Shown: positions 1 to 64,000 of the stretch, piece by piece | How the letters are laid out: every line of letters starts with the position of its first letter | Numbering within the stretch: position 1 is the first letter of the stretch | Virus record (IMG/VR): IMGVR_UViG_3300035235_000742 | Length of the DNA stretch: 64,000 bases | Source of the DNA: an uncultured virus (IMG/VR IMGVR_UViG_3300035235_000742) | Taxonomy: Duplodnaviria > Heunggongvirae > Uroviricota > Caudoviricetes > Crassvirales | Direction: 5' to 3' (one strand) | Program-made: the position numbers and the translations under genes | The notes under the pieces: generated by a model | The model's input: only the letters and a program-made list of their open reading frames with translations | The model's database searches: none | Told to the model about the DNA's origin: nothing

Positions 1-11
1 TTAAATAATAT

Positions 12-158
12 ATGAATAAAATAACAAAACAACTCGAAAACTTGTACTCTTGGACAAAATTCTATCAAGATCGAGGTAATAAAGAACAAATAAGAAAGTG
101 TCAAACTGAAATCGCACAGTTGAAACAAGCGTTTAACAACTTAAAGTCTAAAAAATGA
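12..158 (+). CDS. small early hypothetical protein (48 aa)
   Basis: Read manually: ATG at 12, TGA at 156-158 overlapping the next ATG (ATGA coupling). Confidence 0.6.
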   Translation: MNKITKQLENLYSWTKFYQDRGNKEQIRKCQTEIAQLKQAFNNLKSKK

Positions 159-439
159 AAGATACTAACGCTATCGAACAAGCATTAAGAGAAAAATGCA
201 AGCAAGAAATAAGTAAAGTAGTTGACGTATTTATGAATGAACTTGAAGTAAAAATCAGAGGCGAATACAATTCTAGCAATTACTATGACTTTAAAGGACC
301 TAACAATAATAAAGGTTTTCATGTTATGGGTACTGAGCAATTGAGAAATGTATTACTTATAATGATACAAGGTGCTCATCTTCAAAGCATGATAGCTGTT
401 AAGTCAAAAGAATTAATTAAAAAACTTGAATTAATATGA
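155..439 (+). CDS. hypothetical early protein
   Basis: 94-aa ORF, ATGA-coupled on both sides. Confidence 0.7.
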   Translation: MKDTNAIEQALREKCKQEISKVVDVFMNELEVKIRGEYNSSNYYDFKGPNNNKGFHVMGTEQLRNVLLIMIQGAHLQSMIAVKSKELIKKLELI

Positions 440-756
440 AAAATAGAACGCTAAACGAAATTAGACAATCAAAAGAGTATCAAATAGCTAAAGAAATAGT
501 AATGCTTAAAACAAAAAACCATTTTGAACACACTGAAGTAGATAAAACTATAGATAATATAGTAGAAAAGTTAGACGGTCACATATATGACTTAATATTT
601 GAAAAAGTATGCAACGAGATGGGTAATCACTATATATTTCAATCACAAAACTACTTAACTGAAGCAGGTTATGAGCTATTTGAAGACGAGTGGTTTGAGT
701 TTTATCATGAAAATCATGGTAAAATAATTCATAAACTACTACAAAACTTGAAATAA
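436..756 (+). CDS. hypothetical early protein
   Basis: 106-aa ORF in a tightly packed + strand array. Confidence 0.7.
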   Translation: MKNRTLNEIRQSKEYQIAKEIVMLKTKNHFEHTEVDKTIDNIVEKLDGHIYDLIFEKVCNEMGNHYIFQSQNYLTEAGYELFEDEWFEFYHENHGKIIHKLLQNLK

Positions 757-794
757 TTACAAACTAAATACGAACACTATAAGATAATATAAAT
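757..794 (+). promoter_or_regulatory. class A 38-bp promoter-like motif (copy; leaderless ATG at 795)
   Basis: TTACAAACTAAATACGAacactataaGATAATataaat followed directly by ATG. Confidence 0.8.
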
Positions 795-1016
795 ATGTTA
801 TACGATAAATTAAAACCACATATCAAAGCCAAAATGAAAGAAAATGCTGAAGAGTATAAGTCTGTCAATTGGCTAATTGATAGTATTAAAACCAAAGACA
901 ATTATTCTGACTTAACTATTGAGCAAATAAGATCTATCTGTACATTTGGCGATGTATGGTACTATGATCTTACGCAAAAAGAGTTAATATGGGGTGATTG
1001 GCTAACAAATAAATAA
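795..1016 (+). CDS. hypothetical early protein
   Basis: 73-aa ORF starting at position 39 of the class A motif. Confidence 0.75.
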   Translation: MLYDKLKPHIKAKMKENAEEYKSVNWLIDSIKTKDNYSDLTIEQIRSICTFGDVWYYDLTQKELIWGDWLTNK

Positions 1017-1018
1017 AT

Positions 1019-1369
1019 ATGAACGAAGAAAAACTAGCTTTAGAAACATTAAAAGCACTAGGTGCTAAAGATACATCAAGTCCATCTCAAACAAGAAGAG
1101 GTACAACTTGCTTTACTTTACCAACAGGCGATTGCGTATCTGAACACAAAACAGGTTATATCAGAAAAAATCTACTAAATAAAAACGGTGGAATATATAC
1201 TTGTTATCAACTAAATCCACAATATAAGACAATTGAAAAGTCTATAAGTTGGAATGGTGAAGAGCGTACTGACGAAAGAAACAACAGGATGTTGATATGG
1301 AACAGAGCTGAAAGACTAAAAAGACTTGTACTATATACAATAAAACAAATAAACAAGTCAAATGGATAA
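1019..1369 (+). CDS. hypothetical early protein
   Basis: 116-aa ORF, operon-like packing. Confidence 0.7.
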   Translation: MNEEKLALETLKALGAKDTSSPSQTRRGTTCFTLPTGDCVSEHKTGYIRKNLLNKNGGIYTCYQLNPQYKTIEKSISWNGEERTDERNNRMLIWNRAERLKRLVLYTIKQINKSNG

Positions 1370-1454
1370 TGACAAAAGAGATTTAGCGCTAATAATGGCA
1401 GTTTTAGCGCTACTACTCTATACAATTTTACTAACTGTCTCAATACTAAATTAA
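1362..1454 (+). CDS. small membrane peptide (30 aa)
   Basis: Read manually: MDNDKRDLALIMAVLALLLYTILLTVSILN; one hydrophobic helix; fills the gap between ORFs. Confidence 0.45.
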   Translation: MDNDKRDLALIMAVLALLLYTILLTVSILN

Positions 1455-1464
1455 ATTAACTAAT

Positions 1465-1914
1465 ATGGAATCAAAAGAACCAACACAAGAAAAAATGATA
1501 GATGCTGTGAAAAAATATCACGGTATAGAAATAGATGATAATGCTTATAACAATGCAGACATATATGCATATGAAGAAACCACTGTAGATGGTTATTCTG
1601 TATGGGTAGTAACTAATGATATGAATAGTGTATGTATAAGCGAAGATGTACATTACTACGACAGTGGCGTAGCTGAAGCTATTATGGAAATGGTACATTA
1701 TTCTAATGGCCAATGTACAATATATGCAGATAGTTACTTTCTAGATGATATATACTTTGATGATGTACTATTAGAAGCGTTTAGCGATATAGCTGAAAGC
1801 ATATATGAAGAAATTATGAATGAAGACAGTGATTACAACTTTGACATGGCAGAACTTGCATGGTTAAAGGAAGAATTCACTGAATCAGAAGAAATTGAAA
1901 AAACTGTTAGTTAG
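1465..1914 (+). CDS. very acidic hypothetical protein
   Basis: 149 aa, strongly D/E-rich. Confidence 0.75.
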   Translation: MESKEPTQEKMIDAVKKYHGIEIDDNAYNNADIYAYEETTVDGYSVWVVTNDMNSVCISEDVHYYDSGVAEAIMEMVHYSNGQCTIYADSYFLDDIYFDDVLLEAFSDIAESIYEEIMNEDSDYNFDMAELAWLKEEFTESEEIEKTVS

Positions 1915-1932
1915 TTAATAGTAGTTTAGTTT

Positions 1933-2015
1933 CCACGATAGTTACTGAATAGGCCCGACCAGCAGGTAACGAAAGTAACACTAGCTCGTACTCAAAAGGT
2001 ACGGGCTTTTCGTGG
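1933..2015 (+). ncRNA. candidate structured RNA / terminator-containing element
   Basis: GC-richer intergenic island: CCACGA(1933-38)/TCGTGG(2010-15), GTTAC/GTAAC, and hairpin AGCTCGTAC/GTACGGGCT followed by TTT. Confidence 0.45.
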
Positions 2016-2016
2016 T

Positions 2017-2232
2017 ATGGATAATATAGGAATGATGAAAGCGTTTATGTTACTAGGTGACTTACACGCTACAAGCACAGACAAGTTAAGCGACTCAAGA
2101 GTTGCTTACAAAGAAAGAATAGCTTTTGCTACAATGAGAGCTAGTATACCTGATTGGCAACCACCAAGTGACTGGAATAGTTTAACTAATAAAGAAAAAC
2201 TAAACAGACTTGATAAACTACAATCAGTATAA
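2017..2232 (+). CDS. hypothetical protein (start may be 2032)
   Basis: 71-aa ORF; GATAAT-N6-ATG at 2020-2034 suggests a start at 2032. Confidence 0.65.
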   Translation: MDNIGMMKAFMLLGDLHATSTDKLSDSRVAYKERIAFATMRASIPDWQPPSDWNSLTNKEKLNRLDKLQSV

Positions 2233-2270
2233 TTACAAACTAAATACGATAACTAACGGATAATATTAAT
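2233..2270 (+). promoter_or_regulatory. class A promoter-like motif (leaderless ATG at 2271)
   Basis: TTACAAACTAAATACGAtaactaacgGATAATattaat-ATG. Confidence 0.8.
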
Positions 2271-2579
2271 ATGAAAGAAGATGCAATTGAAAAATTAGCT
2301 CAACTATTATTTGATAAAATAATGGAAAAGCAAGAACAAGCCGATATAGAATACGCAGATCAAATACAACAGCTATACAACAGTGGTTACACTATAGAAA
2401 AATCTAAAAGTGATAACATGGGTTTAAACGACGAAGAAAAACTAGTAGGTGAATTAGCTAAAATGCAGACTATAATGATGATTCTTGAAGATAAAGAAGA
2501 ATACGAAAAAGCGGCTATAATACAAAAGAAAATTAAAAATATAAATAAAAAACTAAATGACGGATCAGGAAAATATTAA
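2271..2579 (+). CDS. hypothetical protein with UVR (UvrB/C)-like C-terminal coiled coil
   Basis: EEYEKAAIIQKKI resembles the UVR motif. Confidence 0.6.
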   Translation: MKEDAIEKLAQLLFDKIMEKQEQADIEYADQIQQLYNSGYTIEKSKSDNMGLNDEEKLVGELAKMQTIMMILEDKEEYEKAAIIQKKIKNINKKLNDGSGKY

Positions 2580-3405
2580 AGCAATGCTAGCGCATAAGTA
2601 TAATGAAGATAAAGCAGATTACCCTGCATACATACAACCAAAACTAGACGGCGTACGTTGTCTATTTACTGCCAAAGGCGCGTTCTCTCGTGCTGATAAT
2701 CAGTTTATGAATGTAGAACACATTGAACAAGCTTTAAAGCCTTTCTTTGCAAAAAATCCTACAGCTGTGCTAGACGGCGAGCTATACAATCACGGACTAA
2801 AAGATGACTTTGAAAAGATTATATCTCTTGTTAAAAAGAGAAAACCAACTAAAGATGATAGAGTTGAAGCGGCTGAGCTAGTAGAGTATCACATTTATGA
2901 TGTAGCTAGTATGACAATAGCTAATTATACTACAAGATTAAATTATATAAATTCAATATCAAACTTTCAATGGAATCATATACTACGTAGAGTTGACACT
3001 AAAGTTGCATTAGACTTTGACGATGCTCTTAAAATGCACAAGAAAAACCTTAAACTAGGTTATGAAGGCAGTATATACAGATCATTTGAAGGTAAATACA
3101 AAGGTACAAGATCATGGGATCTTATGAAGTTTAAAGACTTTCACGATGCAGAAGCTACAATTATTGGCTATGAGATAGGTAAAGGCAAGCGTGAAGGTAC
3201 ACTAGGTAAATTTATTATGCAAGATTATGAAGGTAATGAGTTTGGCTGTCCTCCAGGTAAAGGCTACAATTACAAAGACTTAGCTAATATGCTAGAAAAT
3301 ATACACGACTACATCGGTCAGTATGCTACATTTACATACTTCGAACGAACTAAAGCAGGTAGTTACAGACATCCACATTATAAAGCAATAAGAAATTATG
3401 AGTGA
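2557..3405 (+). CDS. lig: ATP-dependent DNA ligase
   Basis: QPKLDGVR (KxDG adenylation motif), LDGEL, YEGSIYR, LMKFK, OB-fold C-terminus. Confidence 0.92.
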   Translation: MTDQENIKAMLAHKYNEDKADYPAYIQPKLDGVRCLFTAKGAFSRADNQFMNVEHIEQALKPFFAKNPTAVLDGELYNHGLKDDFEKIISLVKKRKPTKDDRVEAAELVEYHIYDVASMTIANYTTRLNYINSISNFQWNHILRRVDTKVALDFDDALKMHKKNLKLGYEGSIYRSFEGKYKGTRSWDLMKFKDFHDAEATIIGYEIGKGKREGTLGKFIMQDYEGNEFGCPPGKGYNYKDLANMLENIHDYIGQYATFTYFERTKAGSYRHPHYKAIRNYE

Positions 3406-3568
3406 TTATGAAGCAACAGGTTTGGCAGAAGGTTTTATATCAGCTGAATCAGAAGAACAAGTAATAGATGCTTGGCAACATTTACACGATACTGGTCTTG
3501 CGTATAAACTGCAAGGCTGGTTTGGTAGAAATGCACAACGTCTATTAGAAGCAGGGATAATACAATGA
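3398..3568 (+). CDS. small conserved-looking phage protein (56 aa)
   Basis: Read manually: ...WQHLHDTGLAYKLQGWFGRNAQRLLEAGII; coupled start and stop. Confidence 0.65.
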   Translation: MSDYEATGLAEGFISAESEEQVIDAWQHLHDTGLAYKLQGWFGRNAQRLLEAGIIQ

Positions 3569-3720
3569 ACAATAACTGCAACTACTCAGGTCTTGCCTCT
3601 ACAGAATCGTGGGGCAAGCCTACATGCGAGATGTGTAATAAAATTATGAACCAAGAAGACTACGACTACTGCGATATATGCGGTGATTGTTTAGAAGACG
3701 AGGGTGGATTTACAATTTAA
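3565..3720 (+). CDS. small Cys-rich (zinc-finger-like) protein (51 aa)
   Basis: Read manually: CEMC...CDICGDC. Confidence 0.6.
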   Translation: MNNNCNYSGLASTESWGKPTCEMCNKIMNQEDYDYCDICGDCLEDEGGFTI

Positions 3721-3726
3721 AAAAAT

Positions 3727-3846
3727 ATGAGAAGATTAATATATGATATGTTTTATGCTGATGAGATCAGCGAAGACGTGGCTTACAAGCTAATAGATAA
3801 ACTAAATAAAGTAAGAGATAAAACTAAATATAGTTGGGAACGATGA
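3727..3846 (+). CDS. small hypothetical protein (39 aa)
   Basis: Read manually; ATGA overlap with the next ORF. Confidence 0.5.
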   Translation: MRRLIYDMFYADEISEDVAYKLIDKLNKVRDKTKYSWER

Positions 3847-4013
3847 AAGAGATAATTAAAAAACGTAGATGTTTATCACATAGAAGATATGTAGAACATC
3901 GTATGGCACAGCTTCAAACTGAAATATTCAATGATGCTATGGCAACAGGAGTAGTTAACTTAGAAAAAAGACAACAATTATTAAAATATAGAACACATTT
4001 AAATAACTTATGA
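3843..4013 (+). CDS. small hypothetical protein (56 aa)
   Basis: Read manually; ATGA overlaps at both ends. Confidence 0.55.
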   Translation: MKEIIKKRRCLSHRRYVEHRMAQLQTEIFNDAMATGVVNLEKRQQLLKYRTHLNNL

Positions 4014-4132
4014 CAGCTAAAATACAACCAATATTTAATTCTTTTCAAGAATACATTGAATCAGAAGATATGGTGTTTAAAACACTAGAAAGTGATATGC
4101 TAGGGGTGACAATAGCTACTAAAGATAAATAG
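4010..4132 (+). CDS. small hypothetical protein (40 aa)
   Basis: Read manually; ATGA-coupled. Confidence 0.45.
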   Translation: MTAKIQPIFNSFQEYIESEDMVFKTLESDMLGVTIATKDK

Positions 4133-4149
4133 TAAGGGGCTAATGTCAC
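4106..4149. repeat. palindromic site, copy 1 (shared with 61414-61458)
   Basis: GTGACAATAGC...GCTAATGTCAC inverted repeat; 22 bp (4128-4149) identical to the reverse complement of 61414-61435. Confidence 0.8.
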
Positions 4150-4751
4150 ACCGTAATTTAAAATACTTAAACGATAATAGAATTATATATCGTAGGTACT
4201 CATCAGATATTCCAACGAAACAGTATAACTGGGGTTGGCATTATGCTGATGGTACTCATGGGTATTATGCTATGTTTAATAGTAGAGCTAAAATAAACAC
4301 TATTAGATCTTTAAAATGGCACTTATTGACTTTATGGTATTTAAACCCTGACTTAGATAAAGATGAGTTTACAAAACTAGCTAATTATATTATATATAAG
4401 AGTAACGGATTCGTTACTTTTAACATAGGTATTAAACTAATAAACAATATAATTGAAGACGTTTATAGACAAGACTTAGATACTCCGCCAAAGAATAGAC
4501 TACGTAAAATAGTATTTAAAGATGGATCAGGCTTAAGTACTGTAGAAAAACTAAGTTTAGTAGGTAGTATAATAGGTAAAAGTAAAATAAAAAAAGACGA
4601 CATATACGAAGCTATGTTATACATACATGAAGAAGGTAAGGTTACAGTTAAAAAACTAGCTAAAGCTCTAAAGTGTACAGAAAGAACTATATATAGAAAT
4701 ATGTGTAGTGAACTTAAAGAAGAAAAAGATTTATTAAATAAACAATTATGA
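4143..4751 (+). CDS. HTH DNA-binding protein (possible regulator or replication initiator)
   Basis: C-terminal HTH VTVKKLAKALKCTERTIYRNM. Confidence 0.7.
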   Translation: MSHRNLKYLNDNRIIYRRYSSDIPTKQYNWGWHYADGTHGYYAMFNSRAKINTIRSLKWHLLTLWYLNPDLDKDEFTKLANYIIYKSNGFVTFNIGIKLINNIIEDVYRQDLDTPPKNRLRKIVFKDGSGLSTVEKLSLVGSIIGKSKIKKDDIYEAMLYIHEEGKVTVKKLAKALKCTERTIYRNMCSELKEEKDLLNKQL

Positions 4752-5503
4752 AAAAGTATAATGTAAAGAACTATGTTAGATACAAAGAAGATCTTAAAAG
4801 ATCCAATGGTAGAATACCAATAAAAAACTTTATAGACTATACGCCTGCAGAGCTTAAAATAGTATTCTTACCTTTAGTAGAAAACATAGGTAGAAAATTT
4901 GCTACATCACAAGAAGCATCAGGTGTTATGTCTATTAATGATATAATACAAGAAGGTAGTTTTCAATTATGCAAAGCTGTAGATAAAATAGATAGATTAA
5001 GATTAATGCAGTCTGAAGATATTGAACAAACTTTAAAATCTTTTTTAGCTAAAAGAATTAGAGGCGGAATAAGAAGAGAAATAGACAAGAATAGAGGCAC
5101 AATGCGTATACCTGAGCATAAGCTAAATGAAATACGCAAAGACGGAGGTAAAGATAAGAAGATGGTTGCTATGTTTTTTAATAGTATATTCTTAAGTATC
5201 GATGCTAACCCTAATGATGACAATATGGTTTATCAAATACCTGATAAATCAGATCCTTATAATGAAACATTATTAAACGCTTACATTATGAGTTTATTAT
5301 CTAAAAATCTTGAATGGAACGAAATGTTAGTTTTAAGCAAGAGTTATGGTTTAGATGGACCTAAATGGTCAGCAAACGAAATAGCTACAGCCTTAGAGCT
5401 TAAGGGCGTATCTGCATATGTAAGAGTATCAGAGCTTAAAAAGCAAGCTGTACAAAAACTAATAGACAACGTAGATCACTCGCAAGTGCTTGACTACCTG
5501 TAA
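4748..5503 (+). CDS. phage-encoded sigma70-family RNA polymerase sigma factor
   Basis: Region 2 (DIIQEG..L.KAVDK; RIRGGIRREID..TMRIP) and region 4 HTH (EIATALEL..VRVSELKKQAVQKL). Confidence 0.85.
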   Translation: MKKYNVKNYVRYKEDLKRSNGRIPIKNFIDYTPAELKIVFLPLVENIGRKFATSQEASGVMSINDIIQEGSFQLCKAVDKIDRLRLMQSEDIEQTLKSFLAKRIRGGIRREIDKNRGTMRIPEHKLNEIRKDGGKDKKMVAMFFNSIFLSIDANPNDDNMVYQIPDKSDPYNETLLNAYIMSLLSKNLEWNEMLVLSKSYGLDGPKWSANEIATALELKGVSAYVRVSELKKQAVQKLIDNVDHSQVLDYL

Positions 5504-5528
5504 ATTATAATATAAACCTGTAATTATA
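5501..5528 (+). promoter_or_regulatory. class B promoter-like motif TAAA-N15-GTRAT
   Basis: TAAAttataatataaacctGTAATTATA upstream of the ERF gene. Confidence 0.55.
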
Positions 5529-5533
5529 ACTAT

Positions 5534-6088
5534 ATGACAATATACCAAAAATTAACCACAATTCAAACAAAGTTTAAATCGAAGAAGAGTAGATTTAACT
5601 CATTCGGCAAGTACTATTTCAGGTCTGCCGAAGATATCCTAGAAGCTACAAAACCCTTTTTAAAGGAGTTAGACGTTGCAGTAACGATCACTGAAGAATT
5701 AATATCTTTTGATCCTGCTGTACTCAAAGTAACAGCTAAAATTATGAATGGCGAAGCTGATAAAGGCTTAGGTTCTCATAAACATGCTGAAGCTGTAGCT
5801 ATTGTAGGTGTTGACTTAGATCAGAAAGGTATGCAAATGCCACAACGTTACGGTGCAGCTAGTTCTTACGGTAAGAAATATGCACTAGGTAATTTGTTTT
5901 TAATCGATGATACACAAGATGCAGATGCAACTAATGCTCATGATAAAAAGCAAAATACAAAAATAGCTATATCAGCTGTACAACTACAAAAGGCTAAAGA
6001 ATACATAAAGTCTGGCGGTAAAGTTGAAGCAATAAAAGCTAAATATAAATTAACAAAAGAAGTAGAACAAGAGTTAACTACATTATGA
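5534..6088 (+). CDS. erf: ERF-family single-strand annealing protein
   Basis: YYFRSAEDIL and GAASSYGKKYALGNLFLI.DTQDAD ERF signatures. Confidence 0.88.
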   Translation: MTIYQKLTTIQTKFKSKKSRFNSFGKYYFRSAEDILEATKPFLKELDVAVTITEELISFDPAVLKVTAKIMNGEADKGLGSHKHAEAVAIVGVDLDQKGMQMPQRYGAASSYGKKYALGNLFLIDDTQDADATNAHDKKQNTKIAISAVQLQKAKEYIKSGGKVEAIKAKYKLTKEVEQELTTL

Positions 6089-6819
6089 AAAACAAAAAAG
6101 AAGTACTAGAGAGGCTGAAGAACGATGAGGATTACTATGGTGCGTTTGGCAAACAGTTTATATCTAATTCAGATATAAGAACGTTAATGACTAATCCACT
6201 AGGTTTTAAAGAACCATCGGCTCAAGCTCCTCACTTTCTTATTGGTGGTTACTTTCATACTGCAATACTAGAGCCTGAAAAAATAAAGAACTTCAAGATA
6301 GTTGAAGCTACGTCGCGTAATACAAAACTTTACAAAGAAATAACGAACGGGGAAGTTTGTTTATTGCAGCACGAAGTTGATAAGACAGAAGCTTTAGTTG
6401 ATAAGATGATGAATAATAAAATATGCAGAGATCTTATTCACACTGAAGGTAATGATTTTGAAGTTCCAGGCGTTACTGAAGTTTACGGTAACATGTGGAA
6501 AGGTAAAGCAGATATTGTTAACCACAAAGAAAAGCTAGTTGTTGATCTTAAGACTACATCAGACTTAGAGAAGTTTCATTGGTCAGCTAAGAAATACAAC
6601 TACGATAGTCAAGCTTACATATACAGTCAATTATTTGGCTATGATATGTTATTTATAGCTATCGACAAAAACACAGGTCAAATTGGTATATTTGACTGTT
6701 CACAGGATTTTTATAAGACTGGAGCAGACAAAGCTGAAAAAGCTTCTGAAATATATGATTTGTTCTATAAGAACGAAGACTTTGACCCTAATAATTACTT
6801 TATAAATAAAACCCTATAA
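6085..6819 (+). CDS. PD-(D/E)XK exonuclease (RecE/ExoVIII-like)
   Basis: GGYFHTAILEP, KGKADIV, VVDLKTT, YDSQAYIY; adjacent to ERF. Confidence 0.85.
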   Translation: MKNKKEVLERLKNDEDYYGAFGKQFISNSDIRTLMTNPLGFKEPSAQAPHFLIGGYFHTAILEPEKIKNFKIVEATSRNTKLYKEITNGEVCLLQHEVDKTEALVDKMMNNKICRDLIHTEGNDFEVPGVTEVYGNMWKGKADIVNHKEKLVVDLKTTSDLEKFHWSAKKYNYDSQAYIYSQLFGYDMLFIAIDKNTGQIGIFDCSQDFYKTGADKAEKASEIYDLFYKNEDFDPNNYFINKTL

Positions 6820-6820
6820 C

Positions 6821-7135
6821 ATGGCAGGAATAATAAAAGCAAGTATCAATTTAAATGCAATTGATAAATCAAAAATAATCGAAGGCAAGAAAGGTAAATA
6901 CCTACCTATTACGATTACAGTAAATGATGAACCAGATCAGTTTGGTAATCAAGGTCCTGTTATAATCGATCAGTCTAAAGAAGAAAGAGAAGCTAAGATA
7001 GCTAAGACTTATCTTGGAAATTGTAAGGTAGTATGGACAAACGGTGTTTTTCCAGACAAAATACCTTATGAAGGCGGTGGACAAGCTCCAGCACCTAAAG
7101 CACAGCCAAAAGTAGAATCAGATCTACCATTTTAA
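6821..7135 (+). CDS. probable single-stranded DNA-binding protein
   Basis: Small beta-rich protein with a flexible tail ending ESDLPF; replication context. Confidence 0.65.
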   Translation: MAGIIKASINLNAIDKSKIIEGKKGKYLPITITVNDEPDQFGNQGPVIIDQSKEEREAKIAKTYLGNCKVVWTNGVFPDKIPYEGGGQAPAPKAQPKVESDLPF

Positions 7136-7148
7136 TTAAATTCAATTA

Positions 7149-8858
7149 ATGCAAGTTGAAGAAGTAGAAATAAACGGATTCTTAATTGAATCATTTAATC
7201 AGCACGGCTTAGACGTAGGTAAAACGCAGGGGATTTGTCCCCTGTGTTCTATTGATAGGAAACCTGAGAATAAGAAAGCTAAATGTTCTTCTTATGACTG
7301 GGAACGTGGTATCGGTACTTGCCATAATTGTGATAAATCTTACCAGTTACATACATTTAAACGTAAAGGCAAAGCTGAGCGTGATTATGTAATACCTGAA
7401 GTGAAACACAGACCGGTTGAATCTAAAGTAGTTGATTGGTTTAAAACAAGAGGTATATCTAAACAAACCTTAGATGAGGTTGGTGTAGGTGAAGGTAAAG
7501 AGTTTATGCCACAAACAGGCAAGCCTGAGAATACTATTCAGTTTAATTATTATGTAGGCGGAAACCTAACTAATGTTAAATATAGAGATGGACGTAAGAA
7601 CTTTAAGCTATATAAAGGCGCAGAAAAAGTATTTTACAATATAGATAACACTGTAGGACATGATACATGTATTATAGTTGAAGGCGAGATGGATGTGTTA
7701 GCATTACACGAAGCTGGTATTACAAATGCTATATCAGTTCCAAATGGTGCTACATTAAATAGCAATAACTTAGATTACTTAGATAATTGTATTGATTACT
7801 TTGATGACAAAGAAAAGATAATCATCGCGGTAGACAATGATCCACCAGGCTTAGCCCTACAGTCAGAGCTTGTAAGACGTCTTGGTGCTGAAGTTTGTTA
7901 TCTAGCATCATTTGATGACTGTAAAGATGCTAATGAATATCTAATAAAATACAGTGCATTAGAATTAAAGTCTAGAGTCTTAGACGCAAGACCTGTGCCA
8001 TTAGAAAACGTTACAACATTTAAAGACATTGAAGATGAAGTCACAGACTTTGTTCGTAATGGTTTTAAACGTGGCTTTCAAATTGGTTTACCTAACTTTG
8101 ATAACATCTTTTCTACATATACTAAACAGTTTATAACTGTTACAGGTATACCTAGTTCAGGTAAGTCAGACTTTGTAGATCAAATGGTTGTAGGTTACAA
8201 TAAAGAGTATGAATGGAAGACTGCGTTTGCATCTCCTGAAAATGCTCCTACGTTTTTACATGCACATAAGCTTATGCGTAAAGTATGGGGCGATATGCCT
8301 AACAAAGGCGATATTGGCGGAGATAAATGGAATCAGGTAGCTGATCATGTTAATAAGAACTTTTTCTTTATTGATATGGAACGTTATACGTTAGAATCTG
8401 TTTTACGTAAAGGCGCTGAGCTAGTTAAACGTAAAGGTATTAAGTGTTTAGTTATTGATCCATATAATAAGGTTAGAGACGTCGATTCACACACTGAAGA
8501 CGTTAACCGATACACAATGGAATACTTAACTAAGATTGAAACCTTTGCTAAGAAATATGATGTACTAGTATTTATAGTAGCGCATCCTACCAAAATGTAT
8601 AAAACACAAGATGGTAAAATTGAAGAACCAACTATGTATAACATTAAAGGTGGTGGTGAATGGTACGATGCTAGTTATCATGGTTTACTTGTTCATCGTG
8701 ACTATGACAATAAAACAACTAAAGTTAAAGTACTTAAATGTAAGTTTCAAAACTTAGGTGAAAACGGAGCTGAAGCTCATTTTACTTGGGAACCTAGATC
8801 AGGTTGTTTTTTACCTCATGATGTGCCTGACTTAGATGAAGCTATGCCCTGGGAATGA
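7149..8858 (+). CDS. bifunctional DNA primase-helicase (T7 gp4/Twinkle-like)
   Basis: Zn finger CPLC..CHNC, TOPRIM EGEMD/DND, KDANE, Walker A GIPSSGKS, LVIDP, VAHP. Confidence 0.93.
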   Translation: MQVEEVEINGFLIESFNQHGLDVGKTQGICPLCSIDRKPENKKAKCSSYDWERGIGTCHNCDKSYQLHTFKRKGKAERDYVIPEVKHRPVESKVVDWFKTRGISKQTLDEVGVGEGKEFMPQTGKPENTIQFNYYVGGNLTNVKYRDGRKNFKLYKGAEKVFYNIDNTVGHDTCIIVEGEMDVLALHEAGITNAISVPNGATLNSNNLDYLDNCIDYFDDKEKIIIAVDNDPPGLALQSELVRRLGAEVCYLASFDDCKDANEYLIKYSALELKSRVLDARPVPLENVTTFKDIEDEVTDFVRNGFKRGFQIGLPNFDNIFSTYTKQFITVTGIPSSGKSDFVDQMVVGYNKEYEWKTAFASPENAPTFLHAHKLMRKVWGDMPNKGDIGGDKWNQVADHVNKNFFFIDMERYTLESVLRKGAELVKRKGIKCLVIDPYNKVRDVDSHTEDVNRYTMEYLTKIETFAKKYDVLVFIVAHPTKMYKTQDGKIEEPTMYNIKGGGEWYDASYHGLLVHRDYDNKTTKVKVLKCKFQNLGENGAEAHFTWEPRSGCFLPHDVPDLDEAMPWE

Positions 8859-9106
8859 TAAAGACAGTAAACTGGAAACCTCCACCATGGAGTAAAGAAT
8901 ATAGGAAAATATATTCTTGGTGTTTAAAGCACGGGATAAAAATATACCCTGTAGCTACGGCTAAAGGAGAAAAAAATAAGAACTGTTATATAGAAGTAAG
9001 TGTAAATGGTAAAACAACGTTATCACCTAAACATTATGGTGTTAGTGAATTATGGCCTAAGATATTTGAGCTGTATAAGTTTTATTATGACAAGCGTACA
9101 GACTAA
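8855..9106 (+). CDS. hypothetical protein
   Basis: 83-aa coupled ORF. Confidence 0.65.
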   Translation: MIKTVNWKPPPWSKEYRKIYSWCLKHGIKIYPVATAKGEKNKNCYIEVSVNGKTTLSPKHYGVSELWPKIFELYKFYYDKRTD

Positions 9107-9133
9107 ATACGATGTAATTCGGATAATATAAAC
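9096..9133 (+). promoter_or_regulatory. class A promoter-like motif (leaderless ATG at 9134)
   Basis: GTACAGACTAAATACGAtgtaattcgGATAATataaac-ATG. Confidence 0.78.
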
Positions 9134-9820
9134 ATGAGAGAATATAAATTTAAAAACGCTAGCGAAGCCTTTGACTTTTATTATGGTACAATACCATATG
9201 AAGGTAAAAACTTTGGTAATACTAAAGCTATGTTTAACCAAGGCTTTACTATACTAAACCCAGTTGATCGCATAATAACTAATGAAGCTAGAAACTTCAA
9301 TGTTGAATATGCAGAAGCTGAATGGCAATGGTATTTATCAGGTGACCCATCTACAGCTAAGCTTGGTGAAATATATGGTAAGATACCTAAGATATGGCAG
9401 GATATGGCTGATGGCAATGGTAGAGTTAATTCTAACTATGGTTATCAATGGGAAAGAGGTTATCAACTAGATAAAGTCGTAGCTATGTTAAAAGAAAATT
9501 CTGATACAAGACAAGCCTGTATATCTATATATGATGGTAAAGAAATGAATAGATACAGACACGATACACCTTGTACTTACGCTGTACAGTTTACAGTTAT
9601 AGATAACAAGCTTGATATGTGTGTTACGATGCGTTCTAACGATCTTTGGTTCGGTTTCTGTAATGATCAATATCAATTCAGTAAACTGCAAGAGATGGTC
9701 TCAGAACGTACAGGATATGATGTTGGTGTGTATTATCATTTTGCACATAACCTACATATATATGATGATCAGTTACCAGAACAAAATACATTAACATCCA
9801 GAGCTAAACAATATGGATAA
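9134..9820 (+). CDS. thymidylate synthase-fold enzyme, dCMP hydroxymethylase/methylase-like
   Basis: PC catalytic Cys, MRSND, NLHIY; NSNYG and GFCND resemble T4 gp42 rather than ThyA (GLPFN). Confidence 0.85.
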   Translation: MREYKFKNASEAFDFYYGTIPYEGKNFGNTKAMFNQGFTILNPVDRIITNEARNFNVEYAEAEWQWYLSGDPSTAKLGEIYGKIPKIWQDMADGNGRVNSNYGYQWERGYQLDKVVAMLKENSDTRQACISIYDGKEMNRYRHDTPCTYAVQFTVIDNKLDMCVTMRSNDLWFGFCNDQYQFSKLQEMVSERTGYDVGVYYHFAHNLHIYDDQLPEQNTLTSRAKQYG

Positions 9821-10682
9821 AATAAATTATTATTTATACCATATACCGGGTAAAAAAATAGGTGTTACACGTGATCTTATAAGCAGAGTCGTAGAACAAC
9901 AAGGTTACGACTTAGACGAAGTAGAAGTTCTAGAGCAAAGTACAGATATAAATTATATATCTGACCGCGAGTTAGAACTTCAATTGTCTCACGGCTATAG
10001 GGTTGACAGACAAAAATACAAAGACTTGTATATTAATAAACCAAAAACCAAAAACAAAATGCACATAAACGCAACAGAGCAGACAAGCACATTTCCAGTA
10101 CCAAAATCTAAACTTAAAGGTAGATTAATGGATAACATGGGTATGACATGGTTAACATCTCACGGTAAGTTTGAGATTAACATGGATACAATAGCTTGGA
10201 TAATGAAAAACGTAACTACTTCTATGTATACAGCTGAAAGATGTTATATATATAATAAGTCTTTTGCTAAGTACTTTAAAACAGTTGAATTTCCTTTTGG
10301 TGATGATGCTTATCAAGCTTATCACGATACTTTAACTGAGAGAGTTAAACCAAGTAATGGTAATCCTAATTACAATGAACTTAATCTCGATAGGTTTCAG
10401 TTAATAAGAGACTGGGCTGGTACAAGAGGCTTATATAGTAAAGGCGATACTAAAACTCAGTTCTGTAAGCTAATGGAAGAAGCTGGCGAACTAGGTAGAG
10501 CTATACTAAAAGATGATAATCCTGAATTTAGAGATGCTATTGGTGATATGGTTGTAGTTCTTACAAACCTAGCTCATATGGGCGGAACAACTATTGAAGA
10601 TTGTATAGATGAAGCTTACGATGTTATCTCTAAGAGAACTGGTAAAATGGTTAACGGAACATTTGTTAAAGATGAAAAGTAA
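9813..10682 (+). CDS. fusion protein: N-terminal GIY-YIG-like domain plus C-terminal MazG-like NTP pyrophosphohydrolase
   Basis: C-terminus KLMEEAGEL..DAIGDMVVVL (MazG fold); N-terminus YYLY..KIGVTRDLISR..E. Confidence 0.75.
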   Translation: MDKINYYLYHIPGKKIGVTRDLISRVVEQQGYDLDEVEVLEQSTDINYISDRELELQLSHGYRVDRQKYKDLYINKPKTKNKMHINATEQTSTFPVPKSKLKGRLMDNMGMTWLTSHGKFEINMDTIAWIMKNVTTSMYTAERCYIYNKSFAKYFKTVEFPFGDDAYQAYHDTLTERVKPSNGNPNYNELNLDRFQLIRDWAGTRGLYSKGDTKTQFCKLMEEAGELGRAILKDDNPEFRDAIGDMVVVLTNLAHMGGTTIEDCIDEAYDVISKRTGKMVNGTFVKDEK

Positions 10683-11004
10683 GACTATTAAATTCAGAGA
10701 TCCAGTCGTTGAGAACGTTGTGGATAAGTTTGTATCAAGATCTGATGTTGGCTTTAACAAGTATGGCAGAACTTTAGACAGTGAACGTAAAGGTAAACAT
10801 AAAGACTTAGCAGGTTATCTTAACGATATACAAGAAGAGCTTATGGATGCTATACTATATATTCAAGCTGCACGTGAGGAATTAACAGAAGCTAAACCTC
10901 AACCTGAAGCTTTTAGGCCACCACATCCTAGCGATGCAGAAAACATATTAAGTGTTAACTCTCCATTACCAGGTGAAGAACTAGAATATGGTTCGCCGGT
11001 ATAG
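10672..11004 (+). CDS. putative all-alpha NTP pyrophosphohydrolase-like protein
   Basis: KYGRTL...QEELMDAILY (EExxD acidic motif); start re-assigned to the ATG at 10672. Confidence 0.55.
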   Translation: MKSKTIKFRDPVVENVVDKFVSRSDVGFNKYGRTLDSERKGKHKDLAGYLNDIQEELMDAILYIQAAREELTEAKPQPEAFRPPHPSDAENILSVNSPLPGEELEYGSPV

Positions 11005-11437
11005 CAAAAAGAAAGGTCCGGTAAGATCTAAAAAAGTTAAGCATGATGGAATACAATTTGCATCAGGGCTTGAAAAACACATGTATATAGCTTTAAAGAA
11101 AGCTAAAATTAAAGCACATTACGAGGGACAAACTTACGAGCTTGTCCCTTCTTTTAACTTTGAACAAGAAGCTTATGAAAGACAAAGCAATGGTAAAGGT
11201 GAGTACCGCAATAGAGGTAATAAGAAAATACTTAATATTAAGTATACTCCAGATTTTGTGGGAGATAATTTTATTATTGAATGTAAAGGACGTGCTAATG
11301 AATCTTTTCCCATACGCTGGAAGTTATTTAAAGCTTTTGTACATGAAAACTTACCGAACGTTACGTTATACAAACCTCAAAATCAAAAGGAATGCGAAAA
11401 GACCGTAAACTTAATTCTTTCGAGCAGAAAGACTTAG
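10988..11437 (+). CDS. T7 endonuclease I-like Holliday junction resolvase
   Basis: FASGLE, YTPDF, IIECKG motifs. Confidence 0.82.
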   Translation: MVRRYSKKKGPVRSKKVKHDGIQFASGLEKHMYIALKKAKIKAHYEGQTYELVPSFNFEQEAYERQSNGKGEYRNRGNKKILNIKYTPDFVGDNFIIECKGRANESFPIRWKLFKAFVHENLPNVTLYKPQNQKECEKTVNLILSSRKT

Positions 11438-11565
11438 CTAGAAGAAAATATGCTGAACGTCAATTACAAAAGTTTATAGACTGGAGTGTTGAGTCTAAAG
11501 GCTATTTAAAATATAAAGATTTAATGAAATATTCAGAGCAATATGGCGCAACAAAAATCACATAG
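11392..11565 (+). CDS. small hypothetical protein (57 aa)
   Basis: Read manually; fills the gap. Confidence 0.5.
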   Translation: MRKDRKLNSFEQKDLARRKYAERQLQKFIDWSVESKGYLKYKDLMKYSEQYGATKIT

Positions 11566-11677
11566 CAGAACAGAAATGGTTAAAATTAAAAGAAAAGGTA
11601 TACACGCTAAGACAAAAACATCTAGCTCTACCTCTAGCCCATTATATAAAAAGAAATACAACGGACAAGGAAGATGA
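11543..11677 (+). CDS. small basic protein ending YNGQGR (44 aa)
   Basis: Read manually; KKKYNGQGR C-terminus resembles common small phage proteins ending YxGQG. Confidence 0.6.
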   Translation: MAQQKSHSRTEMVKIKRKGIHAKTKTSSSTSSPLYKKKYNGQGR

Positions 11678-11901
11678 AAGAAAGTACATTATTAGAAATG
11701 CAAAATAAAATTGCGGCATTAACAAGAGTTGTGCAACAAATGATAAATGAAATGAATATACTTAGTACCACTGCAATGGGTACTTTAGAAACTGTAAAAT
11801 TAATACCAGGCTACGATAGAGCTATAGAGTTCTTAAAAAAAGAAGCTGAAAAATTAGAAAAAGAAAAAAAAGATGGAGTTATCGAACAAAATACTAAGTG
11901 A
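11674..11901 (+). CDS. hypothetical coiled-coil protein
   Basis: 75-aa coupled ORF. Confidence 0.65.
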   Translation: MKESTLLEMQNKIAALTRVVQQMINEMNILSTTAMGTLETVKLIPGYDRAIEFLKKEAEKLEKEKKDGVIEQNTK

Positions 11902-13735
11902 TATAACAGTGTATATGAAGTATGCTAAGTTCGTTCCTGAGTTGAATCGTAGAGAGACTTGGATAGAGCTAGTAGACAGAAACAAAGCTATGCATATTAA
12001 AAAATATCCAGAGCTAGCAGAAAAAATAAACGAGGCCTATAAATTAGTATATGATAAAAAAATTCTTCCAAGCATGCGTTCGTTACAATTCGGAGGTAAA
12101 CCGATTGAAATTAGCCCTAATCGCGTGTATAACTGCGCTTATCTACCAATTGATCACATTGATTCGTTTCACGAAACTATGTTCTTGCTGCTTGGAGGAA
12201 CCGGTGTTGGATACTCTGTACAAAATCATCACGTAAAACAAATGCCGCCAGTTAATCAACCTTATGCTAAAAGAACTAGAAGGTTTTTAATTGGTGATAG
12301 TATTGAAGGTTGGGGAGATGCTATTAAAGTTTTAATGAAGTCTTATATGGGTGAGAAAAGAAGTTCTACTGTAGAGTTTGACTATTCAGATATTAGACCT
12401 AAAGGTGCTCAGCTAGTTACTTCAGGTGGTAAAGCACCAGGACCTCAACCATTAAAAGAGTGTATACTAAAAATTAAAGGTATATTAGATGCTAAAGAAG
12501 ATGGAACACCACTAACTACAGTTGAAGCACATGACATAGTGTGTCATATAGCTGACTCAGTATTGGCTGGTGGTATTCGTAGAGCTGCTTTAATTAGTTT
12601 ATTTTCTGCTGAAGACAATGAAATGATTAGCTGTAAGTCAGGCACTTGGTGGGAAACAAACCCACAAAGAGGTAGAGCTAATAACTCAGCTGTGCTTATG
12701 AGACATAAAGTAACTCAAGAGTTTTTTATGGATTTATGGAAACGTGTTGAGCTATCAGGATCAGGTGAACCTGGTATATACCTTAATAACGATAAAGACT
12801 GGGGCACAAACCCTTGTTGTGAAATAGCATTAAGACCTTTTCAGTTTTGTAACCTATGTGAAGTAAATGCTAGTGATCTTGAATCACAAGAAGATTTTAA
12901 CTATAGAGTTAAGCAAGCTAGTTTCATAGGAACACTGCAAGCTGGTTACACTGACTTTCATTATTTAAGAGACATATGGAAAGATACGACAGAGAAGGAC
13001 GCCCTTATAGGTGTATCAATGACAGGGATAGGGAGTGCCGCTGTGCTGCAGTTGGATATGAAGGAAGCTGCAAATATAGTAAAACGAGAAAACACAAAGA
13101 CAGCTAAAGCTATTGGTATTAATCCAGCAGCTAGATGTACAACCGTGAAGCCTGCTGGGACGACATCTCTGGCATTAGGAACTTCATCTGGTATTCACGC
13201 ATGGCATAATGATTATTATACACGTAGGATTAGAGTTGGTAAAAATGAATCTATGTATAAGCATTTATCTAAACATCACCCTGAATTAGTTGAAGATGAG
13301 TTTTTTAGACCTCATGATACTGCTGTGATTAGTATACCACAAAAAGCTCCTGATAATTCTATATTAAGAATGGAATCTCCTTTTGATTTGTTTGAAAGAA
13401 TAAAGAAAGTTGCTCAAGAGTGGATTGTACCTGGCCATAGAAAAGGATCTAACACTCATAATGTTTCAGCTACAGTTAGTTTGAAGCAAACAGAGTGGGA
13501 TCAAGCTGGCAAATGGATGTGGGAAAATAGAGATCATTACAATGGTTTGTCTGTGTTGCCTTACGATGGTGGTACATATACTCAAGCACCGTTTGAAGAT
13601 ATAAGCAAAGTACAATACGATATGGCTATGAAACATCTTAAAGATGTTGATCTTAGTAAAATTGTAGAAACAGAAGACGAAACAGATCTTGCAGGAGAAT
13701 TAGCTTGTGCAGGTGATAATTGTGAAATAACATGA
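11873..13735 (+). CDS. nrdJ: class II (adenosylcobalamin-dependent) ribonucleotide reductase
   Basis: TNPCCEI, CNLCE, TVKPAGT, C-terminal CAGDNC; no beta subunit gene. Confidence 0.9.
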   Translation: MELSNKILSDITVYMKYAKFVPELNRRETWIELVDRNKAMHIKKYPELAEKINEAYKLVYDKKILPSMRSLQFGGKPIEISPNRVYNCAYLPIDHIDSFHETMFLLLGGTGVGYSVQNHHVKQMPPVNQPYAKRTRRFLIGDSIEGWGDAIKVLMKSYMGEKRSSTVEFDYSDIRPKGAQLVTSGGKAPGPQPLKECILKIKGILDAKEDGTPLTTVEAHDIVCHIADSVLAGGIRRAALISLFSAEDNEMISCKSGTWWETNPQRGRANNSAVLMRHKVTQEFFMDLWKRVELSGSGEPGIYLNNDKDWGTNPCCEIALRPFQFCNLCEVNASDLESQEDFNYRVKQASFIGTLQAGYTDFHYLRDIWKDTTEKDALIGVSMTGIGSAAVLQLDMKEAANIVKRENTKTAKAIGINPAARCTTVKPAGTTSLALGTSSGIHAWHNDYYTRRIRVGKNESMYKHLSKHHPELVEDEFFRPHDTAVISIPQKAPDNSILRMESPFDLFERIKKVAQEWIVPGHRKGSNTHNVSATVSLKQTEWDQAGKWMWENRDHYNGLSVLPYDGGTYTQAPFEDISKVQYDMAMKHLKDVDLSKIVETEDETDLAGELACAGDNCEIT

Positions 13736-13893
13736 GAAAGTTAGCAATAATTGGAGGTCTTAGCTTAATGACAGCTGGGACTTCGTACATGATGTGGCAT
13801 CCACATGCACCACAGTTTGATTTAAATCCCAATACATTAGCTATAGCTACTGGAGGATTTTTTGTAGCTGTAGGAATTACTTATAAATTTTAA
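13732..13893 (+). CDS. small membrane protein (53 aa)
   Basis: Read manually: two hydrophobic segments, ends GITYKF. Confidence 0.55.
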   Translation: MRKLAIIGGLSLMTAGTSYMMWHPHAPQFDLNPNTLAIATGGFFVAVGITYKF

Positions 13894-13904
13894 AATAAAA
13901 TGAT

Positions 13905-13952
13905 ATGTGCGGACTTTGTCTAGGCGGTATTTGTGAATACTGTAACAGCTAA
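13905..13952 (+). CDS. candidate 15-aa CxxC-x4-CxxC micropeptide
   Basis: MCGLCLGGICEYCNS* between the last ORF and the terminator. Confidence 0.35.
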   Translation: MCGLCLGGICEYCNS

Positions 13953-13957
13953 AATAT

Positions 13958-13991
13958 AAAAAGGGGAGGTCATTACGACTTCCCCTTTTTT
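13958..13991. terminator. bidirectional intrinsic terminator at the convergence of the two arms
   Basis: AAAAA-GGGGAGGTC-attac-GACTTCCCC-TTTTTT. Confidence 0.85.
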
Positions 13992-14034
13992 GGTTACAGG
14001 AACTTTGGGTATGGTGCCCAGTTTCTTTTGTTCC

Positions 14035-17000
14035 TTACTTTAGTTTTATTCCTTTTTTAAGTTTAATCCCACCTTTGAGTTTAACACCACTCTTAAGTTT
14101 AAAGCTACTGTTGGGTTTTTCTTCTTCTTGCTCATCTTTTATTTGCCACTTAGGCCAACCTAAAAACATTGCAACAGATTCCCAAGCTTCGTTGTCATCA
14201 GCAGTTGCATCTTTTAAATTTTCTATTTTTCTATACATTCTATCTAAAGGAACATTTGTTGTTGCTGATATTACCTTAGCCATAGATTCGTAAGCTGGAT
14301 TAGCAGGATTATAAGGACCCATGTTAAATACTTTTTCTCTAGCTTTCTTGCTATTGAAAGGATAACCAGCTTGTTCAATACCACTTAATTTTCTTTTAAT
14401 AGCAGGAGAAAAGTTTAATAACTGCTTATAAGCATCTGAATATTCTGGTCTTGACTTTTTAGTTCTATCATATATATCTATTCCTAAGTTTTTAATAACC
14501 TGAACACTAACACCAGCCATACCTAAACCTCTCAAGCTAGAGTCTAACATACCGTTAGCTGTTTTAACTAATTTCTTTTCTTGTTTTTTAGTAAGATCTT
14601 CGTTATCACCAGCTAGTAAAGAAAAAGTACCTTGCTGTAAAGTGTTAAAAATCATATTTTGTAAAAAACCATAATATGCTACTCTACCAATTCTAATTCT
14701 ATTGCTTTCAGCTAAGGTTTTACCTGGCATAGCTCTTTTATTAACCATGTCTTGAACATCTCTTTTTTGCATTCTAGCATACTGCATTGGAGTATTTACA
14801 TATTGTAATATGACTCTACCAATATCACTAGATTGTTGTTGAGATATTTTACTAGGATCAGAAGATTGCTGTGACATTTCAGAACTAGCTCTCCACTCTT
14901 TTAGTGCTTGAGCTTCTGCTTCTTTTAATGTGTATTTTCTAGGATCTGTTGGTGAGTCTACAATTCCATTTTTCATTAAATCATTAATTCTATTCCTATA
15001 AAACAAAGCGCCTCCAGAAGCTATAGCAAAACTATCAGCATACTTTGTTGGTGCATAACCTTTTTCTAGCATATAGTTTAATACTGCTTTAGCTTTGTTT
15101 TTAGATGTTTTAGCAGCATTAGCTATTTCAGATTCAGATATATTCAATTTAAGTCCATTACGTCTATCTACTAAGTAGTCAGAATTAATTAATTTAGAAT
15201 AATCTTTCCAATATTGAGGCTGATTAGCAAAAGCTTTACCTGCTTTAAGTGGATTATTAAAACTTTGATTTAGGAAATTAGCTGCTGATATAGTTTGAAG
15301 TAAAGCAGATCTAGTGTTTGCAAACATTGTAACTGCAGTTGATTGATTTATGTAATTCAACACATTATTAGTTAGCTTATTACCTCCGGGAGTTCTATTA
15401 CTTCCATTTTTCATCCTGGATAAACTATTTTCTAAAGCCTCTCTGTATTTAGCGCCATAAGCGGCTTCTAATTTATTTAAGTTATCTGGAGAAAATATAG
15501 CATTTTTATTGGTTTCAAACTCTTGTAAATATTTAGCTCTCTTTGTTGTTTGAAGTAAATCCATTAAATCAGTGGTTATAGTTCCTACAGCCCAATCTCT
15601 GCCTGGTTCTGAGTAACCGTCTCCTTTAGTAACTTCTAATATTTGATCTGCAAATGCTTGAAGTTTTGGATTACTTTCAATAACTTTATTTAGTTCTGCA
15701 AAATCAGTTTTAGAAAGTCCGGGTATTTCCTTACCAGTTTGACCCCACAGATAAGCTCTTACAGCTTGCTCGTTAGTAAAACCGCTTTCAGTCTTTAGTT
15801 TTAAATCTTTTGGAACTTGCAATTGTTCTTTTAAAGCTTTAAAATCAGCAAATAAATTAACTCTATCTTGTGATAAATTCTCTGTAGCTCTATTGTAAGG
15901 ATCTAATAAGTTTTTTTGATAAAAAGCCATATGAGCTTCACCCTCTTTACCTTTACCTAAAGTAGTATATAGTAGTCCAGTAAAATCTTCAGCAGATGAA
16001 GGTATAAAAAATCTTTGTCTTTTTTTAGTTGCACCTACTAATTTAGCCTTAACATCTGAATAAACTTTTTCACGACCAATACCAGAAGATTCTTCTAAGT
16101 TTTTATTAAATTCTTCAGATAAATTAAGAGAAGCTTTAGGTTTTTTAACTAATTGAGCAGTACCATTTAAATCATAAGCATTAAAAGCTGCTTTAGCGGC
16201 GTCAATATTACCAATAGCGTCATCAAAAAATGATATCTCATTAAAGCCTTCAGAATACTTTTCCACCATCCAATCAGCCTTTGCCTGTCCACTAGAATTG
16301 CCTAGTCCAACTACATTTTCTTCTTTAAAATTAGCTCCTTTAGATTTGAGCCACTTAAACAAAGGTCTTTGAGACTTTGGAGATCTAGCTGTTAAAACAT
16401 AAACGTTATCACCGCCTCTTTTGTTTATCATCTTTTTAGCCGCTTCCAGAAGTGGACCAGGTTTTCCATCAACTACTCTATCAAAGTCTTCAAAATTCAT
16501 TTCCCAACCTTGATCTTTTAATTTCTCGCCACTTTTAGCAAACTCAGCAGCGTTTAAAACTTTTATTTTTCCTTCTTTAATTAACTTTTTAGTTCCACTT
16601 GTTGGTTGTCCTTTTTTGTTTAACTTAACTTTAACACCATTAGACGCATAAACTTTACTGTTTGAATATAATAAAACATCGTCAGCATCAAGAACTCTTA
16701 GTTTTGGTAAAGCTTTATCTAAATCAATAACTTTTATAGGTTTTGGTTTTACTTTATCTAAAGGTATTCTACTATTAGAGTTAGCTTTATCTATTATTCC
16801 TAAAGGCTTTATAGTGCCTTTAACATCTAAAGTTTTTCCTTTGTCTTTACCTAGAACTTCACTAACTTCCGTAACGTTTTCTGGCCTAGTTGTTAAACCA
16901 GCTTCATTAATAACCTCAAGATTGTTTGTAACAACTTCATTAGTTTCTTTTATATTATTTAATATTCGTTTAACTTCAACGCCGCTACTACTCAGTTCAT

Positions 17001-20000
17001 TATCAGGTATTTTATTTATAGATTGTTTAGCTATTTCTATTCCTTTTTCATTAATTATCATATCAGCAACTGTAGATGCTTGATAATCTCCTGACAAAAT
17101 TATTGTATTAGCAGCTTCGTTTTTGCTTACAAAAGTATTTATATCTTTATTTTTAGAAAACTGAAACCCTCCTCCTTTTGCATCTTTTAACTTTTGATTT
17201 TGCTTAGTAGTCAACGCTTGAGAAAAATCTGAAACGTGGTTTTTTATTTCTATTTCAAGTTTTTCAGGATTATTTTTATATTTTGCTAATATTCTTAAAA
17301 ATCCCATGTTGGCATTAGATAATTCTTTCATATGCTCATTATGGAACTTTGTTCCAGTAGGATTGTCTATAGCGGGAGCTTCTCTTAAAGAAAGATATTC
17401 CATAGGAACTAATCCTTTTAATATGCTTTCTTGAGAATTAGTTTGCATTTGTAAAAAAGTAAAAATGTTTTCTATAGTTTCTTTAGTAGGGTTTTCTAAA
17501 TAGTTTTTAGCTAAATTGTTATATAACAAGCTAATTGCTTTTCTATTAGCTGTCATAGTTCTTTCATAAGCGTCAGGCAACATTTTGCCATTTGCATCAA
17601 CAAGTTTTGGATTACTTAATAATTGTCTACCTCTCGATGTTAAATACTGCTTATATGCTAACTTATCTGATGTTTCCCAATTAGGAAATTCTTCTTTAGC
17701 TTCTGCTAATGCTTTTGACCAACTCTTTTTTAATCCTGATTCATTGTAATTTGGTTGCCAAACATCATACATCCAGTCCTCAACCTCTAATGATGTCTTT
17801 TCATTACCAAACACATCGTTAAATTCTTTAACTGGCATATAGTTAGGATCTACAAAATCTTTTAAATTTTTATCAAACTTTTGATATTTTTCAGGAGTAA
17901 AACTACCTTTTATTTTACCTTTGCCTAATGTTATTTCTAAATAATTTCTAAAATCTGGAGGTAAAGAACTTAAAGATGGAAATAAAGATAATATTTTTTT
18001 ATTACTTTTAATAAATCTAGGTGCATAATCTTCATATGTTAAATTAACAGATCTATTACCTAAAGCCTTGTAATCTAATTTCCCCTTTTTAAAGCCAAAT
18101 ATTTTTTCTACTTCAGGGAAATTATCTTTAAAAAACTTAATTTCTTTTTCAGCTTTTTCTTGAGCTGCTTTTTCTATTTTTGAATCTGCTTTTTCTATAA
18201 CCCTAATATCTTCTTTAGCTTTGTTCCACCAATCTAGTATTTTATTTGCATCTCTAAAATCAACTATTAAACCTATTTTTAAATCTGTGTCTTTTAAACC
18301 ATATTTCTTTGCTAGCTTTTTTCTATCTACTTTTTTTCCTAAATTTTCAAAATAAGTAAGCTCTTCCATGAAACCTTCAAGAGATTTTGAAGGTAAAGCA
18401 TCTGATTTACCAGATTTTAAATCTTCTATTTGATTAGCTGTTAATTCTTTTACTCTTCTTATTTCATAGTTAGTTATGGCTTTGCCTTGTTGGTGTATAA
18501 GAGATTTTATTCTTTGATCAATTTTACCGTTATCTTTTAAAGTTTCAAAAACACCATCTTTTATACCAAAATATTCTAAAAATTTAGCTTCGTCAAAAGG
18601 TAGTTTAGTTTGCTCAACATTACCTTGCTTGTTGTTAATTCTACCTTTTTGCTCATAAAAAGCATTTAATAAATTTGGTTGAATACCAGTAGAAGTTCCT
18701 CTAATTTTTTCACTAGCACCTTTATCAGTTATGTTTTTAGGTAAATTATCATATAAAGCTCTAGCATTTTCACTAATAAATTTTTGAGAAAGTTCAACTT
18801 CTTTACCTGACAACCTAGTAGATGTTTTACCTTTAAAACTACCATTCTCATTGTTTACTTTCTTTTCACCAACCCCAAACTCTGCAGCAATGTTAGACTT
18901 GTCTAAAGTAGTTTTATAACTTTCAATACCTTCTTCAGCAAGGTCTAATTCTATAATTGCATTTTCTAGTTCTTCAGAAGATTTTTCAACATTTTTATAT
19001 AACCTAGTTGGAACTATTTCTCCTTTATTATCTATTAGACCAGCTTCTACATCTCCTAATATTCCACTCTGCTTGAGACTTGAAGAAGTGGGTTCTGTTA
19101 AATTAGCCATAGCTATTTCACCTGCTTCACCACCTAATCTATCCGATACAAACTCCAACTTACCTTCAGAGTTTTTCACCATTATTTTTCCTCCTTTTTC
19201 AAAAGCGTTAACCAGCTGGCTACTAAAACCTCTAGGCTGGTTTATATACTTACCAAAACTACCTCCACCTTCTGAAGGATCCCATCTACCAGTGTATTCA
19301 TATAGTTGTTTATCTAAATAATCCATAATACCTTCATAAGATACTTCTCCGTATTTTTCTTTGAGAACTCCAGTACTTCCAAAGCTTCTTCTTTCGTAGT
19401 TATTTATTAAGTCATACTTTTTAGCTTGATTATTCATGTATAGATTAAATCTATCTTCGTCTGTAACTAATTCTTTTAAGCTTTTTCCTGGATTATCTAT
19501 TGCTCTTTCAAAAATTCCTTTTTCAATCTTTTCATTTTCAGCTACAATTTCATCAGTAGTTTTTCTTGATAAATCAAAAGAACCTATAGCTTTCTTAGCT
19601 TCGTTAAACTTGTACCCTTCTCTTGCAGTTTCAGCTTCAGCATTACCCTCTTCTGTTAACCTTTCTCTTATATTAATTTTTTCTAATTCGTCACCTACTT
19701 TATTTAAGTTCCCATAAATACCGGATACTAAATTATTAACACTTTGGTTTTTATTACTACGCTGAACTATATTAGCTATTTGTCTTACAAGCTGATTTAC
19801 ATTTGTAGGTACATTGTTTTTTATACCTAGTTCTATACCAATACCTCTAAATTCTAATGATATTTCTTTTAATAGTGTATTAGCTACATCTGGGCTACTA
19901 TAAAAAACTTTAGGATTAGAAAGATATTCACCAACAAAAGATAAATATTCATTTGCCATTTCTCCAGTTGTTGACTGTTCAGATAAATTTATATTATATT

Positions 20001-23000
20001 TTTCTTTAATTGCATCATACAATTCTTTACCTCCTGTCTCGCCAAAGCTAGTGTTTTTAAATATCTCATCTATTTTAGTAATGAAGTTTCTTTTAGCCAT
20101 AGGATTAGCCTTGTAGTAGGCTTCAGTAGCCACATGCCCAAATTCATGAACTCTAACACCAGGATTCCACCTACTGAGATCAAATGCCATTACATTAGTC
20201 TCTGGATCATATTGTGCTTTAGCTTTTTGATTCTCTTTAGAAAAGTTATTATTTCTAAATTGCTCGCCACTACCAAACTTTACTTCAACACCCTCAAAAG
20301 ATGGATCAATTAATTGTATTGCTTTAGTCCAGTTATCAGTATACTTTTCTTTAAAGTTAGTTTGAAACTGTTCAAATTCTGAATTATATTTTTCTGGATT
20401 TGTTTCTTTTAGTTTTATATTAGGAGGTGTTAATTCTTTTATATGCATTTCTGCATTAATTAAGTTGTCAACATTAAATTTATCTACAGCATATTGATCA
20501 TATTTTGCTTTTTCTGCTTCATTTAGTTCATCGTATTTCTTTTCTTTACTAGAAGGCTGTTCTATTATTCTCCCGTCTGAATCAACTTTTTGTATCCCTT
20601 GCTCTTTGCCTGTTATTACATCCATTTTATACTGTAACTTGTCAGAAACTCTTTGTTTCATTCCAGTAGTCATTAAGTCTGTTTTTTTCAAGTGCATTCC
20701 TCCAAAAAACCCAAAAGTCATAGCATTAACTATATATCTTTGCTCTTCCTCATCCCAACCATCTTCGCTATTGTATAATTCTTTAAACTTGTTACCAAAA
20801 CTAGCAGCATCACCAGTCATGAAAGCTTCAAAACTAGGCTCTGCTACACCAGCTACTTCAGAAGCCAGTGTCATTACAGCACCATTTTTTATTACAGCAT
20901 TAAACATAGGCTGCATATATGTAAAATTCTTTTTAAAAGGAATAAAGTTTTTAGTAAGCTCTCCAAAAGTATAAAAACTAGTTCCTCCTAAAGGCTTCAT
21001 ATCTAATATAGTCTGCATCTTAGCTTCTTCTACTATAGATCCAATAAAAAGTCTACCTAATGGCGATAATGTTTTAACCCATTTAGCGTAGCCAAAAGCG
21101 TTTAATACACCACCACCCATTGCTAGCGCAGGCAGTTTAGGTATAAATGTTCCTATACCACCGGAGGCTTGCTCTAAAACATTTTGTTTAATATTTTCTT
21201 TTTGAATACCTGTAAGCTTTATACTACCACCATCTGCTAAGCTTTCTAGTTCTGTAGCACTAGCCTTTATAGCTGAATTAATGTTATCAATATTAGCTCT
21301 AGCACCACCTCTTTGTCCTTCTACAAAATACTCTGCATCATCTGGGTTTGAGTCAAATACAATCATATTGTATGTCTCTTTAACAGTGCTCTTAAGTAAG
21401 TTTTCCCAAAATCCAGGTTTAACTATAGACCCAACATCTACATTTCCAGCGTATAAGTTCCTATAGGTTTGAGCCAAAGTTTCTATTTCATTAGCTTCTT
21501 CATTGTACATCTTAATTGCGTCAACATCTTTATCGCTAGCCATACCAGACATCTCATCAAAAAAGCCTGAAAAGTCTTCAGAATCAATACCTAATCTTCT
21601 TAAATCAAATAAAGATATTTTTAAATCACCATTTTTATCAGGTTTTAAACCAGCTTGTTTTAACTTAGGCCAAGCCATGCTTGATCCATACTTCACACTC
21701 CAACTCTTAGGATCACCATTAAATTTTAACGTTATATTAGAGTAATTGCCTTTTTTGCTAAATTCTTGTAGATTTTTTAGTTGATTATTGAACAAAACGC
21801 CTATAGCTTCTCTTTGAGATATTTTAGGGTTACTTTCTAAAACCCTAGTTAAAGCAGGTTCTAAATTATTAGTTGCATTTTGAGACTTTTGCTTTAGATC
21901 ATCAACAGTACCTTGAGACATACCGTATCTATTAAAAAACTGGCCTACTAACTCAGAGTTTGTAGTTACTGTTTTTATTTCTTTATATTTCGCAGCTCCA
22001 GGTTCCCCAGGTATAGATCCTACATTAATTATTTCAGTGCTAGTCTCTGTTCCTGCGTCTTTAATTTGACTAAGCTTTGCATCGTATTGCCTTTGAACGT
22101 CGTCCCTTTCTCTTTTTAGTATTTTAGCTTGATTAGATCTTCTTTCATCATTAAACTCTTTAGATTCTTCTTTATTTTCATTCTCTTCAATCTTATTGTT
22201 ATAATAATTAAGCTGCTTAGTTAATTCTATTTCTTCAAAATTTAGTTTTTGAATTTCTTTTTGCTTTGGTGTTAAACTAGCATCAAAAGAGTTGATAACA
22301 AATTCTTCAAAATCAGGATCTAAATCAACTGAGTTAGACTCTAAAATGTTTTTCATTTTATAATCTTGCTCTACTTTGTATTTATTAGATTCTCTTAGTT
22401 TTTCATATAAAAAATTAAAAGAACTAGGATATATTGCTAAATTACTTTCTTTTTGAAGCTTATTAAATAAACTTTCTTTTATTCTATCGTGATCCTCATC
22501 GCTTATAGTAAAAGATTCGGCGCCTAAACCTTTCTCATAACCCACGCCATACATATATGGGTTGTTGAATGCTTCTCTTTGTAATATATCTAAGTCAGTT
22601 ATTAAATTAACTACTTCTTTTTTATTTGCTGGTTTAGCATTTTGATAATTTTCGGTTTTAAAAGTATCTTTAGAGTAAGTTCCATCTTGATAAACTCCAG
22701 CTTTTATAACTTCACCTAATCTTATATTATCAAAAACACCACCACTTGATATTTTTCCTATTTTATTTTTTATAAAAGAACTATCATCGTCTTTTTCAGG
22801 GTTATCATTTATAAAATTAATAAAATTATCATAAGCTGTTTTACTTTTTTCTAAAGCATCTTCCTCTGGAGTCAAATCATCAGATAGTAGATCGTTGTAG
22901 GCCCCACTTTTTTTACTATTATATATAGTGCCTAACTCTATTATTTTATTGTTTCCAGAACTAATATTTGTTGCTTTAATTTCGTCACTACCAGGTGTTG

Positions 23001-23406
23001 CTTGTTCAAAAGTAAAACCAGGATATAGTTCTCTTAAATCAGACACTATCTCTTGTTCTTCTTTTAATTGAAATTCTTCAAAAGATATTTTTGCTTCAAC
23101 TTCTTTAATAGGTTTTATTTCATAAACATCTTTATGTATTTTCAAATAATCTTCTAAAGTTTCATTTTCTTTTAATTTCCCATTTATTTCTTCAGCTGTA
23201 TATGTTTTTCCTTTGTATTTATATTTAGATTTAGCAGGAGGATCAGTGTCATTTCCAACTTCAATTACTTCAGTTTCTTCAACCTCTTCAGTATCGTTGT
23301 CAATATCGGCTTCAGCATCTGGTTCGTATTCTTTCATTTTTAAAATGAAGTCATCTTCTGATAATCCTTGATCTATTAAATCTTTAGCATAATCTTCTCT
23401 TGTCAT
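14035..23406 (-). CDS. giant (3123 aa) multi-domain putative internal virion/ejection protein with zincin-like and HAD phosphatase-like domains
   Basis: Last gene of the structural arm; HEFGH; HAD motifs LDADDV/LTARS/K/FFDD. Confidence 0.8.
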   Translation of the reverse strand: MTREDYAKDLIDQGLSEDDFILKMKEYEPDAEADIDNDTEEVEETEVIEVGNDTDPPAKSKYKYKGKTYTAEEINGKLKENETLEDYLKIHKDVYEIKPIKEVEAKISFEEFQLKEEQEIVSDLRELYPGFTFEQATPGSDEIKATNISSGNNKIIELGTIYNSKKSGAYNDLLSDDLTPEEDALEKSKTAYDNFINFINDNPEKDDDSSFIKNKIGKISSGGVFDNIRLGEVIKAGVYQDGTYSKDTFKTENYQNAKPANKKEVVNLITDLDILQREAFNNPYMYGVGYEKGLGAESFTISDEDHDRIKESLFNKLQKESNLAIYPSSFNFLYEKLRESNKYKVEQDYKMKNILESNSVDLDPDFEEFVINSFDASLTPKQKEIQKLNFEEIELTKQLNYYNNKIEENENKEESKEFNDERRSNQAKILKRERDDVQRQYDAKLSQIKDAGTETSTEIINVGSIPGEPGAAKYKEIKTVTTNSELVGQFFNRYGMSQGTVDDLKQKSQNATNNLEPALTRVLESNPKISQREAIGVLFNNQLKNLQEFSKKGNYSNITLKFNGDPKSWSVKYGSSMAWPKLKQAGLKPDKNGDLKISLFDLRRLGIDSEDFSGFFDEMSGMASDKDVDAIKMYNEEANEIETLAQTYRNLYAGNVDVGSIVKPGFWENLLKSTVKETYNMIVFDSNPDDAEYFVEGQRGGARANIDNINSAIKASATELESLADGGSIKLTGIQKENIKQNVLEQASGGIGTFIPKLPALAMGGGVLNAFGYAKWVKTLSPLGRLFIGSIVEEAKMQTILDMKPLGGTSFYTFGELTKNFIPFKKNFTYMQPMFNAVIKNGAVMTLASEVAGVAEPSFEAFMTGDAASFGNKFKELYNSEDGWDEEEQRYIVNAMTFGFFGGMHLKKTDLMTTGMKQRVSDKLQYKMDVITGKEQGIQKVDSDGRIIEQPSSKEKKYDELNEAEKAKYDQYAVDKFNVDNLINAEMHIKELTPPNIKLKETNPEKYNSEFEQFQTNFKEKYTDNWTKAIQLIDPSFEGVEVKFGSGEQFRNNNFSKENQKAKAQYDPETNVMAFDLSRWNPGVRVHEFGHVATEAYYKANPMAKRNFITKIDEIFKNTSFGETGGKELYDAIKEKYNINLSEQSTTGEMANEYLSFVGEYLSNPKVFYSSPDVANTLLKEISLEFRGIGIELGIKNNVPTNVNQLVRQIANIVQRSNKNQSVNNLVSGIYGNLNKVGDELEKINIRERLTEEGNAEAETAREGYKFNEAKKAIGSFDLSRKTTDEIVAENEKIEKGIFERAIDNPGKSLKELVTDEDRFNLYMNNQAKKYDLINNYERRSFGSTGVLKEKYGEVSYEGIMDYLDKQLYEYTGRWDPSEGGGSFGKYINQPRGFSSQLVNAFEKGGKIMVKNSEGKLEFVSDRLGGEAGEIAMANLTEPTSSSLKQSGILGDVEAGLIDNKGEIVPTRLYKNVEKSSEELENAIIELDLAEEGIESYKTTLDKSNIAAEFGVGEKKVNNENGSFKGKTSTRLSGKEVELSQKFISENARALYDNLPKNITDKGASEKIRGTSTGIQPNLLNAFYEQKGRINNKQGNVEQTKLPFDEAKFLEYFGIKDGVFETLKDNGKIDQRIKSLIHQQGKAITNYEIRRVKELTANQIEDLKSGKSDALPSKSLEGFMEELTYFENLGKKVDRKKLAKKYGLKDTDLKIGLIVDFRDANKILDWWNKAKEDIRVIEKADSKIEKAAQEKAEKEIKFFKDNFPEVEKIFGFKKGKLDYKALGNRSVNLTYEDYAPRFIKSNKKILSLFPSLSSLPPDFRNYLEITLGKGKIKGSFTPEKYQKFDKNLKDFVDPNYMPVKEFNDVFGNEKTSLEVEDWMYDVWQPNYNESGLKKSWSKALAEAKEEFPNWETSDKLAYKQYLTSRGRQLLSNPKLVDANGKMLPDAYERTMTANRKAISLLYNNLAKNYLENPTKETIENIFTFLQMQTNSQESILKGLVPMEYLSLREAPAIDNPTGTKFHNEHMKELSNANMGFLRILAKYKNNPEKLEIEIKNHVSDFSQALTTKQNQKLKDAKGGGFQFSKNKDINTFVSKNEAANTIILSGDYQASTVADMIINEKGIEIAKQSINKIPDNELSSSGVEVKRILNNIKETNEVVTNNLEVINEAGLTTRPENVTEVSEVLGKDKGKTLDVKGTIKPLGIIDKANSNSRIPLDKVKPKPIKVIDLDKALPKLRVLDADDVLLYSNSKVYASNGVKVKLNKKGQPTSGTKKLIKEGKIKVLNAAEFAKSGEKLKDQGWEMNFEDFDRVVDGKPGPLLEAAKKMINKRGGDNVYVLTARSPKSQRPLFKWLKSKGANFKEENVVGLGNSSGQAKADWMVEKYSEGFNEISFFDDAIGNIDAAKAAFNAYDLNGTAQLVKKPKASLNLSEEFNKNLEESSGIGREKVYSDVKAKLVGATKKRQRFFIPSSAEDFTGLLYTTLGKGKEGEAHMAFYQKNLLDPYNRATENLSQDRVNLFADFKALKEQLQVPKDLKLKTESGFTNEQAVRAYLWGQTGKEIPGLSKTDFAELNKVIESNPKLQAFADQILEVTKGDGYSEPGRDWAVGTITTDLMDLLQTTKRAKYLQEFETNKNAIFSPDNLNKLEAAYGAKYREALENSLSRMKNGSNRTPGGNKLTNNVLNYINQSTAVTMFANTRSALLQTISAANFLNQSFNNPLKAGKAFANQPQYWKDYSKLINSDYLVDRRNGLKLNISESEIANAAKTSKNKAKAVLNYMLEKGYAPTKYADSFAIASGGALFYRNRINDLMKNGIVDSPTDPRKYTLKEAEAQALKEWRASSEMSQQSSDPSKISQQQSSDIGRVILQYVNTPMQYARMQKRDVQDMVNKRAMPGKTLAESNRIRIGRVAYYGFLQNMIFNTLQQGTFSLLAGDNEDLTKKQEKKLVKTANGMLDSSLRGLGMAGVSVQVIKNLGIDIYDRTKKSRPEYSDAYKQLLNFSPAIKRKLSGIEQAGYPFNSKKAREKVFNMGPYNPANPAYESMAKVISATTNVPLDRMYRKIENLKDATADDNEAWESVAMFLGWPKWQIKDEQEEEKPNSSFKLKSGVKLKGGIKLKKGIKLK

Positions 23407-23408
23407 AC

Positions 23409-25286
23409 TTACGTTGTTTGAGATCTGTAAAAGTTTCTTAATTCATCTTCAGTGGATTCTGGTAAAACTACTTCAACTACATCGATATCTTTTAGCCCTG
23501 TTTTCTTTAAGTTAGCTTTTTTAATGTTTTCATACTCTTTAGATTTTGATAAAGCATTTAAAATGTCCATTTCAAAAGCGTCATAGCCATTGAGAAAGTC
23601 TTTAGCTTCCCAACCACCTACGCCTTTAACGTAGAATGCATCAAGTACTTTAGCATCTAATGGTACATTTTTATCACCATGTAGTTGTATTGCAAGTTCT
23701 TCAGCTATTGTGTCTCCTTGGTAATATAATTTATTATTTGCATCTGGTGAAGAGCTCATAGAATTTAATAATGCAGCAAGTGTAGAAGGTTTCTTACTTA
23801 ATTCTGTCCAATGGGTTTTTATATCTTCTAAATCAATTTTTCTATTTCCTTCAGGTTTACCTAAAGCGGTATTTATTGCTTTAAGTTTAACTTTTTGATT
23901 AGCTTCTTGTTGTGTTTTGTCGTCGCCGTCGCCTCTTGGATATAAAGTTATACCATCTTCTAGCGCTACGATTCGCGCTGCAGATTGTATTTTAGTTAAT
24001 TTTTCCTCTTTTAATTGAGTTTCAGTTACGCCATAATTACTAATTGAAGTTTCACTTCCATAAGCTAATTTCATTGACTCTAGCATCAACATTTTAGCTC
24101 TTTCATTTTGTTCTGGTGTTCCTTTATATATTCGCATTTCTGGATCACCATTCGGCCCACCCATCATTTGCCAGTTGTTTTGAGCATAGTTATAACCTGG
24201 TATGGAGCCTTGAGTACTATTTAAACCGCCTCCATCTATCCACAACGCGACCTCTTTCTTCATTACTTCATTTGCTTTATCAAAAGATTTTATAGTTTGC
24301 CTTTTAGTAACTGAAGAAGTTCCATTTTTTTCATTTTCGCTACTATATTTAGAAACACCATTGTAATGTGATTTAATTCTAGAATTCCAAACAGCTTTTA
24401 ACATGTCATCGAATGGTTTTGCTTTAGTGACTCCCATTAAAGAACCACCTTGACCTAGAAGTTTATTATATCTCTTGTAGGATACATTTACACTTTTACC
24501 ATTTTCATCAGTATATCTAAGCATTGATGTACCGTCAGGAGACTGCCCAGGCATTAAAGTTGTGAATCTATTTTGATTAGTTGAAAAAAGTATATCTCTT
24601 TCCATAGCAGCTCTTACATCAAAGTCAGGTTGGCCGTCAAACAGCAACGTGCCTTGAATACCTGCTTTGTTAGGTATAATTGATCCATCAAATTTAAATG
24701 CTGTTTTTGAAGCTATTGACTCATTGTTTACTAGTGATGTTATTACAGGAATCTCTTCAGTCATTTGCTTTATTTGATTAACTATAAAGTCTCTTTCAGG
24801 TGATCCTTTTTCGTGTTTACCTAATTCATTAACAAGAAACGTTAAATCAGTTTTCATTGATAATTCAATACCTCCTTCTCCAACTATTTGTCTAGCTGCA
24901 GCAGCTATTTGATCTTGTGTCATATTAGCATACTCAGGTCTACCACCTAAATAATTATCACTCTGAGGATCTAAGCTGTATTGTATAGCATTTCCACCAA
25001 CATCTCTTAATGTAATCTCGTCATTTTGAATAGTTTGGTTATTAACATCTACAATTGAAGGAACTTGATTTGCTTTTGATTCTAACTCTGCATTTTCTTT
25101 TAGAATTATTCTTTTAGCTTCATCTTCTTTTAAATCTTTTTTAATTCTTTCCTGCTCTTCTTTTAGTTTTCTTGCTCTATTGGCTTCTACGTCTTTAATT
25201 ATTTTAGAATTTATGTCTTCAATAGCTTCAGGTATCATACCTAAAGTTTTATCTAATACTAATCCTGGTTGTCTATAAGTTCCCAT
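23409..25286 (-). CDS. putative internal virion protein
   Basis: 625 aa, helical, between the tail genes and the giant protein. Confidence 0.6.
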   Translation of the reverse strand: MGTYRQPGLVLDKTLGMIPEAIEDINSKIIKDVEANRARKLKEEQERIKKDLKEDEAKRIILKENAELESKANQVPSIVDVNNQTIQNDEITLRDVGGNAIQYSLDPQSDNYLGGRPEYANMTQDQIAAAARQIVGEGGIELSMKTDLTFLVNELGKHEKGSPERDFIVNQIKQMTEEIPVITSLVNNESIASKTAFKFDGSIIPNKAGIQGTLLFDGQPDFDVRAAMERDILFSTNQNRFTTLMPGQSPDGTSMLRYTDENGKSVNVSYKRYNKLLGQGGSLMGVTKAKPFDDMLKAVWNSRIKSHYNGVSKYSSENEKNGTSSVTKRQTIKSFDKANEVMKKEVALWIDGGGLNSTQGSIPGYNYAQNNWQMMGGPNGDPEMRIYKGTPEQNERAKMLMLESMKLAYGSETSISNYGVTETQLKEEKLTKIQSAARIVALEDGITLYPRGDGDDKTQQEANQKVKLKAINTALGKPEGNRKIDLEDIKTHWTELSKKPSTLAALLNSMSSSPDANNKLYYQGDTIAEELAIQLHGDKNVPLDAKVLDAFYVKGVGGWEAKDFLNGYDAFEMDILNALSKSKEYENIKKANLKKTGLKDIDVVEVVLPESTEDELRNFYRSQTT

Positions 25287-25287
25287 A

Positions 25288-26337
25288 TTATTTTATTCTT
25301 TTAAAGTCAACATCTACTTTAGAGTAATCAACCATGTCATATCCATCATCGCCAACTAAAACAGCTTCTTTAGGCACTTCGTTAGACATTACACCCTGAT
25401 AAGTACCTTCTTTATTTATATAGTCAAATTCATATATATTTAATCCAGATTTTGATTTACCAATTTTACTTATATTTTTCTTTAATCTTATATCACTACC
25501 AGTAAACTGCGGTCCACTAAAGAATTGCGATGTAAAACCACCACTAGAACCAAATCCACCACCTGCGCTACCACTTGAGCCGCCACCGCCTAGTTTACCA
25601 AATTGTCCACCTGCAACACCTAACAAACCAGTTGCTGCCCCAGTGAAAGAAGACATAGCGTCATTTCTATATTGTTGTTCTTGTGCTCTGCTATTATCAT
25701 ATAAACCTTGCATTCTGTCTAATTCTGTATTGTCTCTAGTTTCTTGAGCATTAAACATCATTGCTTTTCCTTTACCCAGTTGCCCTTGAACTCTAGCATT
25801 TTCTGCTGATTGCATTGATTCAACTCTACTTTTTTCAGCAGCTATCTGCTGTTGTAATACTTGTTCACCTTGAGCTCTTAATTTTTGATTTTGAGTTTCT
25901 TGCTGCTCTATACTTGCTGAAATACCTTGTTTACTTTTTGCTGCCGCCTGAGCTAAAGCGGTTGCCCCACCAGCGCCCATTCCGCCAGATCTTAAAGTAT
26001 CTAAAGTGTTTGCTAGAGCTTGATCAGTTTGCTGTGCTTCAAATTCAGCTGCTTGAGTAGCAACTTTTAAATTAGCATACGGGTTGCTAAACTCACCAGA
26101 ATTATCTTCAAATTGAAAAGCAGATGATCCTGAATATGGATTTTCTATAGGTTGTCTTTCAAAATTGTTTAAATTATCTAAAAGAGCGGTGCTGTCGTTA
26201 GCTGTATCATTTGCTTTTTTATTAGCTATAACTCCATTAACAACATTTATTCCTACACTTAATAGTCCTAAGGCCACACCTATTCCTTTTTTTTCTCCTT
26301 TATTTCTCCTTAGTTTATTGCTTATTAAATGCCCCAT
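25288..26337 (-). CDS. putative ejection/pilot-like protein with C-terminal intramolecular-chaperone (peptidase S74-like) domain
   Basis: Ala/Gln-rich coiled coil, Gly-rich linker, SDIRLKKNI...GVMSNEV..YSKV. Confidence 0.7.
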   Translation of the reverse strand: MGHLISNKLRRNKGEKKGIGVALGLLSVGINVVNGVIANKKANDTANDSTALLDNLNNFERQPIENPYSGSSAFQFEDNSGEFSNPYANLKVATQAAEFEAQQTDQALANTLDTLRSGGMGAGGATALAQAAAKSKQGISASIEQQETQNQKLRAQGEQVLQQQIAAEKSRVESMQSAENARVQGQLGKGKAMMFNAQETRDNTELDRMQGLYDNSRAQEQQYRNDAMSSFTGAATGLLGVAGGQFGKLGGGGSSGSAGGGFGSSGGFTSQFFSGPQFTGSDIRLKKNISKIGKSKSGLNIYEFDYINKEGTYQGVMSNEVPKEAVLVGDDGYDMVDYSKVDVDFKRIK

Positions 26338-26375
26338 GTATTTGAATTTTTAATTATACTTTTCATAATTGTATT

Positions 26376-28211
26376 TTAAGATGTTTGAATAAAGTTTGAA
26401 GCTACAGAAAATATTTCTTTTTCACTTCCAATTTCAGTAATTGAATCTGTAGATATTTGAACAGTGGCAAAATACCCTTTTATACCACTCATTTTATTTC
26501 CAAATATAACTTCTCCTGGTCTAGGAGGATAGTTTGAGTCTGTTTGTTTTTGAACTAAAGCAGCCATATATTTGTTTTCTTTTCTATTAAAGCCAGCATA
26601 CTCGTAGGGAGGTTGTGTAGCTAAAAGGCCTGTGTTATTAGGTGTATGAGACTCATATCTACCTTCTAAATAGCTATAGACTACATTTGTTTTATCTTGA
26701 AAGCTGTTATAAATATTTTGATTATTTATAGTTTCCATAAAATCCTCACCTTCAACATCACCATCAAAAGATTTTATTTCCCAACCACTATTCCCTTCAT
26801 AACTAACTGTATTAAAGTTTTTACTAATCAAGGGAGATTTATTAAATATAAAAGTTACACTAGCTGAATTATAAGGTTGTTCATACCAAAATCCTCTTCT
26901 ATTAGCTGTAACATTATCATAATGCAAGTAAAGATCTTTTATATTAATAGTAAAAAGTGCGTTTTCTACACTGAATATCTTAGTTGGCTTAAAAGAAAAT
27001 CTACTAGTCCAGCCATTTATACTTTCATTAAAATTTAAAGTTTGATAAGTGGAAGTATCATTACTAGTAAATGTAGAATTCTTCTGCATAGATAGCAAGT
27101 AGTCCTTAGAATGAACATCATAACCACCGTTAGCTCTACCTCTATCAGGACTTACAAATCTCATTATAGTTTGTACATCTAAAGTAACTTTTTTACTTAA
27201 TGTTATTTGAGTTTGAGTAGGGTTTCCAGGAGCAGGACTTTCTATATCTACAATATAAGCATCAGGAACACTAGGAAAAAAAGATATTCCATCAGTGGAA
27301 AATTGAAAACCACTACCTATTTGTAGGTTTCCTGTTTCCCCTTCACCTCCTCGTATACTGGAAGTTACAACATTTATACTAAAATAATCACCAGCAAAAG
27401 CTTTAGACCTTGTAGCTGTTACATAATAGTTTTTAAAATCATTATCAATTTTTCTTAACTCATCTCTAAAGTAGCTAGTCATACCATAATTGCTTATTGG
27501 AGTTATGCCATCTCTAGAGAGCCTTAATACTACATTTCTATCTTTATCTGTAAAATATTTTTGAAAACCATAAACGCCAAAAGATTCAGGGTTTTGACTT
27601 ATACCAAACTCACCAAGATAAGGTACTATTTGTCCAATAACTACTCCCGGAGGTAAAGTTTGTGTACCACCTTCAGATGTATAAGTAACATCCTTATCTA
27701 TTAAAGCTCTATTTACTTTATTTTCTTGAAATATTAGTAGATTAGTATCCTCTGCATATAATCTTTGAATTGAACCGCTTGCTGGGTCTAAGGATCTAGT
27801 TATATTCTCTCCTATTGAAAAAACGTTAGTATCATTAGCTCCTGTTCTAGAATTATAAACGCCTGAGTATATTAAACTATTAAATCTTCGCTCTTGCGCG
27901 TTGACTTCTTCATCTAAATATGCTCTAACACCAAAATCAACAGTAGCATTTCCAAACCCACCTCTTATTCTGGATTCTTCTATATAAAAGTTACTTCTAA
28001 GTCTATTTTTAATAACATTACCTCCATATTCCCAGAAATTATCCTCAGAACCTGAAGGACCTGTTTCGTTTAAATTATTATTACCTAAACCGCTTACAGT
28101 ATCACCAAATTCAACAGGTCCTGGAAATGTTCCAGAATTTATACCACTTCCAGTTTCTAACTTTTTTGTCCAAAAAGAATTAAAATATTTGATTTCTAAT
28201 ATTGCTCCCAT
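26376..28211 (-). CDS. tail nozzle/stabilization-like protein (C-terminal part)
   Basis: beta-rich; YFTDKDR.VVLRLSRDGITPIS.YGM pattern typical of crAss-like/P22 gp10-type tail proteins. Confidence 0.65.
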   Translation of the reverse strand: MGAILEIKYFNSFWTKKLETGSGINSGTFPGPVEFGDTVSGLGNNNLNETGPSGSEDNFWEYGGNVIKNRLRSNFYIEESRIRGGFGNATVDFGVRAYLDEEVNAQERRFNSLIYSGVYNSRTGANDTNVFSIGENITRSLDPASGSIQRLYAEDTNLLIFQENKVNRALIDKDVTYTSEGGTQTLPPGVVIGQIVPYLGEFGISQNPESFGVYGFQKYFTDKDRNVVLRLSRDGITPISNYGMTSYFRDELRKIDNDFKNYYVTATRSKAFAGDYFSINVVTSSIRGGEGETGNLQIGSGFQFSTDGISFFPSVPDAYIVDIESPAPGNPTQTQITLSKKVTLDVQTIMRFVSPDRGRANGGYDVHSKDYLLSMQKNSTFTSNDTSTYQTLNFNESINGWTSRFSFKPTKIFSVENALFTINIKDLYLHYDNVTANRRGFWYEQPYNSASVTFIFNKSPLISKNFNTVSYEGNSGWEIKSFDGDVEGEDFMETINNQNIYNSFQDKTNVVYSYLEGRYESHTPNNTGLLATQPPYEYAGFNRKENKYMAALVQKQTDSNYPPRPGEVIFGNKMSGIKGYFATVQISTDSITEIGSEKEIFSVASNFIQTS

Positions 28212-28213
28212 AT

Positions 28214-28241
28214 AATTATTACTTAATTTTTTATTTTTTTA
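28214..28241 (-). promoter_or_regulatory. class B promoter-like motif
   Basis: TAAAaaaataaaaaattaaGTAATAAT followed by tatATG on the - strand. Confidence 0.5.
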
Positions 28242-28262
28242 CTCATTAACAACATGGCGAGA

Positions 28263-31200
28263 TCAAGTAATAGTAAATTCTAAACTTGATAAGTTTTGAG
28301 AAGTAGGGTATGTATAAGTCAAGCCTTGTCCACTAGCATCTACCACACTATATATTAACCTATAAGTAGCGGCTGGAGCTGTTGATCTTACCGTAAAATA
28401 ATTTTCATTTACATAAAGAGGTATTGCTAAAGGAACGCCGTCGTTTAAGTTTCTAATAAAACCATTAACACCTTGCCCTAATTCGCATAATAAAGCTATA
28501 TCATTTATAGGATTTGTAATATCTATACAACTAACTATAGACCAAACCAACCCTTGCACTGTTTGTATTTCAGCACCTCTAGCGTATACACCACCTACAG
28601 TTCCTGCACCAATATTCACAAAGCTGCCATTTCTATATTTTGGACTACTAGCATTTGCGGTTGCTGAAGTTCCATCATTACCCCAAAAAGTTCCACCAAC
28701 CCCAGACACAATGTCTGTTATACCTGTTTTACTACCTGCGCTAACAAGTACTGGTGTTTTGTTTTCTAAAAATAAATCTTGAAAAAGAGTTGTTGTATTA
28801 TTACTACCATTAGGTAGAGATGAAGAAGTTACTAGCGTTATAGAGCATGTAAAATTTCTAATACTAGAGTCTAATAAGAATACTTGAGGAGTATCTGTTA
28901 AATATATTTTATATATTGTACTAGATGGTTGAACAGCGTTTGATATTAAAAACTTACTACTTACATCAGATCCATTTTCATCAGCAACAGTCATAGATAA
29001 GCTAATTATGTTAGATAAAGGTATAGACTGGTTTAAAGCGTTAACAGGCTTTATACTCATTATAAATGGATCTATAGCTGAAGTTGGCTCAATAGGTAGA
29101 ACTGGTGTTAAACCTGCGAGCCAATATGCATCTGTTAAAGGAGTTGTAAATTCATTGAAATCAATAGATGATGTTAAAAATCTAGCTGGAATATTTTCAT
29201 CACTATTATTTGCTATATCATAATTCAATCTATCTATTAAACCAGTAGTAGATGTTTCCCAGTATATATCTAATAACGATTCAAAGGCTTCAACTTCTAC
29301 TACAGCTAAATTAGTCCCACCTGTAATACCGTTTGTATAGTCTTGCATTCCAATACCTAAATTTGGTTGGGAGGATGAGTAATTTGAAAAATTTAAACCT
29401 ACACCAGTATTAACAGGTCTTCCATAAAAATCTGAAACTGCAGAATACGATCTTACTGGTGTTGGGGTATTCACTCCTTTATTATAGTAAATATGAGAAC
29501 TTCTGAAAGGACTGTTTGACTGTACAACAGAATATGGATTATCAGGTTGTTTGTAAACAAGAGATGTGTATACGTCTAAAAGTATTGAATCACTAGCTTC
29601 TCTAGCTGCTACATTATAAATTTCTTCCATATTTCCAATGTAAACAACTTCGTCATGTTCACCATTTAAAAGAACTTGCCCATGATAGTAGGTTTCTTCA
29701 GAAAATTTCCAATCAGCTGTTCCAGCTCCGTCAAGGTCTGCATCATACCAAAGAGTACCAAACTGAGAAACTCTAGGAAACAACTTTTGCTTACTAGAAG
29801 AGTATTGAACTTGTGAGTTGCTTTCAGTAACTTGAGCATTGATTTTATTTACATTATCCCCTATTATAGAATAAGTAGTTAAAGCATTAGTATTTGTTCC
29901 TATAGAATCAAACCCTTGGGTTGACGTGGCAGCTTTACCAAGTAAAGGCTCTCCATTTAACGTTACAGGCATGTATATATTATAATAATCTTGCATTTTT
30001 TGTTTAACAACAATCTTATAACTATAAAATCCTAAAATATTTTCTTCATTAACGCTTTCTATTGTAACCGTAGTCAATACAGCTCCCGATGTTAAATTGT
30101 TAATATTTACCGTATCTCCTGCTTCGTAGCCTTTGCCAGAGTAGTTAACTGATACAGCAGTAATTTCCCCACCTGATACTGGTAAAAATGTTGCTGGATC
30201 ATATATTATTGGAGTTGCAACTACATCTACAGTTAGTCCAGATCCAGATGAAGATACGTTAGTTGTAGAAACGTTTTTTGAATTAACATAAAAAGCGTTA
30301 GCATCCGAAGTAAAAGTAAAATCTTTAACACTACCACTAACAGTATAAATCCCTGGATAACCTTCTAAATCTGTAATCTCACTAGGTATTACAGAGTTCC
30401 ACAACATTTTTAAACTGTCACCAACCCAATTTACTATGTTTCCTGTATTAGATGTAATAGGCTCGTATATGTCATCTCCGTTAAAAAATTCATTAAAAAT
30501 TGTATCACCGCTGAATATAACATTATTACTTAAGTCTGTGGATAATTTAGGTGGAGCTAGTATAACGTCTGTTTGTCTTCCAAACCTATCAGATAAAACA
30601 ACTCCTACTTGATACTCTCTATTCTGTTTTAAATTATGATTTGGGTACTCCACGGTGCTATTAGCACTAAATTTATCGCTAATATTTAGTTTTCTACTTA
30701 CTCCAACACTATAATCTAAAGAATTTGGAGAACTATGTCTATTTAAGAAATTACCATAAATAACTCTATTACCACTCACTTCTTGACTTAAAGCTCTTAT
30801 TGGTACTTGATCAGAGACTCTAGTACTTTCTCTAGTTGGTAAAGTTTTAAAAGGTTTGTCACCATCCCATTTATAAATATAAAGATTACTGTTGTTATTT
30901 AATATAGACTGATCACTAACAGGTATGTTTTTTAATGCTAGTATGTTTGTAGAAGAAGAATCAGAGTATATTATTTCGATACTTTTTATTTTCAACTGTT
31001 CTTCTATTTGACCTACCTGTAACTGAGAATTATCAATATACGGCATATTAATAATTAAATTTACTAAACAAGTGTCATTTTCATATAAAAAATTAGTAGT
31101 ATCAAAACCAACTTTACTCATATCGCTAAATGGCGAAGCTCCTTCACCTATAAATTCATCTCCAGATTCGTTGAAAGCTGCTAATGTATCATTTATTTGA

Positions 31201-33050
31201 TAAAAACCGCTTTGTTTTGGTTTAAAAATTGGTTGAGTAAAAGGTGATATTAAAGAAGTTTCGTTGTTATCATAAATAAACCTATACGCTAGTCTGCAAA
31301 ACTTGTCTTCTATAGTTGCTGAGTTACCAACAAAATTTTTTTCATAATAAGGATTTGGAAAAGAAAAATTAAATTGCTTACCCATTCCTCCTGTTGTAGT
31401 TCCCGACGCGGTGTCTAAAAAAACAGGCCATGTCCACTCTAAAATTGGTTCTCCATCTGCATCAATTTTTCTAACAGTTACAGCTACATCAGTATTATCA
31501 AATCCATTTTCATTAGTATAACCCGGGGTGCTATACCCACCGTTACTAATAAGTATTTGATCAATAATATATGAACTACCATCTTCAACAAACGCAGCGT
31601 TGTTAATTCTCATACCTGGTTGTAGCATTTGAGCTAAAAACCTTCTATAATAATAACCTGTTAAATCATTACCTATATTATACGCCATAGTGCTGTTATT
31701 AGAAATAAGTTGCACTGGGTACGCACCAATTGATTTTTGAATATCTGTTAAAGCGTAAGAAGATGGAGGATTTGGAGGATCTGCATATGGTGGGTTGCCA
31801 GTGCCACCTTGAAATGGCAAAGGTAATTGATAAATACCTTGCCCACCAGGAGCACCTTGATCGTCAAAAACTTTTTGACTAACTTGTTTAAGAATATTTG
31901 TTTGACCACTTGTTACCCTAAGTACCCTAGCGCCACCATTTAACCTGTAAGTTGGCTTTAGCCATTGCTCTTTTGGATTAACACTGCCTTCAGCTAATAG
32001 TCTTAAAACAGCTGTTCCTTGAAACGCTATTTTAACACTTGGATCAAGTTCATCTAAAATATAAAAAGGAATATTACTATAAAACTCTAAAAGGTTTACA
32101 TCTCTATTTTGGTTATATCCTCCAGAAGGATTATTTTTGTTTCCAGGAGTTTGACTCCATCCAATGTCTGTTGTGTTAGGCCCATATGAATTATTACCAG
32201 TTCCACCAGTATAGGGTTGAATAGGCCAATTTCTAATTTCATTATAATAAGGATAAGTGTTTTTAAATTCTTGAAGAATAACATTGGGATTAGTATGGGT
32301 ATAAGATACTAATTCAAATTTTAAACCTGGATGTAATTTTAGCGTAGGTGTCCCACTAGTTATAGTACATTTACTATTAAATTCTATTTGAGGATAATTA
32401 TTTGGTAAATTAACACTACCTGGCCAGGATATTGATACTGTTGAAACGTCTACTGTAATTTCTTCTTGATTATAAACTTCAGGAGCTTGAAAAGGATAAT
32501 ACTTAGCAACAGATATATTTTCTTCTATAGTATAATAAGGCTTTATGCTATTTGAGGGGTTTGCAATAGCTTTTTCTATATTTATTTTTCTTGGTTGATT
32601 TCTGTTATCTGTCCAAAATAACAAATCTTCTACAACATTTATACCAAATATTCTATGAGTTTTAGAAAAATTTAAAAAACTACCAGACACTAAAGATATA
32701 GTTTCTCCAGATGTTATATTGTAAACAATTATAGAGCAATGTGCTTTTTTTGGAGCTTTGTTACTCAACCTGTCAGTTGAAGAGTCAACATAATTAGTGT
32801 AAAAAGCAAATATTCTATTTTTTCCAGGCTCCTCTTTTACACCTATAAGTTCAACTCCTATTGCTGTTGGTGGAGTAAAAGTTCCTATAAGTTTATTTCC
32901 TAGTATATTTTCTAAAGCACCTACATCAGCGCCTTCAGAAGTACTAACTGTTACATTAACCGCATCTCTATATTCTCCTGCCGGCAATATTCTTGCGTCA
33001 AGGTCTTTGTTCATCTTAGACTTTATAAAGGTATTCCTTACTTCTGCCAT
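28263..33050 (-). CDS. large tail nozzle/stabilization-like protein (N-terminal part)
   Basis: MAEVRNTFIKSKMNKDLD.R.LP.GEYRDAVN, LLFWTDNRNQPRKINI, NRVIYGNF. Confidence 0.7.
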   Translation of the reverse strand: MAEVRNTFIKSKMNKDLDARILPAGEYRDAVNVTVSTSEGADVGALENILGNKLIGTFTPPTAIGVELIGVKEEPGKNRIFAFYTNYVDSSTDRLSNKAPKKAHCSIIVYNITSGETISLVSGSFLNFSKTHRIFGINVVEDLLFWTDNRNQPRKINIEKAIANPSNSIKPYYTIEENISVAKYYPFQAPEVYNQEEITVDVSTVSISWPGSVNLPNNYPQIEFNSKCTITSGTPTLKLHPGLKFELVSYTHTNPNVILQEFKNTYPYYNEIRNWPIQPYTGGTGNNSYGPNTTDIGWSQTPGNKNNPSGGYNQNRDVNLLEFYSNIPFYILDELDPSVKIAFQGTAVLRLLAEGSVNPKEQWLKPTYRLNGGARVLRVTSGQTNILKQVSQKVFDDQGAPGGQGIYQLPLPFQGGTGNPPYADPPNPPSSYALTDIQKSIGAYPVQLISNNSTMAYNIGNDLTGYYYRRFLAQMLQPGMRINNAAFVEDGSSYIIDQILISNGGYSTPGYTNENGFDNTDVAVTVRKIDADGEPILEWTWPVFLDTASGTTTGGMGKQFNFSFPNPYYEKNFVGNSATIEDKFCRLAYRFIYDNNETSLISPFTQPIFKPKQSGFYQINDTLAAFNESGDEFIGEGASPFSDMSKVGFDTTNFLYENDTCLVNLIINMPYIDNSQLQVGQIEEQLKIKSIEIIYSDSSSTNILALKNIPVSDQSILNNNSNLYIYKWDGDKPFKTLPTRESTRVSDQVPIRALSQEVSGNRVIYGNFLNRHSSPNSLDYSVGVSRKLNISDKFSANSTVEYPNHNLKQNREYQVGVVLSDRFGRQTDVILAPPKLSTDLSNNVIFSGDTIFNEFFNGDDIYEPITSNTGNIVNWVGDSLKMLWNSVIPSEITDLEGYPGIYTVSGSVKDFTFTSDANAFYVNSKNVSTTNVSSSGSGLTVDVVATPIIYDPATFLPVSGGEITAVSVNYSGKGYEAGDTVNINNLTSGAVLTTVTIESVNEENILGFYSYKIVVKQKMQDYYNIYMPVTLNGEPLLGKAATSTQGFDSIGTNTNALTTYSIIGDNVNKINAQVTESNSQVQYSSSKQKLFPRVSQFGTLWYDADLDGAGTADWKFSEETYYHGQVLLNGEHDEVVYIGNMEEIYNVAAREASDSILLDVYTSLVYKQPDNPYSVVQSNSPFRSSHIYYNKGVNTPTPVRSYSAVSDFYGRPVNTGVGLNFSNYSSSQPNLGIGMQDYTNGITGGTNLAVVEVEAFESLLDIYWETSTTGLIDRLNYDIANNSDENIPARFLTSSIDFNEFTTPLTDAYWLAGLTPVLPIEPTSAIDPFIMSIKPVNALNQSIPLSNIISLSMTVADENGSDVSSKFLISNAVQPSSTIYKIYLTDTPQVFLLDSSIRNFTCSITLVTSSSLPNGSNNTTTLFQDLFLENKTPVLVSAGSKTGITDIVSGVGGTFWGNDGTSATANASSPKYRNGSFVNIGAGTVGGVYARGAEIQTVQGLVWSIVSCIDITNPINDIALLCELGQGVNGFIRNLNDGVPLAIPLYVNENYFTVRSTAPAATYRLIYSVVDASGQGLTYTYPTSQNLSSLEFTIT

Positions 33051-33052
33051 AA

Positions 33053-34270
33053 TTAACTTTTAATCCATTTAGATTTACCACGCATTATTTGTGTAAATTC
33101 TTCAAGCTTAACATTACTTAATCTTATTTTTGCATTTCTAAGTTTAGCCGATCTTTCTCTTTTATATCTTTGAACTACATATTCTGGAAAATTAGATCTA
33201 GTAGATATTATACTATACATTATATGCATGTATAGAGCATCCTCAGCTAGCTTAGGGATGTGAGTATCCTCATCATATGCTAAGCCATCAGATATGTATT
33301 CTAGTATGATTAATTGATTAGCTAGATCAGAACTAAAAGCAAATACTCCTCTTCTTTCATCTATAGTAAACCAACCATTCTTTTGCGATGTCTCTGGGTT
33401 TAAACCGTATCTTTGGCCATAGGCCATTTTCCACCAAGCCCAATCATATACACCTTCGTTAGTAAAATCATTCACGCTTATTTGCCCATTTAAATCTCTT
33501 TGATTAGCACTTTTCCACCTTTGATTAGTTAAAGATTGTTGAGCTTGAGACGAGTTACCATAAACATCTTGAATAGGTACACCAGCACTATCTTGCAATG
33601 GAACTTGTTCAGGATTGCTAGTTAGTGTTGTTGGGTATATAACGTGTTTAACACCGAGCGCATCTATCCATGATAGCTGAACATAGTTTACATAGTCTTG
33701 TGGTAGCACTAGCGAAAGACTAGGTGGTATAGTTAATTCTTGTGATTTAACGCTTCTTAAAGTATCATAACTAAACTCTTGTAAACCTCTTTTAGCATGA
33801 AATATAACGTCAGATCTTTTTACTCTAGGTATAATTTTATCAACACCTACATAAGCAACCATAAAGTTATTTACTATGTCTTTTAGATTAACGTATTGAT
33901 AACTTTTATAATTGTCCCATAATGAAGGTTTATTTAATCTAACTGTTATTGTAGCGGTCGTGGGGATAGGTGTTATCACGCCAGTATTAGGATCTGCAGT
34001 AGAGGTTAAAGTTAAAATCTGAGTTTGAACACCATCTACTATAGTTGTGGCAAGTGATTGAGTTATGTAGTATGGGGATAAAGTTGGATATTGCTCTACG
34101 TTATCTATGAATACTTTATAATTATTATAAGACGTTGGGGTTGAAGCAGCATCCCATATTAAAGGTGTCATTACACTAGGCCAAGTTAAGGTATTAGTTG
34201 CTGTTCCATCTGGTGTATAGTTTTCTTCACCTGTGTAATACTGAGAAGAGTTTTGTTTTATTAGTCCCAT
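33053..34270 (-). CDS. tail tubular/ring (adaptor) protein
   Basis: Position after the capsid module; LPQDYVNYVQL pattern. Confidence 0.6.
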   Translation of the reverse strand: MGLIKQNSSQYYTGEENYTPDGTATNTLTWPSVMTPLIWDAASTPTSYNNYKVFIDNVEQYPTLSPYYITQSLATTIVDGVQTQILTLTSTADPNTGVITPIPTTATITVRLNKPSLWDNYKSYQYVNLKDIVNNFMVAYVGVDKIIPRVKRSDVIFHAKRGLQEFSYDTLRSVKSQELTIPPSLSLVLPQDYVNYVQLSWIDALGVKHVIYPTTLTSNPEQVPLQDSAGVPIQDVYGNSSQAQQSLTNQRWKSANQRDLNGQISVNDFTNEGVYDWAWWKMAYGQRYGLNPETSQKNGWFTIDERRGVFAFSSDLANQLIILEYISDGLAYDEDTHIPKLAEDALYMHIMYSIISTRSNFPEYVVQRYKRERSAKLRNAKIRLSNVKLEEFTQIMRGKSKWIKS

Positions 34271-34273
34271 TTA

Positions 34274-35356
34274 TTATCTTTTATTATTATTTTCTTCTTG
34301 AGCTAACTCTTGTGAAGCTACCTGAACTATACTTGGATCTCTAACAATAACTCCAGCATATTTTAATATTTCTAATATAACTTCAGTTTGTTGGCTATCA
34401 CTTATTTCAAAATCAACAGATCCTGCAGACGGAACAACTGGCACAAAGTTAGATGCTTGTAATGTAAAAACTGTAACGCCAGCAGAACTTCCAGCAAACG
34501 AATTGCCATCACCTAGCGCTATTTGATCACCTATATTAAATCCGGTTCCTCCACTTGTTATAGTAAAAGACTTAAGTGGTCCTTTTCCAGTACCAGGATC
34601 TATATCTACAGTAAAATCAGCAGCAGCTCCTGTGCCACCCGTTGGTGTAATGGTTACAAAAGAATTTGTATTAGTATTTGGAATAGTAGAACTTCCACTA
34701 GCAATTGCACAGTTTACTAAACCATTTTGTACTGCAACAGTTGTGTTAAACAAGTCTTGATTTGTTTTAAGAATACCAGTAAAGGTTATTAGAGGATTTG
34801 GATCATATATGTATTGACCTAACGAACCTACTGTAAAACCCCATCTAGGGTCTTTAGGTTTTCTAATATAGTTAAATGTAACATCTGCTTTATCAGAAGC
34901 TAATTCGCTTGGAAATACAGTTAGTTTATCTTTTTGATATTTAGCAACAGGAAAATTGTTTGTTGGTTGAGTTAATGGAGATAATTTCATTTCGTTATAA
35001 TCTCTATTGCTTAAAATTTCTATAGGTGGTGAATTAACACCTTTATTCCACGAAGCAGATCCAAACCTGTGTAATCCAGTTGGCTGAGTATAAACATTAC
35101 CTGTTTGATCAGATGCATTTTCTGTTTCTTCAAACACTTGAAACTCTTGTAAGATGTGATCAACTCTAGATGCAAATTCAACATCTGTTTTAGGCATTCG
35201 TAAATACTGGTTATAGTCCTCAAAGAACTTTTCAAAAATCTCTAATTGAACTTGAGTGGCTATCTTATTAAATTCGTCAGGGGTTAAATATCCTCGCTGC
35301 TCTTTGTTTAATATGCTTAATACCGTTGTATATACCGTGTTTACGTTTATTGCCAT
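34274..35356 (-). CDS. tail tubular/ring (adaptor) protein
   Basis: LNKEQRGYLTPDEFN..A..VQ N-terminus, YIRKP motif. Confidence 0.62.
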   Translation of the reverse strand: MAINVNTVYTTVLSILNKEQRGYLTPDEFNKIATQVQLEIFEKFFEDYNQYLRMPKTDVEFASRVDHILQEFQVFEETENASDQTGNVYTQPTGLHRFGSASWNKGVNSPPIEILSNRDYNEMKLSPLTQPTNNFPVAKYQKDKLTVFPSELASDKADVTFNYIRKPKDPRWGFTVGSLGQYIYDPNPLITFTGILKTNQDLFNTTVAVQNGLVNCAIASGSSTIPNTNTNSFVTITPTGGTGAAADFTVDIDPGTGKGPLKSFTITSGGTGFNIGDQIALGDGNSFAGSSAGVTVFTLQASNFVPVVPSAGSVDFEISDSQQTEVILEILKYAGVIVRDPSIVQVASQELAQEENNNKR

Positions 35357-35368
35357 TTTAATTTTTTT

Positions 35369-35398
35369 AAAAAAAAAAGGGTGGCGTTAACCACCCTT
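35369..35398 (-). terminator. intrinsic terminator
   Basis: - strand AAGGGTGG-ttaacg-CCACCCTT followed by a long T run. Confidence 0.8.
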
Positions 35399-35401
35399 AC
35401 T

Positions 35402-35429
35402 TATAATCACTTGTTATTTAAGTTTTTTA
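35402..35429 (-). promoter_or_regulatory. class B promoter-like motif
   Basis: TAAAaaacttaaataacaaGTGATTATA on the - strand. Confidence 0.45.
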
Positions 35430-36178
35430 TCTATAGACTTGTATACTTCAAGTCCTTCATCTGTTTTAAACCATGAAGCCATTGCTGAATAAGGGTTTTC
35501 ATCAAAAGGTACTGTCATTAATTTACGACCATTACTAGCCCATTTAAAAGTCTTTTGATCTGAATCTAAATTTATTATTTTAGCTTCAACAGCTTTTATA
35601 GCAAAATTTCTTAACTCTACATTTTCATCTTCCGATAAATTTATAAGTAAAGCTGGATTTCTTTTTGCAAATATTAATAAATCTCTTTTTAATTCTTTAG
35701 AACTTAATTGAGAAACAGAAGAGCCTTGTTCTACTCTTAGTATTGCTTCTGCTTTATCTACGTCCATATCATACGCTATATTTAGTGCTCTTATTTCTAG
35801 CTCTAAGTAATCATATTGATCTTCCGCTTCAACCACAACATCGTGCTCTCTAAATATAAGACCGTTGTGTGGGTGTTTTTCAAGAAACTCTTGTAGGTTT
35901 CTTTTTTCTTTAGCTACACTTAAATGTCCTTTTTCAAAAACTAAATGTTTAAGTGTCACTGAACCTTTTTGCTCATCAACAAATATACTTTTATGATTTG
36001 AAGCATATCTTAATTCTCTTTCATAACCTAACTCTGGATCAAACCAAACTAAAGGGTATCTAGCAGAGTGTCTAGATGGCAGAGTGTATGTTAAAGGTTC
36101 ACCTTTAACTAAATAATAATTTCTATTTTTATACTCCCAAGTATCTTGTTTTGGAGTCTTTTTTTCTTTTGTTTCCAT
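35414..36178 (-). CDS. conserved-type structural/assembly hypothetical protein
   Basis: 254 aa downstream of the capsid genes. Confidence 0.65.
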   Translation of the reverse strand: METKEKKTPKQDTWEYKNRNYYLVKGEPLTYTLPSRHSARYPLVWFDPELGYERELRYASNHKSIFVDEQKGSVTLKHLVFEKGHLSVAKEKRNLQEFLEKHPHNGLIFREHDVVVEAEDQYDYLELEIRALNIAYDMDVDKAEAILRVEQGSSVSQLSSKELKRDLLIFAKRNPALLINLSEDENVELRNFAIKAVEAKIINLDSDQKTFKWASNGRKLMTVPFDENPYSAMASWFKTDEGLEVYKSIDKKLK

Positions 36179-36200
36179 AATATAATATAATATAATAATT

Positions 36201-36228
36201 AAAAAAGATCCTACCGAAGTAGGACCTT
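36201..36228 (-). terminator. intrinsic terminator with C(UUCG)G tetraloop
   Basis: - strand AAGGTCCTAC-TTCG-GTAGGATCTTTTTT. Confidence 0.85.
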
Positions 36229-36238
36229 ATTATTGTTT

Positions 36239-36850
36239 TTAACCTATAAATAGATCAGTAGCAAAAACACCATCTGGTAAAACCAAAGAAGGTTGAGAAT
36301 TAGGAGATGTACAAGCTTCAACAAGAACATTGTTGATACGCTTAGTAATATCTACATAATTATTTGCAGTTCCATTAGCTATTTCTATAGTCCAAGGTCT
36401 CGTGTGATCATTTTCTAGTTGCTGTATTTTCCAAGTTGTATAACTAGATGCATCAGGCAAAACACAAGCAAGCAAACCATTTGAAGGTAGTAATATGTAA
36501 CCTTCAAAAGCTCCACCAGCTATCATGTTGTCTTCTAGTAAAAGAGTAACATCTACATCATTAGCGCCACTATTTATTGCGTTAGCAGCAAGAATAGTAA
36601 CTGTAATGGTTTGTCCAGCTGAATAATCTTGACCAGCAAGATCTACTGTAACAGTAACAACAGATGATGGATTAGAGCTGAATGTGAATTTAGCTCCACT
36701 TCCACCACCATCACTTACAGAGTCTAGCGAACCAGAAGTTTGGCTTGCATTAACAGTTAAAGCTGTAATGTCCCAATTAGCTATTGCTGCAGCATCATTA
36801 CCTACCTTATCTAGTGTTCCAAGTAAAGGTATTTTTATTGAATTTCCCAT
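36239..36850 (-). CDS. putative capsid accessory/decoration protein
   Basis: 203 aa, beta-rich, co-transcribed after the MCP. Confidence 0.55.
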   Translation of the reverse strand: MGNSIKIPLLGTLDKVGNDAAAIANWDITALTVNASQTSGSLDSVSDGGGSGAKFTFSSNPSSVVTVTVDLAGQDYSAGQTITVTILAANAINSGANDVDVTLLLEDNMIAGGAFEGYILLPSNGLLACVLPDASSYTTWKIQQLENDHTRPWTIEIANGTANNYVDITKRINNVLVEACTSPNSQPSLVLPDGVFATDLFIG

Positions 36851-36859
36851 AATTAAAAG

Positions 36860-37192
36860 TTATTTAGGTACAGCAACACCGCCAGCAGTAAAAGCAAATG
36901 GAGTCGTAGTATCTAATTTAGCCTCACTAGGCATTTTAAATTTTACCATCGCGTTTGGCGACTGTTGTATTCTTAGCACTGCAGCTTGTAACTGTGTTAC
37001 ATCTGCGTCTATTACGTTGCTTGAGAATTTTAGATCAACAGCCCAAACTTTTGGACCTGAATCTGAGGCTATATTGTAATAACACGTAATTGAATCAGTA
37101 GCACCTGCTTTTTGATCAACTCTATATACATCTTTTACATTAATAGCTAATTCACCGCCTGCGTTCCAGTCAATGCTTAACAAATTGTTCAT
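36860..37192 (-). CDS. putative capsid accessory protein
   Basis: 110 aa directly after the MCP. Confidence 0.55.
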   Translation of the reverse strand: MNNLLSIDWNAGGELAINVKDVYRVDQKAGATDSITCYYNIASDSGPKVWAVDLKFSSNVIDADVTQLQAAVLRIQQSPNAMVKFKMPSEAKLDTTTPFAFTAGGVAVPK

Positions 37193-37215
37193 AATTTTTA
37201 TTATTTAAAGATTAA

Positions 37216-37237
37216 TAAAGCAGGGATTTCTCCCTGC
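37216..37237 (-). terminator. hairpin/terminator after the major capsid gene
   Basis: - strand GCAGGGA-GAAA-TCCCTGC-TTTA. Confidence 0.7.
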
Positions 37238-37249
37238 ATTATATACTAA

Positions 37250-38779
37250 TTAAGCTCCTTTAAACAATACAAAATTGTTTGCAGCTTGAGTTACTAAACA
37301 TCTTTCAGATAAGAAACTTACAGTCATCGCATCTAAAGTGTCAGTGTAAGCACCACCTACTGAACCAGTAATCCAAGATTTCATTCTTCGATCTTCAGTT
37401 TCAGAAGCTCTATATCTTACGTGTAAGAATGGACGTCTAATATTAGATCCTAACATTTGATCGTATACTGTAGTTGTTCCAGCAGGAACCATTACACCAT
37501 CGATTTCTTTAGATAATCCTCTAGTAGAAGCATCATTTAAGTATTTCCAATCAGTCTTATAGAAGTCATAAGAACCTCTTCTAAAACCTGAAAATCCAAA
37601 GTTTAATGCCATGTCACCATCATTGTCAAAAAGACCATAAGAAGCAGCTTGAGTAGAAGCAAATCCACCATTAACAGCGGCAATCATATCATCAAAATCA
37701 AGAGCAGTAGCTCTAGATAAGAATAACATGTTCTCTTCAATAGCACCTTGCTTGTCTAAGTTTTTAAGGATTTCATCAAAATCACCTAAAGCACCTGAAC
37801 CAGGAGCAGCAGCTCCAGCAAAACCAGAATATACATTACCTCTTTTTTCTATAGCAGCAAATAAACCTTCTGTACCTTTAACAAACTGATCATCAGAAGC
37901 AGTTGGAAAATCATATTTTACGGTAGAATTAACAATAGTGGCTGGAGTTGATCCATCCATGTATTCACCTTCAATCATAGCCATTTCAAGATAATCTTCA
38001 AATCTTAATCTAGTTTCAGATTCAGCTTTTAAATACCATAGGTATCCAGAAGTTCCATCTTCAGTAGCAACTTCAACCCACCCAATTTGAGCAGCATCAG
38101 AACCATTGATTTTAAAATTGTCTTTTATTATAATTGGAGAATTAGCATATTGAGTAAAAGATGGCTCAATAGAACCTTCCATACCTACAGTACCTTTTCC
38201 AAAATCAGAACCGTAAACAAATAAGTTTACATTTTTAGCTCCACCAGAAACAAGTCCAGCAGAAGCAATTGGAGTACCTCCAACAGTTCCATATATAGCT
38301 AATTTAAGAACATTCTTTGTAGCGCCAATACCTTGAGCGGCATCACCAATACTTTGAACTAAACCTTTTAATGTAACTAATCCAGTAGCATTATCAGATA
38401 AAAGAACTGTTTGACCTACTCTTACAGCACCAGTTGTTGAACCTTGATCAGCCATAATTATTTCTACAGAAACATTAGTGTCTCCAACTACAGCATCAGT
38501 AGCTGTGGCGTTTTTATAAGAAACGTGAAGTCTATTTTGTTCAGACCAAATTACTTGATCAGACGTCATAGGCATTTCAGCTCCTACCATTCTCAAGAAA
38601 CCACCTAAAGTTCGGTTTCCGTATCTTTCTACTTCTGCTTCGTAAAGCTCAGGTAGATATTGTTGTGCGAAGTTCCCACCATCAGTGCTATCAAAAGATA
38701 AATAATTATCTCTCAACGCCATTCTTTTTTGTGAAGGAACTAAACTTGCGGGAAAACTCCCACCTGTTGTAAAACTCAT
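37250..38779 (-). CDS. major capsid protein
   Basis: 509 aa after portal and scaffold; abundant-protein codon bias; terminator follows. Confidence 0.8.
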   Translation of the reverse strand: MSFTTGGSFPASLVPSQKRMALRDNYLSFDSTDGGNFAQQYLPELYEAEVERYGNRTLGGFLRMVGAEMPMTSDQVIWSEQNRLHVSYKNATATDAVVGDTNVSVEIIMADQGSTTGAVRVGQTVLLSDNATGLVTLKGLVQSIGDAAQGIGATKNVLKLAIYGTVGGTPIASAGLVSGGAKNVNLFVYGSDFGKGTVGMEGSIEPSFTQYANSPIIIKDNFKINGSDAAQIGWVEVATEDGTSGYLWYLKAESETRLRFEDYLEMAMIEGEYMDGSTPATIVNSTVKYDFPTASDDQFVKGTEGLFAAIEKRGNVYSGFAGAAAPGSGALGDFDEILKNLDKQGAIEENMLFLSRATALDFDDMIAAVNGGFASTQAASYGLFDNDGDMALNFGFSGFRRGSYDFYKTDWKYLNDASTRGLSKEIDGVMVPAGTTTVYDQMLGSNIRRPFLHVRYRASETEDRRMKSWITGSVGGAYTDTLDAMTVSFLSERCLVTQAANNFVLFKGA

Positions 38780-38801
38780 GTTTTTTAATTTTTAGTTGTT
38801 G

Positions 38802-39956
38802 TTATTTTTTACTTTTAAATTTCAACTTAGAACTATCAACACCATTAACTGCTTTTACTTTTAATCCTCCTATAAAAACATCTCCATTAGCTTGTGGCCT
38901 AGGATCTTGATTTATATTTTTAGATTTAGCCATCATATCTTTAACTGCGTCGGCTTTACCTTGCTCGTAGAAGTGATTAGCTATTGTATCGGCATTATCA
39001 GCGGCATAAATAGCTTTGTGATAACCTACAGTATCAATAACTTCTCCCTTATCATTTAAGAACTTCTTAACGAATGTGTTTAAGTTTGACTGCTTTTCAA
39101 CTACATCATTTGTATTACCAACGTTATATCTAAATTTCTTTTCACCTAAATTAAACTCAAAACCTTTGAATTCATTAGCGAATAACTCATTAGTTGAACG
39201 TTGAAAATTATTATGATGCTGCTCTGCTATTTGTTGTTCTTTGTTGTATCTATTGAAAAAATCCATAGCCTTTTGTTGTTCCTGAGTAGCGCCCGGTCTC
39301 AACTTGATCTCGTCGTAATATTTACTCTTTGTTTCTTCCAAAAAGCTTTTGGCTTTTGCAATTTCTTCTTTTAAAGCAAGTTTTTTCTTTTTTATATCTC
39401 GCTCTTCTTCCACTTCCTCATCCCAAGTAAAATTGTCTTCCATTATGAAATCAATTTCTTCTTTTTCTAAGTGTGGTTTAGTATTTTTATAGTATTCTAC
39501 AAGTAATGTTTCTGGAGATACATTAGAGTAGTCTGTGTTTAATCTAACGTAGTCTTCTACATTCCCACCAGTTTCCTCCATGAAAGAAACAAGTTTTTCA
39601 ATGTTCTCTGGTAACTTCTTGCCTAATACTTTTTCATCTTTTACAGCTTCTTTTAACTCGCTGTTTATTTTTTTAGTTTCTTCTATTACTTCTACTATAG
39701 GTGAATCTATTTTTTCATCAATTTTAATAGCGTCATCTTTAACAACTTCATCTTTAATCTCTTCTATTGCGACTGCAGTTTCTGGTTGTTTTTCTTCAGT
39801 TAAATCTTCTTTTAACTCTACTTTAGTAATTTCTTCTTTATCTTTATTTTTACCTAAATCAACTTTTATAGTTTCTTCAACTTTTTTATTTGTTAATTTT
39901 CTTGGCTTTTTTATTTTAAGAGGTGCCTTCTCTTTATCTTGAACTGTTTCTGACAT
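38802..39956 (-). CDS. probable capsid scaffolding protein
   Basis: E/K-rich low-complexity N-terminus; located between portal and MCP. Confidence 0.65.
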   Translation of the reverse strand: MSETVQDKEKAPLKIKKPRKLTNKKVEETIKVDLGKNKDKEEITKVELKEDLTEEKQPETAVAIEEIKDEVVKDDAIKIDEKIDSPIVEVIEETKKINSELKEAVKDEKVLGKKLPENIEKLVSFMEETGGNVEDYVRLNTDYSNVSPETLLVEYYKNTKPHLEKEEIDFIMEDNFTWDEEVEEERDIKKKKLALKEEIAKAKSFLEETKSKYYDEIKLRPGATQEQQKAMDFFNRYNKEQQIAEQHHNNFQRSTNELFANEFKGFEFNLGEKKFRYNVGNTNDVVEKQSNLNTFVKKFLNDKGEVIDTVGYHKAIYAADNADTIANHFYEQGKADAVKDMMAKSKNINQDPRPQANGDVFIGGLKVKAVNGVDSSKLKFKSKK

Positions 39957-39982
39957 AATATAATATAATAATTAATAAAAAT

Positions 39983-42412
39983 TTATTCAGGCATTAATTG
40001 ACCTGGGTTTTGTAAACTATTCATATCCATATTTGTTAAATCTTCTTTAGACTCAAAATCTATGGGTAGTAAATCGTTTTTTCTTTGTGAAATCATTTCA
40101 CTTTGTTGGGTTGCTTGGATTTTTGTTCTTTTATCTTTTCTATCTTCTATTTCATTTTCTTTTTGAGACATTTGACTTATATCCATTTGTTTTAACTGAA
40201 TATCAAATCCATATTTCATTTGAAGAATCTCTTTATCTATCTGCCCTTGTTGTTGCATTTCGCTTATTTCAAATTGAGATTTAGCTTGCTCTATTTGCAC
40301 TGTTGTCTCTGCTAGAGCTTGCTGTTTTTGCATTTCAGCTAATGTTGCTTGTTCCGCGGCTTGAGCATTTGCTTGAGCTTGAGCTTGTATATTAGCTTGC
40401 TGTCTACTTTGGTCATCAGCTTGCTTACGCTTTCTTCTTTCTTTAAGCATTTGATTAGCAAGTTTAATATTACTAACCTCCCTAAGATCTATAGCATCTT
40501 CTAAGTTTATAGCTTGAGTTTTTAAAGCAATTTGAATATTCTGTTCTAGCATTGCTTTTTCCTCTTCATCAGGCATTAAATTTAAAAATATACCAAAATC
40601 GTGTATATTTAAATCTGACAACTCATCTAATGTTGACACATTATATCTTGATATACTATTTTCTAAAGCTGTTCTAGTAAAAGGAAATTCTAATGAATCT
40701 GATATTCTTAATGCTATATTCTCACATGTTCTTGATGTTAAATACAACATAGCTTGAAGCAAGTGTCTAGTTGCCGTATTAGAATTAGCCGCTGCTAATT
40801 TTTGTAAACCGACTAATGCGTTTTTATCTGGAGTACCGCCGTCTCTAGCTTCGTTTAATCCAGTTACATCTCTTATCATTTGTAGATAATATTGATAAGT
40901 CTGTATTAGTGATTGTATTTTAGCACCACCAGATCCAGTCTGTAACTCTTGTATTGGAACTTTACCTCTATTAGGATCACCATCTTGAGTTAAACTTCTA
41001 CCAACAACAGAACCTGTTTGAAAATACATATTTAAAGCTTCTGCTGGATTATAATTAGTTCCATTACCTAAATCAACCTCTGCTAAACCATCCATATCTA
41101 AGAATACACCATCTGGAACTACTCTAGACAATACTTGTTGTATCTTAAGGTGAGTTAACTGAATCATATCAGCAAAACCAGTTATTCTATTAACTAATGA
41201 ATCTATACGTCCTTTATACATTCTAGGAGCACATATATTATAATTCATTTTTACTCTAGTAGTATCTGCAGTTGGCCTAGTCATATGTTCGGCTAAGCCC
41301 CATTTCAACATCATAGGGTGACCTAGTATTTTAACTCCACTGTATAAAGTTTCTATAGTTCTAGAAACCCTTTCAAAACCATCATTTGGTGGCGGCGTAA
41401 AAGTATCAGGCTTTTCTAAAGCTTTTTCTAAACCATTAGCAGTTTGTTTAATTTTAAAAACTTGATCTGAATAAGTTTTATATTCAAAATAAACTACTTG
41501 TACTGTTTGTGAGTCGTTTCTACCACTCCAATTTCTTAAATATTCAGAATTTCCAGGATATTTTTGAATCCTAATCATTTCTTCTTCTGTTATATTTGGA
41601 AATTGCATTTTTAAGTCAGGTAAACTAACTGACTTTACTTCACCAACGTAATAAAGATCTTCAAAATTAGGATCTTCAGTATATGAATAAACCAAAGAAG
41701 CTGGATCTACGTAATCCACAACAACACCTTCCGCCCTGTTCCAGTTTGTTTTAACAGCGCCAATTCCTAAAATAGTTAAATCTTCACAAAACCTACGCTT
41801 AACTAGCTCAAACTTATTTCTATTTAATACGTCATTTATAACTTCTTCTTCAGCTATTTCTACTGATTGCTTATAATCTAATTGTAAATGAAGTTTAATT
41901 TCTTCTTCTGACTCTAGTTGAAGTCTTTTGTATTGTGGTGACCTTAAATCCATTCCAGTTGCTTGCTGAATTTGCTGCATTAGTTCTTGTTCTTGAACGT
42001 CTCTAAGAAGTTCTTCAGCATATTTAGTTCTTTTTTTAGTAGAAAAAGGATCAACAGCAAAAGCTTTTATTTCATAATTTCTTTGAGACATACCATTTAC
42101 AACTATATCTACAAATTTAGGTATTACAGGAACTGGCTTCCAGTCTAAGTTTAAATAAGATAAATCTCCATTTATAGCTAATTCATCTTTGTATTTTTGA
42201 ACATTTTGTTCACCTCTAGCGTATAATCTTAAATTATGATAATTAGTATAATTAGTAGCATTACCGCCTAGCCCACCGCCTCCGTAATTTCTAAACCACT
42301 CTCCTTCTATAGCTCTACCCACAGCAAGACCATATTCTAAAGTAGCTTTTTCTGCATCAGGTACAACTTGATCTGGAAATGAACTATTGTTATTATAAGA
42401 AATCTGATTCAT
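39983..42412 (-). CDS. portal protein
   Basis: 809 aa after terminase; IPKFVDIVVNG, IRDVTGLNEARDG, Q-rich C-terminal coil. Confidence 0.85.
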   Translation of the reverse strand: MNQISYNNNSSFPDQVVPDAEKATLEYGLAVGRAIEGEWFRNYGGGGLGGNATNYTNYHNLRLYARGEQNVQKYKDELAINGDLSYLNLDWKPVPVIPKFVDIVVNGMSQRNYEIKAFAVDPFSTKKRTKYAEELLRDVQEQELMQQIQQATGMDLRSPQYKRLQLESEEEIKLHLQLDYKQSVEIAEEEVINDVLNRNKFELVKRRFCEDLTILGIGAVKTNWNRAEGVVVDYVDPASLVYSYTEDPNFEDLYYVGEVKSVSLPDLKMQFPNITEEEMIRIQKYPGNSEYLRNWSGRNDSQTVQVVYFEYKTYSDQVFKIKQTANGLEKALEKPDTFTPPPNDGFERVSRTIETLYSGVKILGHPMMLKWGLAEHMTRPTADTTRVKMNYNICAPRMYKGRIDSLVNRITGFADMIQLTHLKIQQVLSRVVPDGVFLDMDGLAEVDLGNGTNYNPAEALNMYFQTGSVVGRSLTQDGDPNRGKVPIQELQTGSGGAKIQSLIQTYQYYLQMIRDVTGLNEARDGGTPDKNALVGLQKLAAANSNTATRHLLQAMLYLTSRTCENIALRISDSLEFPFTRTALENSISRYNVSTLDELSDLNIHDFGIFLNLMPDEEEKAMLEQNIQIALKTQAINLEDAIDLREVSNIKLANQMLKERRKRKQADDQSRQQANIQAQAQANAQAAEQATLAEMQKQQALAETTVQIEQAKSQFEISEMQQQGQIDKEILQMKYGFDIQLKQMDISQMSQKENEIEDRKDKRTKIQATQQSEMISQRKNDLLPIDFESKEDLTNMDMNSLQNPGQLMPE

Positions 42413-42416
42413 TTAT

Positions 42417-44642
42417 TTATTTTATTATTTTTGAAATTACCCCATCATTTTGATATTTTTTAATACCTAATTTTATAGGTTGATATTTTTTTTCAGGATT
42501 TGGTCTATATCTGTTCTTGTTACAAGCCATTATAGCTAAACCAGAGCTTATAGAAGCATCATGCTTAGTTCTATTGTTTATATTAAAAACAGCCCAATCT
42601 TCTAATGTCTTTTGATGGTACATATCACCTTGTCCAGTTTCTGTAAAACCTATATACTCTTCTATATAAGACTCTATTGCTGCTGCGTGAGCTTGCTTAA
42701 TGTCTTCACTTGAATTAGGTATTCCACCAATTTCTTTTTCTGTTACAGATAGTTTGTTCCAAATTTTATCAGGACGATTTATTGAGAACCCTCTATAACC
42801 TCTGCGTTTAAAATAGTATAACAATCTTGGTTTGTTGTTTTCAGCTAGTATTGGCATACCATAAAATACACAAGCCATTAAAACGTCTTCAAAGAATATT
42901 TCAGCTGTTTGTGGCCTTGATATGTATTCCAAAAAGAAATGATTAGGTGGTGCGTCTTCCATAGAAAACTTAGTTAGCCCATGTAGTGATCCATTAGATC
43001 CTTTACCGTCTACTGTTCCTGATATGTCATAACTATCACACCCAAATGCGCCTATATGTTCGTTACCAGGATATTTGCCTCCGTTTTTATTAATTATTTT
43101 ATTCTGTATATTAACAGGCGGAACCCAACTAATTTTAAATCTACCATCTTTATTAGGAGAGAATATAACTCTACTATCTTTTATACCATTTTGCCACATA
43201 AAGCTACCTGTAGTAACAGCAGCTATATTATTAGAATCTAAATTATAATCTATTTGCTGATATATTTTTGTTAGATTAAATAAACTTTGCTTAGCTTCGT
43301 CCCTAAATGCATGCATTTCAGTTCTTGGAAACTGTCTATAATATTCGTTTAAACTGTCTTGGTCGTTTTTTAAACCTTCAACCTCGTTTTCCCAGTGTTC
43401 AATAACGCCTGTTGTAATTTCAAAACCGTCGACTCCTTTGACTGTATTTTCTTTTCTAACGAAAACAGGTGATCCGTAAGAATCCATGAATCCTTCGTAG
43501 TTCCACTCCATAGGGATGAACATAGAATAGAGTCCAGAAGAAGTTTGTCCGTTTCGATTTCTTTTTGTAACGTCTGAATTATAGTATAACTTTTTGAAGT
43601 TGTTTCCACCTTTATCTAATGCGTTTGAAGTTGAGCCCATCATACACTTGCCTACGATTCTTGATCCTAGTCTTAGTGTTGTTTTTGTGACTCGCCAGTT
43701 GTTTAATATGTTGTCCGGTCTTTCCCATTTTCCGCTTTCGTCGTGTGCTAATAATTTTAATTTCTCACCATCGTAAGAGTTATCGCCAGTGTTTTTCCAG
43801 TCAATAGTTGTGTCAAGTCCATCTAGTTCTCTTAGTTGCTCATTACTCTCAAGCTTTCTTCTAGTAAGTTTTGAAGCCGGAACCCTATACGCCAGTTCTG
43901 TCTTAGGACGATCCATACCGTCTTGGATCGGTTTGAAGAAAAACGGATAGTTAACGGATATTGGTACAACCTTGTCTGTGAACATTTTTTTAGCATCTGC
44001 TCCAGATTTAGATAGTATACCGAATCTGGCGTCACTTGATATCGTTGCTTGGTTAACAAGCTCTGCTGAGGACATAAATGAAAATCCAGACCTTCTGTTT
44101 TTAAGGTAGCACATCCCGTAACATCTGTTATCTGCTTTACACGCTTCCCAAAATATAAAGAATAATCTATTTGCTTCTCTGTAATCTGGTGCCCCAACGT
44201 CGATCTTTGACCATTGTAAGTACATGTAATGAGTGCCAGTAATATAAGTAGGTAAACCTTTGTTGTAAAACCAATAACCCTCATCTCTTCTTGTAAATTC
44301 TTTATCTATATAATCGTACCATTTCTCTTTAAACTCAGTATCGTGATCTTCCCAGTCAAACCTAGATTTAATTCTGTTTAATTCTTTTGGATACTCTTGC
44401 TTTTCCCATCTTTGTTCAACTTTGCTTTCGCTTCGTTTAAACGGTTCATTTGCTGCTGGTAAAGCAATCCTGAGATTCTGTATTTCAATGATTTGTCCAA
44501 TTTTTCCAGTTTTACTTATTACTATAAAATCATAATCAGAGTTATAACCATACTCCCATTTTTTGAAACGATTTTGTTTCTTTAATATTTTAGGGTTAAC
44601 AACATCTTCAACCTCTCTCCAAAGAGTTTGCTCGTAACTCAC
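42417..44642 (-). CDS. terL: terminase large subunit
   Basis: KNRRSGFS (Walker A-like), HDESGKW (Walker B), GST, nuclease GCDSYD. Confidence 0.9.
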   Translation of the reverse strand: MSYEQTLWREVEDVVNPKILKKQNRFKKWEYGYNSDYDFIVISKTGKIGQIIEIQNLRIALPAANEPFKRSESKVEQRWEKQEYPKELNRIKSRFDWEDHDTEFKEKWYDYIDKEFTRRDEGYWFYNKGLPTYITGTHYMYLQWSKIDVGAPDYREANRLFFIFWEACKADNRCYGMCYLKNRRSGFSFMSSAELVNQATISSDARFGILSKSGADAKKMFTDKVVPISVNYPFFFKPIQDGMDRPKTELAYRVPASKLTRRKLESNEQLRELDGLDTTIDWKNTGDNSYDGEKLKLLAHDESGKWERPDNILNNWRVTKTTLRLGSRIVGKCMMGSTSNALDKGGNNFKKLYYNSDVTKRNRNGQTSSGLYSMFIPMEWNYEGFMDSYGSPVFVRKENTVKGVDGFEITTGVIEHWENEVEGLKNDQDSLNEYYRQFPRTEMHAFRDEAKQSLFNLTKIYQQIDYNLDSNNIAAVTTGSFMWQNGIKDSRVIFSPNKDGRFKISWVPPVNIQNKIINKNGGKYPGNEHIGAFGCDSYDISGTVDGKGSNGSLHGLTKFSMEDAPPNHFFLEYISRPQTAEIFFEDVLMACVFYGMPILAENNKPRLLYYFKRRGYRGFSINRPDKIWNKLSVTEKEIGGIPNSSEDIKQAHAAAIESYIEEYIGFTETGQGDMYHQKTLEDWAVFNINNRTKHDASISSGLAIMACNKNRYRPNPEKKYQPIKLGIKKYQNDGVISKIIK

Positions 44643-44914
44643 TTGCTTCTCCCTTCTGCAAATCCTTTAAAAGTTTTTTGTTCTTTAACTTCTTTAGGTT
44701 TTTCATTTAAAATATCCTCTTCTATTTGTATACGAGTTAATATTTCAAAAGCATCAAATATTGCTAATTTTTTTGTTGCAGCAGCATTTTTTAATCTATC
44801 AGCGCTTACATCATCGTCTGAGTCTACAATCTTTTCTTTTGCTACTTTAATTAGTTCTTCAACTGCTTTCTGCCCAGCTTGGATTATTTTCTTTTTCGTT
44901 TCCTTTATATTCAT
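44639..44914 (-). CDS. hypothetical protein, possible terminase small subunit
   Basis: 91-aa helical ORF coupled to terL. Confidence 0.45.
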   Translation of the reverse strand: MNIKETKKKIIQAGQKAVEELIKVAKEKIVDSDDDVSADRLKNAAATKKLAIFDAFEILTRIQIEEDILNEKPKEVKEQKTFKGFAEGRSK

Positions 44915-45452
44915 GGGTTAAAGCTATATCATTTGATTTCATACAATAAAGTCGTTCACCATCTATAATAAACTCAAATTCAGAGTTTGGGGTAAACGTA
45001 ATAAGTGTTCCAGGAGTGATTCCTAGCGCTTCTAAGGTATTGTTAGTATATTTCACTATACCAACGTTAGGTTGTTCTTTTCTATTACTTAAAAAGCTTT
45101 GGTTTTTAATTGGTTTTATAAAGCAGTAGTCTAAATGAGGTTTAGTATTATACATATAAATTTGCTCAGGAGCGCAGAAGTATAGATTGTCTTTAAAAAA
45201 AGTACCACTATTTTTTTCAACTCCTCTAACGTCATAATATCTTCTTAAAATATTATGATGAATATAAACTTCATCACCAACTTTGATTTTTGTTTTATAA
45301 GCAGCTGGAGCTGAAACTACAACTGCTTTTTTACTTACAAAAATATGATTTTCTATACTTGAATTAATAATTAATTCTTTATCACCAACCGATTTGATAT
45401 TTTCATATCTTTTATCTAGTGGTTTAATGATAAAATGATATATACTATTCAT
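44859..45452 (-). CDS. GroES-like (tandem Cpn10-fold) protein
   Basis: FIIKP...AVVVSAP...IKVGDEVYI and a second repeat CFIKP...GIVKY...IDGERLYCMKSNDI. Confidence 0.55.
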   Translation of the reverse strand: MNSIYHFIIKPLDKRYENIKSVGDKELIINSSIENHIFVSKKAVVVSAPAAYKTKIKVGDEVYIHHNILRRYYDVRGVEKNSGTFFKDNLYFCAPEQIYMYNTKPHLDYCFIKPIKNQSFLSNRKEQPNVGIVKYTNNTLEALGITPGTLITFTPNSEFEFIIDGERLYCMKSNDIALTHEYKGNEKENNPSWAESS

Positions 45453-45679
45453 TAATACTTAAGATCGTACTCTACAGAAACCGCCATGTTAGAATTAAAC
45501 TTTTTCCAAGGCAAGACTTCATCATTTTTAGTTATATATATATTATACGATTTATCTTTATCTTTAAAAAGAATATCACTAATTACATGACCACCATAGA
45601 CTTCTTGTCCAGTGGAATAATGCATGGCTTCGTTTTTATAGTCAGCCCCTATACTAATCTTTCTTATTACCTTCGACAT
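45452..45679 (-). CDS. hypothetical protein
   Basis: 75-aa coupled ORF. Confidence 0.65.
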   Translation of the reverse strand: MSKVIRKISIGADYKNEAMHYSTGQEVYGGHVISDILFKDKDKSYNIYITKNDEVLPWKKFNSNMAVSVEYDLKY

Positions 45680-45902
45680 CAGATTCCATTTGAGTATATT
45701 CGCCTGTCTCTATGTCTACATTAATAGATCCATATTGTGTTTCAAGCACTTCTTTGTAGTCTCTTATATCTTTATTAACAACAGCAATTTCATGAAGCAA
45801 TCCATGTTTTTGCGTTTCTAACAAGCCTATTTCATTGACTAATTTACTAAGATCTTTTTGCTGCTCTTTAATTAGCTTTAATTCTTCTTCTTTAATTTTC
45901 AT
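45654..45902 (-). CDS. coiled-coil protein, paralog of 45908-46153
   Basis: Ends YGSINVDIETGEY. Confidence 0.65.
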   Translation of the reverse strand: MKIKEEELKLIKEQQKDLSKLVNEIGLLETQKHGLLHEIAVVNKDIRDYKEVLETQYGSINVDIETGEYTQMESDVEGNKKD

Positions 45903-45907
45903 TTTAT

Positions 45908-46153
45908 TTAATTTAATTCTGAAATTTCACCTGTGTTTATGTTTATATTAACACTACCATACTTTTTCTCTAACGCGTCTCTAACTATAACTTCTTCAGA
46001 TTTAGCATTTTTAAGTAACTCTACGTATTCTAGTTTAGTTACTTCCATTGATCCTATTTCTTGAGTTATATTGGTTACTCTTCTAGTTATTTCAGAAACT
46101 TCTTCTAGTTCTTTTTTTGTTACTTTTTTTGCTTTTGATTTTGCTTTTGCCAT
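45908..46153 (-). CDS. coiled-coil protein, paralog of 45654-45902
   Basis: Ends YGSVNININTGEI. Confidence 0.65.
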   Translation of the reverse strand: MAKAKSKAKKVTKKELEEVSEITRRVTNITQEIGSMEVTKLEYVELLKNAKSEEVIVRDALEKKYGSVNININTGEISELN

Positions 46154-46198
46154 TTGATTTGATTTTATTGATTTTATTTGATTTTATTATTTATTAAT

Positions 46199-46936
46199 TT
46201 ATGGTGTGAGTGGTGAGTAGGTAGCAGTACTATTTAATGTTGCTGTGTCACCTCCTGAGCCTGAATCATTTCCATTATTTTCAAATCTCCACCAATTAAC
46301 TGGATTTAAACTTGAAACGTCTCCTGGAGTTCCATTATTCCAAATGCTATCAATTTGAGGATCAGACAAATCATAATTAAACAAAGCAAGTTCATCAATG
46401 TTGCCATTCACTCCAAGTCCAGTAAATCCAGGAAGATTTCCAATTGTAGCAGCGCCTGATGGATAACTGCCTGGGTCAGTTGCTGCTCCGGCATTGTCTA
46501 ATTGACCATTTATAAACAAGCTTAAAGCTCCTGATGATTTTCTAAGTAAAACATGAATCCAAGAGCCAGTATTTATTGTTGTATTAGATTTGTATTCAGC
46601 TACATTTCCACTACTATCAGTATATCCGTAAACAAGATTTGTTGTACCTGAAATTTCCGAAAACATAAAATAAGGCGTAAATGCTGGAGCTTGAGCTGGG
46701 TAATAGATAGCACTATAACCAGATGATGTCGTTAATTTTACCCATGCTGACCAAGTAAAACTTGCCCCCCAACCGCTTTGGTTTGTAGTAGCTATGCTAT
46801 TTGATCCATTAAGCAGCAAACTTTTTGTGTTAGGAAAAGGTGGTGGAGGAGGTGGAGGAGGTGGAGGTGTTCCTCCACCCTTTTGACCTGGTAAATCACT
46901 TATTTTAGAGGTAGTTAACCCCATGCCCATGCTCAT
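46199..46936 (-). CDS. LamG/concanavalin A-like domain virion protein with polyproline linker
   Basis: FTWSAWVK, WIHV, LFINGQ, GNIDELALFN, WWRFE; P9 tract. Confidence 0.8.
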   Translation of the reverse strand: MSMGMGLTTSKISDLPGQKGGGTPPPPPPPPPPFPNTKSLLLNGSNSIATTNQSGWGASFTWSAWVKLTTSSGYSAIYYPAQAPAFTPYFMFSEISGTTNLVYGYTDSSGNVAEYKSNTTINTGSWIHVLLRKSSGALSLFINGQLDNAGAATDPGSYPSGAATIGNLPGFTGLGVNGNIDELALFNYDLSDPQIDSIWNNGTPGDVSSLNPVNWWRFENNGNDSGSGGDTATLNSTATYSPLTP

Positions 46937-47293
46937 TTAAAATAAAGCTATTATATCATTCGCTGTAGTCGTCTGAGCTGATGTACTATCATAGCCATAT
47001 ATTTTAGTAGCTAGTATAGGCAAAAAAGATCCAGCTGTTACACCTTTAAATAATACTCTATCACCACTTTCTAATTCTACATCAATATTTCCTGCATCAC
47101 CTACGTATATACAAGCTCCTCTTGATATTACAACAGCTGTATCATCTGGAGGTGCTGGATATGTATAAACGAAAGCATCGGCTGCTGCCGATGGTAATGT
47201 TATAGCATTAGCTGAATGAGCAAAAACTCTTGGTTGAGCCGCTTCATTTCCTTTTATACCAGCTATATCTATTGTTGTTGTTCCTGCTGCCAT
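46937..47293 (-). CDS. small virion protein (head spike base-like)
   Basis: IYVGDAGNIDV...FKGVTAGSFLPI pattern. Confidence 0.55.
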   Translation of the reverse strand: MAAGTTTIDIAGIKGNEAAQPRVFAHSANAITLPSAAADAFVYTYPAPPDDTAVVISRGACIYVGDAGNIDVELESGDRVLFKGVTAGSFLPILATKIYGYDSTSAQTTTANDIIALF

Positions 47294-47295
47294 TT

Positions 47296-47745
47296 TTATT
47301 TATTTATTTTTGTTATTTTTTCAGCACCACGACTTCCGAAGTATGCTACATAAACTGTTACCAGCAATGTTTTTAATAAGTTTATCCAAGCTTCATCAAC
47401 TTGAAATTGTAAGTGAAAAGAATCTACAGCCATCATAAATACTGCAGATGCTGTTAAGAATATTAAAGCTAGCGGTCGTGTGTTTTTAGAAAGCCATGAA
47501 TCACTTTTCATATCGCTTCTCCATCTGCTAGAAACTTCTTTCATTTCAGCTATATCTTGCTCTATAAGTTTCATAGCTTGTTCTTTATCAACTGCCTTAA
47601 TCTTATTATCACTTGTTATAAGATTTTTTACTACACCTAGTGTGCCTTGATCAGGTAGTACGTCTCCAAGAGCTTGTAATACCTTAGGAGCCTTACTTGA
47701 TAAAAAGGCTCCTATTTTTGTTTCTTTAAAAGTTTTCTTTTCCAT
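47296..47745 (-). CDS. holin (3TM/GTA-holin-like)
   Basis: RWRSDM.SDSWLSKNTRP plus hydrophobic helices and YFGSRG.EK. Confidence 0.7.
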   Translation of the reverse strand: MEKKTFKETKIGAFLSSKAPKVLQALGDVLPDQGTLGVVKNLITSDNKIKAVDKEQAMKLIEQDIAEMKEVSSRWRSDMKSDSWLSKNTRPLALIFLTASAVFMMAVDSFHLQFQVDEAWINLLKTLLVTVYVAYFGSRGAEKITKINK

Positions 47746-48413
47746 TAAAATGAAGCTCTAATAATTCGATTCTCCTTAGGTGGATTTGGAACTGGTTTTT
47801 TATTTTTCATTTTTTCAAAAGCTGACATTGGGCCTCCATATATTATTTTACCAGCTTTTTTATTAAGATAATTAGCTTCTAATTGAGTCATTTCTCTTGA
47901 CATTGGATCTTGACCACCTCTTAAAGTACTTCCAACTGTAGAACTTATTTGAGTACCGTACTGTAAACCATCTCCAGCTTTATAACCATGAGTTTGCGCA
48001 AGGCCATCTAAATATGAGTAGTCTACTTCTGGCTTTGGTGGCTTAGTGTTCTCAACAACTCTATTAGAAACACTAGTAACAACTTTTGGCTGAGATTGTC
48101 TTGTGGCTTCAGCTTTAAATTCTGGAAAACTCAAATTACCATAAGCATTTTTGTCACGATTCTTATAAGCTTCTTCCATAGAAACTTTAGGTTTATCTTT
48201 AAAAGGTGTTATGGTAACGTCTGTTTTAGTTTCTTCATTGTAACCAGTTTCAGTTGGTGTTTTAGTAACAGTAATCTTAGTATCTTCTCCTGGTCCACCT
48301 TTTTTATAATAAGTTGTTGGTTCGTTTAACACAGGCGAGTTAATTAATCCTTTCTTCTGCATAGGAGAGTAAGAACACTTATTCTTGCCTATTGGTGACA
48401 TTTTAAAAGCCAT
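47745..48413 (-). CDS. hypothetical late protein
   Basis: 222 aa, starts MAFKMSP. Confidence 0.65.
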   Translation of the reverse strand: MAFKMSPIGKNKCSYSPMQKKGLINSPVLNEPTTYYKKGGPGEDTKITVTKTPTETGYNEETKTDVTITPFKDKPKVSMEEAYKNRDKNAYGNLSFPEFKAEATRQSQPKVVTSVSNRVVENTKPPKPEVDYSYLDGLAQTHGYKAGDGLQYGTQISSTVGSTLRGGQDPMSREMTQLEANYLNKKAGKIIYGGPMSAFEKMKNKKPVPNPPKENRIIRASF

Positions 48414-48868
48414 TACCCTCTACTTCTTGGTCCAGCAATTGAATTTACTATATGCATTAATTTTTTCTTTTCAAACTTAGCTTCGCTTTTTTTACCATGC
48501 TTAGTGTCATAAACGGCGTTAGCGGCATAGTCTCTAGCTTCACGAGCTTCTGTTTTGTAAATAGGACCTTTTTTCATTGTTGCAGCTCTATCGTCAACCG
48601 GCATGTACTTAAGATCATCTTTAGCTTGTTGATTCATTCTTGCTATACTCTCAGCGCCTTTTGATCCTGCATCTTTAATAGCTTTTTCGTAAGGCTTTAT
48701 ATTGTTTTTTAGAAAAAAGTCTGCTCCAGGGTTATCAGTGAAATATTTTAGTGTACTTGTTAATAATTTTGAATTATCAGTATTTTTTTCAATATTTATA
48801 GCATCAAGTTTACCTTGAGCTCTGTCTCTTCTTCTTTCTAATCTTTTTACTTTATTTTTTCCTGGCAT
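48413..48868 (-). CDS. basic hypothetical late protein
   Basis: 151 aa. Confidence 0.65.
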   Translation of the reverse strand: MPGKNKVKRLERRRDRAQGKLDAINIEKNTDNSKLLTSTLKYFTDNPGADFFLKNNIKPYEKAIKDAGSKGAESIARMNQQAKDDLKYMPVDDRAATMKKGPIYKTEAREARDYAANAVYDTKHGKKSEAKFEKKKLMHIVNSIAGPRSRG

Positions 48869-48878
48869 AATATTTTTT

Positions 48879-49241
48879 TTATTTATTTTCTTTTGAATAA
48901 GCTTCTTTTTCCCAAGGAAACATTTTAGACCCTTCTATAATCCACTTACCATTGTATTTTATTTTTCCGTTTTTACGTGGATACTTTTCACCATTCCACA
49001 TAACATATTTGTCATTATAATTTAATCCTTTTTTACCGTTAGACTTGTCAAATTTCTTGAACTGTTCAACATGAACTTCTTCGTGACTTATAATTTCTTC
49101 AAGTTGCTTAGGGTTTTTAACTTTGTTATTAACTGTTATAGTTCCGTTGTTATTAGCTCTTCCCAACACACCACTTTCTTCATCTACATGGTATACAGGA
49201 GTTATGTTAGTCTCGTAAGGCGCTTTTAGTTTAAATGCCAT
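48879..49241 (-). CDS. small zincin-like metallopeptidase
   Basis: ISHEEVHVEQ (HExxH) plus PWEKEAY (third-ligand E). Confidence 0.65.
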   Translation of the reverse strand: MAFKLKAPYETNITPVYHVDEESGVLGRANNNGTITVNNKVKNPKQLEEIISHEEVHVEQFKKFDKSNGKKGLNYNDKYVMWNGEKYPRKNGKIKYNGKWIIEGSKMFPWEKEAYSKENK

Positions 49242-49432
49242 TATTTTCTTTTACAGCCAAAGTTTTTAGCGTAATTAGCCATTTTTACTACAGCTGGCTT
49301 ATATTTCTTAGTATTCTTCATTACTTTACTAGCTGCAGAACAAGTAGACTTACCTGGCATATTTTTCTTTACCCAAGCGGTAAATTTACCTTCGTTTTTT
49401 TCTTTTATTTCTGGAAATTCTTTTTTATCCAT
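49241..49432 (-). CDS. small basic protein
   Basis: 63 aa, K-rich; MANYAKN. Confidence 0.65.
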   Translation of the reverse strand: MDKKEFPEIKEKNEGKFTAWVKKNMPGKSTCSAASKVMKNTKKYKPAVVKMANYAKNFGCKRK

Positions 49433-49580
49433 CTTGCTTGTTTTTGTATGGAAAATAATAGTTTAATACGTTTTGCCTATTTTTACAACCACAACCACCA
49501 GGTATAGAATCTGCTAATTTTTTTATTCCTGTAGCTTTTGTAAACTTAGCTATTGTATCTCCTAATCCTTTTGATTCCAT
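49425..49580 (-). CDS. small protein (51 aa) with GLGDT and CGC motifs
   Basis: Read manually: MESKGLGDTIAKFTKATGIKK...GCGCKNRQ. Confidence 0.65.
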   Translation of the reverse strand: MESKGLGDTIAKFTKATGIKKLADSIPGGCGCKNRQNVLNYYFPYKNKQDG

Positions 49581-49592
49581 AATATTTATTTT

Positions 49593-49853
49593 TTAAAATC
49601 TTGAACAACACCATCTTTTTCTAGCAGCTCTTCCTCTTTCACCATCCCAGCTTTTTGATCTACTACAAAATGCTTTTTGTCTTTTGTAAGCCTTAGTGCC
49701 TACTTTAACATCACATTTAGTCACGGCTGTTTTTAGCTTGCTGCCAGGGTTTTTCTTTCTATATTCTTTAACACCTTTAGCAGTCATACCAGCACCTTCT
49801 TTTGTGCTTCTAAAATTACGACCTTTACCTTTTGTAGTTTTTCTTATTGCCAT
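49593..49853 (-). CDS. small very basic protein
   Basis: 86 aa; FCSRS...AARKRWCC. Confidence 0.7.
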   Translation of the reverse strand: MAIRKTTKGKGRNFRSTKEGAGMTAKGVKEYRKKNPGSKLKTAVTKCDVKVGTKAYKRQKAFCSRSKSWDGERGRAARKRWCCSRF

Positions 49854-49993
49854 TACTTTTTCTTAATCTTCACGCAGTTATTAACCATTTTAGGTTTACC
49901 ATTTTTATCTTTTTTTCCACTTGGTGATTTTTTCTTACCATCAGCTTTGTAACCTTTCCAACATTTAGGACCTTTAGTTTTTTTCTTAGCCAT
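49853..49993 (-). CDS. small very basic protein (46 aa)
   Basis: Read manually: KCWKGY...VNNCVK. Confidence 0.65.
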   Translation of the reverse strand: MAKKKTKGPKCWKGYKADGKKKSPSGKKDKNGKPKMVNNCVKIKKK

Positions 49994-49996
49994 AAT

Positions 49997-50131
49997 TTAC
50001 TTTTTTTTACAAGACGGATCTTTTTTATGATTATATCCCTTTGCCTCTAACTTATCATGGTCTTCTTTTTTGAAAGCCATTTTAACTTTACAGTCTTTAT
50101 ACATTGGGTGAGGTTTAAATTTCTTTTCCAT
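49997..50131 (-). CDS. small basic protein (44 aa)
   Basis: Read manually: MEKKFKPHPMY...KGYNH. Confidence 0.6.
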   Translation of the reverse strand: MEKKFKPHPMYKDCKVKMAFKKEDHDKLEAKGYNHKKDPSCKKK

Positions 50132-50135
50132 TATC

Positions 50136-50537
50136 TTATATTTTTCTACCTTTTTTATCTACCTTAACTTCTTTAACTATTACTTTAGGTCTCTTATTTT
50201 GTAATGCTTCTAACTGCTTGTTAAGCTCTTCTAGCTTACCATCAGCTTCTGTGCCATCTTTAATCATGCTAGCAGTTATACTAACCTCTTCTTTTAGTAT
50301 ATTTTGAGTTTGCTCTAGCATATCTACTTGGTCTATTAGCTGATTAATCATTTTTTCGTTCCACTCTTCTTTTAGTTCATACTCTAAACGAGATACTTCA
50401 ACTGGTGGTAAAGTTTTAGCTTCTGCTATGTCTTCTTGTAAAGTATAGTACATGCCTACTACCGTAGTGGTAAACATTATTATCCCAATTACAGTTTTTA
50501 TATCAATTTTAAACTCAGTGTTTTCAGATATTTTCAT
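50136..50537 (-). CDS. membrane-anchored coiled-coil protein (spanin-like?)
   Basis: One N-terminal TM plus coiled coil, next to the endolysin; start re-assigned to MKISENT. Confidence 0.5.
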   Translation of the reverse strand: MKISENTEFKIDIKTVIGIIMFTTTVVGMYYTLQEDIAEAKTLPPVEVSRLEYELKEEWNEKMINQLIDQVDMLEQTQNILKEEVSITASMIKDGTEADGKLEELNKQLEALQNKRPKVIVKEVKVDKKGRKI

Positions 50538-50937
50538 ATTCTTTCGTCGCGTCAAATGATGGGCATGCTTTATTAGCAAACTCATTATGTGAATAAATAG
50601 TAGCAAGCGGAAACATAGCCATTAATGTTTTAAGGACGTGTAACAAGCTTTCTTTTTGTACTTCTGTTCTAGTATCCTTTGGTGTCTTACCATCACTCTC
50701 TACACCACCGCAATAACAAATTCCTATTGAATTTCTATTGTGCCCTTTGCAATGAGCTCCTGTTTTGTCTATATCTCTACCTTTTTTAATAGTACCATCG
50801 AGTTCTATATAAAAATGGTAGCCTATATCTGTCCAACCCCTGCTTTCAGTATGCCACTTTTTAATAGTTTCTACAGGTATGTCTTGACCTTCTCTAGTTG
50901 CAGAGCAATGTATTATAATTTCATTTATACTTCTCAT
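50524..50937 (-). CDS. N-acetylmuramoyl-L-alanine amidase (T7 lysozyme-like endolysin)
   Basis: IIHCSAT, IGYHF, GAHCKGHN, SIGICY.GG, H...KACP. Confidence 0.92.
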   Translation of the reverse strand: MRSINEIIIHCSATREGQDIPVETIKKWHTESRGWTDIGYHFYIELDGTIKKGRDIDKTGAHCKGHNRNSIGICYCGGVESDGKTPKDTRTEVQKESLLHVLKTLMAMFPLATIYSHNEFANKACPSFDATKEYENI

Positions 50938-51428
50938 TTTGAGTACATTTTAGTTATTGGATTTTTACTAGCAAAAGTGTTTTTAAAAGTTATAGGAGTT
51001 TGACTAAGACTATATACATCCATGATGGTGCTAGATCCTGAACCATCAACTGGAGTGTCTACTCCTTGGTTTTGTAAATCAATTAAAGTTCCTTTTTCTA
51101 AATTTCTATTATATATTTCTTTAGCTTCTTCGTATCTTATAGAATTTAGTTCTTTTCTTTTAGTTGTTTTAGATTGTTTGTATATTTTTTTAACTTTATT
51201 TAAAGTTTTTTTATTTTCAATACTTAAAGATTTGTTTTTCTTTAATTCTTTAGTACGTTCTATACCTTTTTTAGCTTTTTTGTTTTTATCTGCAGCTATA
51301 GATTTAGCTTTGGCTTTTTTATCGTATTTTTTTTGTTTATCAGCTTGTATTTTATCACTAGATTCTTTTATTTTAATTTTCTGATATTCTCTATAACTAC
51401 CGTGTTTAGCCTTGTCGTACTCTTCCAT
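50934..51428 (-). CDS. Lys-rich hypothetical protein
   Basis: 164 aa. Confidence 0.6.
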   Translation of the reverse strand: MEEYDKAKHGSYREYQKIKIKESSDKIQADKQKKYDKKAKAKSIAADKNKKAKKGIERTKELKKNKSLSIENKKTLNKVKKIYKQSKTTKRKELNSIRYEEAKEIYNRNLEKGTLIDLQNQGVDTPVDGSGSSTIMDVYSLSQTPITFKNTFASKNPITKMYSK

Positions 51429-51432
51429 TGAA

Positions 51433-51588
51433 TTATTTTTTCTTATGCAACAGTAACCATTTGTGTACAGTATAACCTATGGTTAAGGTTAACAATAATA
51501 TTTCTAACATTGGCTCTACCCAGTTTAATGTGGCTAAAGCAAATGAAGATGCATTTAATAAATACAGCTTCAAATCTTCCATATCCAT
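51433..51588 (-). CDS. small membrane protein (holin-like, 51 aa)
   Basis: Read manually: hydrophobic segments and basic tail HKKK. Confidence 0.55.
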   Translation of the reverse strand: MDMEDLKLYLLNASSFALATLNWVEPMLEILLLTLTIGYTVHKWLLLHKKK

Positions 51589-51764
51589 TATCTATTTGCG
51601 TTTAATACTGCGTTTCCTTTATAAGGTATATTATCTATTTGTCTTAATGTAGGTATAATTGTTGTGTTGTTACTTTTCATAACTCTAGTTCCTACTATAG
51701 GCTTATTGCATCCACATTCTAATTTAACACCTGCTGGTGTTTGTTTTTCTCCGTAACTTGGCAT
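51588..51764 (-). CDS. small hypothetical protein (58 aa)
   Basis: Read manually: MPSYGEKQTPAG...; TAATG coupling. Confidence 0.55.
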   Translation of the reverse strand: MPSYGEKQTPAGVKLECGCNKPIVGTRVMKSNNTTIIPTLRQIDNIPYKGNAVLNANR

Positions 51765-51774
51765 AATTATTTAT

Positions 51775-52230
51775 TTATAAAGTTTTTAAATAAGCATCGA
51801 GCTCTTCTTCGTTCATATCTCCTTTTTCCATTGCACCTTGAATTTTACCTTTTTTAGCAAAATCTTCAGCTATTTCATTCCCCATGCTCATACTTTCATC
51901 CAAAACTAATCTTGGCTGTGCGTAGTTTAAAGCTGGTGATCCAGTTTTTTTAATAGGCAAGTTTTTAGCTATTGAACCAAATTTAGCAGTCATAGTTCCT
52001 TGAGATGCTGAGATTTTGTTTGGATCCATAGGATAACTAGAGGCAATTGTCGTCATATCGTTTACTGACCTATTTGGCACGCCAGCTCTGTTTGGCATAG
52101 GCTCATTGTTATACATTAATTCACCAGTCACAGGGTGCGTAGAGGGTATTTGTTTATCTTGACTCACCATACCCATATTAGCTGGGGTTTTATATTCATT
52201 CATATTATCTTGTTTTATCTTTGTTAACAT
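51775..52230 (-). CDS. hypothetical protein (start probably 52203)
   Basis: ORF track; M/P-rich. Confidence 0.6.
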   Translation of the reverse strand: MLTKIKQDNMNEYKTPANMGMVSQDKQIPSTHPVTGELMYNNEPMPNRAGVPNRSVNDMTTIASSYPMDPNKISASQGTMTAKFGSIAKNLPIKKTGSPALNYAQPRLVLDESMSMGNEIAEDFAKKGKIQGAMEKGDMNEEELDAYLKTL

Positions 52231-52639
52231 ACTCTATAGACTTAGTAATTACTTTAAAACTATATCTATTACTTTTTTCTAATTTTTTAGTAGGCATATC
52301 TTCTTCGCCTAACATTACTCGGTACATGCGACTTATCAGCTGTTTGCACTTGTATGAAACTTTGTATATATGATATTTTTGAGTAGTGTGGTTTCTTTTT
52401 CTCCACACTGTAATCCACCCTTGTTTCAATAATCTGTTCCAGCGCCTATTATCCCAGCTGAATGAGTACGTACCTTTTATAAAATCATCTTTAGTAAACA
52501 TATCTATAGCATCAAGATATATTAATAACTCTAATTCTGCATCATTTAAGTTATTAGTTTTACAAGCCCATTTTCTGATTATTCTATAATGCTTAAGTAA
52601 ACCTAGTTCTTTTAAATCACTAGATGTTAACTTTCTCAT
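52205..52639 (-). CDS. putative winged-helix protein
   Basis: LNDAELELLIYL...RLLKQGWI...YKVS.K pattern (MarR-like). Confidence 0.5.
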   Translation of the reverse strand: MRKLTSSDLKELGLLKHYRIIRKWACKTNNLNDAELELLIYLDAIDMFTKDDFIKGTYSFSWDNRRWNRLLKQGWITVWRKRNHTTQKYHIYKVSYKCKQLISRMYRVMLGEEDMPTKKLEKSNRYSFKVITKSIEYVNKDKTR

Positions 52640-52896
52640 AGTATAACAACTACGTCAAACTCTTTTATAACTTTATATTCTTCTTTATCTATTTCAATGT
52701 TAAATCCAGCAGCTTTGTCATAATAAACTTCATCACCTTTTTTTAACACAGATACTTCAGAGCCAGGTTCTATAACCTTAGCTCTTCTATATCTAACATC
52801 TTCTCTTTGCTTTTCAGCTAAGATTAATCCACCTTTTGTAGTTACGTCAGTTTCTTTAACTGGATCTATAACTATAAACTTACCTACTGCTTTCAT
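52636..52896 (-). CDS. groES: co-chaperonin GroES
   Basis: TTKGGLIL mobile loop, KKGDEVYY, VIKEFDVV. Confidence 0.88.
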   Translation of the reverse strand: MKAVGKFIVIDPVKETDVTTKGGLILAEKQREDVRYRRAKVIEPGSEVSVLKKGDEVYYDKAAGFNIEIDKEEYKVIKEFDVVVIL

Positions 52897-54440
52897 GCTC
52901 TAACGTTATTAATAACACAATCAGTAGATAATATTGTTGTGGCTACTGAGGCTGCGTTCATTAATGCACTTTTAGTAACTAGCAAAGGGTCTATAATTCC
53001 GGCTTTTACCATATCAACCGTATTTCCTGTAACCACATCTAATCCCGTACCTTTTACTTCTGGTGTTTTATAATCTTCAACGCCAGCATTCTTAAGTATC
53101 AATTTATAAGGTTCTTTAATAGCACAGTAAAGTACTTCTTCGCCTATTGACATTGGTTTTAATTGCTGTGCAGCGTTTAATAAAGCTATACCACCTCCTG
53201 GCACTATACCTTCTTTGATCGCAGCTTTTGTAGCACAAATAGCATCTTCTACTCTATCTCTTTTTTCTTTTAATTCTAACTCTGAATTAGCGCCAACTTT
53301 AACAGTTGCAACTTTAGCTTTTAACTTAGCTAATCGTTTCTCTAGTCTAATTATTATATTAGAGTTTTTAGTTTCTTTAATCTGCTTTTCTAGTAATTTA
53401 ATTATATCTTTAACATCTTTATTACTAGATAAATCAACTTGCATGATAGTATCCTCATGGTTTGTAACAACCTTTAAACAAGTTCCTAGATGTTCTGGAT
53501 CTATAATATCCATATCATCACCTAGATCTTCATTAATAAGTGTAGCACCAGTAACCGCGCATAAATCATTTAGAGTATCCTTCTTACTAATACCATAAAC
53601 CGGTGCGTCTACAATGTTGACCTTTATGTTTCCTTTTACTTTATTCATCGAAAGTGCTGAAACAACTTGTGGGTCAACATCTGCTATTATAAGCAAACTC
53701 TTACCTGTCTTTATTACGTGTTCAAGAACTGACTGAATCTTCCGCACGTTGGGTATTACTGACTCTACAATTAGAATCAACGGATTTTCAAGTTCAGCCG
53801 TGCCCTTTTCTTTGTTGGTAATAAAGTGGTTGTTTTTCAAGGGTTGATCATATTGCACACCTTCTATTAATTCAACTACTGTTTCAGGTTGTTCATTTGT
53901 TTCCATCATTACAATACCTGTTTCATTTACTAATATAAATGCCTCACCTATAACCTTCCCAAGCTTTTTATCATTATTGGCTGATATTGTAGCCACTTGG
54001 TTGATTTTTTTACCTTTTACTTTCTTTGCTGTCTTTTCTAAATAAGCTATAACTTTCTTAACGCCTGAGTCAATGCCTTCTTTTAATTCTCTTGAAGTAT
54101 CTAGTTCACTGTGTTTATAAGCTTCATCTAAAATAGCTTTTGCTAGTACCGTAGCAGTTGTAGTACCATCACCAGCATCAGCAACTGTTCTTTGTGCTGC
54201 TTGCTTTATTAACGTAGCTCCAATATTTTCTAAAGAATCTTGTAATGTAACTGCATTAGCCACTGTTACTCCGTCTTTTGTTATCATAGGGTTTCCATTG
54301 CCATCTTCTAAGATAACACATTTACCACTTGCTCCTAAAGTAGATCCAACCGCATTGGTTAGTTTCTCTACCCCAGTTAATATCTGACTTCTGGCAACAT
54401 CACCAAAAGCCAGATTTTTAACTAACTTTAATTCTTGCAT
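52893..54440 (-). CDS. groEL: chaperonin GroEL
   Basis: ITKDGVTVA, GDGTTTATVLA, VEDAICAT.AA..EGIVPGGG, GIIDP. Confidence 0.95.
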   Translation of the reverse strand: MQELKLVKNLAFGDVARSQILTGVEKLTNAVGSTLGASGKCVILEDGNGNPMITKDGVTVANAVTLQDSLENIGATLIKQAAQRTVADAGDGTTTATVLAKAILDEAYKHSELDTSRELKEGIDSGVKKVIAYLEKTAKKVKGKKINQVATISANNDKKLGKVIGEAFILVNETGIVMMETNEQPETVVELIEGVQYDQPLKNNHFITNKEKGTAELENPLILIVESVIPNVRKIQSVLEHVIKTGKSLLIIADVDPQVVSALSMNKVKGNIKVNIVDAPVYGISKKDTLNDLCAVTGATLINEDLGDDMDIIDPEHLGTCLKVVTNHEDTIMQVDLSSNKDVKDIIKLLEKQIKETKNSNIIIRLEKRLAKLKAKVATVKVGANSELELKEKRDRVEDAICATKAAIKEGIVPGGGIALLNAAQQLKPMSIGEEVLYCAIKEPYKLILKNAGVEDYKTPEVKGTGLDVVTGNTVDMVKAGIIDPLLVTKSALMNAASVATTILSTDCVINNVRA

Positions 54441-54472
54441 TTAATTTAATTTAATATAATTGATTTTGAATA

Positions 54473-54763
54473 CTACTCGAAGGTTTTAATTACTTTCGGT
54501 CCTTTGGTAAACTCTAGCTTTTTAGCATAATGTTCAACAGAAGCATCTATTGCTTGCTCTGCTCCAGCTATTGTTTCTCTTCTGGTAACATCGATCCAGT
54601 CATCTGAGTCGATAGATTTATATTCGGTTTGTAAAAACCCATTAGGTAGTTGAACTATTCTCCAGTTTTTCTTCTGTGAAATGTGTTTCCAGTACTCAAT
54701 GGTATCTTCTGTTGGTTGTGGTGCACTAGACCACGTATTGGTGCGGGTATATAAAAACGTCAT
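54473..54763 (-). CDS. hypothetical protein
   Basis: 96 aa upstream of groEL. Confidence 0.7.
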   Translation of the reverse strand: MTFLYTRTNTWSSAPQPTEDTIEYWKHISQKKNWRIVQLPNGFLQTEYKSIDSDDWIDVTRRETIAGAEQAIDASVEHYAKKLEFTKGPKVIKTFE

Positions 54764-54797
54764 TGTTTTTGGTTTTAAGTTAAACGTTGGTTATTTA

Positions 54798-54825
54798 TAT
54801 TATCACTTGATAATTCGGTTATTTA
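54798..54825 (-). promoter_or_regulatory. class B promoter-like motif within a 12-bp direct repeat (ATATAAATAACC x2)
   Basis: TAAAtaaccgaattatcaaGTGATAATA on the - strand, upstream of the chaperonin operon. Confidence 0.55.
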
Positions 54826-54845
54826 TATTGTTAATTAATATTTTT

Positions 54846-57197
54846 TTACTCGGTACAATCTTTTGGTAATTCATCACAAGAAGTAAAATTGCCAACTATA
54901 GTGTGGTTAAGAGTTGGTAATTCAATTTTTTCGTCTTGCTGAACGTAGCAGCACTCTTGACCAGTATTACCATTTCTGATTATAGCATAGGGATCTGTAG
55001 CTTGCGCAACTGGAATATAAACCGTATTAAGCATAGCATTACAGTCCTCACCATCTGTGCCTTCGCATTTTGTATATTCAGCGCATTGTTGAGCAACTGC
55101 TCCTTCAATTGTTATTAAATCAGTGTTATTAACTACTCCAAATTGGAAACTTAAAAACCTGTATTTAAGACCTATAAAAAATCTTGTTTGTGAATTTGCA
55201 GGAAATGTAGGCGGAACGCCATTAGTGGCTAAACTTAAATAAACTTTATTACCAAGTGGTTGGTTGTTAGTATTAGAGCCAATTTGCCAAGCTCCATTCA
55301 TTCCCCCTTGATCTACACCATTTATATTACCTTGATATAATCCACAACTAGCTCCACTTTTTCCTCCTGTAGCTGTAGAGGTTAAAAAGTCATTAGTTAT
55401 CCTAAAATAACCTTGTTCGTAGGGACTTGATATAATTTGTCCACTTAAATCGTTAGATGGATATATTACTAAATCCGTATTATCGCCCCAAGTTCCAATA
55501 CTTGAGTTATTGTTTATTTGTCTATAAAACCAAAAATCAGCTAACAAGCATGTTAAGTTGCTTGGTGTATTTACTAAAACTTCCCCAGTTAATGGTGTAG
55601 TTCCTAACTGTTCTAATGCAGATATTTTAATTTCAAATGTATCATAAATATAGTTATCAACAACTTTTCCAGTACGGCCAAAAGCAGCTGATCTTCTTAA
55701 ATTATTTGCTTGGTTATCTATAGATGTTGGAGAACCTGTTATATTTCCTTGGCCATAAGATCCCATTTTAACATAGCCATTACCTGCTATTGGTGCTCCG
55801 GTAGTTGGATCGGTAAAACCTTGCACAAATAAGTTTTGCTCAGAAGTATGGCCGACATTAATTTCATTACGAACGCGCATTGATCCATTTACATCAAAAG
55901 CAGCTCCTGGGCTATTTGTTCTAAAGCCAACTCTTCTATTCGTAGTGTCCATATATAGAACGCCGTCAGTTGCTGGATTACCTCCAACTTTTATAACTTC
56001 AACAAGACCTGCAGTAGACTCATTAATAGAACTATCACCTAGATCTGAAGTAGTGCTCCATCTAGGTAATCTACCCGCAGTACCTGATCCACCAACTGTT
56101 CCGCCACCAACGTCATAATTAGTAGTACCTATAGTTATAGTGGTTAAAGCAGTTCCACCAGTTAATGGATTAGCTACTACATTTGTGCCAGGTGCAGTTG
56201 ACCAATTCACGCCTAAGCCTGTCGAGGTTAAAACATCGCCACTAGAACCTTGAGCACCGTTTACTTGTAAATTTAGTAGATTAACATTTTCTGCATATAG
56301 TTTTTCTACTGAAGTTCCTTCATATACAAATGGTAATTCTTCTTGGCCAACGCTGGTGGCCGGTGCTATTGTAACAGTACCAGAAGAAACAATTGTATTA
56401 TTATCATATCCTAATAAACTATCGTGGAAAACCATCATTGGGACTGCCACGCCTCCAGATCCAAGTGCATTGAGATAAACTTCAAGATAGGTTATATTAG
56501 TAGCTGAGTCTGTAGCAATTCTAGCTTTATCTAAGTATCCATTATTTCCATACTGCTCTAGCTTTAAAGTATTAGTAGAAGCAGGGTCTCCGTAAGTTTT
56601 AAAAGCATTAATAACATAGGTTGTTGGAGCCACGTTGTTCCCTGTTGTTGAAAGTTTTATAACAGTGCCTCCTCTTGAAGCGCCAGCCCATTCCATTATT
56701 CTATACCAACCTAAAACTGCAGGAAAAGTAATACCTGTGTTGTTTCCGATGCTTTCTATGCCTCTAGCTGAAAAATCTCCATCTACTTCTAGCTTTTTAG
56801 ATACAGGAGCTGCTCCAATACCTATATTGCCACTTGATTCAAGAATAACACTATCAGTTAATTCAGTAGTTGTAGTACCCCATTTAGGTAATGTTCCAAC
56901 TGTACCTGATCCACCTACAGTACCACCTGCGCTTTTTTCAACTAAGTCAGCGTCTGCTATGCCGTCTTCAAACCAATATTCTTTTATTGGTTGTACAGTA
57001 CCATTAATTGTTAGTACAATACCTACTGTTAGACCTTTGTACCTGAAATTATTAATAAGAACAACAAAAACACTATTATTTTTAGCATCTGTTAAAGCTA
57101 ACGCTGCTGTTGTTCCGCTGCCATAGTAAGGTCCATATTTAGCATCTCCAGGCTTTGTAGTCTGGGCAAGTATATTGTCACTTAAGTTTATTGCCAT
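54846..57197 (-). CDS. tail fibre-like protein
   Basis: 783 aa, G/T-rich, duplicated GGTVGGSGT.G.LP.W repeat, VGFRTNSP..AFDVNG motif, Cys-rich C-terminus. Confidence 0.65.
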   Translation of the reverse strand: MAINLSDNILAQTTKPGDAKYGPYYGSGTTAALALTDAKNNSVFVVLINNFRYKGLTVGIVLTINGTVQPIKEYWFEDGIADADLVEKSAGGTVGGSGTVGTLPKWGTTTTELTDSVILESSGNIGIGAAPVSKKLEVDGDFSARGIESIGNNTGITFPAVLGWYRIMEWAGASRGGTVIKLSTTGNNVAPTTYVINAFKTYGDPASTNTLKLEQYGNNGYLDKARIATDSATNITYLEVYLNALGSGGVAVPMMVFHDSLLGYDNNTIVSSGTVTIAPATSVGQEELPFVYEGTSVEKLYAENVNLLNLQVNGAQGSSGDVLTSTGLGVNWSTAPGTNVVANPLTGGTALTTITIGTTNYDVGGGTVGGSGTAGRLPRWSTTSDLGDSSINESTAGLVEVIKVGGNPATDGVLYMDTTNRRVGFRTNSPGAAFDVNGSMRVRNEINVGHTSEQNLFVQGFTDPTTGAPIAGNGYVKMGSYGQGNITGSPTSIDNQANNLRRSAAFGRTGKVVDNYIYDTFEIKISALEQLGTTPLTGEVLVNTPSNLTCLLADFWFYRQINNNSSIGTWGDNTDLVIYPSNDLSGQIISSPYEQGYFRITNDFLTSTATGGKSGASCGLYQGNINGVDQGGMNGAWQIGSNTNNQPLGNKVYLSLATNGVPPTFPANSQTRFFIGLKYRFLSFQFGVVNNTDLITIEGAVAQQCAEYTKCEGTDGEDCNAMLNTVYIPVAQATDPYAIIRNGNTGQECCYVQQDEKIELPTLNHTIVGNFTSCDELPKDCTE

Positions 57198-57222
57198 ATT
57201 ATTATAATAAGGTTTTTATTTA

Positions 57223-58875
57223 TTAAGGCAGTGCAGTTCTTATCAGTGTGTTTGTTCCTAGTCCTGAAGCAGAAGGGGTTATATAAATTTTATAATCTAT
57301 AGAGCTCCAGCCTGGAGAAATACCTGTGCTAGATACTGCTGCTGTTACGCCTGCGTTAAAAGCATCTGGTGGATTTGTAGATTGACCAATGCCACCATTG
57401 TTTAAACCGGTAACAAACCAAGATCGTTTATCAGCATAAAAAGCTGGTATAGCAAAATAATGAAATTCTGTAGCAGTACCAAAGTTCATTGATATAGAAC
57501 TAGCTCCACCATTTGTTATTACTTTTGTACCTGCGTTTCCTGCGCTTATTAAAGAAGCTACTCCTGATATTGTAAACAATGTTGAGCCTGAACCATAAAA
57601 TATAGGATAATAAGCTGCTATTGTGATGGTGTTTGAAGTTTTTGTTGAAGCAGCTTGTGGTGCATTTACTCCACTCCCAAAAGATCTAGTATCATTATTA
57701 CCTGCACTATTCAACTTTACCTGACCTTGGCTATTATCTGCTGTAGATTTAAATGTTAAACTTGTTGAAGTATTACTACCGCTTGGTGCTGGTAATGCAA
57801 TGCTATCAGTATAAGAAGAAGTATATCTTTCATTTGGAGCATTTGGAGAAGTAAAACCAAATTCTGGATTGTAAGTTATACCACCAGTTTGAACAGGAGT
57901 TCCAATACCAGTAAATTCAGTAGTTGATGTTCCGTTTAATGTTTTAATAATTCTTATTTCAGTAAAAGCACCTCCATCTTGAGTATTAGCAGTTGCTGTT
58001 ACAGTAGGAGCTATAGTACTTCCTATTTCAAAAGTTGTACCAATATTATCAGCTGTAGATAAATTAGCAGCGCTATATCTAGGTAATTGAGTAGGGAATA
58101 ATATTTTATTTAATACATCTACTAGTGAGTCTCCTGCAAACGCAGAAACTGGAGTATTTGCTGCAACACCACCAACAGCTACACTTAGTTGAGTAGAAGA
58201 TAACTGAGTATCATATATTGTATCTAAACTAATTTGAGTCGGCATTAAAGATCCATCACTAAAATCAGCAGCGTCTAATGTTACTACTAAATTAACTGTT
58301 GATCCAGCTAATTGAGCTGAAGAAACAACTAAAGTATCACCAGCTGCATAACCTGCACCTGCGGTTGTTATAGTTACGGAGCTAACTGTTCCACCTGATA
58401 CAATGGCAGAAACCACAGCGGCAGCAGTAGGAGACCCACTTGAAGTAGTTGTTAATCCTGTGTAAGTACCATCAGTTGTTATGCCTGTAGGGTTTGTTGT
58501 TATAGTAGTCAAAGGTTTTCCTTGAGCTATTAAACCTTTACCAGCAACAGAATTGACATCGATCTTTGAAACAGCAGTAGATACCGAAGTTCCAGTTTGT
58601 AGTATTTCAATAGCTCCACCTTGGCTTGACGAAGTCTTTTCTTCAAGATCATAATCTTGAATACCATCTTTAAACCACCACTCTTGCACGTATGCTGGGG
58701 AATTTGAAGTATCTACTAATCCTACAGTAAGCCCCTGGTATCTGAAGTTTGCTATATTAAGACTTAATGCATTTGCTTTTGCAGTAGCTAGTGAAGATGC
58801 CGAAAATGGACCATACTTAGCATCTGCTGGTTTTGTTGTTTGTGCTAATATATTATCACTTAAATTTATTGCCAT
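57223..58875 (-). CDS. fibre/structural protein
   Basis: 550 aa, S/T-rich; shares N-terminus with 54846-57197 and C-terminal domain with 58897-60312. Confidence 0.65.
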   Translation of the reverse strand: MAINLSDNILAQTTKPADAKYGPFSASSLATAKANALSLNIANFRYQGLTVGLVDTSNSPAYVQEWWFKDGIQDYDLEEKTSSSQGGAIEILQTGTSVSTAVSKIDVNSVAGKGLIAQGKPLTTITTNPTGITTDGTYTGLTTTSSGSPTAAAVVSAIVSGGTVSSVTITTAGAGYAAGDTLVVSSAQLAGSTVNLVVTLDAADFSDGSLMPTQISLDTIYDTQLSSTQLSVAVGGVAANTPVSAFAGDSLVDVLNKILFPTQLPRYSAANLSTADNIGTTFEIGSTIAPTVTATANTQDGGAFTEIRIIKTLNGTSTTEFTGIGTPVQTGGITYNPEFGFTSPNAPNERYTSSYTDSIALPAPSGSNTSTSLTFKSTADNSQGQVKLNSAGNNDTRSFGSGVNAPQAASTKTSNTITIAAYYPIFYGSGSTLFTISGVASLISAGNAGTKVITNGGASSISMNFGTATEFHYFAIPAFYADKRSWFVTGLNNGGIGQSTNPPDAFNAGVTAAVSSTGISPGWSSIDYKIYITPSASGLGTNTLIRTALP

Positions 58876-58896
58876 TTTATGTTAAATTATTTTTTG

Positions 58897-60312
58897 TTAT
58901 TGTTTTATTATTGTTGTGGCGCCTACAGAAACATTTGGAGCTACGTATATCTTATAATCTATATTTGACCAAAATCCTGGCAATGAGCTTACTGCCAAGG
59001 TTATTCCGGCGTTAAATAAGTTTGCTGCAGGATCTCCTGGTGAGAAACTTCCCCCTATATCTCCAGCATTAAGAGTTGTTTTAAACCAGCTTGTTTTGTC
59101 TGGAACTTTATCGTAGAAAGCAAAATAAAAATAACCACCAAAATTATTTGTAAATGGTATTGATATATCACCAACGCTATTTGCTACAACTTTATTCAAA
59201 GAACTAGTATTAGCTGCCCAAGCATTTATTAAAGCTTGAACCGCTGATGGGCTCTGATAAGTTGCCGATTGACCATAAAAATAAGGGTAATACCCTGTAA
59301 CAGTTCTTGTGGCTGACGAAAAATTATTTCTTGCCGCTTGTGGTTTGTTAACACCATTACCTGGCGTTCTAGTATCATCTACACCTTTACTGTCTTTCTT
59401 TGCGAGTCCTTCGTCATAGTCACCTTTAGAAGTATAACTTACAGTTGAGGATGTGTTATTGCCAGTAGGAGCTGGCATTGTAAAAGTGTCAGAATAGTTT
59501 TCAGAGTAAGACTGATTAGCCCTGTTGGGTGATGCAAACGTAAACTGAGGATCAAATGCTTGCATTAAACCTGCGTTTACTATTGTCCCAGCTGGATTAC
59601 TAACAGATGCTAGTTCAGTACCATCTCTAGAAACTTGTAACCTAGTGTAAACTCCCGCATCATTTTTAATAGCTCCATAAACTAAATTAACACCAACACC
59701 AACACCAACTTCTTTAGCGGGTATACTTGTTGGACTTAAACTTCTTGTGCTTATACTGTAGTCGGGTAGTACTGTTGGGAATAATAATGTATCCCACATT
59801 AATGAGTTTGTATTTTCATTTATAGAAGATAATAGAGTATTAGCTTCAAAACCACCTACTTTTTCAACTGTTGCAGGATCTCCTGTCAATGTTGATTCAT
59901 ATACTATATTTATATTAGCCGTTGTAGCTGTAACTGGGTCTTGCTCTACTTTAACACCGTTTTGGTAGTTTATAGTATTAGCAGGGTCTACAGTGTCTAC
60001 TGTATTCTTTTGTAATGACACACCGCCACCACCACCATCGATGTATTCCAACGCGTCTTCAGCTTGATTAACAGCTAAAACTTGACCTGCTGTTCCAAAC
60101 CCGCTTATCCCAGTTAATTGTATGCTATTTCCAGTTCCTAAAGATATAGGCTCTATAGTAGTTATGTTCGATTGAACATACTTCATTAATTGATCTAAGT
60201 CAGTAGTTTTTGTTTTAAAATTAGGATCACTACTTAGCGCATCTGATAGTACTATCTCATCTTTTTTATCTAATGGAGCTTTCTTAAAAGGGTAAGTTGT
60301 TATTATTGGCAT
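58897..60312 (-). CDS. fibre/structural protein
   Basis: 471 aa; GTAGQVLAVN motif; C-terminal domain paralogous to the neighbour. Confidence 0.65.
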   Translation of the reverse strand: MPIITTYPFKKAPLDKKDEIVLSDALSSDPNFKTKTTDLDQLMKYVQSNITTIEPISLGTGNSIQLTGISGFGTAGQVLAVNQAEDALEYIDGGGGGVSLQKNTVDTVDPANTINYQNGVKVEQDPVTATTANINIVYESTLTGDPATVEKVGGFEANTLLSSINENTNSLMWDTLLFPTVLPDYSISTRSLSPTSIPAKEVGVGVGVNLVYGAIKNDAGVYTRLQVSRDGTELASVSNPAGTIVNAGLMQAFDPQFTFASPNRANQSYSENYSDTFTMPAPTGNNTSSTVSYTSKGDYDEGLAKKDSKGVDDTRTPGNGVNKPQAARNNFSSATRTVTGYYPYFYGQSATYQSPSAVQALINAWAANTSSLNKVVANSVGDISIPFTNNFGGYFYFAFYDKVPDKTSWFKTTLNAGDIGGSFSPGDPAANLFNAGITLAVSSLPGFWSNIDYKIYVAPNVSVGATTIIKQ

Positions 60313-61338
60313 TTATCTAGTTTTAATCTTGCCTAATGGTATTTTTAAAGAAATTTTATTTTCTTTTGACGTACCAGTGGTTCCAACTGTACCTAGTCCA
60401 TACCCTTCGGCCATGCTCATGTTTTTAGATCGTGAATAGTTTAAAGATATTCCAGATTTCTTATGTTTAACACCTACGTTAAATCCTGTAGTAAGTAAAG
60501 AGTTAGAAGATCCTGTTAAATGTTCTGGATTAATTCTATCAGGTCCTGCAAAATCACTACTACGTGATGGTTTGTTCCCAAGCGTTCTAGACATTGAACC
60601 TGTTACTCCAATATTAGCAGAAAGAGGTTTATTTTTTAATTTTTTAATATTATCTGTACCTATAGAAGAATTTAAACTTAATTTAGCGTATGGTTTTATT
60701 TTCTTTGTTCTTAAATTATTAAAGTTTAATCCACCTTCTATACTTAAGTTGTTATTAAGAGCATAATTTTTGTTTGATCTATTACCAGCACTTCTAGTTC
60801 CAAAAGATTGTTTAAAACCTGCGTTAAAATTAAGTCCAGTTACTTTTTTATCAAATTTACCACCTGAAGAAAGTTCTGAACCAGTGGTTAATCCACCAGT
60901 ATTTGGATCAAAAACCCCTTTTGTGTTGGGTACGTATGATGCTTTTGATCTAAGTAGTGAGTTTGGAGCTATAGTAAGGTCCGATACTATGTTAATTGGT
61001 CTATTACCACTTTTGTCTTTAGATGTTTTTAAATTACCTCTTGGTATATTTACCTTTATGTTAGTTCTATTAGTATTCATGATACCAAGGTTGCCTTTTT
61101 CTTTAGCACCTTCAAAAGACGGTGTCATATTCAACTTATCAAATGGATCTGTGCTTGAACCTTCCCACCCAGCGTTGCCTGTCTCAGCAATAACTCTTTC
61201 ACTTAGTGGTGTAAAACCTGAATTAGTACCACCTGACTGTTTAGAAACCTCAATAGTTGGCGTATCTATTAAATGCTTAGCGCGCTTCCTCCCTCTTCTT
61301 CTCTTCTGTATAGGATTTTGTTTCTGATCTTGTACCAT
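60313..61338 (-). CDS. hypothetical protein with amphipathic beta-strand-rich C-terminus
   Basis: 341 aa, first gene of the - arm. Confidence 0.6.
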   Translation of the reverse strand: MVQDQKQNPIQKRRRGRKRAKHLIDTPTIEVSKQSGGTNSGFTPLSERVIAETGNAGWEGSSTDPFDKLNMTPSFEGAKEKGNLGIMNTNRTNIKVNIPRGNLKTSKDKSGNRPINIVSDLTIAPNSLLRSKASYVPNTKGVFDPNTGGLTTGSELSSGGKFDKKVTGLNFNAGFKQSFGTRSAGNRSNKNYALNNNLSIEGGLNFNNLRTKKIKPYAKLSLNSSIGTDNIKKLKNKPLSANIGVTGSMSRTLGNKPSRSSDFAGPDRINPEHLTGSSNSLLTTGFNVGVKHKKSGISLNYSRSKNMSMAEGYGLGTVGTTGTSKENKISLKIPLGKIKTR

Positions 61339-61362
61339 AATTAGTTTTTTAGTCTTAATATA

Positions 61363-61390
61363 AGATATTACATGCGTTTACTCGTTTTTA
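61363..61390 (-). promoter_or_regulatory. class B promoter-like motif at the head of the structural arm
   Basis: TAAAaacgagtaaacgcatGTAAT on the - strand. Confidence 0.55.
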
Positions 61391-61413
61391 CCTATTAGTA
61401 TATAATATAAAAG

Positions 61414-61458
61414 GTGACATTAGCCCCTTACTATTCTAGATCTAAGGGCCTATTGTCA
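61414..61458. repeat. palindromic site, copy 2
   Basis: TGACATTAGCCCCTTA-N12-TAAGGGCCTATTGTCA (14/16 inverted repeat). Confidence 0.8.
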
Positions 61459-61661
61459 TGGTTTTAAAAAGAATAAAAGAAATAGGGAAGTATAGTGTAT
61501 CACCACAAAATTTTATTGTGTTTCATTTTAAAAAAACGCGATTTTGTTTTGCGGGTTCCCCCTTTTTCAGTGTAGAATTGCGTAATCGTTTGCCATTTCA
61601 ATACGATATTGCGCATACCTTTTACGTATTTACTATGGGCCCCACTAACTACCTCAACACT

Positions 61662-61699
61662 TTACAGATTTAATACGATGTTAAATGGATAATAATAGT
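61662..61699 (+). promoter_or_regulatory. class A promoter-like motif
   Basis: TTACAGATTTAATACGAtgttaaatgGATAATaatagt. Confidence 0.75.
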
Positions 61700-61722
61700 A
61701 TAAACAAATAAATAATTACAAT

Positions 61723-61971
61723 ATGATTAATAACTTAAAATATAATAAACTTAATTCAATTCTAAATGACAACTCTGAAATCCATTATATAATCGATTCA
61801 TCAGAATTCTTTTCAGAAAATAATATTAATCCTTCTCAATTTAATAATAATAAATTTATCTTATTCGAATATACATCTCACTTACCAGAAACTATTCAAC
61901 TATTAAACCAAAACAATATTAACTATTCTATTCATACTGACGAATTAGACTTACAATATATAATAATCTAA
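61723..61971 (+). CDS. hypothetical early protein
   Basis: 82 aa, N/I-rich, first ORF of the + arm. Confidence 0.6.
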   Translation: MINNLKYNKLNSILNDNSEIHYIIDSSEFFSENNINPSQFNNNKFILFEYTSHLPETIQLLNQNNINYSIHTDELDLQYIII

Positions 61972-62084
61972 CTAACTAATACATATCACTCATTATAATA
62001 AACATCTGATATTCAGGGTAAATTATAGAGGAGTCACGCGATACACCTAACAACTAATAATAACTAATAAATAAAACTACACTT

Positions 62085-62122
62085 TTACAAACTAAATACG
62101 AACTAAAACGGATAATAATAAT
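62085..62122 (+). promoter_or_regulatory. class A promoter-like motif
   Basis: TTACAAACTAAATACGAactaaaacgGATAATaataat. Confidence 0.8.
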
Positions 62123-62147
62123 ATAAACTAAATAACAAATATAAACT

Positions 62148-62390
62148 ATGAAAAATATAAATAATAACTTAACAACAAAAAGATTTGTAATAAGAAAATC
62201 TTTACTCGGTACTAATACAATAGTAACATTTACTAACAAAAAAGATATAACTTTTACTTATGATCACGACGAGATTTACTCAACATTTCAACAAAAGTTT
62301 GAAGAAATGGCTTGTTTTCAACAGTACAAATCTTATACAAATAGTAATACTGTTCCAAAATTCTGTAGAGAATTAAGTACTCAATCTTAA
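62148..62390 (+). CDS. hypothetical early protein
   Basis: 80 aa; RFVIRKSLLG...YDHD. Confidence 0.7.
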   Translation: MKNINNNLTTKRFVIRKSLLGTNTIVTFTNKKDITFTYDHDEIYSTFQQKFEEMACFQQYKSYTNSNTVPKFCRELSTQS

Positions 62391-62397
62391 AACTAAA

Positions 62398-62507
62398 AGT
62401 CGTAGTTGATAATTATACTTTAGCGACTCTAAACAATGTGAACATATAATTAAGTCTTAGTTGATAGTAATACTTTAGAGACTATAAATATAACGAACAT
62501 ATTACTC
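62398..62507 (+). ncRNA. two tandem 55-nt H-type pseudoknot RNA units
   Basis: Direct repeat with three compensatory base-pair substitutions across two helices. Confidence 0.7.
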
Positions 62508-62513
62508 AACACA

Positions 62514-62560
62514 TAACTGAAATGGTTGTAAGTGAGATTCGATTTCTCACTCAGTTACAA
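62514..62560 (+). ncRNA. tRNA-like mini-element (acceptor-like stem plus T-arm, no anticodon arm)
   Basis: TAACTGA-AATGGTTGTAA-GTGAGA-TTCGATT-TCTCAC-TCAGTTA-CAA. Confidence 0.55.
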
Positions 62561-62592
62561 ACTAAATACTATCCAAAGTGGATAATATAATA
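62555..62592 (+). promoter_or_regulatory. class A promoter-like motif
   Basis: TTACAAACTAAATACTAtccaaagtgGATAATataata. Confidence 0.78.
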
Positions 62593-62612
62593 AACTAATA
62601 AATTAAATAACT

Positions 62613-62813
62613 ATGTATAATTCAAATTCTCCTTCAAACTGGTCATGGAAAAAAGCTTTCGATGAAATGAACAAAACAGTAAATCAAGCTGAACTCACTC
62701 AGCAATCTATAAATCACGTACTCAATTATCCTGGTGAAGCTAATGGTGTCTTTATGACACTAAGTAAATCACAACAAGATGATGTTTACGATATACTAAA
62801 TCAAATATTATGA
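62613..62813 (+). CDS. hypothetical early protein
   Basis: 66-aa ORF. Confidence 0.65.
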   Translation: MYNSNSPSNWSWKKAFDEMNKTVNQAELTQQSINHVLNYPGEANGVFMTLSKSQQDDVYDILNQIL

Positions 62814-62944
62814 CTCATAACTTAAATACTACAATAGATAAAATAGCTTTATCTGAATTCAATACTCACTATGCTCAATTAGGTAATAATGAAAAACAGT
62901 GGTGTCATGATGAAATGATAAACAATGATAAATGGTTAAAATAA
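62810..62944 (+). CDS. small hypothetical protein (44 aa)
   Basis: Read manually; ATGA-coupled. Confidence 0.55.
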   Translation: MTHNLNTTIDKIALSEFNTHYAQLGNNEKQWCHDEMINNDKWLK

Positions 62945-62950
62945 ATAAAT

Positions 62951-63052
62951 ATGAAAAAGAAAACAGATTTTACTACAGATGGATTTGAAGTACTAGGTTA
63001 CTTTTTATTAACAGCAATAACAGTAATATTACTTGCTTACATCACAAACTAA
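62951..63052 (+). CDS. small membrane peptide (33 aa)
   Basis: Read manually; single TM. Confidence 0.5.
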   Translation: MKKKTDFTTDGFEVLGYFLLTAITVILLAYITN

Positions 63053-63079
63053 ATACGAATTAAAATGGATAATAATAAC
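63042..63079 (+). promoter_or_regulatory. class A promoter-like motif (leaderless ATG at 63080)
   Basis: TCACAAACTAAATACGAattaaaatgGATAATaataac-ATG. Confidence 0.8.
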
Positions 63080-63334
63080 ATGAAACATATACAAACAGAA
63101 AACTTAACAATAATACTATATCCTAATAATGAAGGTGGTAAGTTACAAATCTTTAACAAACACCGTAGTCCTTATGGTTACTCACCTCGTTCACTTATTG
63201 TATCTCTGTATGGTGTAGAAACAAAACAGCTTACGTACAACTATGTACAACAAGAAGTAGACAAAGTGTATTCTACTTTCAACTACGATGAAATACACGA
63301 ATTAATAAATAAAGTAAATAATGAAAATAAATAA
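63080..63334 (+). CDS. hypothetical early protein
   Basis: Start moved from 63065 to 63080 (position 39 of the motif). Confidence 0.65.
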   Translation: MKHIQTENLTIILYPNNEGGKLQIFNKHRSPYGYSPRSLIVSLYGVETKQLTYNYVQQEVDKVYSTFNYDEIHELINKVNNENK

Positions 63335-63464
63335 TATAGCTCCAATAATATTTGGAATACTAATGACTATGTTGATAGTATTTGCAACATCTTGTAAAAC
63401 TACACAAGATATAGTACACAATCACACTCTTAAATATCCATGTCCAACTTTTAAAAACAAATAA
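63321..63464 (+). CDS. small lipoprotein (47 aa)
   Basis: Read manually: signal peptide ending FATS-C. Confidence 0.55.
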   Translation: MKINNIAPIIFGILMTMLIVFATSCKTTQDIVHNHTLKYPCPTFKNK

Positions 63465-63685
63465 TGAAACTAACTAACGAAGAAAAACTTAAAATTACTT
63501 GGAGAGTAGTTGACTCACTATACGAAAAACTAGCTAACGAGCTAGAGTATGAACTTGAAGAACATAATGACTTCACAGAAACTAACGATGCTTACTTTTA
63601 TTTATTCGATGAAATGACTGTAAAGATAGTAAAGTATATGAGAAGTGAACTATTCTCTCCAAAAACTCATGAAGATTTGAAATAA
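63464..63685 (+). CDS. hypothetical early protein
   Basis: 73-aa ORF. Confidence 0.65.
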   Translation: MKLTNEEKLKITWRVVDSLYEKLANELEYELEEHNDFTETNDAYFYLFDEMTVKIVKYMRSELFSPKTHEDLK

Positions 63686-63686
63686 T

Positions 63687-63848
63687 ATGAATGATAAAGA
63701 AGCATTACAAAAAATAGTATATATTACTAATCATTATGTAAATAATACAGATTGGTGGAAAAGAGATAGAGAAGAATACATTGAAGAATTAATAAAATTC
63801 TTAGAAGAAAATGTAATACATGGTGCAATGGATAATAACTATAAATAA
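63687..63848 (+). CDS. small hypothetical protein (53 aa)
   Basis: Read manually. Confidence 0.55.
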   Translation: MNDKEALQKIVYITNHYVNNTDWWKRDREEYIEELIKFLEENVIHGAMDNNYK

Positions 63849-63856
63849 TAAACAAA

Positions 63857-64000
63857 ATGACAGAACAACAAGCAATTGAAGCAATCGCTAATGATATACA
63901 GGATGGTATCTACGGTTGGACACAAAAATGTGGAACAGAGTGGCAGAAGTGGACATACTCACTAATGCAAGCTAAGAAAATATATGAAGGTGATTTAATA
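63857..64000 (+). CDS. hypothetical protein, runs off the window end
   Basis: MTEQQAIEAIANDIQDG...; open to 64000. Confidence 0.55.
   Translation, partial: MTEQQAIEAIANDIQDGIYGWTQKCGTEWQKWTYSLMQAKKIYEGDLI

Follow-up and report, generated by a model that had tools for sequence, protein, structure and literature searches.

Genomic Context of the Early-Region Locus

The window, that is, the whole 64,000-nt stretch of phage DNA that was analysed, codes for terminase, portal, GroEL/GroES, and replication genes as well as a phage sigma factor (4748-5503). Its terminase is 64% identical to that of an uncultured phage, 45% to those of Flavobacterium elemo phages, 42% to that of Maribacter phage Panino, and 37% to those of Cellulophaga phages. 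Since these relatives belong to phages of Flavobacterium, Maribacter, and Cellulophaga, the host is probably a marine member of the Flavobacteriaceae. The minus strand of the window also encodes a 3123-aa protein (14035-23406) for which PHROG, Pfam, and PDB sequence searches gave no match and in which none of the DxDxD-type motif forms tried was present; it could be an injected virion protein.

On the plus strand of the early arm, an 80-aa ORF (62148-62390) is followed by two tandem pseudoknot units (62398-62451 and 62453-62506), by a tRNA-like module overlooked in the initial annotation (62514-62557), and by a 66-aa ORF (62613-62813). The pseudoknot pair lies amid repeated plus-strand motifs of repeat families D1/D2, which are putative early promoters. 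One copy occupies 62087-62116, another is located directly behind the tRNA-like module (62557-62586), and further copies are found at 61664, 63044, and ~63811. Transcription would start about 7 nt after the GATAAT hexamer of the motif, and where an ATG follows, it most often does so 6 nt after the hexamer (83 cases). A putative non-sigma70 promoter motif recurs on the plus strand at 766, 2242, 9105, 61671, 62094, 62564, 63051, and 63814, often in a leaderless arrangement with an ATG 6 nt after the hexamer. No plus-strand terminator was found within 60000-64000 of the window.

The 80-aa early protein has 1926 homologues, in which Y38, H40, D41, C56, Y60, Y63, and T64 are near-invariant, and it has no PHROG, Pfam, or PADLOC match. 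Its structural model has a pLDDT of 91.5 and a best structural Z of 3.9, with no ToxN or CptN fold among the matches listed, a lack of fold assignment that does not in itself show a new fold. The gene is thus not recognisably a type III toxin, as far as sequence and model can tell, and it is presumably co-transcribed with the RNA downstream. The absence of an adjacent toxin gene, claimed from the outset, holds on the other side as well, as neither the 66-aa protein nor the other downstream ORFs (44-89 aa) match a toxin family in PHROG, Pfam, or PADLOC; the 66-aa protein matches no family in these sets.

A Pseudoknot Family Defined by Covariation

The two units repeat with a period of 55 nt and are separated by a 1-nt linker at 62452. 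In unit 1, a duplicated variant, P1 is formed by 62398-62402 and 62424-62428, P2a by 62411-62415 and 62447-62451, and P2b by 62419-62421 and 62440-62442, with a proposed third strand at 62405-62407. Unit 2, which represents the common form, has the same layout shifted by 55 nt. Of the 13 differences between the units, counted over 55 positions, six fall in the proposed helices as three two-sided compensatory pairs (core 5/27, 15/53, and 17/51), bearing out the six compensatory substitutions first described. When 13 substitutions were placed at random in 200,000 trials, all 12 pairs were kept with at least three two-sided changes at a frequency of 1.25e-4, though this control is post hoc given that the structure was derived from the same unit pair. 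Against model R1, for which it was one of the building sequences, unit 2 scores 86 bits, and no third copy was found in the window. It is proposed that the tandem is a local duplication that doubles the dose.

This type A family comprises 77 distinct cores, 72 of 54 nt and five with one or two extra bases, with 11 P1 haplotypes and 11 P2a haplotypes. The cores were collected by pattern scans and gene-anchored scans and kept if at least four of five positions were paired; one degenerate unit with indels (L608) was excluded. Because the carrier genomes are close relatives, these counts are not independent. The carriers are uncultured phages related to Flavobacteriaceae podoviruses. Among 36 variants, both partners vary in eight of ten pairs and 99.7% of cells are paired, a score reached in 0 of 500 shuffles, and controls slid along the sequence pair at 27-44%. 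An unbiased test was provided by a metagenome pattern that fixes loop bases and leaves pairing free. P1 was fully paired in 116 of 119 scored matches and paired at four of five positions in the other three, and P2a was fully paired in all 117 complete matches (one cut-off match was left unscored). Selection on an H-type pseudoknot in the early non-coding region, as originally claimed, is therefore strongly supported by helix covariation. The second helix, however, had been drawn with seven base pairs; five are conserved, while the inner TA/TA extension, paired in no more than 22 of 36 variants, was dropped.

When parts of the loops were in turn left free, L1 was as expected in 34 of 35 matches, and among P1-paired matches GAA was as expected in 34/34 and L2 in 33/33. 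Loop invariance is thus more than ascertainment alone, and folding alone can explain most of the invariant bases. The G-U wobbles in the helices favour an RNA read from the plus strand. A peptide-coding role is unlikely, as each reading frame is open in at most 41 of the 72 cores.

The Rfam comparison suggested at the outset (ToxI, CptI, TenpI, SAM-V, and preQ1) was carried out, and no Rfam model matched the unit, the window, or 20 related loci. BLASTN against deposited phages gave no real match for the unit, models for the type A and type B knots (see below) gave no convincing copy in phi38:1, phi13:2, elemoE, Panino, or MW202828, and the matches from a 14-base pattern search were mostly due to chance. 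No description of the motif was found in the literature. The readable tables of Fremin et al. 2023 (PMC10690425) contain no match to it, although the 10,000 viral candidates in the alignments of that study may include an automated prior listing. Type A is a real and well-supported phage RNA family with a defined triple-helix core, and it is apparently uncatalogued.

Parts of the knot region are contained in 24 RNA-type runs. In four runs, each from a different study, the knots are covered by contigs in X1, X6, and X16 but hardly at all in X4, and one X16 contig spans 62323-62473 with one difference. Such contigs record presence only, with no strand, ends, or level and with possible DNA carry-over, and they hint that the region is transcribed. 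Contig cover is low over the tRNA-like module, which was not taken as evidence.

The Triple-Helix Core

Type A folds as a compact H-type pseudoknot with a P1 of 5 bp, a P2a of 5 bp, and a P2b of 3 bp. The last of these, core 22-24:43-45, is absent from the earlier description. From the SAM-V structure as given in PMC6061858, the pairs U22-A45, U23-A44, and U24.G43 were predicted, with G8-U9-U10 as the third strand. A natural variant found after this prediction carries C22-G45 alone, and a second variant in another background combines C10, C22, and G45, exchanging a U.A-U triple for C.G-C. Although variants at 22:45 make up only two of 54 matches and the triple swap comes from one record, the swap supports placement of the first loop in the major groove as U.A-U triples. 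The triple 9/23/44 is invariant and hence outside covariation testing.

The A-rich strand probably runs along P1. Changes outside the helices had been assigned to this connector, yet position 39 of the connector changes in step with pair 5:27 throughout the 72 54-nt cores and possibly forms a base triple with it. Pair 6:26 alternates between U.G, A.A, and G.A, and both this alternation and the tracking of 5:27 by position 39 may be partly due to descent. The loop GUUG could also pair with the 3′ tail NNRC, with 8:58 paired in 92 of 100 cases and 9:57 in 96 of 100. Variation in this pairing is confined to one side, and the pairing competes with the triplex; it may represent an alternative fold.

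A sister knot of about 45 nt, type B, takes the slot of type A in other genomes or precedes it (loci L559, L570-L573, L575, L577, L583, L584, L586, L596, L600, and L662-L696). The two types have AGUU, UUU, UAAAY, and GAA in common, and the P2 of type B runs unbroken through the UUU/GAA helix. In 28 type B variants, 99.6% of cells are paired and four of ten pairs change on both sides. The covariation of this P2 lends independent support to a triplex core shared by both types. Directly upstream of type A in 12 contexts lies a third candidate pseudoknot, smaller still (~33 nt), whose second helix covaries (loci L469, L421, L503, L478, L434, L427, L403, and L465). Additionally, a conserved multi-stem non-coding element with no Rfam match is found beside type A in L125 (~3070-3135), L144, L400, and L401.

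A Shuffled Cassette of RNA Elements

The tRNA-like module behind the window tandem (62514-62557) consists of a 7-bp acceptor-like stem, an 11-nt loop with an invariant GG, and a 6-bp T stem with a TTCGA loop, and it lacks an anticodon arm. Across 29 distinct variants, which had been picked for pairing, 100% of cells are paired and eight of 13 pairs vary in both partners; none of 500 shuffles reaches this score. ARAGORN does not call the module. It is a candidate RNase P site. The acceptor stem, GG loop, and T arm recur in further tRNA-like RNAs (L677 ~1045-1120, L681, L686, L674, L476, and L671), where they are separated by inserts that vary widely in length (up to ~150 nt). These RNAs are tmRNA-like in outline, and ARAGORN calls none of them.

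After 15 truncated cases were dropped from 160, 145 type A contexts were classified by regular expressions, which undercount promoters, in genomes that are related to one another. Downstream of type A there is a start codon within 45 nt in 80 contexts, in which no cutter was recognised, a tRNA-like module in 39, a long hairpin in seven, a second type A in three, a promoter in three, a hammerhead in two, and something else in 11. Upstream there is the 80-aa gene in 54, a promoter in 39, type B in 16, the small third knot in 12, type A in four, and something else in 20. Three type A contexts consist of promoter, knot, and tRNA-like module without an upstream gene. Type B is followed by a tRNA-like element in 22 of 39 contexts and by type A in 14. 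A triple helix thus stands immediately 5′ of a tRNA-like element in the window, in 39/145 type A contexts, and in 22/39 type B contexts.

Type I hammerheads are also present in the early region (L430 1440-1489 on the minus strand, L163 ~3055-3135, and L587), once without a pseudoknot, and hammerhead-like cores occur in L557, L558, and L593. A local search matches L430 to Hammerhead_1 with E 2.5e-5; the score of 27.9 bits, seen only in a 141-nt search, falls short of the gathering score of 34. A conserved, long imperfect hairpin moves about the early region as well (window ~61415-61459; elsewhere L554, L578, L592, L593, L594, L597, L598, and L601) and is a possible RNase III site or end protector.

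Gene-Like Retention of the Knot

Fifty-six loci were picked by the 80-aa gene, and all 36 of those with at least 1 kb of downstream sequence carry a knot at a single site (type A in 26, type B in eight, and both in two), despite having from zero to eight promoter motifs each (Fisher p 1.5e-6, ignoring kinship). Among the 20 shorter loci, a knot is found in 14 and none in six. In 26 long records picked for carrying a knot, type A occurs alone in 15, type B alone in 10, and both in one; no record has more than one type A locus and one type B locus, except that one repeats type B at both ends. In 25 of the 36 loci, the knot comes immediately after the 80-aa gene. In eight others the long hairpin is in that place, and the knot is retained further on in all eight. 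In nine of the 36 loci, the knot lies directly behind a promoter rather than the 80-aa gene, and such promoter-proximal copies start 7-25 nt after the hexamer. The knot therefore changes place within the early region whichever gene lies beside it.

A single locus per genome, a position that is not fixed, independence of the downstream gene, and the exchange of A for B are together more in keeping with a small RNA gene than with an operator or riboswitch. A single copy is also compatible with a cis element needed on one transcript.

Function of the Knot RNA

The explanation preferred here, though tentatively, is that the locus yields a nuclease-resistant small RNA that is released by RNase P or a hammerhead and binds a conserved host protein in trans. 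Early promoters would transcribe the knot RNA. Cleavage by host RNase P at the tRNA-like module or by a hammerhead, or else trimming by 3′ exonucleases that stall on reaching the knot, would set its 3′ end. The product may be a nuclease-resistant RNA of 55-70 nt that binds a protein common to all hosts, and universal retention points to such a target rather than to a patchy toxin. Components of the RNA-decay or transcription machinery would be more likely targets than a patchy defence toxin, and binding would favour early phage expression. The gene-like retention and the candidate release signals downstream speak for this reading; the 80 type A contexts that lead into a start codon with no recognised cutter speak against it.

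A less likely but possible alternative is that the knot acts in cis as an end cap, guarding the 3′ end of the upstream early mRNA after cleavage by RNase P or a hammerhead, or the 5′ end at a transcript start. This would account for the frequent position of the knot directly behind the 80-aa gene, with the long hairpin there in eight other loci, for the lack of a plus-strand terminator, for the 36 of 39 type B contexts that continue into a tRNA-like module or type A, and for the copies placed just after the promoter hexamer. In addition, hairpins consisting of an acceptor stem and T arm are reported to be cut by E. coli RNase P (PMC11143913). However, the knot occurs once per genome even though several early promoters exist, it is kept elsewhere when the hairpin follows the 80-aa gene, and the units made up of promoter, knot, and tRNA-like module have nothing upstream to protect. 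The trans-acting and cis-acting readings are not exclusive, because the same fold would protect ends in both.

An unlikely explanation is a small-molecule aptamer that derives from, or converges on, the SAM-II/SAM-V fold and has an altered pocket, serving as a riboswitch or as a sponge for a metabolite or immune signal. The link to these riboswitches, mentioned in the initial annotation, holds at the level of the fold, as all are H-type pseudoknots whose first loop makes major-groove U.A-U triples. According to the supplement of PMC6061858, the first loop AGUUGA is the same as in the bhmT SAM-V RNA, A41-Y42-G43-A44-A45 of type A is in register with A45-C46-U47-A48-A49 of SAM-V, and the same two U.A-U triples are predicted. 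Furthermore, the invariant G11, A12, U13, U19, A20, and A47 are unexplained by helices. The ligand contacts, on the other hand, are changed. SAM-binding U47 is replaced by G, which is present at position 43 in 72/72 cores (mostly fixed by the pattern, but in 34/34 when left free), A50 is replaced by C or U at position 46, and the G21-C46 pair is absent. G43 can also pair with invariant U24, which would close the pocket. The Rfam SAM-V and SAM-II models do not match the unit, and type A is phage-borne and has no expression platform before methionine or SAM genes; neither a terminator nor start-site occlusion is found downstream, where the genes vary. Moreover, the extra junction is absent from type B. 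One specific form of this idea, if anything less likely than the aptamer in general, is a phage-made sponge in which a SAM-V-like fold with a rebuilt pocket (U to G) would capture a host nucleotide signal or cofactor of antiviral defence and be freed by host RNase P from its tRNA-like tag, with A and B as alternative versions. If true, it would be the RNA counterpart of phage sponge proteins.

The initial annotation had raised an antitoxin mimic or decoy as a possibility. A trans-acting RNA that binds a host factor remains the leading model, but mimicry of a type III antitoxin in the manner of pseudo-ToxI is very unlikely, as the array is poorly supported by copy number, linker, and loop sizes. 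Like ToxI, CptI, and TenpI, type A has at its centre a small H-type pseudoknot (about 50-55 nt) whose loop is rich in A, and the phage RNA could act in trans; TenpI can comprise two non-identical repeats (PMC13682666), and A and B could serve as alternative decoys. However, judged by the antitoxin features given in PMC13682666, PMC12283969, PMC5086642, and PMC3594212, type A lacks a repeat array, single-stranded tails, a terminator, and a toxin gene. The family is normally single-copy, with tandems of type A in three of 145 contexts, contrary to the antitoxin array proposed at first. Type III antitoxins bind their toxins via single-stranded tails (PMC5086642), whereas the 1-nt linker in the window leaves no toxin-binding tails and B-A pairs are separated by 2-4 nt. 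L1 is 8 nt in type A and 1 nt in CptI and TenpI, and loop sizes differ from those of ToxI as well. In phiTE pseudo-ToxI, one repeat is reported to be inactive (PMC3594212), whereas a single copy is the rule for type A.

On the host side, a check for homologues of the unit had been suggested, and none were found by model and pattern searches of GTDB and of the 151-genome sets. A GTDB pattern scan gave 60 loci, of which five are real, all on MAG contigs of 0.9-3.2 kb that are probably phage carry-over, and the models gave chance matches only in sets of 151 genomes drawn from the class and from the family of a Lutibacter genome, representing the inferred host family. A ToxN search of 251 genomes from the likely host family, with no positive control, gave no match at the cut-off. 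AbiF-like (Abi_2) genes are present in 16 of 201 such genomes and could offer a target; no similar knot was found near 17 Abi_2 loci. Universal retention is also a poor fit to a patchy target.

Least likely of all is a new self-cleaving ribozyme that cuts early transcripts, which would suit the slots held in common with hammerheads, the fixed length, and the many invariant loop bases; however, the knot usually adjoins a separate cutter, its 8-nt L2 leaves no room for HDV P3/P1.1 elements, and position 42, the equivalent of the HDV catalytic C, is C in 43/69 cores, U in 26/69, and U in all type B. HDV-like and theta ribozymes form a nested double pseudoknot (P3, P1.1) with an invariant catalytic C, whereas type A has no nested double pseudoknot, no invariant C, and no Rfam match.

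Comparison With Known RNA Systems

Type A resembles xrRNAs in being a compact pseudoknot of viral origin from which a stable non-coding RNA could arise. However, xrRNAs block 5′-3′ exonucleases, and none of 101 genomes from the likely host family gave an RNase J match at the cut-off (control 8/14), making an exonuclease block of this kind of low plausibility on the host side.

The triple helix of MALAT1 and MEN-beta is an ENE that engages a terminal A tract. As in some type A contexts, a U.A-U triplex is directly followed by a tRNA-like element without an anticodon, and in these RNAs the tRNA-like mascRNA is described as processed by RNase P (PMC13170383). Type A differs in that it is an H-type knot in a bacterial virus, is often promoter-proximal, and may have a hammerhead as its cutter or none.

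In an abundant group of uncultured marine phages, every genome tested thus carries a 54-nt triple-helix RNA or its sister knot, within a shuffled cassette that also includes hammerheads and tRNA mimics lacking an anticodon. Natural variants define the fold of this small RNA, and natural control alleles are available, making it testable in vitro without phage culture. To our knowledge, few phage RNAs are known to act against hosts, namely tRNAs, pseudo-ToxI, and RNA anti-CRISPRs. If the respective readings are true, either a stable inhibitor RNA acting in trans or a MALAT1-like making of protected RNA ends would be new for bacterial viruses.
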